A stretch of 64,000 nt of DNA from the NCBI GenBank assembly GCA_025786725.1, contig JAHLTZ010000002.1:310001-374000 (forward strand). The letters are read 5' to 3'. Below, in pieces: positions 1 to 64,000 of the stretch. Position numbers and translations under genes: made by a program. Under the pieces are notes generated by a model that saw only the letters and a program-made list of their open reading frames with translations, made no database searches and was not told the origin of the DNA. Positions within the stretch are counted from its first letter, which is position 1, and every line of letters begins with the position of its first letter. This DNA is from Syncephalis fuscata S228. Taxonomy: Eukaryota > Fungi > Zoopagomycota.

Positions 1-1299
1 GCAATCCTGCTTGTGTTGATGCTGCACATGATGTTGGCTGTCCGTTTGTCATTACCGTACATATGTTGGGAACATATGGTAAGTGTATTAGAAAGAATGT
101 AATTATATGTAACAATGTAATATCTAGGCCATGGGGTGCAACCTTATATACCAAACAACATGCAGCCTATGCCGCCCACATATGAGAATGTAGGCTTTAT
201 TGATCGTCTATACGACAAAATTATTTTGCCTGGAAAAGTATTTTTTGCTATAAAAGAAATTTTGAAAAAAAGAGAGGTCACAATGTCCAAGGCAGGTATT
301 GCACCATACAGTGGATTCGCGGATCTTTGGAGGCACGGATTTATATTGGTTAATAGCTTTATTGGCTTTGAGGTAATGGCACGATTGCGCTTTTAATAAT
401 ACCTAATGATGTTTGTGTAGACGCCTCAACCTTTGCCATCCAACACATTTATGATTGGTCCGCACATATCAAATGCCGTTGAAGCACTGCCTGACGAGCT
501 TGCCGAATTCTTGGATACCCATAAACGCACCGTTTATGTAGGATTTGGGACTGCCTCTGTTTTGCCAATTCATCGTGTTTCAAAAATACTTTATTCATTG
601 CTTGCTGCTCATAGAGATGGTCTGCTTGACGGTGTTATCTGGGGATTAGTGCGGACAGCTGATAACAAAGAATCGATACCGCAAACAATTACCATTGATG
701 GTGTCGACCATAGTGTTGAGGATATGCGTTCTGGAAAGCATCCAGTAATTCGTCTGCTTGATAATGCACCACAGCGTGCTGTATTAGCGCATCCATCTAC
801 TCAGCTGTTTGTTACACACTGCGGCATTAGCTCTATTTACGAAACACTTTACGCTGGAGTGCCAGTTCTTGGCCTTCCAGGCTTTGGTGATCAAATAATC
901 AATGCAAACAAAATGGCTGAACACAAAGCAGGTTTATGGCTGTCTAAGAAGGAGATTAGCCATGACACTTTGAGCGATGCCTTCCATCGACTACTGTCAC
1001 CTGGATCGGAGGAAGCTAAAGAGATCCGTACCAACATTAACCGTCTTCAGCGTATGTTTCATATGGCTAATCGTGATCACAATCGTGGTGCTGATCTTGT
1101 TGAGCTGGCCGCCATCCCCGGTGCTATTCTAGCGCACGAAAGTGCGGATTTCCGCATGCCATGGTGGAAAGCCGGCAACTATGATCTATACGCCTTTATA
1201 CTTTTAATTGTTGCTACATCAATCTATCTGTTTGTTTCTGTCGTGAGATATGGATTTGGTATACTGCGTCTTAAGCAGAAGAAACAAAAGCAAGCCTAA
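1..1299 (+). CDS. UDP-glycosyltransferase (GT1/UDPGT family), copy A, 5'-truncated by window edge; introns 79-127 and 373-420
   Basis: UGT signature APQRAVLAHPSTQLFVTHCGxxSIYE...GVPVLGLPGFGDQ; C-terminal TM helix and basic tail; GT-AG introns join the ORF pieces. Confidence 0.92.
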
Positions 1300-1456
1300 A
1301 GTGTTTTGATTTGAGATTAAAAGTACTGTAAGCTAATAAAACGCAGCTTATGGTACCAAATAAAACAGCAACATTTTATTTGTTAAAATCAAAATTATTA
1401 CTATTTGCAATTAATGAACCAAACAAACTGTTTATTTGTCTACTCAATTTGCTATT
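1..1456. repeat. Inverted segmental duplication, partner of 50129-51584
   Basis: Reverse complement of 50129-51584 matches including both introns and ~157 nt of 3' flank; only a handful of substitutions seen. Confidence 0.95.
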
Positions 1457-2184
1457 ACCTTATTATAGCCATTAATTTTCCATTAAACAATATTCTATTA
1501 TTGGCTGCAATGTTATCCAGTTTAAATGTATTCATCTGCTTCAACAGTTATCGCACTTGGTGTTAATCACATGCACAACCTGTTTACTTTTAATCTTTAT
1601 TACGATTTTCGCTATTTAAAGGTAATAGTTTATACATTTTATAAAAACGAGACTTATATTGTTATGTTTCTAATTTTTAAATTGCAAATTAGATGGCCAA
1701 GCAACACCTTATCCTGGGGTTATTCCATACCGTTAATTACTGATGCCTATTAACACTTGCCTAACACTCAGAATACAATGCGTTTTTAGTCATACCATCA
1801 CAACATTATAATAATGCAAGCAAGGTAGTAACAATGGTTTATTTTTAGATCCTTTAATCAATACAATGGCTTTATATTTTGTTGTAATAATAATCTGCTA
1901 TATACATTTAACAATGCTTAGCCAATAGATAATAGTTATTTAGTCTATTTATAACAAAGTGATATTGTATAAACATAAATATGCTATAACTTTATTATTA
2001 TTACAGCTATTTATTAATCAATTATGCAATAATCCATAATATGCTGTTATATCAAATAAACATGTTGAAATTAATAAAAATAAAAAACGTTTAAGCAATT
2101 AAGCTGAATAAGCAATCTTTTAATAAGATTAGATGTGGAAAGAACATGATTCGCAATGTACAGCAAAAGTAATATGTGACAACT

Positions 2185-3395
2185 TTAATTAAACAGCACA
2201 ATTTTCAATATCCGATATCAGTGTTAATAAATTTTAAATAGTATTTTATGTTACTTACAATAGAATGCTAAATTTAATTATGATGTTGATGCAACAGTGT
2301 CGGTTTGATTTTTGTAGTAATAGGCGGTAAAAAATCAGAAGGCCTTGGTTCACCAATGGCCATTGTACTGAATATACTGTGCATGTTTCTGCTGGCATTA
2401 ACATCGCATTATTTATTTATTCATATAAACTATTGGTCTATTGCTTCATCGTCTAGAATATAACTATATTTCATTATTTTAATAATGACATCTTCTATGA
2501 CTACACTTGTCTTTAAGAAACATTGGCTTGATTATATTTCCTATTACACTCAGTAATTTATTGGCAGTATGCTCTATAACAACGACGTTTAATATTAAAT
2601 GGCATTAATATTTTTATTATATATTATTCTACTGATAAACATGTTTATACCAATAACTTGAATAGTAAACCGTCAATCAGTTTTTGCTACTAAGAAGTGT
2701 TATTGTCGATGCAGTGCTATGCCAAATTTATTTTAATAATCCAATAGTAAGTAGCAGATGATTCAAGTATTGTTTGCTGGTGCAATTATAACTAATTAAA
2801 CTTCACTTTGACTTCCACATTTGGAGTCCTCAAAGCAAAATTTGTTCCAATTCAAGTTGTACTGTTATGCACAACAAACGCAAGTATAATGTTTTCATTT
2901 GACTACTTTGCAATTCACGAGGCCAATTGTTGTTGTTGGCCATGCATAGGAAAATTGATCGAATGTTAATAGAAGCCATTGATTGCCATTCTGCATGTGT
3001 TGTTGCATCTATGTACATCATTGATTATTACGTCTGAATGGTTTCTTCTATTTTCTAATATTCTATTATTGCATTTTGGGCATATTTGTGATGTAAGATA
3101 AGATTAATATAATTATTATAAATGTCGTTTATTAAACAGTCACTTCCCCTATAGCCAATCTGACTAAATAAATGGTATTTTTAACGATTAATATCATAAT
3201 GACAATGTATATATTAAAGCAATAATGATGATAATTAATTGATTAAATTATTTTATTAATAATTACACATGAATTAATTAATGTTGGATGTAATATTATA
3301 CATGTTATAGTAATGGATAAGTGTTTAATTGTATTTAAAAGTGAAGGGGTGAAATGGATAAATGAAAATGTAAGAGTCAAAATACAATAGCTTCC
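2185..3395 (-). mobile_element. Non-autonomous Fanzor-derived element, copy 1 (internally deleted)
   Basis: ~2270-3098 nearly identical to ~29375-30207; ~2919-3315 nearly identical to 53863-54270; minus strand reads YLTSQICPKC...HRCNNTC...MASINIRSIF; terminal motif aaatgtaagagtcaaaatacaatagcttcc at 3366-3395. Confidence 0.8.
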
Positions 3396-3611
3396 TTTAC
3401 TTAATAGTTAATAAATAGACTCATGTAATTCAGTGTCAAAAGATCAAAGCTAACATTCTTTACTTGATTGAACTACACATTGTTGTTCTACTAAACAAGG
3501 AGCTGGATGGTGAGTGACATTAAATATCGAATTATAATGCTTGAATACTTTACGGCAACAATAATATGGATCAACATTTATTTATTGCTATTATTTATCT
3601 ATTGATTATAT

Positions 3612-3832
3612 CTTATTGTAAGTAGCATGGAATATTATTTAACATTATTAACGCTGACATTAGATATTGAAAATTGTGCTGATTAATTGACACTAATTAA
3701 TTCAATTGGAGTTAATGTAGCACTACAACAAATAACACTTTTCAGTAGTAAAAACTGATTGATCGTTTGTTATTCGAGTTATGGATCTTTTTGTTTTTAG
3801 TTTGAGGCTAAGGAGTCAAAGTACAGTAGCTT
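3612..3832 (+). mobile_element. Isolated downstream end of the same element family, in opposite orientation
   Basis: Reverse complement aligns to ~29165-29365 and ~2185-2262; ends in the terminal motif aggagtcaaagtacagtagct (3811-3831), identical to 30481-30501. Confidence 0.7.
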
Positions 3833-4019
3833 CTTTCTTTTAATCACTTGACCCATTGACATCGAGCACACACACAAATACAACAAATATCTCCTTTTCT
3901 TCATTTTTTCCAAGTCATTTCTTTCTATTTTATAGCTATCACAGTTATTTCGCCTACCAATAAGGCATTTTTGTTTCTTTTGCACAGTTCACTGATGCGG
4001 TGTCTTTTACCGTCGAACC

Positions 4020-6153
4020 ATGTCACCTACGAAGAAAAATGGTCGCCGACGCAACAAAAGCGGAAAGTCTGCAAATTCAAGCGAGAAGTCGACGCCACCG
4101 ACTGATGCATTAACTGCCGCAGCACTTTGCGCTAACAGCAAAAGCTACGACAAACCGTCTGAAAACAATAGAGATGGTGAAGCATTTCTACGTGCTTGCT
4201 TTCCTGGACTGCCCATCGCGCGACTAAAGTCGGCCGTTGGTCGATGCGATGGCGATATGGAGCGTATTATGGACTGGTTACTTGGCGAGCTGCATGAAAA
4301 CGAGGGCGAGCTACAATATGCCCTACGTTTATCGCCTGATACGCCGTCAACCTCTTCGTCTGAAGATTCACCACGACAAGCATACAATATATCGTCAAAT
4401 TTAGCAACAAAGTCTGAAAATGGTCTATCTATTGATTCGTTGACCGGTTCTGAACAAGCAAGTTATCCAGCATCGACTATAACTGCTACATCCAATGCGT
4501 CTGGTAATTCATCGTCTACTCCTTCCGCGAAAAGCAGTAATAGCAGCCGACGTAAAAACAAAACGTCGCGTGCCTTGCATATCGACGAGTTCTTGGCAAG
4601 CCGTAATGTGACATCATCTGGATCGACAGCATGGCCAGATTCATCTGATGATTATTCGTATACTGATGCCACAACAAACAGCAATCGTAATTGCTGGTCA
4701 GAAATTGAGCGAATGACACACCATTTGGCCGTAATATTTCCTCAAATATCACGCGATGTCATCAAATCAACACTACACACCAACCGACTTGATGTGGAGG
4801 CCACAGTGGCACAATTGGCCGATCCATCAACTCAAGCTGCCTTATCGACACCTATTGCATCACCGACTCGTTCCAACGCTCGTGGTCTGGCTCGTTGGCG
4901 GCCAGATAACAATAAAAGCAGTGCTAAGACGCAAAAATCTAGTGAAAAAGCAACAGCGCCACCACTACAGCTGTGCAAGAGCCTGAAGATGAAGCGACAA
5001 AGCTAGATGCGGCACTTTGTCAGCTAACTACAATATTGCCCAGTCATGATGTGGATACACTTGTTGAAGCATTGATTCATTGCAATCTTAAGGTAGATGC
5101 AGCTATCAACCATCTACTAACAGCTGGAGCAAATAACAGTAAAGTTAAGCCAATGATTCAAAATAGGCCGATCAATCCACCCAGGTCAAAACAAAAGCCA
5201 CCTACACCTTCTATAGGCGTATCAAATCAAAAAACTACTCAGCAACAACAGGATTTCTGGGCTGCCCATCGCTTTCAACGTGAAGCAAATCCAACATTTG
5301 TACGTAAAGCAACAGTTACAACAACAAGTTTCAAATCCACCAACGATAAACGTACTTTGTCTAACCCATCTCCATGGCAAACTATTAAATCCAATCGACT
5401 AGCAAATAATGGGTCTGACGTTGATATTAATGCATCTTCTGTAGAAGATGGTATTGAAATCGATAACCAAGATCCAGATACGTGTACACAATATGCCGTA
5501 AATTATTATGAAAAGCGTAATGAAGCATTTCGTCGTGCTGCACAAGCATTCCGAGGGCGCAATCGTAATGGTGCTTTTGGCGGCGCACTAGCTGCTTTCT
5601 ATGCCTCTGAAGCAAGTGTTTTAATATCATTATGATCATTTATTAACATTTGCTGCTATTTATTAATTATTGACATTATTAGGGGCGTGATCATGATGCA
5701 CGTATGCGTGAATGGAATACACGTGCAGCTATTGGTGTACTGCGCTCTTTCCAGTAAGTTGATTGTATTTTATTTTATTTTTACTTAATCAATTCTGTAG
5801 AAAACAATGGCGTGATGATTATGTTGTAGATTTGCACTATATGACAGTTGATCAAGCACTTGAAGTTGCCTTACTTGCCGTACAGGATTGGGCAACTATA
5901 GAACGCAAAACAGCCGGTAAGTAACTTGCATTGGTATTATTTGGCGTGTTATTTATATTCATGGCATTTTATAGTTAAATCAGATATTCGTCCATTACGA
6001 ATTGTCACCGGTGCTGGTTCACACTCGCATGATGGCCGTGCCAAATTATTCCCCCGTGTCCAACGAGGCTTGCGTGAGGCTGGTTGGCAAGTAACCGCCA
6101 TTGATAAAGGCTCATTTATGGTGAAGAATCCTCGACCACTAATTAATGGCTAA
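4020..6153 (+). CDS. CUE2: CUE-repeat / DUF1771 / Smr-domain endonuclease (Cue2/N4BP2-like); apparent frameshift near 4958; introns 5612-5682 (GC-AG), ~5754-5800, ~5917-5973
   Basis: Three CUE-like motifs (LRACFP, LAVIFP, LTTILP followed by D-[VM]-[ED]-x-x-[VIM]); RNEAFRRAAQAF (DUF1771-like); Smr motifs VDLHYMTVDQAL and LRIVTGAGSHS. Confidence 0.8.
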
Positions 6154-6462
6154 TGACCTATCAGTCTACATAGAAATATATATACACATACGTCTAATAC
6201 ACGGGGAGTAACGTTAATTTATTCCAACTTCACGTCAACAACAGTTTTTCCTTGTATTTGTGACGCACTCTTGCGGGTCGTCCCTCCTTTTCTAGCTTAT
6301 TTCTCGTTGTAACGTGTAATAAATATACGTATTTTATTACTACCATTTAGTGCTAATGCAACAATAGTTGTTTTTATTGTTATTGTTATTGTTATTGTTA
6401 TTATTATTCTTTATAATAGTGCTCATCTTGGAACATATAAATAACGTATATAGATGAAACGT

Positions 6463-6911
6463 TTAATATACTACTTTTAAGCCTATCGAACGAGCTGATC
6501 CGATAATTGCTCCACAAATAGCTTTTAATGATAGATGGCCCATATCAGGATCTTTTTGTTTTAGTTCGGCAATCGCGTATATATGCTTAATTGACACCTC
6601 GCCTACTGTCGTTTGTCCGGGCGTGGACGCACCCTTCTTTACACCGGCTGCATTCTTTAATAGAAACGCAGTGGGCGGTGTTTTTACGGCAAAGGTAAAT
6701 GTTCGATTCGAGTTGATTGTAATACGTACAGGTAGCGGTGTACCAGGCTGTATATTACTTGTGCGATCGTTGAATTGTTTGCAGAAATCCATCGATTTGA
6801 TACCACGTTGACCCAATGCAGGGCCTACAGGTGGCGATGGGCTAGCCTGGCCCGCTGGCACCATTAGCTTAGTAGATTAGAAGCGGTCGAAGCCGCTTTA
6901 CGTGAAGCCAT
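6463..6911 (-). CDS. MRPL19: Mitochondrial ribosomal protein uL11m; apparent 1-nt frameshift near 6870
   Basis: VPAGQASPSPPVGPALGQRGIKSMDFCKQFNDRT...IAELKQKD...IIGSARSIG; upstream ATG at 6911. Confidence 0.92.
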
Positions 6912-7167
6912 TGCTTTGAGAAAAGAAGCGTAAAGCCAAAAAAAGAAAAAGAGAAGAAAGTAAACTGGCTATTGTCACCACTACACGGTCATCAGATCCT
7001 ATGACCTCATTATTCGATTTACGTCTTTCTCTTTCACTTCACTTTCACTTTTCGTCGTTACTAGCTTCTTTCTTTCATCTATCGCTGTATCGACACTTTA
7101 CACGCTTTATCTTTCTGGTTACCGCTTTTGACTGTTTGTTATTGCTATATTTGTTTATTGCTTTGCC

Positions 7168-7565
7168 ATGGCAGGTGGAATGATATTTCTTGTTGGCTTT
7201 ATCACAGCCGGTCTTGCGGCAGTGGGCTTTGTACTTAGTCCCAAGGGTCCTAACCAAGTGTAAGTGGATAGCTGTTTAAATAGCTGTAATACGTTAGCAG
7301 TATTAGTATTATCCAACTAATAATGAATATAGTCTATATCGTACAATGATTCTTATGACTTTGGTATGCATGTATTTGATGTAAGTTGTATTATTGTCAA
7401 ACTACTTTTATTATTATTGCTGTTGTTGTTGTTACAGCCATTATTAATTTATATTATAAATGTAGGTGGGCCATTACCTATCTCGCGCAACTTCATCCGT
7501 TAATTTCGCCTCGCCGATCTGACCTTAAGCCCGAACACTTTAAGCATCTTGGCTCAGATCTATAA
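7168..7565 (+). CDS. VMA9: V-ATPase V0 subunit e; exons 7168-7259, 7333-7380, 7466-7565 (not in ORF track)
   Basis: Spliced product MAGGMIFLVGFITAGLAAVGFVLSPKGPNQVLYRTMILMTLVCMYLMWAITYLAQLHPLISPRRSDL matches the subunit e pattern PKGPNQ...MWAITYLAQLHPLI. Confidence 0.93.
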
Positions 7566-7684
7566 GAAGTTTCCATCTGTTAGAATGTCCACTACTGCAA
7601 GTGAACATCCTACACATTGGAATAGTGCTATTAGTTATTGTTACTATTCATTACATTTGTTATAAAATGTTTATTAAATGTCGT

Positions 7685-8727
<1,043 letters not shown>

Positions 8728-8887
8728 AGTAGGTTAAACGAGTGGACTATGCTATTAAAAGATGCCACAACACTATTAGAAAGTGATAAAATAAATAATT
8801 ACACTTGGATTAAACAGTTACTTATTACTACACACTTTATAGCAAAGTTAATTAAACAAAGTAGACAAGTCTTTAGTAGTTTAATAA

Positions 8888-10359
8888 TTAAGGTTTTGAA
8901 AGTTGAATAACTGCGTATTCACCATTGACCATCCAGTCGGGACAAGAAAGTGAAAGTACTTCAGATTTGCCGGTTTCTAAACCGACTACGATATCTGCTT
9001 TACACGTACGCAGGGCTACCAAAGGAGGTGCACCTGCACTAGTATGAAGAGGACCGATAGCTTCGGTAAATGGTGTATCCGGTGCCCAAGAGCAATCGTA
9101 GACTAGCTTACGATAATTAAGATCTCCCTTGTAGATGCATAAAGACGATTGTTGTAGCTCTTGCCATAGCTGTGGCGCTTGAGTTGGCAAGTGCCAGAAT
9201 GCATACGGTGTTGTCCAGAAGGTATTTGTTTCGAGGGACCAACGACCTGATGCTAAATGGGAACGCCAACGTCCAACCATTTCAGCTAGTAATGCACTAT
9301 TAGATAGTGTGGTAAAGCATTCAAGCTTTATTAGCGCATCAAGCATCCAGTCCAGGTCAAGCTTTATTACATCGGAAACAAACCACGGTATACTTTTAGC
9401 ATGTAAATAAACCTTCTGTGCACGACCACTCTGTACAAGCCAGTCAGCCAAAAGTAAATCACAAAATAATTCAAATCCTAGCACTGCCATTAGTTTATAT
9501 AGCATTAAATGATCGGGTCATTACCTGCATTATCGAGAATGATATCAATACGTTATTTTTTAGTGTGGCAACTAGTGTCCAAATATCGTCTAGATCATTG
9601 GCGATAGTATGATGGTGAGCGTCTTCTGCTGTCTTGCTCGCTTGTAGATCGGCTGCCTGTTCAGCGTTCAAATCGGGTAGTAGTGAAAGATCGGTCCGAT
9701 TGCCCCACAAACTAATGGTGGCTAGTTCGAAAAATGCTTTTTGTTGCGTAGTGATATCGCTTGTAGCTGCATCGCGTAATATAGCGTGAAGTTGTTTAAC
9801 AAGTAAGTTGATACTTGTTGCGCTATGTTCTAGTGCTTCTTGCTTTTGTCGTGCAAATGGATCATATGTCTGCCAGTGGATCGATTGAGCGAAAAATCCA
9901 CGTACTCGGCGATACATATAACACTCGCTTACAAGCCACGGAACACTTAGCCAGGAACCGTTTGGAAAATATTCCTTTAATAGTTGATTCCATATATCGC
10001 TATCGCCGTCACTATCTGATTCAATTGCTCTGATATACAAGTATATTAGTATGTATCAAAGCGCTATTTTATTTATCGTACGTTAGTTTACGGTCACGCT
10101 GTAGCTCATAACGAAGCTCTCCTAGCTTGTTCAGTAGCTTCTTTGCCTCTTCACGCTTTTCTTGACGCACCTCTTCCGCAGGTTGGTCGTCTTTCGTGGT
10201 CGTTTTACCATAAAGCTCATAATTACTACGAACCAAGTCGTCAACTGTTTTGGCCAGAATAACCGGAAGTCGTTTGGTTATTGTTGTAAATGCAAAGGAA
10301 TTACGATGCTTTCCACACAAGGGAGAGCAGGGTGGGGTTGCTGGTGTAAACGTATTCAT
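8888..10359 (-). CDS. DUF89/ARMT1 damage-control phosphatase; two introns, apparent frameshift near 9555
   Basis: WLVSECYMYRR, DPFARQKQ, LWGNRTDLS, IDIILDNAGFELFCD, PWFVSDV, KGDLNYRKL, RTCKAD. Confidence 0.9.
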
Positions 10360-10622
10360 GATTGCAATGTACTTGTGCAAGTGTTGCCAATCGTGTGAGT
10401 TCAACTATGCATTAAAAGAAACTACAAGCTTTTACGGATATTCTATGGTATCCAAATATAGCAATTGATAATTTGAGCACATTGATTCTATCAATAAATA
10501 TAACTGACAATCAAATGACATCCAACAAAGTAAACATCTTAAATTATGCAATGTGCAATGGATCGTCGATAATTATTTTTGTCTTTATTTCATTTTTTTA
10601 TCTAACCGCTAAATACTAAGCA

Positions 10623-11028
10623 ATGCATTTTGTTATCCTAGCAATTGCTGCTATTGTTATCCACGCTAGTGGTGTTTATTGCAGATTAAATAGCCATGTT
10701 GTCCCAATCGTATCTAATAGCTGTGCAAACGATATGAACGCTTTTATACAGCATCGACTTAGTCGCACACGCCTTGCAATGAGTGTTCGTGTCAATGGCT
10801 GGTTTATCAATGCTGATGCTAACTGGTGTCAAGGTGTTGGTAGCTACAACACTCGGCCCGTTGCTTTTATCTGTACTAGACAAGCGTCTCTTGTTAACGA
10901 GTTCTAAATGATCCATTGGTAAGTTGTCGCTATTCTAATAGAATTTGATATTAATCATGTTAGTTTAGACACCACGAGTATCCTCCATTGCTATGGGTCC
11001 ATATAGATGCATTGTCAACACCGTTTGA
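10623..11028 (+). CDS. Small secreted Cys-containing protein, paralog 1 (probable second exon after intron 10919-10963; 3' end uncertain)
   Basis: Hydrophobic N-terminus; shares C-x-x-DM...WC...Y..xPV...CT and Y-x-C-x-V pattern with 11389-11844. Confidence 0.55.
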
Positions 11029-11388
11029 TCTACACAATAGATAAGGCGTTCATATTTAGAATATTAATTTCAAAATAAAAAATACTGTTAGAAATTGATT
11101 GGATAAATTATTTTGACTATACAATCATCTACGTGTTTAGTAAACCTCGTGCAATTCTATCAGGAGTATAGTAATAACGTGTGTATTTGATCTATTGGAG
11201 TTATTATGCAGCATGGCATTGGCTAAAATAAAAACTCCGATGATGACGGAAGTTAAAATTGCATATTGATTTGCGTATGAAAATCACAATAAATTCAAAT
11301 ACTTTATTCTTGAACTCCTTTACTAAACAATTATTGTTGCATTTAAGTCACTATAACCTAGATATACATAGATTTAGATTGAACTGAA

Positions 11389-11844
11389 ATGCATATAACT
11401 GCGTTTGTTTGTACCACCATTGTAGCAGCTTTTTTTATTGTGCTTAGCGTCGAATTGGCGATAGCAATCGAGGATGACGACTGGTTTGATTTCGGTTGTA
11501 GTAGCGATATGACGCATCTAGTTAAAACGAAGATCAACACGTTACCAGCATGGAAAAAAGTGAAAATCAAGGATACATTTTCTTCTTCTAGAAATGGTTG
11601 GTGCCATACTAATGGCTTTTATGCCGATTATCCCGTAGTGTACAGCTGTACGCTGCTAACTCATTTAGCCGATGAAATGATTGATAATTTTACGGTATTA
11701 ATTAAATGACTCAGAAAATAGTAGTAGTTTTAATATACATCATATATTACATAGGTTATAAAAATGGCCGTGTTGAGCGTATCCGATTACACATGCCTTG
11801 TCTATCCGGCACGTCCACAATACCAAACAAGTGGCCGATTCTAG
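11389..11844 (+). CDS. Small secreted Cys-containing protein, paralog 2 (intron ~11695-11754)
   Basis: Signal-peptide-like N-terminus; GT-AG intron continues the frame as ...MAVLSVSDYTCLVYPARPQYQTSGRF*. Confidence 0.6.
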
Positions 11845-11929
11845 CATTATTTTAGGCTTTGAAATAAATCATGGTGTTCTTTCATTGATGATATAAAATA
11901 AAACGCTATTTTTACAAACCCTATTAATA

Positions 11930-13572
11930 TTTTAAATTGTTAGATCCTAATAATGGCGAACGAGTAATGTACAAAAATTAAAACCATTATACGTGATTTC
12001 ATATTTAATCTTTTATGTAGTATTTTATAAATAAAATAAGCTTTAAAAAATATATTACCGTTGCTTGTAACGCAGCATAGCTTACTGTATTAATCAAAGG
12101 GATGCAATGTCCAGTTGTATATCCAGTTATCATAGAATATGGTAAACGTCCATCGGTATCTTCTAATTGACATATGACTTTTCCGGTACTCGCATCTACC
12201 AAAAAAACCTGCTGTTTCCTATTTTCTTCTTTTAAAACAGCAAAAATATTGCCAATGATGTGTTGTTATTTGTTGTAATACCATGGCTTTAATTTTTCGT
12301 TAAAATCCAGCTCACCATCTTTTTTTACAAATAGCTGGTCATAAAAGCTATAGCGAGCTTTGTCGATGCCATGTGCACTCACAGCGCGATTTGCCAATTT
12401 GGGATTTGATCGACTTCAATATCCATATGTTTATCAAGTATGATTTTGTGAAAAAACCATAAATAGCCTTTTTTATTGCCAGTATTAATTAGTATGCAAC
12501 CTGGCTCATTATATGAAATGAGTAAATGGAATGGATAGATGTTTAACTGAATATGCCCTTGTTGCAGCTGTCGAATGGGCTTGTCTTGTGAAAACTGGTA
12601 TAATGCCACTTAACAATGCCTTTTTCACGATTTACAATTCCAGCAGTATAAACTATAACAGAGCTACATGTGACAGCATAAATACACACTTTATCATATA
12701 CATGATTGATCTCATGTATATATTGCTGATTTTTCTCTAGATCCCATACAAACAGCTCATTATTTCTATATTTCAATAATTAATAAACAAAAACAATAGC
12801 CACTGGCCATTAATTTCTACACAATCAAGAAAATTGGGTAATTGTGCGGTATATCGTAGCTTATAACCACCAAGAGTATATATCTGCATTTTTGCATGAC
12901 TTATGGTGTTATCAATTGCAACAAAGAACCTATTACTTAGCATGACTTGAAGGCAATAGTACATTTCATGCCTAATATGTAAAGTAGTAGGATTCAACGT
13001 TGGCTCTAAAGCTATCTGATTTTCGTTTTGGTTTTTATCTGGTGAAAATGGTTTTGCTTCAGTTAACGCCACTTCCGAGATACGGTCAGAATCCTCCATA
13101 CGTAACCCCTTAGAAAGAATAAAACAGTTGATTCGTTCCATCGGCAACAATCATATTCACCGCCAGTATCTAAATCATAGTCTAGACTCATTGCATCTGT
13201 TGAACGGCCATAGTACCAATTATTCTCGGTGATGACATGTCGCCGATATACATCATGTCAGTCAAGTTTGTCCAGTAATGCGGCTGATTCCATTGGTATA
13301 TTATAAGTTGGAAATCGACTTCTGGCGCACCAATACACGAAATCACATTCTTTTACCTTGTAAGGCCCATTAATGAACCGACGATAATAAAGATGTTGCC
13401 ATAATATTACATTATTTTTTATTTTTGTATTGGCAGAACGCCATGTAAAATTTTAATTAATAATCGTTTCATTAAGATACGACATAAACTGAGTAAAGTC
13501 GCTATATGGAAGATGGCCCATAAGCACAAGTAGCTTACTGACTGGTAGCTGATCAATAACAGGGTGGTCCAT
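11930..13572 (-). pseudogene. Fragmented lineage-specific F-box-like protein gene (pseudogene or indel-damaged)
   Basis: N-terminal MDHPVIDQLPVSKLLVLMGHLPYSDF resembles an F-box start; chain of overlapping minus-strand ORFs with beta-strand-rich segments (LFVWDLEK). Confidence 0.45.
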
Positions 13573-14527
13573 GATGACAGATGCAAGATAAAGATTGAAT
13601 AATGTGTAGTGATATTGTCTGAATTATACGTTTTGACGGTATAAAAATAGTTAAGCAAAAATAAAATGGTTAAAATTAGCTATTGAATTTTCTATGTTTC
13701 TAAATCTAATTTTAGTAATTATTAATATGTCGTATAGTAAAAACTAGTACTACAACAGACCATTTTCGAGTCATAAGTATTAACATTACTATTACACTTT
13801 TATCACATGCTGTTAGATAAAGTCAATAATTAAAACAGTTTATTAGTACATCTATAGAGCGGCATTACATGATTATAGGTATAAACCCTTTTGAAATACA
13901 TGGCTTGGTTAAGCATAGCATAAAAATAAGTACTTTGCATTACTTCAGGACAACTATAACTTATCTATTGAAATACAAATAATAAAGGCTGGCTTTTGTT
14001 TTAAACATTTGATTTTTACTTGTATATAATCAAAGTGCTACTATTTTAATCGATATCATCTGCGACTTGTTTTATAAACTATCTTTATTATCATTATTTA
14101 GAGAAATATGCCAATTACTTTGCCTGGCTTGGGATATCATCAGTATCATTACTATTTAATTCATAGCTTAAAATTGCTATATTTATTTAAAATGTAATAA
14201 TAACAATGTAGCTATAATCCAATACATTAGAACTCCTTTTCTTCTTACACCATGCATCACATATTTATTAATATATCATAAATATTTCAAACATAGATTA
14301 TGGCCTTTATGTGGTAATGTATGTATTCATGTTGTTACCTTTTTCGATCAAAGGTTAGTTTCGGTGCAACTATTGTGACGTACAGGAAGAAACAACCTAA
14401 TTATCATTAAAATAAAAAACAAATATTTGTTTTTTTCCTATTTTTACACATACTTTGGAATCCTTGCGGAATGTCACAATCTATTGCACTTTATACGAAT
14501 TCCGAAGCTTATTGTTAATTTAACGTC

Positions 14528-15988
14528 ATGTTCTGTGCATATAAACCATTTATTCAAAGTACATTACGCCAGTTTACACGTACGATCGCCACAAGCGTAA
14601 ACAAGAAATTGTCGCTTCCTCGACAAGAAAACTGGAAAACGTTGTATGCATCGGCAAGGCGGGTTAAACGGAATTCTCTCGCCGATCCGGCATATGCAGG
14701 TAATTTAGACACGACGACGCGTTGAATGGATTAATAATAAATTGTTACACGCGCGATCAAATAGACTATTTTGTAAAACATTTTCTAGGTGGTGAAGCAA
14801 ATCTAAAAAACAAAAGAATACTGGAATATATGCCAGGTAACGGACATTAAACACGAATACACCAAACGATGTGGCTTACAACTATTTTAGGAGCTGGTTT
14901 ATTGACGAAATCAATACTACGCCATAATGCAAAAGGTGTTATTGTACTAGAATACGAACCGACTTTTCTACGCGTCAATACAGTAAGTCACAGTGGCCAT
15001 TCTAACTCACTACTAAGATTAAGTAGGAACTTGCCCAAGAATATCCGAATGAGCATATGACAGTACTGCCCTATCATTCCAACTTGGGATTCTCTGCATG
15101 GTATTCGAATACAGGCGTATTTTCACAGATAGAGAAAAGAGATTGGGAAACACGTAAGTTGAATGGATACATACAACGCTGTGACTGTATTAATGATATG
15201 CGACATTTAGTGCATCCCGACCTATTGATTACTGGCATGTTGAACATGGGCAAATTTCAAATTCTATCAAGATTTTTCAACAATATTCTAGGACGCCAAC
15301 ATATGTTTAGTTATGGCCGTGTTGAAGCAATTATGATCTGTGACGAGAAAACGATTGAGGCAAGTTACAGCTATTTATTTATAGGCGAGCGTTATAATAA
15401 CCATGATACAGATGGCACAAACACATTTAGGACATAAAGATTTTCGACCATTATCACTTTGGGCGATGGGCAGTGCTAATATTGAAGTATTAGACCATAA
15501 TGTACCAAGCGATATATTCTGGTTAAAGGTAAATAAACAACAGTATTGTATAATCCAATTGTTTACCAATTGAATTAGGTGCCAACACCATTAAAAGTTG
15601 TAAAATAACACCATTAGTCAAACCACTTTTATTAGGTAAGTATAGTAACGCAAGGTTAAGTTAATTAACGGGAATAAATTAGCATCACCCGAGGTAATAC
15701 ATTATGTCCTGACCATGCTTTATACAAGAAAACGTCAGCCATTAGCTGTAGCAATTCGGTATGTAAATACGTGATTTGACTATCAAGTAGATTACTGTAT
15801 ACTTATTCCTATTATTACCATGTAGAACATTAGCACCAGATGCCATCGAATTATTAGATAATTTTAATGGTGATCCAAATACACTAGTTTACCAATTGTC
15901 TGTTGAGCAAATTAATCAAATAACTATGCGATTTGATCATTGGAGTAAACGACCATTTATATTAAATGAAACACTAGCCTTGAATTAG
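14528..15988 (+). CDS. Mitochondrial transcription factor B / rRNA adenine dimethylase-fold protein (Mtf1-like), about 10 exons
   Basis: Presequence-like N-terminus; RILEYMPGAGLLTKSIL SAM-fold motif I, VIVLEYE, MFSYGRVE, VVKITPL, FDHWSKRP. Confidence 0.7.
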
Positions 15989-16051
15989 ACTACTTAAGCA
16001 TTATGCATTTACAATAAACATTTCAGTACCAAAGTAGCTATCATTTAGCAT

Positions 16052-17361
16052 TTATTCTGTATGTTCATTATTCCATGCCACACAGTCAGCAAACTTGACG
16101 GTATTGCCACCAAATAAATCAAGTGCACTAACAGTAATAGTTAGAATGATAGAAAATAGTTGGTAATTTGTAGTATTTACCTGCCAAATGTTAAATCGAC
16201 CTTACCACGAGAAAGTCGGTTCACTAAACGAAGATCTTCAATATCTATTATATCGCTGGGTTAAAGGTATTAACGTATTAATAGTCAGTAACTTACGATA
16301 GGCACCTCCTGCATAAGTTGTTGGAATAGTTGTCCATTCACCAAGGCCTAAATAATTAAATGAACTATAAGTAGCCAATGATAACGTATACATAACGTGC
16401 TTACGTTCAACAAGATCGCTATCGATGCCTCGACAAAGACCTTCTACATCGGCAGCATGAATAAGAAATTCACTAATATAAATCATGTTTAATTTAATAA
16501 GTTTTAATTTCTATATTAATATTTAGTTACCTGCAATAATTGGATAGCATTTGAAGTGTTTCTATAACCCATCAGTATTAATGGCTATTTTAAATAATAT
16601 AATTAGTCCATAATTATTACCAGCATTGACTTCAGTGTCTGTGAGACGACGCCAACGATCCATAGCTACAATCCACGTATCGCCTTGTCGACGACAGCTA
16701 AATTGAGCCCATACCACGACATTCAGTCAGTATAGTTGATACAACACGCTTGTTCATGTCTACCTAAGATCGACCACAAGCTTATCACGTCCAATACTGG
16801 CCGATAATGATTCAATCGATCGATTGAAAGTTTGCCATCGGGGAATAGCCAACTTGTCACGATAACCTTTTAATCAACAATAGTTAGCGTTTTTGTATAC
16901 TTACTATTAGAATGCTTACTTTTGAAGCACCCAAATCAAGCCAACGTTGTGCATTATCAATTGTTACTTGTCCACCAATTTGTAGACCGCCTATATCAAT
17001 ACACTATTCATTAATCATAGTAATAGCTAATTGGTACTATTATTTACCAGGCCATGATTGCAGTGCATCTGTGGCTGCTTTCTCGTTACCAGAGCCAAGC
17101 TGAATGACATGACCTCCAGTAAGGCTATGTTTCCGATATAGCTCTGCAAAGTAAGCGGCCGATTCGCTCAAATACAAACAGGTTATTTGTCTAGTATACA
17201 GTGTACACGTATATGTTTATTTATGTATTTTACCTGGCAACAAAGTTTGTACGCAATGCATTGGGATTCTCGTCGTCTAATGTACCGCCTACTATTTGTT
17301 TGACGTGTCCATCGTGTAGATCAATACAGGGACGAAAGAGAGAGCGTGCAACAGTCGCCAT
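16052..17361 (-). CDS. HIS6: Phosphoribosylformimino-5-aminoimidazole carboxamide ribotide isomerase, multi-exon
   Basis: [69 protein letters not shown]. Confidence 0.95.
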
Positions 17362-18357
17362 GAAAGAGTAGCGTGTAAAGAAGGTGCTTATATAATTTAG
17401 TAGTAAAAGGGCATCAATAAATGTACACAGTATTTTTAAAACAAATAAATAGTTAATTAATTAATTAGTTACTTTGTATATTATTACATTAGTATTAGTC
17501 ACCACATATAATTGCTACAATATGAAGATGGCTAGTTTAGTGTGAATTGAAGCACAGTAAATTCATCTTTAAAATAAATCCACAGATGATACAAAATGGC
17601 AATCTTAGACGCGGAATTGAAAAACTTAAACTAGCCAGCTTATCTCTGTAGAATCGACTACATCATTCAGGCTGCTATAACAGATGTGCCATAGTAGCAT
17701 AGAAAACATGCAAGAAAACAACGTAGAAAAGTGAAGACTTGCGTATGCATGTGACTCGAATCACTAACAATGTGAAAAATAATACTGCAATAACAGAAAA
17801 CAATGCGAACGATATTGAAGAAATAGGAAAGTGAGATGGAAAGAAGAAAGAACGAAGTGAGTGAGTGAGAAAGTAAGTAAGAGATAGCTGTGACATACAA
17901 GCTAATCCTAGTTATAGAATTAACAAGTATTAAAAACGCGAAAGAAAACGTGTACATTCTACAGTAGACGATAAAATACGTCTCAGTCAATCAAATGATG
18001 TAACATGTACAGTTCAATTGAATCTGATTCATCCAAAGAATAAAATAACTTGGCAGAGGTCCACAATAATAAAATAATAGTAAATAGTTAATGGTAATAG
18101 TTAATGGTAATAGTAATGGCCATCGTCGTAGTCGTCTTGGTAATCATGATAATTGATGAATATCGCCAGCTTACAAGGTTGTTTTAAACACATGTTACGC
18201 CATTTAGTCCATGTGTTTAGTCATTTCATAGATAGTTATATCCACTATCTATCTATCTATCTATCTATCAATCATATTATATTGACATTATCGTCTAGTA
18301 CAAGCAGTAAACGAGTAATACTCAAGTATCTATAGGCTAGTCGATTGTCATGTCCAT

Positions 18358-19938
18358 CTAGACTGACTGATTTTCATTGACCAATGGAGGTGATGCCCGT
18401 CGTGTTGTTGCAACACCATTACTATTTTTAGGTGTAGGTGTATTACTATTACTATTATTACTGCTACCATTATCGTCATTATTACTATTTGTTGTATTAT
18501 CTTTATCGTGGTTATCGTCGGCCTTGTTTTCTTTAACGCCATTCAATGCAGGTGTAATTGACTTGCGATTTCGGAATGGTTCATCGACAGGTTTAAGCAG
18601 TTCAAAGCTGCATAGTAACTCGTCGCTAACCCCCATAACACCGCCATAATTATCGAATTCACCGCAGTAATTAGGTGCTGAAAAGATGGTGACAAGTTGT
18701 CGATCACCAAAGAATTCGTATCCATCTTCAACAACCATATGTGCACGACAAACTAGATCCAAATCGTGTTGTTGTAAGAAATCAGCCACTACACGTTTAC
18801 CGAAACAGTAGCTAACACCACGTTCATTGTCTTCCCATTCAAATGCTGATTCGGATGGATCTGACCATAGTAGATCGTTGAGTAGACCGTAGTCTGGTAC
18901 TTCACATGGTCTTTCGAGTGCCCGTACATCATCGAGTGCCCGCATATGCGGTGATAGACCGCCGTGGACGCAGAATATCTTGCCTGCTACTACACCGGCA
19001 ATAGGTAGACAGTTGAATACACTAACAAATGTCTTCCATATCTTGACATTACATCTTCGCTTGCATTCGTCGTAGAAGCCGTATACTCGGGTTACATTGG
19101 CACATTCGTGGTTGCCGCGGAGTAAAAAGAAGTTTTCAGGATGTTTGATCTTGTAACAAAGCAGCAGTAGTATAGTTTCTAAGCTTTGTTTGCCACGGTC
19201 CACGTAATCGCCGAGAAATAGAAAGTTGGAACCGGGTGGATAGCCACACATCTCAAACAAACGTAACAGGTCGTGAAACTGTCCGTGGATATCGCCGACA
19301 ATCTTGACAGGTGCAGATAGTTCTATTAGTGAAGGCTGGGAAAGTAATACTTCGCGTGCCACTTGGCAAATGGCAATAATTTCGGCATTCTTCAAAGGAA
19401 GTGATTTTGATATTTTACCACTATAGCCTGACTCTAATAGTCGATGGATCATATCGTCGATATTAATCTTATCCGCGGCAATTGATAAGCCTCCAGTCAT
19501 GCCATTCAACACATCAATGGTCGATGATCGTTTAAGATCAAGGTCGTTATTGTTATTGTTATTGAACTTTGGCGATGCAAGTGTGCCGTTTAATGGACTT
19601 AGCGTACGGGCCCGAGCAGTATCAATGTTGGCCGCTGCCGGACTTCCTACGCCTCCACTACAGCTTTTATCTGTTGGTGTTTTTGCTGTATCAGTTGTGT
19701 CCGTTGTAGCAGGCGGTGAAGTAGTTGTATCCGAAATGGCTGCTGTATCGGCAACTGAGCCTAATGGTCGAATAAGAATCGGCTCTGATGGTTCTGATTC
19801 ATGTGCGGCAATTACTTCTTCTGGAATATTGGATACGGTAGGATTGGTACTTAGACTTGGAAAACGAGCCAAAGCCGTATTCCCAACAGAGTTGGCGCGA
19901 GGCAGACCACCACCCTTTTTCGAAGGATGATTACCCAT
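18358..19938 (-). CDS. PPZ1: Ser/Thr protein phosphatase PPZ type (PP1-like), intronless CDS
   Basis: MG N-myristoylation start, long disordered N-terminus; [47 protein letters not shown]. Confidence 0.93.
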
Positions 19939-20636
19939 AGTATCGAGATAATATAGATGCTAAACAGTTACAACAACAACAATAATAATAATAGTAACAA
20001 TAATAAACACTGTAATTAATTACAGTGGCAATAAAATCGCAAAAGAAATGTCAGGTTAAAAATAGAGCTTGATAGTGATAAAGGCAAGTATAATTGGTGA
20101 CGTATTTGTGTATAAATGATACGTTAGAATCCAAAGACAATAAAATAGGCCCACAGCGAGTAAAGGCCAGTGTTGGTGTATAGATAGACGGGAATGACGT
20201 GGATCCCAGTTTTAAAGTGCAATTCGCGTAACCAAAGTTAAGGTGCAATTCAGCTCGTCAAAAATGCAAAATAAAACCAGTTCCTAACAATGCCGTAATA
20301 TGGTAATAGCTTATCCGTGTAGATGCTCTTGAATGTTATGTATTATCACGCGCTGAATTGATATTGACCAACAATTGATAATTGAAGGCAGTAATAGTAA
20401 GTGTGATAGAAACGATATAACAGACCAATATCAATTGATCAATAGGCTATACAGCAGAAATAACAGTCAAATACATGCACATGTACTACAAATAAAATAG
20501 TATCTTGTCGTCAACTATAAATGTAATATAATGATGATAACCATATTGTTAGTATTCTTTTATCATCAATAACCGTCTATTCATCTACCGTTAATATCAA
20601 TGTATATTCAACCGATAACTATCACCGCCATACATA

Positions 20637-20661
<25 letters not shown>
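20637..20661. repeat. (CT)n microsatellite
   Basis: About 12 CT units read directly. Confidence 0.9.
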
Positions 20662-20667
<6 letters not shown>

Positions 20668-22780
20668 ATAGTATGGCAAATATAAACTTACCTAATATAC
20701 CAAACAAATAGCGGATTGAATATAATTATTAATCTTCACCGTCGAAAGTATTACTACCAGTGACAATGCATTCAATGGAAAGTTTTTACCAGTGAAAACC
20801 AGACGCTAGATACAAGTTACAGTTAGTTAGCTAGTGTACAATAACAGTATTAAGTATTTAAAAAAAAGAGATAGAGAAGCCAATGGAAACTAATGGAATA
20901 CAATGAACAAGCATCTCAAGGATTGGCCAAGCGCCGAAAAGGGATTTGACCGTAATAGCGAAAAAGAAGACCACGTTGGATATATGCACGCGATAGATAC
21001 GTACTATATATGCCTGTTCACGCTCGATCTCATCACCGCAACTCTTATGCATAGAAGAGGCACACGCGCGCAACAAAGCCCCATTCTATACTGCTACTAC
21101 AGCTACTACGTCTATTGTTTGAATGTAAGGGACCTCAACCACCACTGTTCACTCGATCCTTGTAAACTGATCTCCTTTTCTACGCCAAGGTGGAGTGGCG
21201 CCTTCCCTTCTCCACAGCCATAGACAACAGAACTCAATGTAGCGGCGTTTGCCTTGTCTATAGCCGTAAAAGGATGCGAATCCGAAACAACTATCTGGAG
21301 ATGCTTCTATCATGGCAACATTATACTTACTGATCCGTTGATATGCACCAAGCGAGAAAGAACAAATAGACCAAAGTGTAAAAGCGAGTGTACTACACGA
21401 GCAATGAGTGATAATAAGACAAAAAACGACAATTGCCACGGCAATAATAGCCCACAACAATCAACAAAGGCCAGAATGAAACGACCGCTTTAACAACAAG
21501 GCAAAGAAGGTAAAGGTGGTTAAGGTGAAAAGACGAGAATGCCCGCAACAAGTTGTGTAAGCAAGCCAATGACGAGAAAAAAAGACGGACAAGCAAACGA
21601 ACGACTAACGAGAAAGAGTCGGAAGTGTGCTGAAGAAAAGGGGAGGTGCAAAGAAGCATTGACCTGGCTGTTATTCACGAGGTTACTACCAGCTATAAAT
21701 CAATACTTTATATTTCTTATAATACGATATCCACCGTTATAATTCATTGATATGAACGGTAAATGTAACGCAATATAAAAGTACTGAATCCTAAATAGTA
21801 GTGATTCAAAAACAAGCATAAAAGTAACGCTTTACTTATGAAAATAGAGTGTATGCAGTAGTAACAGTAGCTGTAGCTTATACTCGTCCATATCACCCCT
21901 ATTAACGCTATACCAATTCATAAATGCAATACCATAAACACTTAATAACTTGCATAATTAAATACAATGTGCATATATTTTGTTGTATATGCAGCATACA
22001 GCGTTAATGCTCAACAAATAGTTACAGCACACAAACAACTCATTAAATAAATAAAACCCACCACAAACTTGGTAAATACTATGCAGTATCACCGTTAACT
22101 GAATCGTCTTTGCAAAAAGTGTTTATACTGTTGCCAGTAGTATAAATGCTAACTGTAGCAATAATATTAATATTAGACAGTAAGAAATAATAATAAAAAT
22201 AGAACTAGATAAAGATAGAAGCAGTAGCAGTAGCAGTGATGGTGGTGTTAGGCGTGTGTATTCTGTAGACAGAAAAGTCGTATCAAAAAATATAACGGGA
22301 AGTATCAATTTGAATGGGAGGCCGTCACGTTCCCATCCATAAATACTATTTTATGTGTCGGAACTCACTTTCTTCACAGTGCGGCAATAATGACTAATAG
22401 CGGAATAGCCGAAATAGAACAAGGATAGAAAACAGCAAGATAACAATAACAACAATAACAATAACAAGTGGTAGGCAGTGTAAATGAGAAGCGGGAAAGA
22501 TAGAGAAGAAAAGGTGGCGAAGCTGACTTGCAAAATTGCCGAGCACGTGGTCAATAATCTATGTGGAGTAATAAAGGCTGACGTGGCTAAGAATGAAGGT
22601 ATAGAACGTGGAACGTGTAGACTATTTCTCTTTAATTGAACAGTCGATAGAGTTAACGAGTAGTGAAGCAGGCAAGTTACTGTGCGGTGTCTGACTAGTC
22701 GTCTATCGATCATACATATAACAAGCGAATAGAAAGCAAGAGAATGTATACATTACCTTTAGTAATGACACTGGAATGCA

Positions 22781-22809
22781 ACTACTACTACTACTACTAC
22801 TACTACTAC
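22781..22809. repeat. (ACT)n microsatellite
   Basis: About 9-10 ACT units read directly. Confidence 0.9.
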
Positions 22810-24141
22810 AAGTAGACCAAAGGGACCAACAAATAACACTTACCATACAATAGACTGAAAGGAAATAGCAGAGGCCAGAGTATGTAGTAGTCGAAGAGAA
22901 TGAAGAAGAAGGAGGACTAAAACTAGAACACAAGAGAGAATGCAAGACAATAGGCAACTTTGAACAGGGTAACACAACACCAATACTAGAATTCTTGGAT
23001 ACGTTAGTTACTCAATAGACTGCTAAGAATGGTAAAGTTGTTTGTGTTGAATGCAGACCTATAAGCTTTATGTTTAATCAATGAGTAAATAAGAGTAGAA
23101 GAGATGGAGATGGAGAGAGAGAAAGGTAAAAGATTAATAGTGAACTATTTAGTAAATAGATTAAAAGTGATGATCAAAATACACCACCGAAATAGAAACA
23201 CTTACCCTTTGTAATTGATGGTGGTTAATTGATTGATTGATTGATAATAATCATTGTGGTTGTGGAGAGACAAACAGTGTTGTCGTGCGGGAAGAAGCGT
23301 TGATCATTGCTATTGACGACCGCCATGCCGCAGTATAATTCTACCCCACATTTTAAAACGGATAAATCGAATAAGCAAAGTGTTACTTATTTGATACTGC
23401 ATGCCTGGGTTAATGAGGCGGTGCCTTATCCCTCCGTCTTTATGCTTATGGACACGTGATTGTTGTTGGGGCTACACGAATGGTTAAAGGCGAGAAGACA
23501 CGGGATAGTCGTTTGTTATGGTAATTAGTATGGATTATTGAATCAAAGTAATTAACAGTATTCTATTGTTACTTGACTAATGTTGTCTTGGTAACTTGCT
23601 ATCTATAAAGTAGCTATAAATAAAGTGGACTATTACTTAATAGTACTATTACATTAATAATAATATGTATATGTTAATAGAATTGTATTAATAGTATGTT
23701 AATAATAATAATATTGAATAACAACATCGTAATAGTCATTATCTAATTGTAATAATATTGTAATAGTACGTGGTAGTGGTTTAATAATATTTAGTATTTA
23801 ATATTTAGTATTTAGTATTTAGTATCTAAATAGAACAAAATGTATTGAAGTATGATTGAACAGCTGTGTGGTGTTACCATGCTTCTTCCCTTAATTCTCC
23901 ACGTCTTTCATCAGTAGCCTTGATCGTTATCGTTATTCTAATAGCTGACAAGTATTGTGTACTTACAGAGTAATCACTGAATTAGTGCGCATACGCGTTG
24001 CGTTGATCAGTTGTATGTATACACGCCATCTATTGGCAACTAGCGTCTAACTCCAGCACATCGCGCCTTTAACTACACGTTTATCTCCTTATTGATAGGT
24101 GTTTCTAGGCCAAGCCTAGTGGCCTATTCACACTGTTGACT

Positions 24142-25896
24142 ATGGCGCACTGTAGCGTTAAGGTAAGAGATGACGTACTGGCCTAAGTATATACTTATTG
24201 CTTATGCGTAGGTGGCGAATATTTCAAGTTTGGTCAACGAATCAATCTTACGCGAAGTATTTCGTATCCTTGGCGATGTTGAACAATTTAATTTATATCC
24301 TAGGTAAATAGACGGTATAGATAGTGTACTATCCAACTAATAGCAGCTATAGTCCTGACCAAGCAGGTATGCAAGAATGTATCGTACGGTTTAAAGATCA
24401 CGTGCTGCGGCCACTGCTCTCTACTTGACCGGGACTGAACTAGGCGATCGAACACTTATGGTATCTACAAACTATACCACGCCACCGGTGGCCCCGTCGG
24501 CGGCATCTTCTTCATTGCCCACAAGTATGTCATCTATTTCATCGTCGTCTAATTTGTCTCCCCATTTGATAGCAAGCTTACAACAAAACCCGCATATTAA
24601 TCCCACTTTATTGCAATTTGATCCGATGAAGGCAGAGGAAGTGGCGCGGACAGTCTACGTGGGCAATCTGCCGCGAGAAGTAACGGATGTCGAGTTACGC
24701 GAGCTATTAAAGTCATGCGGTACCATTTCGTACGTAAAACTGGCGGGTGATATGATGCAATCAACGCGATATGGCTTTATTGAGTTTACAGATATCGGTG
24801 GTACACATCGGGCTGTGCAAATGTCAGGTTTAGTATTTAAAGATCGACAATTAAAGTAAGTATCTATGGATTAATGAGTAAAGTGTATAACAATCAATTA
24901 TAATTATGTAGAATCAATTATTCAAAGAATGGGATTACTAGACCCCATCGGGCTATTATAAAGCCAATGATGGATGATGCTATGCGTAAAGTACTTGAAG
25001 CACAGAAAAATATTGAGAAAAAGTATAAAGAAAATGATGAATCTGGTAAAGTGCAGGATAAATCACGACGATCAAGGTCACGTAGCCGATCTGTACGACG
25101 AGGACGTACAACACGTTCACGTTCACGTTCACAATCTCAATCACGATCCCCGTCACGGACACGCCATTATAGATCATCTGGCAATGGTCGTCGTAGATCA
25201 CGGTCTCGTTCACGGTCACGCTCCCCTTCACGGGACCGACATTGGCGACGACGATCCTCGTCAAGAAGTCGCCGTGACCGTCGATCAACAACCACTACCA
25301 CTACTACAAGCGATCGACGTCGAGAAAGAGATAGAAGTAGGGACAGAGATAGAAGCCGTGATCGCCATGATCGATATAGAGAGCGCGATGAACGTCGACG
25401 TCGGTCTTCAAGTCGGTCACGCGATAGAGCAACTGCTCGACAACGAGATAGATCCATACGTGATCGATCAAGGGATGACACCAAAACACATAGTAAACGA
25501 GATGAACGACGTGAAGACAAAACAAAAACAACTAATTATCGTGATCATGGTAAAAGTACAAGTACACGTAAACATAGTCGTAGTCGTAGTCGTAGTGGTT
25601 ATAGGGGTCGTAGTACAAGTAGCGATAAACATCGTACTAATACTAAAGCAAAATCATCTAATAGTGATAAGAAGTTAAATGGCGACAGTACGAGTATGGA
25701 ATGGGATGCTACCTCTAAATCATCTAAGAAATCGTCGAAATCCACTTATGAACACAAATCAACCACGCCGGTTAGTGATACCAATACCGATAAGGAACAA
25801 CAACAACCGATTAAACCCGATAAAAGCATTTCTACAACCACTAATGGCACCAGCAAGCTAAATGACACTTCTTCCAATTCAATGGATTGCGAATAG
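24142..25896 (+). CDS. SR-related splicing factor with two RRMs and RS domain (SREK1/SRSF11-like); apparent frameshift near 24400
   Basis: KVANISS...LTGTELGDRTLMV (RRM1), RTVYVGNL...RYGFIEF (RRM2), long RS/RD tail; GT-AG introns. Confidence 0.85.
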
Positions 25897-26472
25897 TGAT
25901 AGTATGGATAGTAGTAGAAGCAGTATTAATGATATGAGATGCAACGACGGAGCAAGAATGGATCTGTTTATATTTGCAACTTCATTTTCTCCTCTACTTT
26001 TTAGATTTGAAAGTTTCATTAAATTCAAAGTTTGTTTATTATAATTACTAAGTAGTAGATAACAATGATAATGGCAATGTTAGTAATCAGTAAATAATTG
26101 GTCATTATTAATAAGTGAGATCAATGTTAATAGCAAATAAAATTAAACATTTCATTGAAACTGCAAACAATGATGAATGGCTGATCTTTCTCATTTATTC
26201 TATACACACATCACCCAAATTAACAAACAGTATACATTGATTGATATATACACACAGACAGACAGACACGCGTTCCCCTTTCTCTCTTTCTCTCTCTTAC
26301 TTTCACTTTCTCCATCTCTTAGTTTCAATACTACTATTGCTACTTTGTTGCAAAGTACAGTTGAATAGTGTAACTGTACTTTACTAAGAGAACTGCACGG
26401 ATTACTAAGACAGTGACTCGATTGTCCTTAGTATTATAGTATTACTATTGTTGCTACTATTGCTATTCAGCC

Positions 26473-28982
26473 ATGATTCGTGCGTTGGCGCGTAGTAAAA
26501 GCCTGACCACGACCAGTGCCGCCCGATCAGCTCTAGGTCAAGGTAGGTAGTTGGTAGGAATATTCGATTGACAAGCCATAGAATATACTAGCACAGTGGT
26601 AGTTAATAATCGTGCTAAATAGCTTGATCGTAAAGAATCGCGTCCATTATAGTATATATCCACCACTACTTAGTAGTTATACTATAGCGATTATCATATG
26701 TGTTTATTTAATATGGCTGATTCATCACTAATTGATTCTATTTAGCGGTTAGAGGCTTTGCCGTATCATCAAAGAGAAATGCCGAAATTGAAGTGTTTGT
26801 CGATGGCAAATCGGTGATGATTGAACAAGGCGCAGCCATTATTCAAGCTTGTGATAAGGCTAGCGTTGATATTCCACGATTCTGTTATCATGACCGTTTA
26901 GCTGTGGCTGGTAATTGCCGTATGTGCTTGGTTGAAGTAGAGCGATCACCTAAACCAGTTGCATCGTGTGCATTTCCCGTAACACCGGGCATGAAGATTA
27001 AGACAAATACACCGCTTGTACACAAGGCACGTGAAGGTGTTATGGAATTCTTACTGGCCAACCATCCATTGGACTGTCCTATTTGTGATCAAGGTGGTGA
27101 ATGCGATCTACAAGATCAGTCAATACGCTACGGTACCGATCGTGGTCGTTTTTCAGAGTTTGTTGGTAAACGGGCTGTGGAAGACAAGAATTTTGGTCCA
27201 TTGATTCGTACTGAAATGACACGTTGTATTCAGTGTACACGTTGTGTTCGATTTGCCAATGATGTGGCCGGTGCACCTGAACTGGGCACCACTGGTCGTG
27301 GCAATGATATGCAGATTGGCATGTACATCGAATCAATGTTGGACTCGGAAATGTCCGCCAATGTTATTGATTTATGTCCAGTAGGTGCACTTACTTCAAA
27401 GCCGTATACATTCACTGCACGTCCTTGGGAGTTAAAATCAACTGAATCAGTCGATGTTATGGACGCATTAGGCAGCAGTATACGCGTTGATTCACGCGGT
27501 CTTGAAGTAATGCGTGTTCTACCCCGTCTTAACGAAGAGATTAACGAGGAATGGATATCGGATAAGACCCGTTTTGCTTGTGACGGTTTAAAGCGTCAGC
27601 GTCTTACCACGCCATTGGTACGCCGTGGCGACAAATTCATGGCTGCCACTTGGCCAGAAGCGCTTGATTTGATTGCTGCTCGTGTACGACATACACGTCC
27701 TGATGAAATGCGTGCTATTGCCGGTCAACACGCTGATGCAGAAAGTATGGTTGCTCTACGTGATTGGTTCCATCGTCTTGACGCCGAAACACTTGCGGTT
27801 GAAGGCAGCAATGGCCACCGTGCACCAGCTCATGGTGCAGATCTACGTGGCAACTATCTATTTAACACGACGATTGCCGGCGTTGAACAAGCCGATCTTG
27901 TATTGTTGGTAGGCACGAATCCACGTCATGAAGCTGCCGTGCTTAACACGCGTCTACGCAAAGCTTATTTGAAAAATGAGACGGACTTTGCACTCATTGG
28001 ACCCGAGACCAAGTTAAACTATGATTATGACCACTTGGGTGCCGATTTTAAAGTACTCGATGATATTCTAGCTGGATCACATCCATTTGCTAAACGACTT
28101 GCTGAAGCACAACGGCCTATGATTATTGTAGGCAGTGGCGTAACCGAGCACGAGCATGCTGACTATGCTTATGGTCGTGTAGCCAAACTAGTTGCCCAAC
28201 ATAAAGATAAATTCCTACGTGATGATTGGAATGGTTATAATGTATTGCAACGGGTAAGTAGCTATTAGTGCATTGGGTAAATTGTATTAATATAGCTGTT
28301 TATTTATTAATTAATTAATTAACATTAGGCTGCTGGTCGAACTGCTGCTTACGATATTGGATTTGTGCCATCAACCAATGCTGCATCAAAATCATCGGCC
28401 AAGTTTGTCTATTTACTAAATGCCGACGATGTTACGACAGCTGATACACCCAAGGATGCCTTTGTGGTCTACCAAGGCCATCATGGTGATCGTGGTGCAC
28501 ATTTGGCCGATGTTATCCTGCCTGGTCTAGCCTACACAGAAAAGGATGCCACCTTTGTATCCACGGAGGGCCGTACACAAATGACCAGAGCAGCAGTGGC
28601 CGCACCAGGTGCTGCCCGTGAAGACTGGCAGATTATTCGCGCCTTATCTGAAGTAACCGGCAATGCCCTACCATACAATAGTATCGATACACTACGTCAT
28701 CGTATGGCTCAAATTGCCCCCGGACTTGTACGTCATGATACGGTTGAGACGCCAGCCTTCTTTAAACTCGGTATTGATGTATTGGCCACATCTAACGGTG
28801 CCACCTCCACTTTACCGTCATCGACCACACCACTTACGTATGTTATGGATAACTTTTATCAATCTGATCCAATTAGCCGTGCCTCTGCCACCATGGCAAA
28901 ATGTACCGCGGCATTTGTGAATGGACAAGATGGATCTGCAGCCATTGCCGATACTAATGCGGCACAAGCAGCCACTGCCTAA
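26473..28982 (+). CDS. NDUFS1: NADH:ubiquinone oxidoreductase 75/78 kDa Fe-S subunit; introns 26543-26745 and 28254-28328
   Basis: IPRFCYHDRLAVAGNCRMCLVE, HPLDCPICDQGGECDLQDQS, RCIQCTRCVRF, DLCPVGAL. Confidence 0.97.
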
Positions 28983-29159
28983 ATGATGGCCACAGTAATT
29001 ATGGTGGTGGTGGCAAGATAGGTGGATGAATAATACAGTTATTACACTGATATTATTATTACTGCGCGTATCTAACAAATAATTCAATGAATTAGTTTTT
29101 ATAATTGAAATTAAAGCAACATATTCTATACTCTTATTAATTTTGTTTATTTAATTTGG

Positions 29160-30503
29160 TTGAATTGCACTTTGAGGTTCTATTCTTAAACTAAACAAAA
29201 AGATCATAACTCGAATGATAAATCGTCGATCCGTTTTTACTACTGAAAGTGGTATTTGTTGAAGCAGTGCCATATCAACTTTGATTGAATTAATTAGTGT
29301 TAATTAATCTGCGCAATTTTCAATATCAAAATAGATATTAAATAGTATTCATGCTACTTACAATAAATGTTACATTTAATTATGATGTTGATGCAACAGT
29401 GTCGGTTTGATTTCTTGTAGTAATAGACGGTAAAAAATCAGAAGACCTTGGTTCACCAATGGCCATTATACTGAATATACTGTGCATGTTTCTGCTGGCA
29501 TTAACATCGCATTATTTATTCATTCATTTAAACTATTGGTCTATTGCTTCATCTCTAGAATATAACTATATTTCATTATTTTAATAATGATACTTCTATG
29601 ACTACACTTGTCTTTAAGAAACATTGGCTTGATTGCATTTCCTATTACACTCAGTAATTTATTGGCAGTATGCTCTATAACAACGACGTTTAATATTAAA
29701 TGGCTTTAATGTTTTTATTATACATTATTCTACTGATAAACGTTTTATACAATAACTTGAATAGTAAACCGTCAATCAGTTTTTGCTACTAAGAAGTGTT
29801 ATTGTCGATGCAGTGCTACGCCAAATTTATTTTAATAATCCAATAGTAAGTAGCAGATGATTCAAGTATTGTTTGCTGGTGCAATTACAACTATTAAACT
29901 TCACTTTGACTTCCACATTTGGAGTCCTCAAAGCAAAATTCGTTCCAATTCAAGTCGTACTGTTATGCACAACAAACGCAAGTATAATGTTTTCATTTGA
30001 CTACTTTGCAATTCACGAGGCCAATTGTTGTTGTTGGCCATGCATAGGAAGATTGATTGAATGTTAATAGAAGCCATTGATTGCAATTCCATGCCATTCT
30101 GCATGTGTTGTTGCATCTATGTACATCATTGATTATTACGTCTGAATGGTTTCTTCTATTTTCTAATATTCTACTGTTGCATCTTGGGCATATTTGTAAT
30201 GTAAGATACTCGTCTATGGTGACAAAAAGGTAGGACGACTAGCGTTTCTAATGTTCACCATTCTCTTGAACATTCTTGGTATCAACTTGGTAGGCGCAGT
30301 TTATTTGCCGGCCATTGATGAATCAAATAACCTCCACCATATGCAATAATGTTTTTTATTAATGTTCAAGTACGCATGCTATTTATATTGTTATATCCAA
30401 CATTATCATGTAATATATTATTGAATAAAACAATAATATAACGATAAGAAAAAGAGTATGAAATGAGTAAATAAAAATGTAGGAGTCAAAGTACAGTAGC
30501 TCC
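29160..30503 (-). mobile_element. Fanzor-bearing DNA transposon relic, copy 2 (most complete)
   Basis: Terminal motif 30475-30503, inverted counterpart at 29898-29920 (19/23 match) and a degenerate one at ~29161-29181; contains Fanzor pseudo-ORF; repeated at 2185-3395 and 53863-54312. Confidence 0.82.
29985..30350 (-). pseudogene. Fanzor (TnpB-like RNA-guided endonuclease) C-terminal RuvC-II/Zn-finger/RuvC-III fragment
   Basis: Minus strand across 3 frameshifts and 1 stop: IIAYGGG/FDSSMAGK*TAPTKLIPRMFKRMVNIRNASRPTF/VTIDEYLTLQICPRCNSRILENRRNHSDVIINDVHRCNNTCRMAWNCN/MASINIQSIFLCMANNNNWPREL. Confidence 0.85.
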
Positions 30504-30561
30504 TTTAATTAATTAATTTATTTTATTGTGTTCTCTTTTAAGTTGCTGTTATTGTTGTACT

Positions 30562-32189
30562 ATGTCACTCGAAGTATTCTGGGATAAACTTGACCGTGAG
30601 GTCGCTCTTATGGCCCAGGAATTACTTAATAGTCGGTTCCGTAGTGCGCCAAAGCCTGATATTATTGGCGATTTAGTATGTACACATCTCGATTTCGGTT
30701 CACAACCACCTGAAATAGAGATTGTTGACGTAACGGACCCATTTCCCGAGTTCTACTTGCCTGATCCCCAGCATACTTTATCGATTCGTCGTAACGATGT
30801 TATTGTAGATTCAACTACAACTACACCTAATATGGACAATAACTATGAAGCACACCACTATCATAGTTATAACTATGAGAATGTAGATACAAGCCATGAA
30901 CAATACCAACACCAAGCACAGACATCGTTACCACTTCATGATAATGGATTGGCAGTCTATACAGTTCTACCAACTTCTGGACACCACTCTCCACATAACA
31001 ATGGACAGCATAAATCAGTAACAGCAACGACTAATAATACAGGATGGCCATTGCCAACTAGTGGTGACAATTCTTTTCATGATGAAATGAATGGACCGTT
31101 AATGAATACTGAATCTACTGGCTATCATTTATTGAATCAAAATGAACCGTCTACAGCAATGCCATATACAGCATATGAGCAACATTTAATAGCAGAAGAA
31201 TTGCCTAATCAATTAGAGGCAACAGTAAGTGATGCATTAATGGAACAGAATCATGAAGAGGATAGAATACAGCACACATTACCAGATACCTATCATACAT
31301 CGCCTATAACAGCAGTGCATAGTTCACCATTATATACAGCACATAATGAAGGTTTATATTCAAATGGTTCATATGTTAATACACCAACCACTATAGTGGC
31401 CGGATCATCATCGGGCATGGTTGTTGGACCGGAGAAGAGAGACAGTGATGTACAAGTACAGGTTAAAATAGCTTATGAAGGGAATCTACAATTAACCATT
31501 GCAACTGAATTACGACTTAATTTTCCATCTATGGCTTTTCTGTCATTGCCTATTGAATTGACAGTAACATCATTTTCATTTTCTGGCAAGTAGTGTATGA
31601 GTTGTGTTATAGCACCTTTAGTAATGTCTTAATAATATCAATAGGTACAGCAGTAATTGCCTATCTACATGATAGAGTCAATTTCTGCTTCATGGAACCA
31701 GACGAACCGGGACAAAGTTTAATTAAGGATTTACGTGTTGAATCACAGATTGGCGATGCACGTAAACATGGTAAGTAGTAATTAAATGTACAATATGAAT
31801 ACTAATGTTTTACCGTCTATAGTACTCAAAAATGTGGGCAAGGTTGAAAAATTTGTTGTTGATTTATTACGACAAATTATTGATCAAGACTTGGTATTTC
31901 CATGCTATAGTTCAGTTGATTTAGTTGGACCCGAGACAAACGAGGGTGAAGGTGAAGAAGACGAAGATGAGGACGTGGATGATGAAGACGAGGATGAGGA
32001 TGAAGATGAAGGCATGCCTATGGAAATGCTAGGCCACATCCAGATATTTTATTATATGGACATTATGTAGATCAGCCATTAAATAACTTTTATCAACCAT
32101 CTACTTCACTATCGGGTACACCATTCGCTGTTGTATCTTCACCGCTTAATGAGTCACCGATAATGGACCCTGATGCGGTGGATGATTAG
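30562..32189 (+). CDS. MDM12: ERMES complex SMP-domain subunit Mdm12; introns ~31586-31644 (GC-AG) and ~31771-31822; C-terminus uncertain (32070, or 32189 with frameshift)
   Basis: MSLEVFWDKL...FGSQPPEIEIVDVTDPFPEFY...NFPSMAFLSLPIELTVT...ESQIGD...LKNVGKVEKFV...LVFP. Confidence 0.92.
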
Positions 32190-32534
32190 AGATGTTTATT
32201 TGTTTTATTATTCTAATGTATATGTATTAATAAATTGAATAACAATGCTATAGTGTTACAACTACTTGATTTATATAATAGCGATATTCTAATTTATAAT
32301 TTTGCTATGTTATATTAGTTAACTTTTTTACATATTTTATTTCTTTTAATATCTTCCACGTTAGAATATAAATAATAGCGAAGCTATGCGTAGGCGATTA
32401 AGTACAATGAATTAAACCATAGCAAATAAAGTAGTGACAAACAAATACTAATTTTAAATAGGCTGTGCTCATTGTATAATCAGTCAATACACGATATAAT
32501 AAATACATAATAAAAATAATGTAAGTAAATGGTG

Positions 32535-32695
32535 GACATATGCATACTGATAATGAATCTATGATGATGAATATTTGATGATTGATGTCACTCACCACCA
32601 TCATCATGTTCAATAGATGGATGTTATTAATGTTAGTTATTTGTCCTTTAAATCATACTAAATGATTAATAAATTGGTAATAAAATACATTAATG
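32535..32695. repeat. Second dispersed repeat family fragment (partner ~49545-49795; weak inverted match ~3487-3530)
   Basis: Shared blocks catcatgttcaatagat..tgttattaa and aaatcata.taaatga.taat.aattggt. Confidence 0.6.
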
Positions 32696-32895
32696 ATAAT
32701 ATGTCAATTTTAAGCAGTTTATAACATTGAATATTTGCTTGGTACTTTAATGAGCTATTTAAGTTGGATATTCAATATATGTTATATAGCATTTATTTAT
32801 ATAAAACGTTTGCATGTTTTTTTTTATCTAGAACAAATAAGCCTCGTAAATAACATCGTTGCAAGAATCAATGCGACTAATAATATTGCTTGATC

Positions 32896-35285
32896 CTACA
32901 TATTGGAATAGTCATCTTCATCATTAGTGCTTGCAGCTGGTAAAGATTCTACTTTAATGAGGCCCAAAAACTCATTTTCAATTTTGTTTCTATCTCTTTC
33001 ACTAGCAATACACGCTGGTGGTTTGTAAATGCGACCAGTGTGCATATCAATAAACCGAATTTTGTTAGGGTTCCAGATAAACAACTCGCATAGAGATCCA
33101 AGCAAAGGAGTAACTTTAATGGTATCTATACATGCAATTGAGCGTAGTAAAGTTCCATCTCTTGCATCTAATATATCGAACTTTGATTTGGCATGGAAAC
33201 TATCAGCTTCTTACTGTAAATGTTTGTAATAGTACTGTCAACTATATATCGGCTCCATAATACATACCCTTGATCAGAGTTATTGATTGGCCATAATTGA
33301 TCATAATCTCTGGCGTCAAATAGTGCTTGTGGTGAAGTGTTTAAAGCATTTTTTCCAAATATAAAAAACAATAATAAAACATCAATTGTTTTACCGTGAA
33401 TGTAATTTGGTTCTCTGTCTGGATTATATATTTTAATTAGACACATCTTTCTGTATATGTGACAATATTAATTCCGGCGTTTGGCCAGTATGGAATAGCG
33501 ATTTGACCTGATAATATGCCCTTGCTTCTCAACTGGCCCTTTTGGGCTTCAGCTAGTTCCCACTGGATGTATAATGATTGATTACCATCTTCGACAGTTT
33601 GTGAATCCTGAATAGCCATGAAAGTAGAAGCAATGTCAAATTTTCCAATGTCGTGTATTACTGTGCACGTTAAAAACTGACATTTGTCACGAGAAGCAAA
33701 CTGAATACAACCAGACGTATTATAATCGTCTAATTGTGATTCTTTTATCCATTGATTGCCATCTAAATTAAATAGATCAAATTGATGGTGTGGATATTGT
33801 GGATATTTAGTATATAGAAGTATCCATTCATTATAAATGTCAGAAAAGTAATTTTCGACATCTTCTATCATGTCTTGATGACCACATTCAAGATAAATAA
33901 TATAAGGATATGGATTACCAGCAGTAGGCCACACTAAAATGGCTACTCGATCACTACTTTCTCGTTTATCTAAAGATGTACTTGTCAGGAATATATTAGA
34001 ATAGACACCAAAAACAGTAAAAATTTTGTTTTCAGTTTCTCTGATGTATTGTGCTTCTAGTTCATCCAAATTTACTATTTTTAATGGCATTAATTTTTAA
34101 GATAATTATTTTCTTTAATGATTGTTACTTACATATTTTATCTCCAGGAATTACAGCCTTTACATCATTACACGTATTTATAGTAACAATAGCTACAGCA
34201 AACCGATGCAACCCATAGGTATAATGAACGTGGGCTGCTTCTTTAAATAAAAACGATGATAAATCAATAGGCATTGGTTTATAAACCAGTTTCTTTTTAT
34301 TGTGCTTATTCTTCTTGTTAAAGCTGTTGTGCTGGATTAACCAAAAACCATCTTCAATATTGTATATCAATGCATACCAAGGATTTACGCTGAATAGACT
34401 AAATTCAGTGGATGTAGAATCCGGCACTTTGCAGATTTTCTTTTTGAGTCGTCCCGCCATAAAATTGCGCTCAGTCTGACAGCGCCGTTGATAAGCGTAG
34501 AATCAATGAGTAGTTTCGAAATTAGGGGTGTACTGTGAATAGCTAGCAGGCAATGCATATTCATTATCATCACTATTGACATTTTTACTATCAGGCGATA
34601 ATGAGCGTTTTCTTTTTTTTGGTTTAAATTAAATGTAAAGCCTTTGAATTTGGGTATAGTGTCGATGTACCAATTATACTGTTACAATAGCAAAGTTTAT
34701 GATTTTGTAAGCTTGCTAAGCAACCTAAATAGGAGAGAGAGCAATAAGGGTAGCTTAGTCAGTTTTTAATTGTTTAAATCAATAAATAATATTAATTTAA
34801 TAGCTTAACAACTTTTGTTACCAATAAATAGCTTTATTTAGTAATTTAAACAGAAGTCTCAACTGTGTAAATCTGAAAATAAGCTAAAAGTAATTGGAAG
34901 TAGAAAAAGTTGTTTATTTAATGTTTGACCGGCAGCATTAAGTATTTATAATGCTGTCGGCAATTAAAATGGAGAGTCAGGCAAAGGACCCTGACGAGAA
35001 AAGCTTAATTTGAGTACAACGAAGCTTAAATGAACTTTGTTGAATTATGTAATTTAAGCAACAGTAACAATACCATGTAAGCCATCCCTGTTCACGCCGA
35101 TCACCTAATGGAAATTTCTTCTTATATTGCCGCTCCCAATAAACTGGTCGACCAACTATCGTCTGACGAATAAGCCGAGAACTGTTGGCAAAAAGTATCA
35201 GTTCTTTACTATCCATAAATTTACATAAATGTAGTAAAATGTCATAGTTTTGCCACAAACGCTCACTATGGTTATCTGAAGACAT
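32896..35285 (-). pseudogene. Fragmented F-box-like protein gene
   Basis: N-terminal LWQNYDILLHLCKFMDSKELILFANSSRLIRQTI...YWERQYKKKFP is F-box-like; downstream ORF chain broken by frameshifts and an AT-rich stretch. Confidence 0.6.
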
Positions 35286-36819
35286 GGTTGACTAAAATAG
35301 TTGTGCTAAGTTGTTATGTAATAGAGAAGATAAACAGTAATTATAGTAAACTAGCAAATAGCACTTGTAAGCATATAAGATGTTCAATAATGATAAAATG
35401 ACTTGTTTATTCTTTATTGTTAGAAAGATATGATCAGCTATATAGTTATTTTCTGTGTGAGTAGGGGAGAAAACGATTAGAATATGATAAAAAACGTGCA
35501 GATCTGATTTTTCAACATGTCAAAAACCGAATGATTTGTATCATCAATTATGGTAATAGTAGACGTAAGTAGAAACAAATACCATACATGATAGTAGGCT
35601 TTTTTATTCTATTTACAACACAATGAGTATTGATATTATTTATTTTTATTTGAAATGGATATTGAAATTACAAAGTCATAGTTGTAAAAACTGTCCAAAA
35701 ACTTAATTATTACAATATTGCTATATAATTAGTTGACATCTATTGTTTGCTATTTATCATATTATATATATTATTTATACATGGCTATATGCTTTCAAGT
35801 TTAAAGGAAAAAAACAATATGATAACATAAATTGTATGCTGTGATGCTAATATTTGTGAATTAATACTGATGCCAGTTGACATCAAAACTATTCATTAGC
35901 ATAGAATATACCATTAGCAAAATAATAAATGTCTGTCATTTTAATTTATATTTTCATACATTTATATACGACTATAGCTGTTATTTTTTGTAGTAATGTT
36001 AGAGTTTATTACGCTGTTGTGTATCGTTAATATCATGTTTGAACAATGTTTATTTTAAAGCAATCAATCTAACTGCTATTATTTATTTAGCATTTTTTTT
36101 CGGCAAAGCGGGCTTTTTTCTTCTTTCCTATAATAATAGTAATCCATATACCATTGTTACCATTTTGAATATTGCATTTTTATTTAGAAGGCCACTAGCT
36201 ATTCATTTCATTAGCTTTTGTCTTTCGGTATCTATTTTTATTATTTAGCGATAAAATAATGGATGAATAAAACAGCATAAAGACAAGTTTAATTATTGAA
36301 CAAAATCAATTGCTTGACCATACGTCGTGTCTTGTTGTTTTCTCGTTTTACTGGTAAATACTAACAGGTATATTTTTCTCGCGACACACATACAACTATA
36401 AATTAACTTGCTATCTATTCTCTCTACTGCTCTTGGCAAAAAGCGAATTTTAAATAGTTGTGCACACTATGCTGAAGAAACTAGAAATGCCTTTGTATAA
36501 CAAACATGTTTTACCTATTTTATTAGTAGAGCTGCTAACTATATCATTATAAATTTACCCGTTATTCAGTAGTTACTATCAATAAGAAGTACTTAATAAA
36601 ATAACATATATATCTGTGTACTTTTATATGGTTGTAATCTTTAATTTATTTTATATTTGGCACAAACTAGTTTATTAGTTATTTTTAAACACTTTTATTA
36701 ACTGTATTCAATAGAGTAACAGAAATGCTTGTATTTAATTAGCTCAATAACCACGTTTAATAATTGCTATCTTGGCTGTACAAATAATAAGTAATACTAT
36801 TAGAAAACACCATTTGCTC

Positions 36820-37703
36820 TTACCGATCATAGTTAGCACCTAATTAAATTGTGGCATAAATATTAATAACTTGCTGATTAACTAACTAACAATTGTATGC
36901 TATCCTACCTGATGCTTTACGCAGTTCCAATTTAACATCATCCTCGTTCAAATCGGCTAGTGTGCTAGCATCCCACTTGACAGCTACATGATTGATAATT
37001 TCATTGACATCTGATAGATGAATCTGATAGAATACAATTTATAGCACAATAAGATTGCTATTTACAATTAAATGAACCCACTTACGCTCATCTTGGCTTT
37101 ACGCATCACACCAACGCCCTCACCACACCAGCAAATAAGCAAGAATTTGGCACGCTTTGACAGCTCATCGTTTGAAATAGTCATGCTAATAATTAATAAA
37201 TTAATATATATATATAAATACTATTTATGCGCCTGTCACTCACCGGACATAAGCATATCCGGCTTGATCGCGTTTTAAATGCGTTTTCAATTCCGCAAGA
37301 CCTTCCGTGCCTACACAAACCATTAAACGTTATTTAATACAAACCATTAATAAAACTTCTATTTCCTTATTAATTACCTGTAGCAGCCACTGTAAGTGAG
37401 TCAGATTTGGGACCTTCATATTGCAACAAAAGCCTATACGTAGCAGAATGAATATCGAGTTGATAAGTAAAAAAAGCATAGCAATTTCAATAGAATTTAC
37501 CAATTAGTCTCGGACGCGTCTATATCGTAAATAATAGTCGTATAAGTTCACATATTGGTTGGGATATTGTAAAAGGCCACCTACCAGAGCGGACTGTCTC
37601 GTACGCTTCCCTAATAGCTTCAGCCTACCAATATTGCAGCCGTTAGTGAATTAGCTAGCTAAAGTAGCAAATAATAACTTACATTTGTCTCAATACTCGC
37701 CAT
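36820..37703 (-). CDS. Coactosin-like ADF-H actin-binding protein, about 8 exons (not in ORF track)
   Basis: Spliced: MASIETN-AEAIREAYETVRS-DASETNW-LLLQYEG...GYAYVR-MTISNDELSKRAKFLLICWCGEGVGVMRKAKMSV...ELRKAS-GANYDR*. Confidence 0.85.
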
Positions 37704-37914
37704 AGTTAACGATAGTAATGTTTTAGACAACAGTAAAGATGAACAAAGTAGTTGGGGGCACGGACGAGAAAGAAAGATGATGAAGACGCGACCAAGCGGA
37801 GAACGTAGCGTGAATGTGGTGTTAGGAAAGTCCAGGCGACAGCTTCACGTGGCACCCTTTCTTTTTGTCTCTACTGTGCATCGAACAACCAAGCGAGCGT
37901 GCACCACTCTAATT

Positions 37915-39040
37915 ATGTCTGAACAAACGGTAGGTTTATAAGTAGCACGTTAATGATCACCGCGTATTAGTTCACTAATTCATGACTATGGGTCGTTTTA
38001 GCACTCGTCTTTTGAACCCACGTCTACATGGTATTCAGACGCACGCCACTACTGGGAGGTAATCTAAAGAAAAAGATAAAAAACGTTTTATTTATTATTT
38101 TGTTGTTTAACACCATAAGAGTGTACCCTCGACTGTTGAAGGAATGCTTGGCGGCTATGGCCGACTGACCGACCTTGATGTGCGCGACTCTATCTGGTTT
38201 CTCGACGAGTTTGTCCATGGAAAAGTGGGTGCACGCGGTCGTCAACTAACAGAACCGCGTATTAGTACTGAGCTGGCGTGTGGTAAGTAACATCATTACA
38301 ATTAATTAACTTTTTACGATGGATATGTATTTATTTATTCTGACTTGACTAGATTGTGGTGCAGGCATTGGCCGTGTTACAAAGAATCTTTTATTAAAGC
38401 TTTTCAATCGTGTCGATTTAGTAGAATGCACAAAAAAGTTTCTTGACCAAGCACGCAGCGGTCTATTAAAAGAAGAAGCAGAGGCAGGTCGTATTGATCG
38501 GTATATCCATTCAGGATTAGAAAAGTTCTGTCCTGATCCACAACGCTATGATTTAATATGGTGTCAATGGGTACTTAATTATCTAACCGATGGTAGGATA
38601 ATTTAAAATGGCTACATATCTATACTAGCTAATTAATAATCAATGATGTATTGATAATAGGCGACCTTGTACTATTTCTGCAACGATGCATGGTTGGATT
38701 GAAGCCTAATGGCATTATTGGTATTAAAGAAAACTGTGCCGTATCCGAATATGTCGTAGATAGTGAAGATAGCAGTGTTACACGGTAAGTATTTCTTAAT
38801 TGTTGCTTATAAAGTATACACTTTTACTAACTATCCATCATAAGATCGGATGCAGTATTTAGATCGATATTTAAACGAGCAGGCTTGGAAATAATCAAAG
38901 AGACTGTTCAATCCAATTTTCCTGGTGACTTATTCACCGTCAAAATGTAAGCAGTAAAATGAATAATAGTAACAATAATAGATCAACACGCTTATAATTA
39001 TGATAGGTATGCCTTGGCACCTGCTACTTCAACTATTTAA
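37915..39040 (+). CDS. NTM1: Alpha-N-terminal protein methyltransferase (Ntm1/Tae1), multi-exon
   Basis: DCGAGIGRVTKNLL, VDLVE, YDLIWCQWVLNYLTD, IKEN, DSEDSSVTRS, LFTVKMYAL. Confidence 0.92.
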
Positions 39041-39745
39041 TTATAAAGCTACTACACAAAAATAAATAGAAATATTATAATGAAAATATCTGTCATTAAA
39101 TGCACTAGTATTAATGAACAGTAATGAAATACGATGTACAAGTGAGAATATTTATAATGAAATAATAGGCTTGGCCAGTGATAGTTTGTTAAACGAATAA
39201 GATCAAAATGAAATCGATGATGCGTGGGATGTAGTGTAAATAATACTCTCAATTTAATATTTAATAACAATATTGTTAATGTTATTATTAGTATTAAATC
39301 AATTAACAATTATTTGTAATACAGATTGATATGCCAACTGTTATTGTTATGATTATTACTAAATTTAATACCATTAATGACTCCCATGTATACAAGGCTA
39401 GTATGTTGTAGTACAAATACTAAACAAGTTGACATTTTTAATAATCCATTTTATACTCTCTCTTATTTATCCTCGTGCGTGTGAGTGTGACTCTAATAAA
39501 CGGCCTTTATCACCAAGACTAGTTCACCTCATCTCTCTCTCTCTCTACTGGCCTACTCTTGCCCATTGCTTACATTCTTCTTCTTCTTCCTCTTATTGTT
39601 TATTGTTTATCTGTCTGTTTGTCGTGTGTCTTTTCTATAAAAGTAATAATTAGTGTAACTTTGGTTAGCTATTTTAAAATAACAATTAAGCACGCGTATA
39701 AGACGACGACGACAACAACAACAGTTATAATAATACTGCTATACT

Positions 39746-41288
39746 ATGACGACTGTAATACCACCAGTGTCTAATCCTTCGGATCTGTGTCTTCAATAGC
39801 TCAAGGTACTGCTACAGAGTCAACACTCTCGCCTCGTCCAGTATCCATTTCCGGTCTATCATCGGCATCCAATTCGGACAATGGAAGCAGCGATATACCA
39901 TTAACTGAGGTTCAATCGACCCTGCCTATAAATGGCGGGTCGACGAGCAATGTAGCCGTAGATAGAGCGGATACACCGGCTCAAGATGCACTAAATTCCA
40001 CGGAAGCACTGGTAAGCATAGACATTATTGTAATAATGACAATTCTTACTGATACGGCAAATAGCCAGAGTTAAATGGAGCAGCAGTCGGTCCACTACCT
40101 ACCGATGATACAGCCACTGCACAGAATGGACAACATGCAAACCCACTTCCCAGTATAATGTTAAATGAATATGTCCCACTTTCTCTTACTGGTGACATGG
40201 ATAGTCTTGAGGCAATGATCTATCGGTAAGTGAATGGATTAAATTGAGTGCCACTTTTAATGTTTATTCTATTCTATAATATGCTTTTAGTCCTATTGTT
40301 CAAGGAGAGAAATTACTATGCAGTATTGTTCGTAGACGGGATGGTGCTAATCGATTTTATCCTATGTACGAGCTATATCGCGACGATCATCAAGATCATG
40401 GTATACCATTGTTAAAGGCGCGTAAATGTCGACAGACAGGTGGATCACGATATGAAATTATTGTATGTGATCAAGATGGAAACGAGCGAGTTGTTGGTAA
40501 AGTTCGGTAAGATAATAGTTGTAGTGATTTAATACACTTTGATATTAATATAATCGTGGATTAATAATTAGCTCAAATTTTATTGGTACAGCTTTTGCTG
40601 TTTACGATAATGGACGTAATCCATTTCGTGGCGATAAAGACTCGGATAAGGGACGTTCTATACGCCAAGAACTGGCTGGTGTCATTTATGTATGTATATG
40701 TGTATATATGCAATAACTCTGAATAGATATGATAATGGTTATATAATGAACTCATATAGGAACCCAATATACTAGGATTTAAAGGACCACGTCGTATGAC
40801 CATTTTAATGCGTCGTATGGGACCAAACGAGCAACGTATTCCTCATCAGCCTATTAAGGTAGATAGTTAAAGAATACAAAATATCAATACTGATACTTTA
40901 ATAGAGAGAAGATACATTATTGGGACGATATAAATGCAAAAATGTAAAAGATTCGCTTGAACTACACAATAAATCACCACAATGGAACGAAGAGACTCAA
41001 TCGTATGTGTTAAACTTTAACGGGCGAGTTACTTTAGCGTCTGTAAAAAACTTTCAAGTAGTGCATCCCAATGACTGTAAGTAATTATTGTTGAACATGA
41101 TCCGTATGGTTATTAATATAAATCTATATACCAATACACCAACTATTATATTAGTGGATTATATTGTAATGCAATTTGGTCGTATTGCACGTGATCATTT
41201 CACCATGGATTTCCAATATCCTATGTGTCTTTTACAAGCATTTGGAATTGCATTAAGTAGCTTTGATGCAAAACTTGCCTGTGAATAG
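39746..41288 (+). CDS. Tubby-like protein, multi-exon; start uncertain
   Basis: [88 protein letters not shown]. Confidence 0.93.
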
Positions 41289-41440
41289 TGATTATATTCA
41301 TTTTGTTTTACATAAAGCAGCAGCAGTAGCAGTAGCAGTAATAATATAACAATATATCCAGACTATGGTATGTTATACCAATAATAAAAAGTCGTACATT
41401 ATGTATCTTAACATGAGATTTATTAAAATGGTAACACCAA

Positions 41441-42265
41441 TTATTGCGTCTTCTTCTTGTTCTTTTTCTTGTGACCAGCACTCTTGGCTTTGGACTTGTC
41501 CGAGTTCCAGTAGTAGATCATTTGTGCACTAACAACACCACTGAAGGCTGACGAGAGCGCAATACTGACAAGAATAACCTATTAGGAATAATAAAGAGTT
41601 AATATAGTTATAGTGTTTAATAATAAAACAACGCCTACCTTATCGTCAACTTCTTGCAATGTGGTGAATACGCGAGCTGCTGAGCCAAGGAATGAGGAGA
41701 ACACGGTAAATGCTGACAGCTGTCCAGTACTTCCTTCGCGGTAGTTTTCCATAATTTGTGGTATCTTGCCGGCTAGAAGCACGGGAATGGAGCTTGCCTG
41801 CAACCAGGTCAAGGTTGAAAGCGAGAAAATGCTTTCGTGATACAGGCCAACAAAGACGGCCAAACATGCCAATACTGTCATGGCTCCAGTAGCCATATGA
41901 CCGCTATAAAGATGAATCAAATAGAGAATAACAACGTTTTGCGCGAAGATAAAATAGCCTTCTCCGTACGTGCTAAACGCGTTATTTAAACGAATATTAT
42001 ACGCCAACATAAGTGCAAAGCCTATAGTTTCGATGACTAGCGAATTGACACTTAGACCTTTGCCACTACGAGCGGCAATGATCTTTGCAATCTGTGGCAG
42101 TTTTAATAGCGCCCCACCTGCTACTAGTGCTAGGCCTAAGCCTTTCGACATCAGTAGCTTGATGCAGTCTGCATTGGCAAAATTAAATTTAAGAAAAAGC
42201 TCTGTATAGCATGTAGGTGTAATCAAAGCGACTATAGGGTCGCGTAGCACAGCAGGGAGATCCAT
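41441..42265 (-). CDS. MPDU1: Mannose-P-dolichol utilization defect 1 (PQ-loop) protein; one intron ~41579-41638
   Basis: SKGLG...KLPQIAKI, FSTYGE, KIPQI...STGQLS...ARVFTTLQEVDD; C-terminal KKTQ ER-retrieval motif. Confidence 0.92.
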
Positions 42266-42716
42266 CACTAGTATACTGAAAGCGATGAAAGGCAAAGAAG
42301 AACAAGTGGAAGTACAAACAACAATAATGCAAGTAACCTGAATTGTCCGTATTAATACATCGGTGATTTTAGTGTGTTTGTTGCTGATTGGTTCCAGGCA
42401 GGCTGATAGTTCCCACCAGTTAGAATGTCACTGGCCATGAGAATGATTTAATTCACGATTATAAGTGGTGTTAGGTTGTAAAGAGTGGTTATTCTACCTG
42501 ACCATCTAAAGCTATGACAGAAAGTAGAAGATCTAAATTGCCGATAATTTAGCACCATTGATGAATTGATCCTCTGATGTAACATTTAATAAAGTTGATT
42601 AGCAGAAATTGCAAATCATAATTTGTTGAATCATAAATCTTTATTTTGTAACATTTGTAATTTGGCAGAATCTTTCTATAAAGTGGAATTAAATCATCAA
42701 AACTACTTTGTAACTT

Positions 42717-43354
42717 CTAGCTTTTAACTTGGAATGAGCAATGTGCTTTACCGGCTTTAAATAGTCCGACTGGTTTGTAGCCAGATAGTTGGGTTTTTAC
42801 ATCCACATCACCAAAGGCACAGCGCAAATAGCCAATCATTCTTTCATCTCTACTTTGAATATAGGTTGCATAAGTAAATGTACCAGAAGAAAACCAAGGT
42901 ATAACTTGTACATAGTTGACAAGGTTAGGAACTTTTCCAAGTGCTGTCTCGCCGTTAAGAGCTAGAATGCCAGTGGCTTTCTCAGTACTGCCAATCTCCA
43001 TGCCCATGTGGATGTACGAAACGCAATGGAACTGATGTTGCTTATTTCCAACAACAATATTGTTTCTAACCAACTTGAGTGTGCCTATAGTGTCTGGTAC
43101 ATTGGCTGGTTTTGTTCCAGAATAGCATTCAGTAGTAAAATGTCCAGCATTTGTAGTAAGTTTATCCAGGTTATGGTTCCATTGTCCAACCATGACTTCT
43201 TGGGCAGTGAATTGGTTTTTTGATTTATTAATCAAGCTTAGCTCTTCTGCTGGTCGAGAACTGGTACGGCATCTACGCCTGAGAAGGAACCAGCGGTAGC
43301 AACGAAGCCAAAGGCAGTGGCGGCAGCAGCAATAAGAATAGAGTATCCGTGCAT
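42717..43354 (-). CDS. Secreted protein of unknown function (~210 aa), frameshift near 43260
   Basis: MHGYSILIAAAATAFGFVATAG signal-like segment upstream of the 172-aa ORF with four Cys; intronless. Confidence 0.65.
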
Positions 43355-44121
43355 TGTTGATGATATGTTCTAAAGTGATCTAGCGGTAAAGAATTTGTTT
43401 AAAATCGTAAAGAATTGTTAAAAGGCGAGTAAAGAAATCGCAGATAATGACAAGTAAATGCTGGTATTTATATCTTTAAAAGAGCAGATTTTACGTTTGC
43501 TTTTATCCAAAGCCAGATTATTGAATTTTTGCACGCTGTCACGGTCATTAATTAGAACTGAGTAGAAAAATGTAGACGCTTTTGGTTGATTGTTCAAATA
43601 AGCATTACCATTTTCGATTGTAGTCCAAAATTGTAAATTTGATGTTTCAGCACCACATTGTAATATACCATTATTATTGCTACGTTTTAAAAATAACATT
43701 GCTAGAGATATGACTTATTGTGGATTGCAAATTCGACTTAATACTGCTGCGTTTTAGCTTTTATTGATACTGAGAAACGTGAACATTACAAATACTTTTA
43801 TAAATTATAATTTTATAAAGCTTAGTTTTTTATTTATGTACAAATAATAAAATGATAATTATAAATATATAAAAATTTATGCATATTTATTGATATAAAA
43901 ACCAAGCATTTATATAGTTAGCTTTTGTGCAAGTGAAAGATAACGTTTGAAATATGATAAAAATGTGCAATTACAATTCTTCAATAAGGAAGGAACCAGA
44001 TAGTTGCTATAACCAAACAGTAGCAACACGTGATGCAACTCAGTTACAGGGTAAATTCTCAATTTCCCCTTTCTACTTGCGTCTGGGCAACTGTTTATTG
44101 TAATATTTCTATTTTCACAAT

Positions 44122-45763
44122 ATGGGAGCAACAAGTAGCCGAACGTCAATTTCGGCGCAATACAAAACTGTATTTACGCCGAATGAACAGGCAATATTAT
44201 TGGAAATACGCTTAACAAACTAGTAACCGAACTAGAAACTGGCGCTGTACAAAATGAAAAGAGTTTTATACAGATATTTCTAGTTGGTTGGTCATATCTA
44301 GTTAACAAAAATGATGTCTATACCATTTCTACAGCATCGTTAGCTGCAATACGGGATAAAGGTGGTCTAGACTATAAACCTGACCCTACACGATGGACAT
44401 CAAATGATGCTTTACGAGCAACTGCTTGGCTTATTCGAAGTGATTGTACAGAAAACATTACAGCTTGGTGGTGGCTGATAATGACCGCTTTATCCAATTC
44501 AACTGCACTATCACTTGTATCATTTCTAACAAATACTGTACAATTTGTATGGCAGCAGCAAAATCAGCCGGTACCCACAGAGCAAGCCTGTAAACGCTTG
44601 GTTTATTCACTGTTAAGGAGGGATTTGATATTGAGGATGAGCCATCGGCACATTGGCCTACAGACTCTGCTTCTGATTCTGATGATACAACGGAGCAATT
44701 GTTTAGACGAGACTCCGCATATCAACATTGGCTAAAACAATGTCAATCGACATTCTCCGAGAATACGATATCTTTAGAAGAATTCAGATCGTGGCTGAGT
44801 CGTTCGGAGGCCGCGCAAGCTTTACTGCTGCATTTGGCTGAATCTATTCTCTTAAAAAGTTCAAGTGCCGCTTTAATTAGCCGGAATGAGACGAATTTAT
44901 ACGGACTAAACTCGGAATCCAGCATAACTTCGCGGTTGTTACCGCAGTTAACGGGGAATTCAACATGCCTACTTGACTCAACGGACCGTTGGCTATTAGC
45001 GCGTCACATGCCTACTGATTGCCGTTTAACGTGGCGATTGGTATTTAGCACGCGTCATCATGGCAACAACTGGCAGCACTTTGCATCCGCTTTACTTCAA
45101 TCGGCTTCTACCCTTATTGTTATACGAGAAGCTCGACCATCTAACGACGATGTTAATAAAGAAACATCCATTGGCAGTCGTACATTTGGTGGATTTGTAC
45201 AAGAGCCGTGGCGTAAATTGCCCGATTTTTACGGCAACGCTGATAGTTTTCTTTTTACTCAGCAGCCCACGGGACCTCTATGCATCCATATGGCAACCAG
45301 TACAAACAGCAATTATCAATATTTCAATTACAGCACAAAATCATTACCTAACGGTAAGCTACATAAAGTTGGTTGACTATCATTAATGGTCTTAGGCATG
45401 GGCATGGGCGGACAACTAAACTATTTTGGGCTGTGGATAGCTGCGGACAATTTTGGGGTGGGCCAATGCAAGGCAGCTCCGCTAAACTCCACTTTTCGCT
45501 GTCCTCAGCTATCAACAGAGCCGCAATTTAAAATCGAAGATATGGAAGGCAGTAGTATGCGCACCATTACGTCTATTTGGCTAATATTCTTTCCGTGAAC
45601 CAGTCTGGTGTGTACGTGAGTTGGAACCTAATTCCGACAATTTGCCTTTGGTAGCGCCGTCATCCTTGATCAGCATTCAGATGCAGCAGCTATTTTAGAA
45701 ATGGCCGGCCGCACAATGTATTCGAAACAGCTAAGAGACCCCGATCTAGACCAAGATAACTAA
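44122..45763 (+). CDS. TLDc-domain protein (Rtc5/mEAK-7-like), myristoylation-type start; apparent frameshifts
   Basis: MGATSS start; WRLVFSTRHHG, TFGGF, FYGNADSFLF, NYQYFN...LPNG-MGMGGQLNYFGLWI, C-terminal AILEMAGR. Confidence 0.85.
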
Positions 45764-46837
45764 GTTTTTATCATGATAGTGTTGTCGTGATATATCATTA
45801 AAATATAGTTTTAACACTTCAATATTCACGTTTGAATTTACTATGTACCAATTAACTGTTGTTTAATCGATGCAATTATTAGGTTTTGCTTATTGAAATT
45901 ACTATTATATTATTTATCAATCGTGTAGCCATTTACCATTACATTAAAATAAAGTAAAAAATACACCAGGTGTTATTTATTGCAATATACTCAATACGCG
46001 ATCAAGCCAAGAGAAATAATTTGAATTACTTAATTTGGTAATCACAATTAGTGGTTTTAATTTTTATGAAAAGTCTAATTTGTTGCCATACTGTGTAACA
46101 TTAAACTTTAAACGTCAATATACGTGTATAATGCATATCAACAACACACATCATTTAATTACATAGGTAAAATTGTCAAGCTTTTGTCATTAAATTCGTT
46201 AAATTTGATAGAAATAATAACCAGTTAGCTTGTCTTTTGTCCGTTTAGCTGGCTTCTATACTTGTTAAAGATCAGAATAACTCTTCTATGGTATTTTCTT
46301 ACATCCTATACACAATATAGATTGTTCTATCTACGTATGACAATTTATTCCCTCAACTTTACGCCTTAAAAATTCCAAAGATGGATATAAAGAATATGGC
46401 TGGGCCGCAGTCTACGTTTTAGGAAACCTGGCTTTTGGCATCATACTATCGTGAGAATTTACAATGAGCATTTTTTTGTAGTTTCCATTTTTGTAATATC
46501 TTTTATTGCGTATGTTGCTTAATTGTCATGTGCCTTATCCTGATCTTAATTAAGCCAAATGATTTGTTGACCAGTCTTTGTGTTTGTTCACATAGACTGG
46601 CGCGAATAAAGTAATTTCCGCTTAACTTTGCAAGTAGAAATTTATATATATATTGGCAGCTATGTTCAATCAACAAAGCACAAAGTACCACACTATTCTA
46701 GTTGTCCATAATTGTCTATTTTATATCCTATTTCCAAATTAACTCTATTATAATTACTTTGAACATACTTCAACAATTGTCTATTATTTTCCAATCTACT
46801 GATATTAATATCTATTGTTATTATTCGCACAATCATC

Positions 46838-49375
46838 ATGCTGGGCTCCTTATCTTGCAAAAGTTTGGCCTGGTTGGCGCTGACCCTTGCATCAGCTGCG
46901 GTGGGCGTAAATGGAAGCTATAATGTAAGCATCATAAATTATAGCGATTTTATTCTAGCAGTTTTTTAATTTGCTGCTGTTTTTAGATTGGAGCGGGTAT
47001 TGCAGATATCACTGGGTAAGTTGAGCTGCTATACAAGTAATTTCATAAGTAATTAACGTTTTTATTTATCATGTAATCGATCAACAGACCTATCGGTAAG
47101 TGCTATAAATTAGAATAACTACGCATTTTATGCTTACTTAAAATATTTCTTACACCATTTAGCCGAGGTAACTTCATGGGCTATGCCAATCTTGAACAGA
47201 AAGGTGCCGGACTTCGCCAGCGTACCTATTCACGTGCCTTTATTATACATGATACGGAAACTGGCAAGCGAGTTGTACATGTTACTACGGATACAGGCAT
47301 GATGTCACAGTTCGTGCGTCAGCGTCTTTTAAAACGCTTAGAAGACAAGTTTGGAAGTGGCGTCTATACACGTGAAAATGTTATGATTACTGGCACGCAC
47401 AGTCACTCTGGTCCAGGCGGTTTTCTCGGATATCTGCTGTACGATCTAAGTATACTGGGCTGGATCGAACAAACTGCAGAGGCCATCACAACCGGTATTG
47501 CACTCTCCATTGAACGTGCTCATCAACGTCTACAACCGGGAAGCATTTCAGTCAATGTTGGTGAGCTGCTTGAGGCCAGCATCAATCGCTCACCTTCATC
47601 GTACGATGAAAACCCGGCGGAAGAACGGGCTCGCTACAAATACAATACCGATAAGGATATGACGCTGTTGCGCTTCAACGATGCTTCAGGCAAAGGTATT
47701 GGACAGCTCAATTGGTTTGCTACTCATGGCACAAGCATGAACAATACAAATGTATTGGTCTCCGGCGACAACAAAGGGTAGGCGGCTTAAAAGCCATCAT
47801 AATCGCTACTAATACGATCAAATAGATATGCCGCAATCAAGTTTGAACAAGCAATGAACCCACCAGAAAGTCAAACTGGCCTTGGAACCGGATTCGTGGC
47901 TGCTTTCAGTCAAACAAACATGGGCGATGTTTCTCCCAACATTGAAGGTGCCAAGTGCCTGGATACTGGTCTACCTTGTGACTATTTGACAAGTACCTGT
48001 AACGGCAAAAACGAACTATGTGTTGCTCGGTAAGCATGTGCAATTCTCTATTTATTCTAGCAACAACAAGTTATTATTTAGTGGTCCAGGATGGAAACAA
48101 GGCGATTTTGCCAGTAACCAGATTATTGGCGACCGCCAATATAATAAGGCTCGCGAACTATATGATGGCACTCCCCAGAAGGTTCTGTCTGGCCCTGTCG
48201 ACTTCCGTCACATGTATCTCGACATGTCGAATGCACCATTTACTTATGACAACGGCACTACAGGAACCACCTGTCCAGCTGCCATGGGATACGCTTTTGC
48301 TGCTGGCACTACTGATGGTAATGTAGATGCAGACATTTCATTAACATAGTCACTAATATTATATGTTTTGCCATAAATATAGGTCCAGGCCAATTCAATT
48401 TCTACCAAGGCCAGGATACATCGAATCCATTGTGGAATACGGTTGGAGCTGTTGTTACTAAAGCACCAAATGCTAAACAAGTTGCTTGCCAATACCCGAA
48501 ACCAATTCTGTTCAACACGGGCGAGTCACATACGCCTTATGAATGGCAACCTGCCATTATTGAGCTACAAGTATTCCGCATTGGCCAAGTGTTCATCGTG
48601 GGCGTCCCAGCTGAATTCACCACCATGTCTGGCCGTCGCATGCGAGATGCAGTAAAGAAAGCAGCAATTGCACAAGGTATTGCCGACGAAAATGCCACCG
48701 TGATCATATCCGGCCCAACCAACACCTACGCCAGCTATACCGCTACTCCTGAGGAATATGCTGCACAACGCTACGAGGCCGCCTCCACCATCTTTGGCCC
48801 AGGATCACTACCAGCCTACATCAAGAATGCAATCAGTCTGGTAGAAGCCATTGGCAAAAACTCGACTGTTACCTCGGCCCCTGCACCTCCTGATTTCTCC
48901 AGCAAATTCATGACTTTACAAACTGGTGTTGTCTTTGACTCTGTCCCACCTGGCAAATCATATGGTAGCATCAGCACCGATGTAAAATCTTCCTACAGCC
49001 GAGGCAGCACCGCTCAAGTAATTTTCTGGACCGGTCATCCCAAAAACGATCTTCTTTTGGAACAGAGCTACATTTCAGTCGAGCGTCAAGACCCAACCAC
49101 CAAGGCCTGGACACGCGTGCGTGACGATGGCTACTGGAGCACCCGCTACAAGTGGGACAAGGTTAATGGCTTGGGCCAAAACCGGGCTGTCATCGAATGG
49201 GACATTGAAGCCGATACTATACGTAAGTATAAATATACAAATATTTACTTGTTTTACTAAGCTTTATTTAATAGCGGGCACTTATCGAATTCGACACTTT
49301 GGACACCACCGCACGGTTTTCCAACAAGTTATTGCACATACTGGAACTTCTAGCACATTTACCGTAACTGCATAA
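46838..49375 (+). CDS. Neutral/alkaline non-lysosomal ceramidase, secreted; includes 8-nt microexon 47088-47095
   Basis: Signal peptide; GIADITGP, GLRQRTYSRAF, GTHSHSGPGG, INRSP, HGTSM, GDNKG, EFTTMSGRR, QRYEAASTIFG. Confidence 0.95.
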
Positions 49376-49635
49376 ATTATTTTACGAATGAATATTTTAT
49401 GGTAATAAATGGTTTTACTTAATAACAAGTTTTATAATAATGAATTTTGGTATCAAATAACTTTTATTCTTTTAATACATTTGTTATCATATTAATAATA
49501 CGTTTTATAATAATGAGTAGTTTTGATGTCAAATATATATACTGAATATATGCGTACTGAATAATAAATCTACGATGATGAGTGTTTTAATGACTAATAT
49601 CACGCATCATCCACCATCATGTTCAATAGATTAAG

Positions 49636-49747
49636 TGTTATTAAAATAGTCGGGGTGGTAGGCAAATGCTGCAAATGTGTGGTTAGGTCCTACGAACCGT
49701 TGTCTCACTCAAGCTAATAAATCCAAATTCAAATGTTATTAAAATAG
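49636..49747. mobile_element. 84-nt insertion flanked by perfect 14-nt direct repeats (candidate target-site duplication)
   Basis: tgttattaaaatag at 49636-49649 and 49734-49747; insert absent from the related repeat near 32620. Confidence 0.55.
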
Positions 49748-50285
49748 GCATTTGATCCCAAATCATATTAAATGACTAATGAATTGGTTAATTTAATGTA
49801 ATTCCATTAACATAAATAATATAAACAAATAAATCGCTAATAGTACTGCTAAAATAGAGCATACAACTAATTGCAGTATGTTAATATTTGCAAATAAAGT
49901 GTTTTTTTTTAACAATAGTAATAGTATGTGTTGTTTTAATCCTTTAAATAAAGCCGTAACAAACAACTGAACAACATGCAATCTTGATATGGCAATCAAC
50001 TTGTTATGCAATAGCTATTTAAATAGTAACTTGCTTCAATAACTAGAATAATAAAGCTAGTTCACCAGTTCTTCCTCGTACATTACGACTAATATCTATA
50101 GGCTACTATAATATATTTTAATTAAAGCAATAGCAAATTGAGTAGACAAATAAACAGTTTGTTTGGTTCATTAATTGCAAATAGTAATAATTTTGATTTT
50201 AACAAATAAAATGTTGCTGTTTTATTTGGTACCATAAGCTGCGTTTTATTAGCTTACAGTACTTTTAATCTCAAATCAAAACACT

Positions 50286-52092
50286 TTAGGCTTGCTTTTG
50301 TTTCTTCTGCTTAAGACGCAGTATACCAAATCCATATCTCACGACAGAAACAAACAGATAGATTGATGTAGCAACAATTAAAAGTATAAAGGCGTATAGA
50401 TCATAGTTGCCGGCTTTCCACCATGGCATGCGGAAATCCGCACTTTCGTGTGCTAGAATAGCACCGGGGATGGCGGCCAGCTCAACAAGATCAGCACCAC
50501 GATTGTGATCACGATTAGCCATATGAAACATACGCTGAAGACGGTTAATGTTGGTACGGATCTCTTTAGCTTCCTCCGATCCAGGTGATAGTAGTCGATG
50601 GAAGGCATCGCTCAAAGTGTCATGGCTAATCTCCTTCTTAGACAGCCATAAACCTGCTTTGTGTTCAGCCATTTTGTTTGCATTGATTAATTGATCACCA
50701 AAGCCTGGAAGGCCAAGAACTGGCACTCCAGCGTAAAGTGTTTCGTAAATAGAGCCGATACCGCAGTGTGTAACAAACAGCTGAGTAGATGGATGCGCTA
50801 ATACAGCACGCTGTGGTGCATTATCAAGCAGACGAATTACTGGATGCTTTCCAGAACGCATATCCTCAACACTATGGTCGACACCATCAATGGTAATTGT
50901 TTGCGGTATCGATTCTTTGTTATCAGCTGTCCGCACTAATCCCCAGATAACACCGTCAAGCAGACCATCTCTATGAGCAGCAAGCAACGAATAAAGTATT
51001 TTTGAAACACGATGAATTGGCAAAACAGAGGCAGTCCCAAATCCTACATAAACGGTGCGTTTATGGGTATCCAAGAATTCGGCAAGCTCGTCAGGCAGTG
51101 CTTCAACGGCATTTGATATGTGCGGACCAATCATAAATGTGTTGGATGGCAAAGGTTGAGGCGTCTACACAAACATCATTAGGTATTATTAAAAGCGCAA
51201 TCGTGCCATTACCTCAAAGCCAATAAAGCTATTAACCAATATAAATCCGTGCCTCCAAAGATCCGCGAATCCACTGTATGGTGCAATACCTGCCTTGGAC
51301 ATTGTGACCTCTCTTTTTTTCAAAATTTCTTTTATAGCAAAAAATACTTTTCCAGGCAAAATAATTTTGTCGTATAGACGATCAATAAAGCCTACATTCT
51401 CATATGTGGGCGGCATAGGCTGCATGTTGTTTGGTATATAAGGTTGCACCCCATGGCCTAGATATTACATTGTTACATATAATTACATTCTTTCTAATAC
51501 ACTTACCATATGTTCCCAACATATGTACGGTAATGACAAACGGACAGCCAACATCATGTGCAGCATCAACACAAGCAGGATTGCTAAAGTCGCATATGAT
51601 CACGTCAGCCGAGTTGTCACGAATCCATTGACGATAGAATTGAACATTTTCAACGTAGTTTTGCATGAGCATGTCAAGCACCCAATTAATTAAGTCCGTT
51701 AATTTCATTTCTTCATCGGAAAATAAAGCCTGACGAGACATTTCTAAAAACATAGCTTTATCCATTGGATTGGCGCCCATATCTACAGGACGTAACATAG
51801 GATGGTCCTTCAGCCACGAAGCTAACGTATCGTTGTAGCCAGCAAATGCTACTTTATGGCCGCGTGCAGCCAGGACATCACCTATAGATAGCTGGGGCGC
51901 TGCATGGGACTTGGTGCCCATCGCAGTGCTAATAAGAACATTCAACGGACGGCTGCCGAAGCTGGCGGGTGTTGGCCCAGAAGTATTCTGCTTGGTTGGT
52001 GCATTTACGTTTTTAGCGGATATATACGCTGACTTAGAACACAATATACAACTAAGTGCAAGAAAACAAAATAGCAACTTTTTACAAAGCAT
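50286..52092 (-). CDS. UDP-glycosyltransferase (GT1/UDPGT), complete copy B, two introns
   Basis: MLCKKLLFCFLALSCIL signal peptide, GTKSH catalytic His region, ARGHKV, DVIICD, UGT signature, C-terminal TM. Confidence 0.93.
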
Positions 52093-52737
52093 ATTGCAGT
52101 AACCAACGAATAAACAGTAAAAAGAGCAGTTGGACTCAATTCCTTGATAATCCATTTCTTTTTAAAGGCAATGTTCACTCTGGTAAACCTCGTGTTTATC
52201 GTTACACCAACGTCGGCATAACATGTACGGTTGCAACGTCATGCTGATGATGAGTCAATATGAATAATCTATTAGTGTAAAAATATGCTATAATATGGTA
52301 CAATATTTAATATCACGAATGCCCGTATTTTATTGTATCTAAAGCGTAAAGTAATTTTATAGCTAATTGAATATAAGAGTATATATATTAATGAATGTTA
52401 TACCAAAAATCATCAATAAAATTTTGTAATTGAGTGACGTAACCTTTGACGTTACACTATCCACATTCATTGATATGACAGCTGTCAAAATAAAATGATT
52501 ACATATAAAAACAATATAATCGTAATTACTATTTTTGTAATTAAATCATTATATTGCAACCACTATGCTTAACTATTTATTAAATGAAATATCAGTATTA
52601 GCATTTATAAACTTAAAATACAGTAGGTTATTTTCTGGCCTTAATAATTAAACAAAAATACAAGCTACATGATAGCAACTGCATAATGATAATATCATAC
52701 TAATAACAATATTTATTGTATTAAAGTCAGACTATTT

Positions 52738-53640
52738 GGTTGCACTTAGTTTAACTTTTCACCAATAATTGATTGTGTAAATGCCTACAGCTTATCATTT
52801 AATTCGGTGCTTTGAACATACTGGGATGATGTGGCTAGTTTTCCATAAGGAACAAAATATTGGCCGTTGTAGCCTTTCTTTCTAACTTCATCTGATGTGA
52901 TGACATAGAGGAAAGTAGCGCGCCATCCGCCGTAGAAAGGCCTGAGCAAAAGAAAAATATACTAAACAACAGATTCCAATTCAGCCAAGAGAATTATATC
53001 CGTTTCGTCCAATTTCTGACCTAACTACGCCTGGATGCAGTGAGTTGGCTAGCACGGTTGGTTTGCCATTCTTGGCTACCTCTTTGCAAAATAATTTGCT
53101 GTTAGAATGCAAGCTAATTTGGAGTGGCCATATGCCTTAATGGTGTTGTATGATTCTTATTATTAACCTTGGCTATGGTAAGTCGAATACCATTGGTATA
53201 GGTTTATTGATGCATCGTGCTTGACGTAAACACAATGTAAGAAGGCTCTTCAGCTGTGCGGCTGCTTTCAATAGTAGAAGATAAACGCTGTATAAACAGC
53301 GCTGGCCCCAAATGGTTGACGGCAAAGCGCAATTCGATACCATTGTCAGCCAGTGTAACGGTACCATCGAAATACCAGTATTATTAACAAGGATGTTGAT
53401 GCAAGGCTCGACTTCTAAAAGCTTTTTTTGCAGCAATATCCACTTGTTTAAGATTAGCAAGATTGAGATGCAAAAAGTGGATATCTGGCAGTTTAACTTA
53501 ATAGGCATGATGATGAAAAGAATAAAAGTAGTGTTTGTTTATAGCAATACAAGCATATAATATACATATATTACCATAGTTAAGTGTATCAGTGTTGTGT
53601 AATAGGCTAATATTTACTTTACTCCCCCCGCCAGGGCAGT
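52738..53640 (-). pseudogene. Decayed short-chain dehydrogenase/reductase (retinol dehydrogenase-like)
   Basis: INILVNNTGI, DNGIELRFAVNHLG, AYGHSKLA (YxxxK), LHPGVV, YNGQYFVP on minus strand, interrupted by stops and frameshifts. Confidence 0.7.
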
Positions 53641-53862
53641 AAATCTCTTTACGCAATCAATTGTAATGATTTAGATAGTTGACGAGTTGATTAGATTAAA
53701 TTGTGTTTAAATGATCATTCACAATAAATACTAATATAATATAATAAAATTATTATTTCCATAAAATAGAATTGATTAAATATAACAGAACATTGTATCA
53801 GTAATAATATTAAACATTTAAACAAAAAATGTAACATACTATTTGATTTCATTGAAACATTT

Positions 53863-54312
53863 GAGGCCAATTGTTGTTGTTGGCCATGCATAGGAAAATT
53901 GATTGAATGTTAATAGAAGCCATTGATTGCGATTCCATGCCATTCTGCATGTGTTGTTGCATCTATTTACATCATTGATTATTACGTCTGAATGGTTTCT
54001 TCTATTTTCTAATATTCTATTATTGTATTTTGGGTATATTTGTGATGTAAGATCAAGATTAATATAATTATTATAAATGTCGTTTATTAAACAGTCACTT
54101 CCCCTATAGCCAATCTGACTAAATAAATGGTATTTTTAACGATTAATATCATAATGACAATGTATATATTAAAGCAATAATGAAGATAATTAATTGATTA
54201 TATCATTGTGTTAATAATTACACATGAATTAATTAATGTTGGATGTAATATTATACATGTTATAGTAATGAAATGAGTAAATAAAAATGTGAGAGTTAAA
54301 GTACGGCGCTCC
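53863..54312 (-). mobile_element. Non-autonomous Fanzor-derived element, copy 3 (truncated)
   Basis: Near-identical to ~2919-3315; retains RMAWNRN; ends in aaatgagtaaataaaaatgtgagagttaaagtac, similar to 30461-30494. Confidence 0.8.
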
Positions 54313-54470
54313 GTGTAATAATAATAATTTTAATATATTATAGAAAAATAAAAATAATTGATCTATATAAAACATTTACAAAGATTACTAAAATATACAA
54401 GTGAATCTAAAATATAACAGCTTTATATAGTTAAGCAAACAAATTGTTTATTAATATGATTCAATTATAA

Positions 54471-56012
54471 TTAAATCTTAAGATACCATCCTCGACTATC
54501 CATAAGCATGGCCATTGGAACGTACAATAACGATACCCATACTCCAGACCATACCAAACTGTTAAGGCGCATTGGCAACCAACTAGCAAATACATACTGG
54601 AATGTAACAGACCATAGACTTCTCTCTTCTCCATTAGCACCGGGTGCAATTGGAATAGACATGACACTGGCAGCAATCAGTTCAGAGGCCATATAGATGG
54701 CGAGTGGATTCTTGCCGACAGCAAGACAAGCATTCAAAAATAGCTTCGTTGGTTTGGCTACAATAGCCGATGCACTTTCGCTTAATCGAACATAGTCAAC
54801 GACATATGTCATTGTAGCAAGTTCCATCAGTGATATTGAGCCGGCGAATAAAGTAAATGTTGGTGTCCAAAGCGGCTTGCTAATAGGAATGACTGGATTG
54901 AACAAATAAGCAATTAAAGCAAATCCAGCCGATAATAAAGACCAAGACGAGATATGCTGGAGTTGACCAAACGAGCTACGTAGCGCTGTACGAGCACCCA
55001 TCACCTGTATACCAACACGTACACCAAGATAGCAGCTTAGCACTGCAGTCACGTGTGAAAGACTGCCTTCTGGATCAAACGACTTGCCCTGGTAGTTGTG
55101 TTCTGGTCCAAAGATATGCGAATCAAAGTAGGACTCGACAGAACACTCCATATCAAAATGGCCACGACCACAGCCGGGTACATTCACACCAAACGTTAGG
55201 CCAAGCCAAATGGCAAGTGCCGTTGCGGGAAATATCGTATTAAATGCTAGATGGCGCTGGGCCCGTTTTGTGCGATGTAACATGGTTTTAACAGCGCCTT
55301 GCGTTTCGCCATCACAATCTTCAGGTTCTTCTGTCGTTGGTGGTATATCCGGCCGAAGCCATGCAAATGCACCGGCACACACAGCGTAAGCTATACCTAA
55401 GCGCTGCAACACACCGGCCGGTCGCCAATGAGACGCAATATTGGGTGTTGTAAAGGGAAAGTTTGTAATGAACATGCCAAGTAGGATTAATAACGAAGAA
55501 CGTTTCATAATACGCACAGCGACCTGCATCCCCGTGCCTTTAAGCCGACGGCCGGCCAATGGTACAGCAAGCCCCATAACAAAGAGAAAATTGGGAAAAA
55601 CGGAGTCAGCAATCGAGAAGCCAAGCCATTCAGGATGTAACAAATAGGAGAAGGCTTCATCTTCAATTTGGTAGTTCACGAGAATCATTAGGCAAACGGT
55701 AAAGCCACGCAATACATCGAGCGATACGAGTCGACCGTTACCACCATCACCGGCGGGAGGATTGGGCGCAGTTGATGGTGGTGGCAATACGGCTTCTGTG
55801 TCATCCGTCATTTCAGGATTTGTGTAATAATCATTTGTTTTTTCATTAAGAACAGTATGGTTGTTGGCTGTCTCTGATATTATGATGGTGGTGTTTTCTT
55901 GCTGTTCCGACCGCGTCACATTTTCATTAATGACTGCAGTAGCCTCAATGGATGGCGACGACGGACTAGTTGTGACGGCGGTGGTAGAGGCGGCCATCGT
56001 TGGATCAGCCAT
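54471..56012 (-). CDS. HGSNAT/NagX-like transmembrane glucosaminide N-acetyltransferase, intronless
   Basis: RLVSLDVLRGFTVCLMILVN, LLHPEWLG (catalytic His region), ADSVFPNFLFVMG, GVLQRLG, FDPEG, PISKPLWTPTF. Confidence 0.9.
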   Translation of the reverse strand: MADPTMAASTTAVTTSPSSPSIEATAVINENVTRSEQQENTTIIISETANNHTVLNEKTNDYYTNPEMTDDTEAVLPPPSTAPNPPAGDGGNGRLVSLDVLRGFTVCLMILVNYQIEDEAFSYLLHPEWLGFSIADSVFPNFLFVMGLAVPLAGRRLKGTGMQVAVRIMKRSSLLILLGMFITNFPFTTPNIASHWRPAGVLQRLGIAYAVCAGAFAWLRPDIPPTTEEPEDCDGETQGAVKTMLHRTKRAQRHLAFNTIFPATALAIWLGLTFGVNVPGCGRGHFDMECSVESYFDSHIFGPEHNYQGKSFDPEGSLSHVTAVLSCYLGVRVGIQVMGARTALRSSFGQLQHISSWSLLSAGFALIAYLFNPVIPISKPLWTPTFTLFAGSISLMELATMTYVVDYVRLSESASAIVAKPTKLFLNACLAVGKNPLAIYMASELIAASVMSIPIAPGANGEERSLWSVTFQYVFASWLPMRLNSLVWSGVWVSLLYVPMAMLMDSRGWYLKI

Positions 56013-56904
56013 AGTAAAAAATCTTTACGGTGGTTATTACAATAAGCAAGTTAGAAAAAGAATAAAATCAAGTCGTTAACTGTGTCCAAACAATTCATAC
56101 ATACGTTAGAGGAGAAAAAAAGAAAGGGGTACTTTTTCTACTTGGTAACATTAAGTAGCGGATCCTTTACAATAAATAGATGAATCCTGTGTTTTTTTTG
56201 TTGTATGTAACCCTACCAACCGGTTACTGCACTATACTACATGGCATGGGCATGTGACTGTATAGAATATTCTACAGTTGCGCAATAGATATCATTTATT
56301 AAAATTGTCCAATGCAAATAAAACGTCATGTGGGAAGAATGTGCACGGTGTCAGTAGCCTGTTTGCAGAGTCATTAAACAAAATAAGAAACATGACTGCA
56401 AAGCAGTTGAATTGTGGAGACAACAATGAATTTTATAACAACAATGCTTATTATAGTTTTTAGCTATTCTTTCTATTATATTCATTAATTTAAGGAGGAT
56501 AGAAGTGTAAAGAAATACTGATGTAAATGTCTATAATAAACAACAATGACTATAATAGTTTTCGGCTTAATACTTGCATAATAAAACATTTAATTTTGAT
56601 TACTTTACTACGTTTTTATATCAATTCCATTGCTTTATTTTACGTAAAGGCTCTACATAGCATATTAAACTCATTTGTTCTACACATACATGTACAATAC
56701 ACAATAGTTTTTTAGTTAACTATTGCTTTATTTCTAGTACCTATAAGAGTAATTGACTAAAACTTGGATTACAAAATTTATACGTTGCGTGACCATCAGG
56801 TCTATTATTGCTACACCATGAAAGTAGCAATATGAACACACGACTCTATAGAATATTCTAATGTTACGCAACCAATGTCATTTATTAGAATCGTTTAATG
56901 CAAA

Positions 56905-59119
56905 TTAAATGTCATATAGCTGTCGTGCATCCCCATCTGTATAACCTAGCAGGTAGAGCACATATTTGAGACTTTTTTGGTTAATACGTGCTCTTGCCTG
57001 TTCTTGTACGCGAGGCTTAGCATCGAATGCGATGCCTAGGCCAGCCTTGGCCAGCATCCATAAGTCATTGGCACCATCTCCCACAGCGACTACTTGGTCA
57101 AGTGACACCGATTCTGCCTGAGCAATGACTTCAAGTAGCTCAGCCTTGCGTTCCCCATTAACGATGGGTCCCACAGTCTCTCCAGTCAATGACTGGCCAT
57201 CTGGTGTCGTCTTTAGCTAATACGTCATGGTTTGCATTACCAATTAATTATCGGCATGGCTGGCCATCATTTCTAGTACTCACCTGGTTGGCAAATGCAT
57301 AATCGAGACCCAGTTCATTTTTGACAAAAGTTGCAAGTGGCATAAATCCACCTAAATAAAATGGTGTTAGATTAGAAAAGGTAAATAAATTAATATTAAA
57401 ATATCTACCAGAAATAACCGCCAACTTGAATCCAAGTCGTTTAAGTGCTCTACATAGATAGTGTGCGCCCTCTGTAAACGTCAGTTGATCTCGAACTTGT
57501 GCGAGTACTGAAGTTGGCGTGCCTTTCAGTAGTGCAACACGACGACGTAATGATTCGTTAAAATCAATCTCTCCATTCATTGCTGCCTCAGTGATAGCCT
57601 ATAATTATAATGATATATTAGCGTTTATCATTTAATTGCTACATTATTGTGACTGTTATTCAGCGCAATTACTAACCGCTACTTTGTCCATAACACCGGC
57701 ATGTCGTGCAATCTCATCGATAACCTCTTGTTGAATAAGTGTTGAATCCATATCAAATACCACAAGTCGCTTGTTTCTTCTGAATACATTATGCTGCTGT
57801 AGAGCAACATCTGTGGCGTGTTGTGTACTTAGCTGGAACAGCTTTTCACGTAGTGCAACAAGATCAACATCATTAGGTACACTGAGCTGATAGTCAGCAC
57901 AGCACACACGGCCAGCATTGAGACGGGACATCTTCTCGACGGAAATACGTTCGGCAAGTAGTAGTTTCGTCCAATCGTTAAGAAACGTTGCTGTAAGACC
58001 ATGTCGATTCAGTACAGTAGCTGCATATTTAACACGTCCAGCATAAGGTGCTTCCTCAATCGACTGAGTAATGGCTGAATGATCGCTGTTATGCGGTTCA
58101 AACTGTAATTGGGCATCCCATTGGCGTGCGGCTTCAGCCAGATCGCGGAATAGCTCGACCCGTTCATCGGTAAGCCGTAGTAGTGCAGCAAATGTTACTT
58201 GATGATAAAGACGACTCAACATGAAATCTTCAACGTCGGCCGCATAACGAGCTGCACAATCGAGTACACAGCCAATGATGTCGGTACCGTGCGGACCTGA
58301 CATAGTAACTAATATACGCTGGTGAGGCAGTTGCGACGCAGGTGGAAACCAGTTCTTGCGCTCATCGTTACCCATTCGTTCTACGATTGAGTTTGATGGC
58401 AATAGCGCATCGGCCACTTCTTCAACGGCATTTGGCACAGTTGTAGTAATTGAAGGGTCAACCGTGGCTGCAGCGACTGCTTGTTCCGCTGCTTGTACAG
58501 CTGAAATGGTGGGCGCAATAGCACTGGCCACAATGCTGGCATCATGGGCCTGATCAACTGTCGTCTTTATACTTTCCAATAAACGTTGCTTCCACGTACT
58601 TAGTGGCTGAAAACGTACAAGTGGCGTCACAGCAATACGTAATAAATAAGTTTCGCCTAAACATAGGCCCGTATAACGATCGTGCTTTTTTAATATCTTG
58701 GTAATGGCCGTGTAGTTAAGAAATGCGAATGACTCGACCTGTACAATACAACGCAACGCATCTGATGTTGTAAGCTTGTTAGCTGCAAATGCCTCGGCTG
58801 CTTTCGCCACTTGATAGCAAACATGCTCGGAAGCACGCGCCACTTCCGTATCCAATTGATGGAAGAACTGCGGTACCGTTTGCTGAAGCGTCGTTAACCT
58901 TGTGGCTAATTGCGTGCCAAATGACTCTTTAGCCAGTTCGGGCCCGTCTAGCTTGCTGTTCGCCGTATTGGTGGGCAATAGCGCGTTGAGGTGTAGCGAA
59001 CCAGGCTGCAACTTCTCTTTAATAAACCGTTTAAGATACGTATAATTGACACACGCTGCCTTCCAGCTATCTTCCGGCAGCAATTCCTTACGCTCTTCTA
59101 AATACTTTGCAAACTTCAT
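56905..59119 (-). CDS. SPX domain - tandem ACT-like - HAD phosphoserine phosphatase (SerB) fusion, 4 exons
   Basis: SPX: MKFAKYL, NYTYLKRFIK, LNYTAITKILKKHDR; ACT-like ILVTMSGPHGTDII; HAD motifs LVVFDMDSTLIQQEVIDE, VISGG, GDGANDL. Confidence 0.9.
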
Positions 59120-59578
59120 GTTCTTTAGCAGCTACAAATGAAAAAGAAAATAAAGCAACGAGAAAGTATGACTGTGCGAATCTAATAAGCTATTCCAACG
59201 CCGATTTCATATCATTTAATCTAACATCTGATTCTATTGATTAACACTTAATCGACAGTCTATTTAGCATCCCTATTTGTTTATTGCTAGCTATACAGTT
59301 AATGTTTAATAACAATATTTCCTTTATTTCTTTCTTTTAATTAGTGTTAACTAGTTATCTAATTAGCACTTGATAAAAATAACAAGTCTAATCAATCAAC
59401 GATTTATTTAATTTACTATCCACTTATTGACATATATTTAATCAATAAATGATAGTAATAAATCTTGATTCGATATTTTTATTAATACTAATCGTCATTA
59501 TTATTATTTATTGAAACATATCATCGTATTACTAGCTATTTCTACTCCCTTTGAATCTATCGACTAACTTTACAAACT

Positions 59579-61326
59579 ATGGCTACACCAGCTGCTGTAA
59601 CTGAGCCACTAAGTGTGGTTGATATTGCTCGTAATGCTCGTCTAGCTTCTACTGAATTACAATCGGTAACTGGTGCCACTAAATCACTGGCGTTGAAGCA
59701 TATTCAAGCGGCGTTGCTTAGACATAAAGCAACCATTATTGCTGCCAATCAACGCGACAAAGAAGTAGGTAGCGGTGGTGGCAGAGAAAGAATACAACCT
59801 CTAATACTAACAACGACGTATACAATAACAGCTTGCAAAGATCGAGGTGGATGCAGGTCGGTTATCGGCCTCACTATTCAAACGACTCGATATCGAAGGA
59901 ACCAATGAGGAGAAGTTTATGACTATGGTTGAAGGGGTGGCCGATGTCGATAAACTAGAGGATCCAACTGGCAAGTATAGTGTTAATGTAGAAGGGGACC
60001 AGTCAACGTATTACTAACTACTCGTCGGGTTGTAGGTCGAGTAAGTATGGCGACCAAATTGGACGACAATCTCGAATTGTATCGTGTAGCCTGTCCTGTT
60101 GGTGTTTTATTAGTTATTTTTGAGGCACGTCCTGAGGTGGCAGTTAATATTTCAGCATTGGCCATTAAGTCGGGTAAATAATAGTATTATTTAGTATTGG
60201 CACATTTATCAAATGTCTAATACAAACACTAGGTAATGCGGTAATTCTTAAGGGTGGCAAAGAGGCTACTCATACACTACAAGCACTGAATATCTGTTTA
60301 AGAGAAGCGCTTAATGACTTGCCAGCTGAACATTCCATTCCAGCGGATGCCGTCCAACTAGTATCAAAACGTGAAGAGATTGCCGAACTGTTAGATCAAG
60401 ATAAATACATTGATATGGTTATTCCTCGTGGTTCCAATTCGTTGGTTCGTCATATTCAAAATAATACACGGTAAGTGGTCATGAGTCTTGTTTACTGGTA
60501 ATTAATACTAATCCTTGGTTATAGTATTCCAGTATTGGGACATGCTGATGGACTATGTTCTATTTTTATTGATGAATCGGCCGATATCGATAAAACGATT
60601 AATGTTGTATTAGATGCTAAAGTACGTAACAGTGCACTATTGCCGTATTTAATACTTACTCTATGTATAGCTTAGCTATCCTGCTGCATGCAATTCAACT
60701 GAGACACTGCTTGTTCATGCTAAAGCTGCTGAACGTGTATTGCCGTCCTTGGGTGCGGCACTTTATGCACAGCAAGTACAATTACGTGCCGATGATACTT
60801 CACGTCGTTATTTGCCTGTACCCGGCAATCCTCAACTATTAAAACCAATTGCTGATGAAGATGATGATACGGAGTTCTTAGATGCCATTCTTGCCGTAAG
60901 AGTGGTTGGCTCATTGACCGATGCCATTTCACACATCAATACACATGGCTCAAAACATACAGATGCTATCATGACTGAGGAGAGGGCAAATGCCGAACAG
61001 TTTATGACTCAAGTGGATGCAGCAGGTGTCTACTGGAATGCATCAACTCGATTTGCCGATGGATTCCGTTATGGATTCGGTACAGAAATTGGCGTAAGTT
61101 TTGTTTTGTAAAATGTAGACCATATAGACTTATATACTATGGATAGGTAAGCACGAATAAGACACATGCTCGTGGGCCGGTTGGTTTAGAAGGACTTGTT
61201 ATTTACAAATATCGCGTTTACGGCAACGGACAGGCATCGGCCGCGTATGGCGTGGGAGAGGGCAAGCGACGCTATTTACACGATGCCATTCCATTGGAAA
61301 CATGCGAGAATCGTTTCCGTAAATAA
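59579..61326 (+). CDS. PRO2: Gamma-glutamyl phosphate reductase, multi-exon
   Basis: [81 protein letters not shown]. Confidence 0.96.
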
Positions 61327-61471
61327 GAATTGTTTATTTAACTATTGATATATTGCCAATTGAATGAATGATTTGCGCCTATTTCTAATCTACACTATAT
61401 CAATATAAATAATGGTGTCTATTTTATTTCTATTCTCTACTAAACAATTGTTCTAGTTGATATTTGCATCT

Positions 61472-64000
61472 ATGGATGAATCTAGTCTATACAAAGATAT
61501 ATGGTATATTTACAAAATGTGTTGCTATTTGTCATATTGACATTGGTATTTACTAGGCTAGCTGCCATACTTGGTACTCGATCATCGTTGCGTCGAATGG
61601 CTCGACGACACCTAGAACGAGTACAAGTGTCATGTGCTTGGTAAGACCACTTAAGCAATAGTTATTTTTACTATAAATATATACTATAGCGAATGGATAA
61701 CACAACGCATTGAAGTGACAACTCTCCGTATATCTGCTCATCTTTTATATGGCACTACATTAATTCACGACCAACAATGTGAAAAGATCTATGGTAAACA
61801 ACCAATATGGCTAATGTTGCTATTAATAATATCTATATTATAGCTGATGCACACCAGTTATCATTAAATATTAAAGATGCTCTTTTATGCAAGACATTAT
61901 CTACTTATCCATATACAACAATTGAACGAGCAAGGTAATAGTTATTAAATTAATTGATGATATTAGTTTTTTACTTTATTATAGATTCGACACTATTACC
62001 ATTTCTATGCCGACTTTTCCATTCTTCTTATTAGCATCGTATAATCATATCTATCAAGTATATATTATAACAATAATCTATAGTAATCTATAACAACTAA
62101 CGTTGGCCATTAGCCACAATGGTGTTTTATGGCTAGTCAGTCTACATTTACAAAGACTACTACCATGTATTCAAGTGAGTTTATTAATATTATACCTATG
62201 TATATTGATATATTGTGACAATAAAATAATTAGACCAAGAAAGTAGTCGCCAATTAACTATTGGAGAAACATCAGCACAAAATATGACATTTATAGAATT
62301 ATTAAATCCTGTAGAAAGTCCTGAACGCCATCGACAAATCACTTTAGGTGATGATCCAATCTGGCTTGTCTCTAATCAGGATCAAGATTATCTTAGTCTA
62401 CCCATTAATTATCCAGAAACACCGCAAGTATTACTAGGTGTGATATCAATACGCTATACTAATTAAATCATTAGTGTTGAGCTTGTTTTAGGTGAAGATG
62501 GCGAACTACATGATGTAACAAAAATATCACCTATAACACAGCCAATGATGACATCATGGCTACAACAGGAACTATCAATGCCTCGTGTAGATACAGGCCA
62601 CCAGCAATTGATTATAGATGAATTGGCCGATGTTGAGGATAATCCATTAAATCAAATGGACATATTGCCCATTGATCCTTCTTATAACTCAGTACATTTA
62701 AGTGATATTACAGAAATGCAAGTAGACCAGTCACTGTTACCACCTGCTATTGTTGAAGTGCCTCAAACTCGTCGTCGTCGTCATCGTCGTCAATCACGTA
62801 ACTGGCAATCATGGATAGATAACGATATTGAATTAAATTCTAATGAATTATCTACTTTTTATAATCCATCTCTATCTTTGAATGTCCCTACAATTAAGGG
62901 CCAACGAGTAGGTTTAATCATTATTAATAGTCATAATATTGCCATTAATATTCTTATTAGAAACAGAAATCATCTATTAGCCCATGGATATTGACACCAG
63001 CAATTCCTTGTAAGTTATTTAATATTAGTAATAACAACTATTCACGTTTATTAGTATACGCTGATGAATTACGTGTAATGTGGGAGATGAATACACAAAC
63101 AAGAGTCATACGTAGGTTACATCAATCAATAACTAATTATTCTAACTATTATGTAAGCATTAGATGATAGACCATTATCATCAACTCATAGTCCAGTTCA
63201 AAATGTATTGCCTTCTGGACTGATGCCGAACTTGGATCCTAATGAAGTAATATATGAATATACAAATACACAAGTATATAAATATCTATTTAACCATTTA
63301 CTGTTTCTAGATTGAAACTAATCTACCAGATGAACCAGAGCAGATGCGAGGCCATGAAGAAGCGGGAGCTATTGAAAATGTATTAGCATTCCCACCTAGA
63401 ATGCCATGGGATCCACAGGATACTTCTTATCCATATACTGCAACAGGTACATAGACTAATCAATGTTATAGCAATGTATTGGATATAACAACGCATTCAT
63501 ATCAATAATAGATCGTCCACGAAGACCAACTACTGTAGGTGCATGGACAACACCTTCAATGATGACCAGTGGAAAGCGGCAAGTACTAATTACTATTCCT
63601 ATATGTCACTAATACTTGCTCTACACTATAATAGTCAGTATGGTCTATCTGGTCTCTCGTGGCCAGCTAGTGGCGAAACATCTCTATCAGGCACTCGAGG
63701 ACAGCGACCATCGATGCCTGCACAACAGGTTCATCTCAGCGGTGGCAATAGCGGTTATCCACCACGATCAGGTTCAATTTCTCGCCATATGCATTTAATA
63801 GATAATGATGAAGAGTCACCGCATTTATTTCCTGGTAAGTAGCTTATATTGATTGCCAATCCATTAACTAATGAAAGTAGACGAAGAACAAGTGTGGTTT
63901 AAAACACCACGTTTATTACATCAACAAGATACAGAAAACTTTTACAGGCAAGTATAATATATTCTACTATTATTAATAAACCGCCATTGCTTATCGTTAA
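61472..64000 (+). CDS. Rad21/Rec8 kleisin family protein (probably Rec8-like), many exons, runs off the window
   Basis: Spliced N-terminus KDIW-LAAILG...RRHLERVQ and LRISAHLLYG...HDQQCEKIY resemble the Rad21_Rec8_N domain; later IDNDIEL motif; start may lie upstream (~61412). Confidence 0.65.

What the first reader, a model, noticed from the sequence alone, without database searches (positions are those of the whole stretch)
29985..30350. Hidden Fanzor (eukaryotic OMEGA RNA-guided nuclease) family, reconstructable from three copies
Seen: the minus strand, not captured by the ORF track, gives IIAYGGG/FDSSMAGK*TAPTK...VTIDEYLT (D-E at 30209-30214), CPRC (30179-30190), CNNTC (30101-30115), WN.. 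and MASINI. Copy 1 supplies LTSQICPKC and copy 3 supplies WNR, giving a consensus IDEYLTSQICPxC-x~20-CxxxC-xxx-WNR(N)xMASINI. Established: this motif order (AYG.., DEYxTSQxC, CxxC zinc finger, WNRDxxAxxNI) is the RuvC-II/Zn-finger/RuvC-III signature of TnpB/Fanzor proteins, and the style fits Fanzor1. The RuvC-III Asp codon reads AAT (Asn) followed by a 1-nt gap in copies 2 and 3, and no RuvC-I half is visible, so these copies are dead. Inference: three copies in 64 kb imply a high-copy family, and an intact parent may exist in this genome or a relative, possibly an undescribed Fanzor lineage.
Basis: partly seen in the sequence, partly recalled or inferred. Interest (0 to 1): 0.92.

Follow-up and report, generated by a model that had tools for sequence, protein, structure and literature searches.

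The report
Dead fungal Fanzor transposon relic family
This is one of several hundred broken leftovers of an RNA-guided DNA-cutting gene (Fanzor1) carried by a small transposon in a fungus that parasitises moulds; no working copy was found here, but intact relatives in moulds show an unreported sign that their guide RNA may be made by splicing.

Summary
Observation confirmed. The motifs are the last ~120 codons of a Fanzor1 gene (family A), inside a 1,346-bp non-autonomous element (29158-30503). The element has 29-bp GG-ended inverted repeats and an 8-bp target duplication, and it also carries the tail of a second Fanzor (family B). The host is a Syncephalis species with about 460-570 candidate copies, ~9% from consensus. 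The lost RuvC-III Asp is CpG-type decay of WNRD. No intact family-A parent was found: a full-length relative matches only residues 767-912 and later. The nearest intact proteins are Mucorales Fanzor1s (~45% over the C-terminus), which fold like SpuFz1 but are under 17% identical to any solved Fanzor. The 3' end keeps an omegaRNA-like scaffold. Insertion sites show a one-sided A-W-T motif before the duplication, a candidate TAM. So the element is ghost-like and probably MULE-mobilised. Side result: 13/21 related loci (control 4/88) have a spliceosomal donor right after the scaffold, often with the first acceptor AG at the transposon end, which suggests a spliced omegaRNA. Family B has the donor, family A does not; splicing is untested. 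The scan had noted this family many times elsewhere in this genome.

The parts
29158..30503 (-). Whole composite non-autonomous element, 1,346 bp (Fanzor A tail, A end, spacer, Fanzor B tail, B end), between NDUFS1 and MDM12
30504..30511 (.). Target-site duplication, copy at the GGAGCT end; preceded (element sense) by AAT
   Evidence: 7/8 match to 29150-29157
29150..29157 (.). Target-site duplication, copy at the GGTTGA end
30475..30503 (-). Left terminal inverted repeat, GGAGCT type, 29 bp
   Evidence: core motif 220 times in the genome, reversed control 0
29985..30350 (-). Fanzor1 family A C-terminal remnant (bridge region, RuvC-II Glu, C4 zinc finger, decayed RuvC-III); frameshifts and a stop; ~124-bp deletion at 30351
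30209..30214 (-). D-E codons; E is the alternative RuvC-II glutamate just before the zinc finger
   Evidence: family trait per PMC13565253
30080..30085 (-). RuvC-III RD codons decayed to CN by two CpG-type transitions
29954..29973 (-). Predicted omegaRNA stem-loop 1: 7 bp, loop ATAACA, shared with Mucorales Fanzor loci
29892..29945 (-). Predicted omegaRNA stem-loop 2, folding the family-A right inverted repeat (29892-29920; here internal and without its GG)
   Evidence: consensus z -3.6; window z -2.3
29398..29508 (-). Fanzor family B extreme C-terminus (DVNASRNMHSIF, RuvC-III Asp kept)
29309..29361 (-). Candidate spliceosomal intron in the family-B 3' RNA region: donor GTAAGT at 29361-29356, acceptor CAG; 60 nt in the B consensus
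   Evidence: same donor, size and branch pattern as host introns proven by RNA contigs; splicing itself not shown
29158..29179 (+). Right terminal inverted repeat, GGTTGA type
2185..3833 (-). Copy 1 composite: B end in reverse (3613-3833), truncated A subfamily (2794-3394), B tail (2185-2405)
53841..54313 (-). Copy 3, truncated A subfamily

Best explanation
A ghost-like, non-autonomous cut-and-paste element derived from a Fanzor1 transposon of the Mucorales type. SHOWN: a discrete 710-790-bp unit (plus composites) with GG/GA-ended 29-bp inverted repeats, 8-bp target duplications and hundreds of copies. It holds only the last ~140 codons and the 3' non-coding end of the Fanzor gene, and it has decayed by transitions. 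INFERRED: (1) a DDE transposase acting in trans, most likely a MULE, spread the already truncated master. (2) Transcripts running out of the GGTTGA end fold into a two-hairpin omegaRNA whose guide is the duplicated target plus flank. (3) While an intact Fanzor existed, it used these RNAs to cut empty alleles next to an AT-rich TAM (A-W-T just before the duplication, or overlapping its first A), so that repair copied the element back. This explains why the 3' end is what all copies keep and why the insertion bias is one-sided. (4) With transposase and nuclease lost, the family is now inert; this copy's A scaffold is buried inside a composite and cannot read a flank guide.
For: Unit and ends. 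TSD: 65% identity at 8 bp against 38% across pairs, p<5e-5, also at the variable positions 5-8. One-sided bias: TT at -10/-9 in 21/34 GGAGCT ends against 5/26 GGTTGA ends, Fisher p 0.0015; ATT 17/34, p 2e-14 against background. Scaffold: consensus z -3.6; the 7-bp first hairpin matches the 7-bp SL1 common to solved Fanzor1 RNAs, and its loop is shared with Mucorales loci. Only 3' ends survive. Ghost loci and a 3' excess are precedented (PMC10432273; PMC3627910). Mucorales '(MuDr)' Fanzor elements have 31-42-bp TIRs starting GG/GA and 9-bp TSDs. MULE is the only transposase family found among five tried. The Mucorales PpFz1 TAM is ATN.
Against: No transposase gene was seen between these ends. 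The hAT and KDZ blanks had no positive control. The TSD is 8 bp, not the 9 bp of the known MuDR-type elements. The target bias could come from the transposase alone. Hairpin covariation is modest (6.7/8 own pairs against 5.4 for mismatched arms), and single decayed copies fold weakly (z -0.8 to -2.3). The RNA evidence is contigs of mixed copies only. Only ~75 loci with 1.5-kb flanks could be read.
Confidence: 0.75

Rival explanations
1. The Fanzor tail is passive cargo of an ordinary MITE; the one-sided target motif belongs to the transposase, and no guide RNA from these copies was ever used.
For: The consensus itself has frameshifts and a stop, so the master was dead before it spread. The bias follows the GGAGCT end even where family B points toward it.
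Against: Several independent deletion subfamilies all keep the same 3' end and scaffold. The scaffold pairs with the inverted repeat and with the first duplicated bases. A symmetric transposase dimer is expected to give a palindromic bias (general knowledge).
Confidence: 0.3
2. An intact or intron-split Fanzor still exists in this fungus (unassembled, or of another family) and uses these copies as a standing guide library.
For: Family RNA is present in a spliced RNA run. Mucorales relatives have introns. There is one weak RuvC-I-side hit at C317:733822. An unchecked note reports a 1.1-kb gene with three RuvC motifs (s1-640391).
Against: Best own-genome match to a 912-aa relative is 91 bits and starts at residue 801; none of the top 50 starts before residue 767. 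The longest open frame among scored copies is 274 aa with a stop inside the match. No young copies were seen (86-94% to consensus).
Confidence: 0.12
3. The mobiliser is not a MULE but another 8-bp-TSD transposase (hAT, Merlin, IS4-like), or the inner part (TA|CTTTG...CAAAG|TA) is an older Tc1-type Fanzor element captured by new ends.
For: 8-bp TSDs typify hAT and Merlin (knowledge) and ESvi-1B. The Helicostylum relative has TA|CTTTG ends and a Tc1-like DDE ORF.
Against: No IS1595, Tc1 or hAT domain was found here, and hAT ends do not start GG (knowledge). The nested-origin idea is compatible with the best explanation.
Confidence: 0.3

Closest known systems
Spu-1 / SpuFz1 and its ghost loci (Spizellomyces; PMC10432273)
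   Same: Fanzor1 fold of intact relatives (Foldseek E 5e-14; profile E 3e-13); short TIRs; many copies that keep ends and RNA region without a whole gene; TIR folded into the second RNA hairpin.
   Different: 15% identity; TA TSD there, variable 8-bp TSD here; Spu-1 has intact genes, none found here; these copies keep part of the ORF.
MuDR-type Mucorales Fanzor1 elements ROr-4, PBl-3, MCi-4 (PMC3627910)
   Same: 31-42-bp TIRs starting GG/GA, long variable TSD, no transposase inside.
   Different: 9-bp against 8-bp TSD; those encode 1,165-1,245-aa proteins; no C-terminal motif match was found in the paper's supplement text (line breaks may hide it).
MCi-2 (Mucor) and CRe-1/2/3 (Chlamydomonas) Fanzor1 elements (PMC3627910)
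   Same: One-sided AT-rich motif at the 5' side of a partly variable TSD; excess of 3' ends.
   Different: They lack symmetric TIRs (Crypton-like, Helitron2) and have TSDs of 11-12 or 7-19 bp.
PpFz1 (Parasitella; PMC11423790)
   Same: Mucorales Fanzor1; ATN TAM; 7-bp SL1; its yeast-derived omegaRNA contains CAG|GTAAGC after SL1.
   Different: 11-12% identity to the intact relatives of this family; different SL1 loop.
Uncharacterised Mucorales Fanzor1s (Mucor circinelloides P0147, Helicostylum P0151, Thamnidium P0001, Rhizomucor P0003)
   Same: 40-45% identity over the C-terminal ~135 aa; short DNA stretches 70-75% identical; ATAACA-loop hairpin.
   Different: Full length with DPG; long TIRs, mostly TA-flanked; splice-donor signature after the scaffold, which family A lacks.
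IStrons (TnpB with a group I intron; PMC10690162)
   Same: Splicing signals coincide with a transposon end next to an omegaRNA (analogy for the relatives only).
   Different: There a self-splicing intron removes the whole element and competes with the guide RNA; here a spliceosomal intron would sit inside the omegaRNA and create it.

Membership tests
TnpB/Fanzor | [TS][TS]xx-C4 zinc finger-X(5,50)-RD (PF07282) | tested here: met
   RD kept in 5 copies, GAT in 11; window copy decayed
TnpB/Fanzor | RuvC-I Asp (DPG in Fanzors) upstream | tested here: not met
   absent from the copies read and nearly absent from the genome; present in intact relatives. This lowers 'active nuclease', not 'derived from Fanzor'
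Fanzor | Alternative RuvC-II Glu about six residues before the zinc finger | tested here: met
   DEYLTxQIC; criterion
Fanzor1 | Closer to Fanzor1 than to Fanzor2/TnpB; long REC/WED with TDG motif | tested here: met
   tested through intact relatives: profile E 3e-13 to SpuFz1; fold hits to Fanzor1 E<=2e-9 against >=2e-3 for TnpB and Fanzor2; TDG in alignment
Fanzor1 | Encoded in a eukaryotic (non-IS607) DNA transposon with TIRs and TSD | tested here: met
Fanzor1 | Structured omegaRNA between stop and right end, with SL1 and the TIR in the scaffold | tested here: inconclusive
   predicted fold and shared loop; no Rfam hit; discrete RNA not shown
Fanzor1 | RNA-guided, TAM-dependent dsDNA cleavage | not testable with these tools
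   needs a reconstituted RNP from an intact relative
MULE/MuDR | GG/GA termini and 8-10-bp TSD | tested here: met
   range from general knowledge
MULE/MuDR | MULE transposase encoded between the same ends | tested here: inconclusive
   20 MULE hits in the genome, one 0.9 kb from a family repeat; upstream module U not identified
Merlin / Tc1-mariner / hAT | Matching transposase domain in the genome | tested here: not met
   0 hits; the hAT search had no positive control; the TA TSD of Tc1 is not met either

The most novel reading that the evidence does not exclude
In this Mucorales-type Fanzor1 clade the omegaRNA is matured by the spliceosome. An intron starts right after the scaffold hairpins and ends at the last AG of the transposon, so a long TIR is removed and the scaffold is joined to TA plus flank, which forms the guide. 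Family B in this window keeps a decayed version of that intron. Family A solved the same problem by folding a short TIR into the scaffold, and used a TAM that lies outside a variable 8-bp duplication.
Probability: 0.5. Interest if true: 0.85.

Novelty: new member of a known kind. Interest (0 to 1): 0.55.

Why it matters
The relic itself is ordinary: dead Fanzor1 copies in fungi are known, and no enzyme can be recovered from them. Two things raise its value. First, dozens of readable insertion sites give a testable TAM prediction for an uncharacterised Fanzor1 subclade, and they challenge the rule that the whole 3' TSD is scaffold, since here the TSD varies. Second, the relatives point to a spliced guide RNA. 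If true, that explains how Fanzors work in elements with long TIRs and ties a eukaryotic RNA-guided nuclease to the spliceosome. It would also mean that omegaRNAs mapped in yeast or in vitro (perhaps PpFz1's) can have the wrong 3' part. A possible host-to-parasite transfer from Mucorales is suggested but not shown.

Tried and rejected
I did not seek those letters by another route, so C68:536972, C317:733822, C351:15327 and the locus of s1-640391 were not read. Helitron2 was considered (terminal mini-hairpin, asymmetric ends) and dropped once a fixed 8-bp TSD appeared. Merlin, Tc1, hAT and KDZ searches were blank. Pfam on pieces of the upstream module U found nothing, and U's best copies do not overlap the MULE hits. 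A 'two divergent Fanzors in one parent' model was dropped, because A and B occur both head-to-head and in tandem. Rfam: nothing. RNAalifold on decayed copies recovered only part of the hairpin. The C-terminal tree is poorly resolved (6 of 30 branches well supported); it neither joins A with B nor proves transfer. phmmer of a single relative found no PDB entry. No RNA joint at the family-B donor appeared among the listed joints. Literature searches found no report of a spliced Fanzor omegaRNA, but the library is incomplete. Consensus sequences of this fungal transposon were built only inside scripts, with X at breaks.

Full report
Observation. Six-frame translation shows every motif at the stated coordinates on the minus strand, split over three frames. 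Copies 1 and 3 are as described. The 54-aa open piece hits PF07282 best but under cut-off; an unbroken sister copy passes it at E 2e-8. The host is an AT-rich fungus with introns, 29 Mb; a window gene is 78% identical to its Syncephalis plumigaleata orthologue, so the host is a Syncephalis, a genus of mycoparasites; Zoopagales mycoparasites mostly attack Mucoromycota. The element lies between NDUFS1 and MDM12 (and sequence).

Family and anatomy. DNA and protein searches give 574 and 461 candidates, and 26 places pass the PF07282 cut-off. Thirty loci define a sharp 710-790-bp unit. Its inverted repeats are 29 bp, with two end types, GGAGCT and GGTTGA; the core occurs 220 times against 0 for the reversed control. 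Flanks carry an 8-bp duplication: 65% identity against 38% across pairs in 13 clean pairs, p<5e-5, also for positions 5-8 alone, and no other length from 4 to 12 comes close. In the window the mobile unit is a 1,346-bp composite, 29158-30503, with a 7/8 duplication. It holds the A tail, an internal A end, a spacer and the tail of a second family, B. A and B occur in tandem or head-to-head elsewhere, so composites are common.

State of the gene. Copies are 86-94% identical to consensus, with 79% transitions. At RuvC-III, 40 of 49 hexamers are CGCGAT or its CpG transitions, and 11 keep the Asp codon. The ancestor therefore read WNRD and the Asn is decay. The consensus still has frameshifts and a stop, so the master was probably dead before it spread (inference). 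A profile of the RuvC-I half finds one weak hit that lacks DPG. A 912-aa relative matches only from residue 767 onward in its 50 best hits, top score 91 bits. No intact family-A parent is evident. Caveats: only the best candidates are scored, introns split matches, longer stretches could not be fetched, and an unchecked note claims a three-motif gene elsewhere on this contig.

Relatives. The best hits among 1.8 billion proteins are Mucorales or unnamed (E to 1e-23), with full-length members in Mucor, Parasitella, Helicostylum and Rhizomucor. Their profile hits SpuFz1 first (E 3e-13). A model of the Mucor protein (mean pLDDT 65, higher over the folded core) matches the three solved Fanzor1s at E<=2e-9 and TnpB/Fanzor2 only at >=2e-3, at 11-16% identity. 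So this is Fanzor1, from a subclade with no solved member. A and B do not group together, and the tree is too weak to prove transfer from the host fungi.

RNA and target. The last 100 nt of the A consensus fold into two hairpins (z -3.6). The first has 7 bp, as in all solved Fanzor1 RNAs, and an ATAACA loop shared with seven related fungal loci whose stems differ in sequence; the covariation control is modest. The second pairs the inverted repeat and reaches the first duplicated bases, in line with TIR and TSD being part of the scaffold (PMC10711439). The first base after CC is A in 23/26 ends. Upstream of the duplication at the GGAGCT end, TT occurs in 21/34 against 5/26 at the other end (p 0.0015). 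I read this as a TAM-like bias (inference); PpFz1 uses ATN. A spliced RNA run holds contigs of the family, but not provably of this copy.

Mechanism. Shown: a TIR element with an 8-bp TSD, amplified without a whole gene, keeping the 3' end. Inferred: mobilisation in trans by a MULE, the only transposase family found, and similar to the MuDR-type Fanzor elements of Mucorales. Also inferred: guide production from the right end, as for ghost loci, and restorative homing by a now lost Fanzor (model). Rivals are passive cargo, a hidden live nuclease, or another transposase.

Side result in relatives. A GTAAG(T/C) donor lies within 160 nt of the Fanzor end in 13 of 21 related loci, against 4 of 88 control ORF ends; the loci are not all independent. 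A branch-like CTRAY often follows 35-60 nt later. Where a TIR could be defined independently, the first AG after it is the element's end in Mucor, Cunninghamella and an ENA contig; in Helicostylum the donor is mutated but the run to the TIR end has no AG. Four such stretches of 163-219 nt hold 0-2 AG, all near the donor, against 14-22 CT, although G-poor composition explains part of this. Most of these ends read AG|TA, so splicing would restore GTA at the joint. Family B has a 60-nt donor-branch-acceptor unit like the host's proven introns; family A has none. The published PpFz1 RNA, mapped in yeast, also contains CAG|GTAAGC. Counter-reading: GTAAG can pair with an upstream TTAC as a 4-bp second hairpin, as described for PpFz1, or the intron may serve only the mRNA. 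No paper on this was found. No splice junction was observed; probability about 0.5.

Verdict. A real, dead, high-copy Fanzor1-derived element, and a new member of a known kind. Its interest rests on the TAM prediction and on the spliced-omegaRNA lead, which can be tested with existing RNA-seq.

Noticed in passing
L077, L078, L080, L084, L085, L090, L093, L102, L103, L105, L106 (3' of the Fanzor stop): Spliceosomal donor right after the omegaRNA-like hairpin, often with an AG-free run to the transposon's terminal AG; candidate spliced omegaRNA.
   Followed up: partly
L086:6923-11343: Helicostylum element with 143-bp TIRs and TA flanks, an intact-looking Fanzor1 and a divergent Tc1-like DDE ORF: a candidate autonomous parent type.
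   Followed up: partly
L084:6657-11373: Mucor Fanzor element with ~130-bp TIRs ending CAACCTAG; its GGTTG start resembles one end type of the Syncephalis family.
   Followed up: partly
L064, L067, L074, L075: A third Fanzor family (C) in this genome, also broken.
   Followed up: no
L038:1-1110: Module U, upstream of A in about 133 candidates, with Cys/His-rich decayed frames; possibly a MULE N-terminus, not identified.
   Followed up: partly
L034, L035, L041, L060, L071 downstream of A: Module D, with a short decayed frame that recalls a Tc1 C-terminus (from memory), although no Tc1 DDE domain was found.
   Followed up: no
window 1-1462 and 50123-51584: 99.4% identical inverted duplication of a UDP-glycosyltransferase gene region.
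   Followed up: no
window 57656-59119 (-): ORF with SPX and ACT domains.
   Followed up: no
window 54471-56012 (-): HGSNAT-like acetyltransferase in one open frame; relatives in Zoopagomycota, then Streptomyces.
   Followed up: no
window 29205-29248, 29752-29819, 3717-3782: A ~70-90-nt module from the family-B subterminal region recurs twice in the composite; it folds no better than shuffles.
   Followed up: partly
run X6 on window 27600-32400: Another sample differs mostly by C>T and G>A (90 of 103 listed places), in line with strong deamination of these repeats.
   Followed up: no
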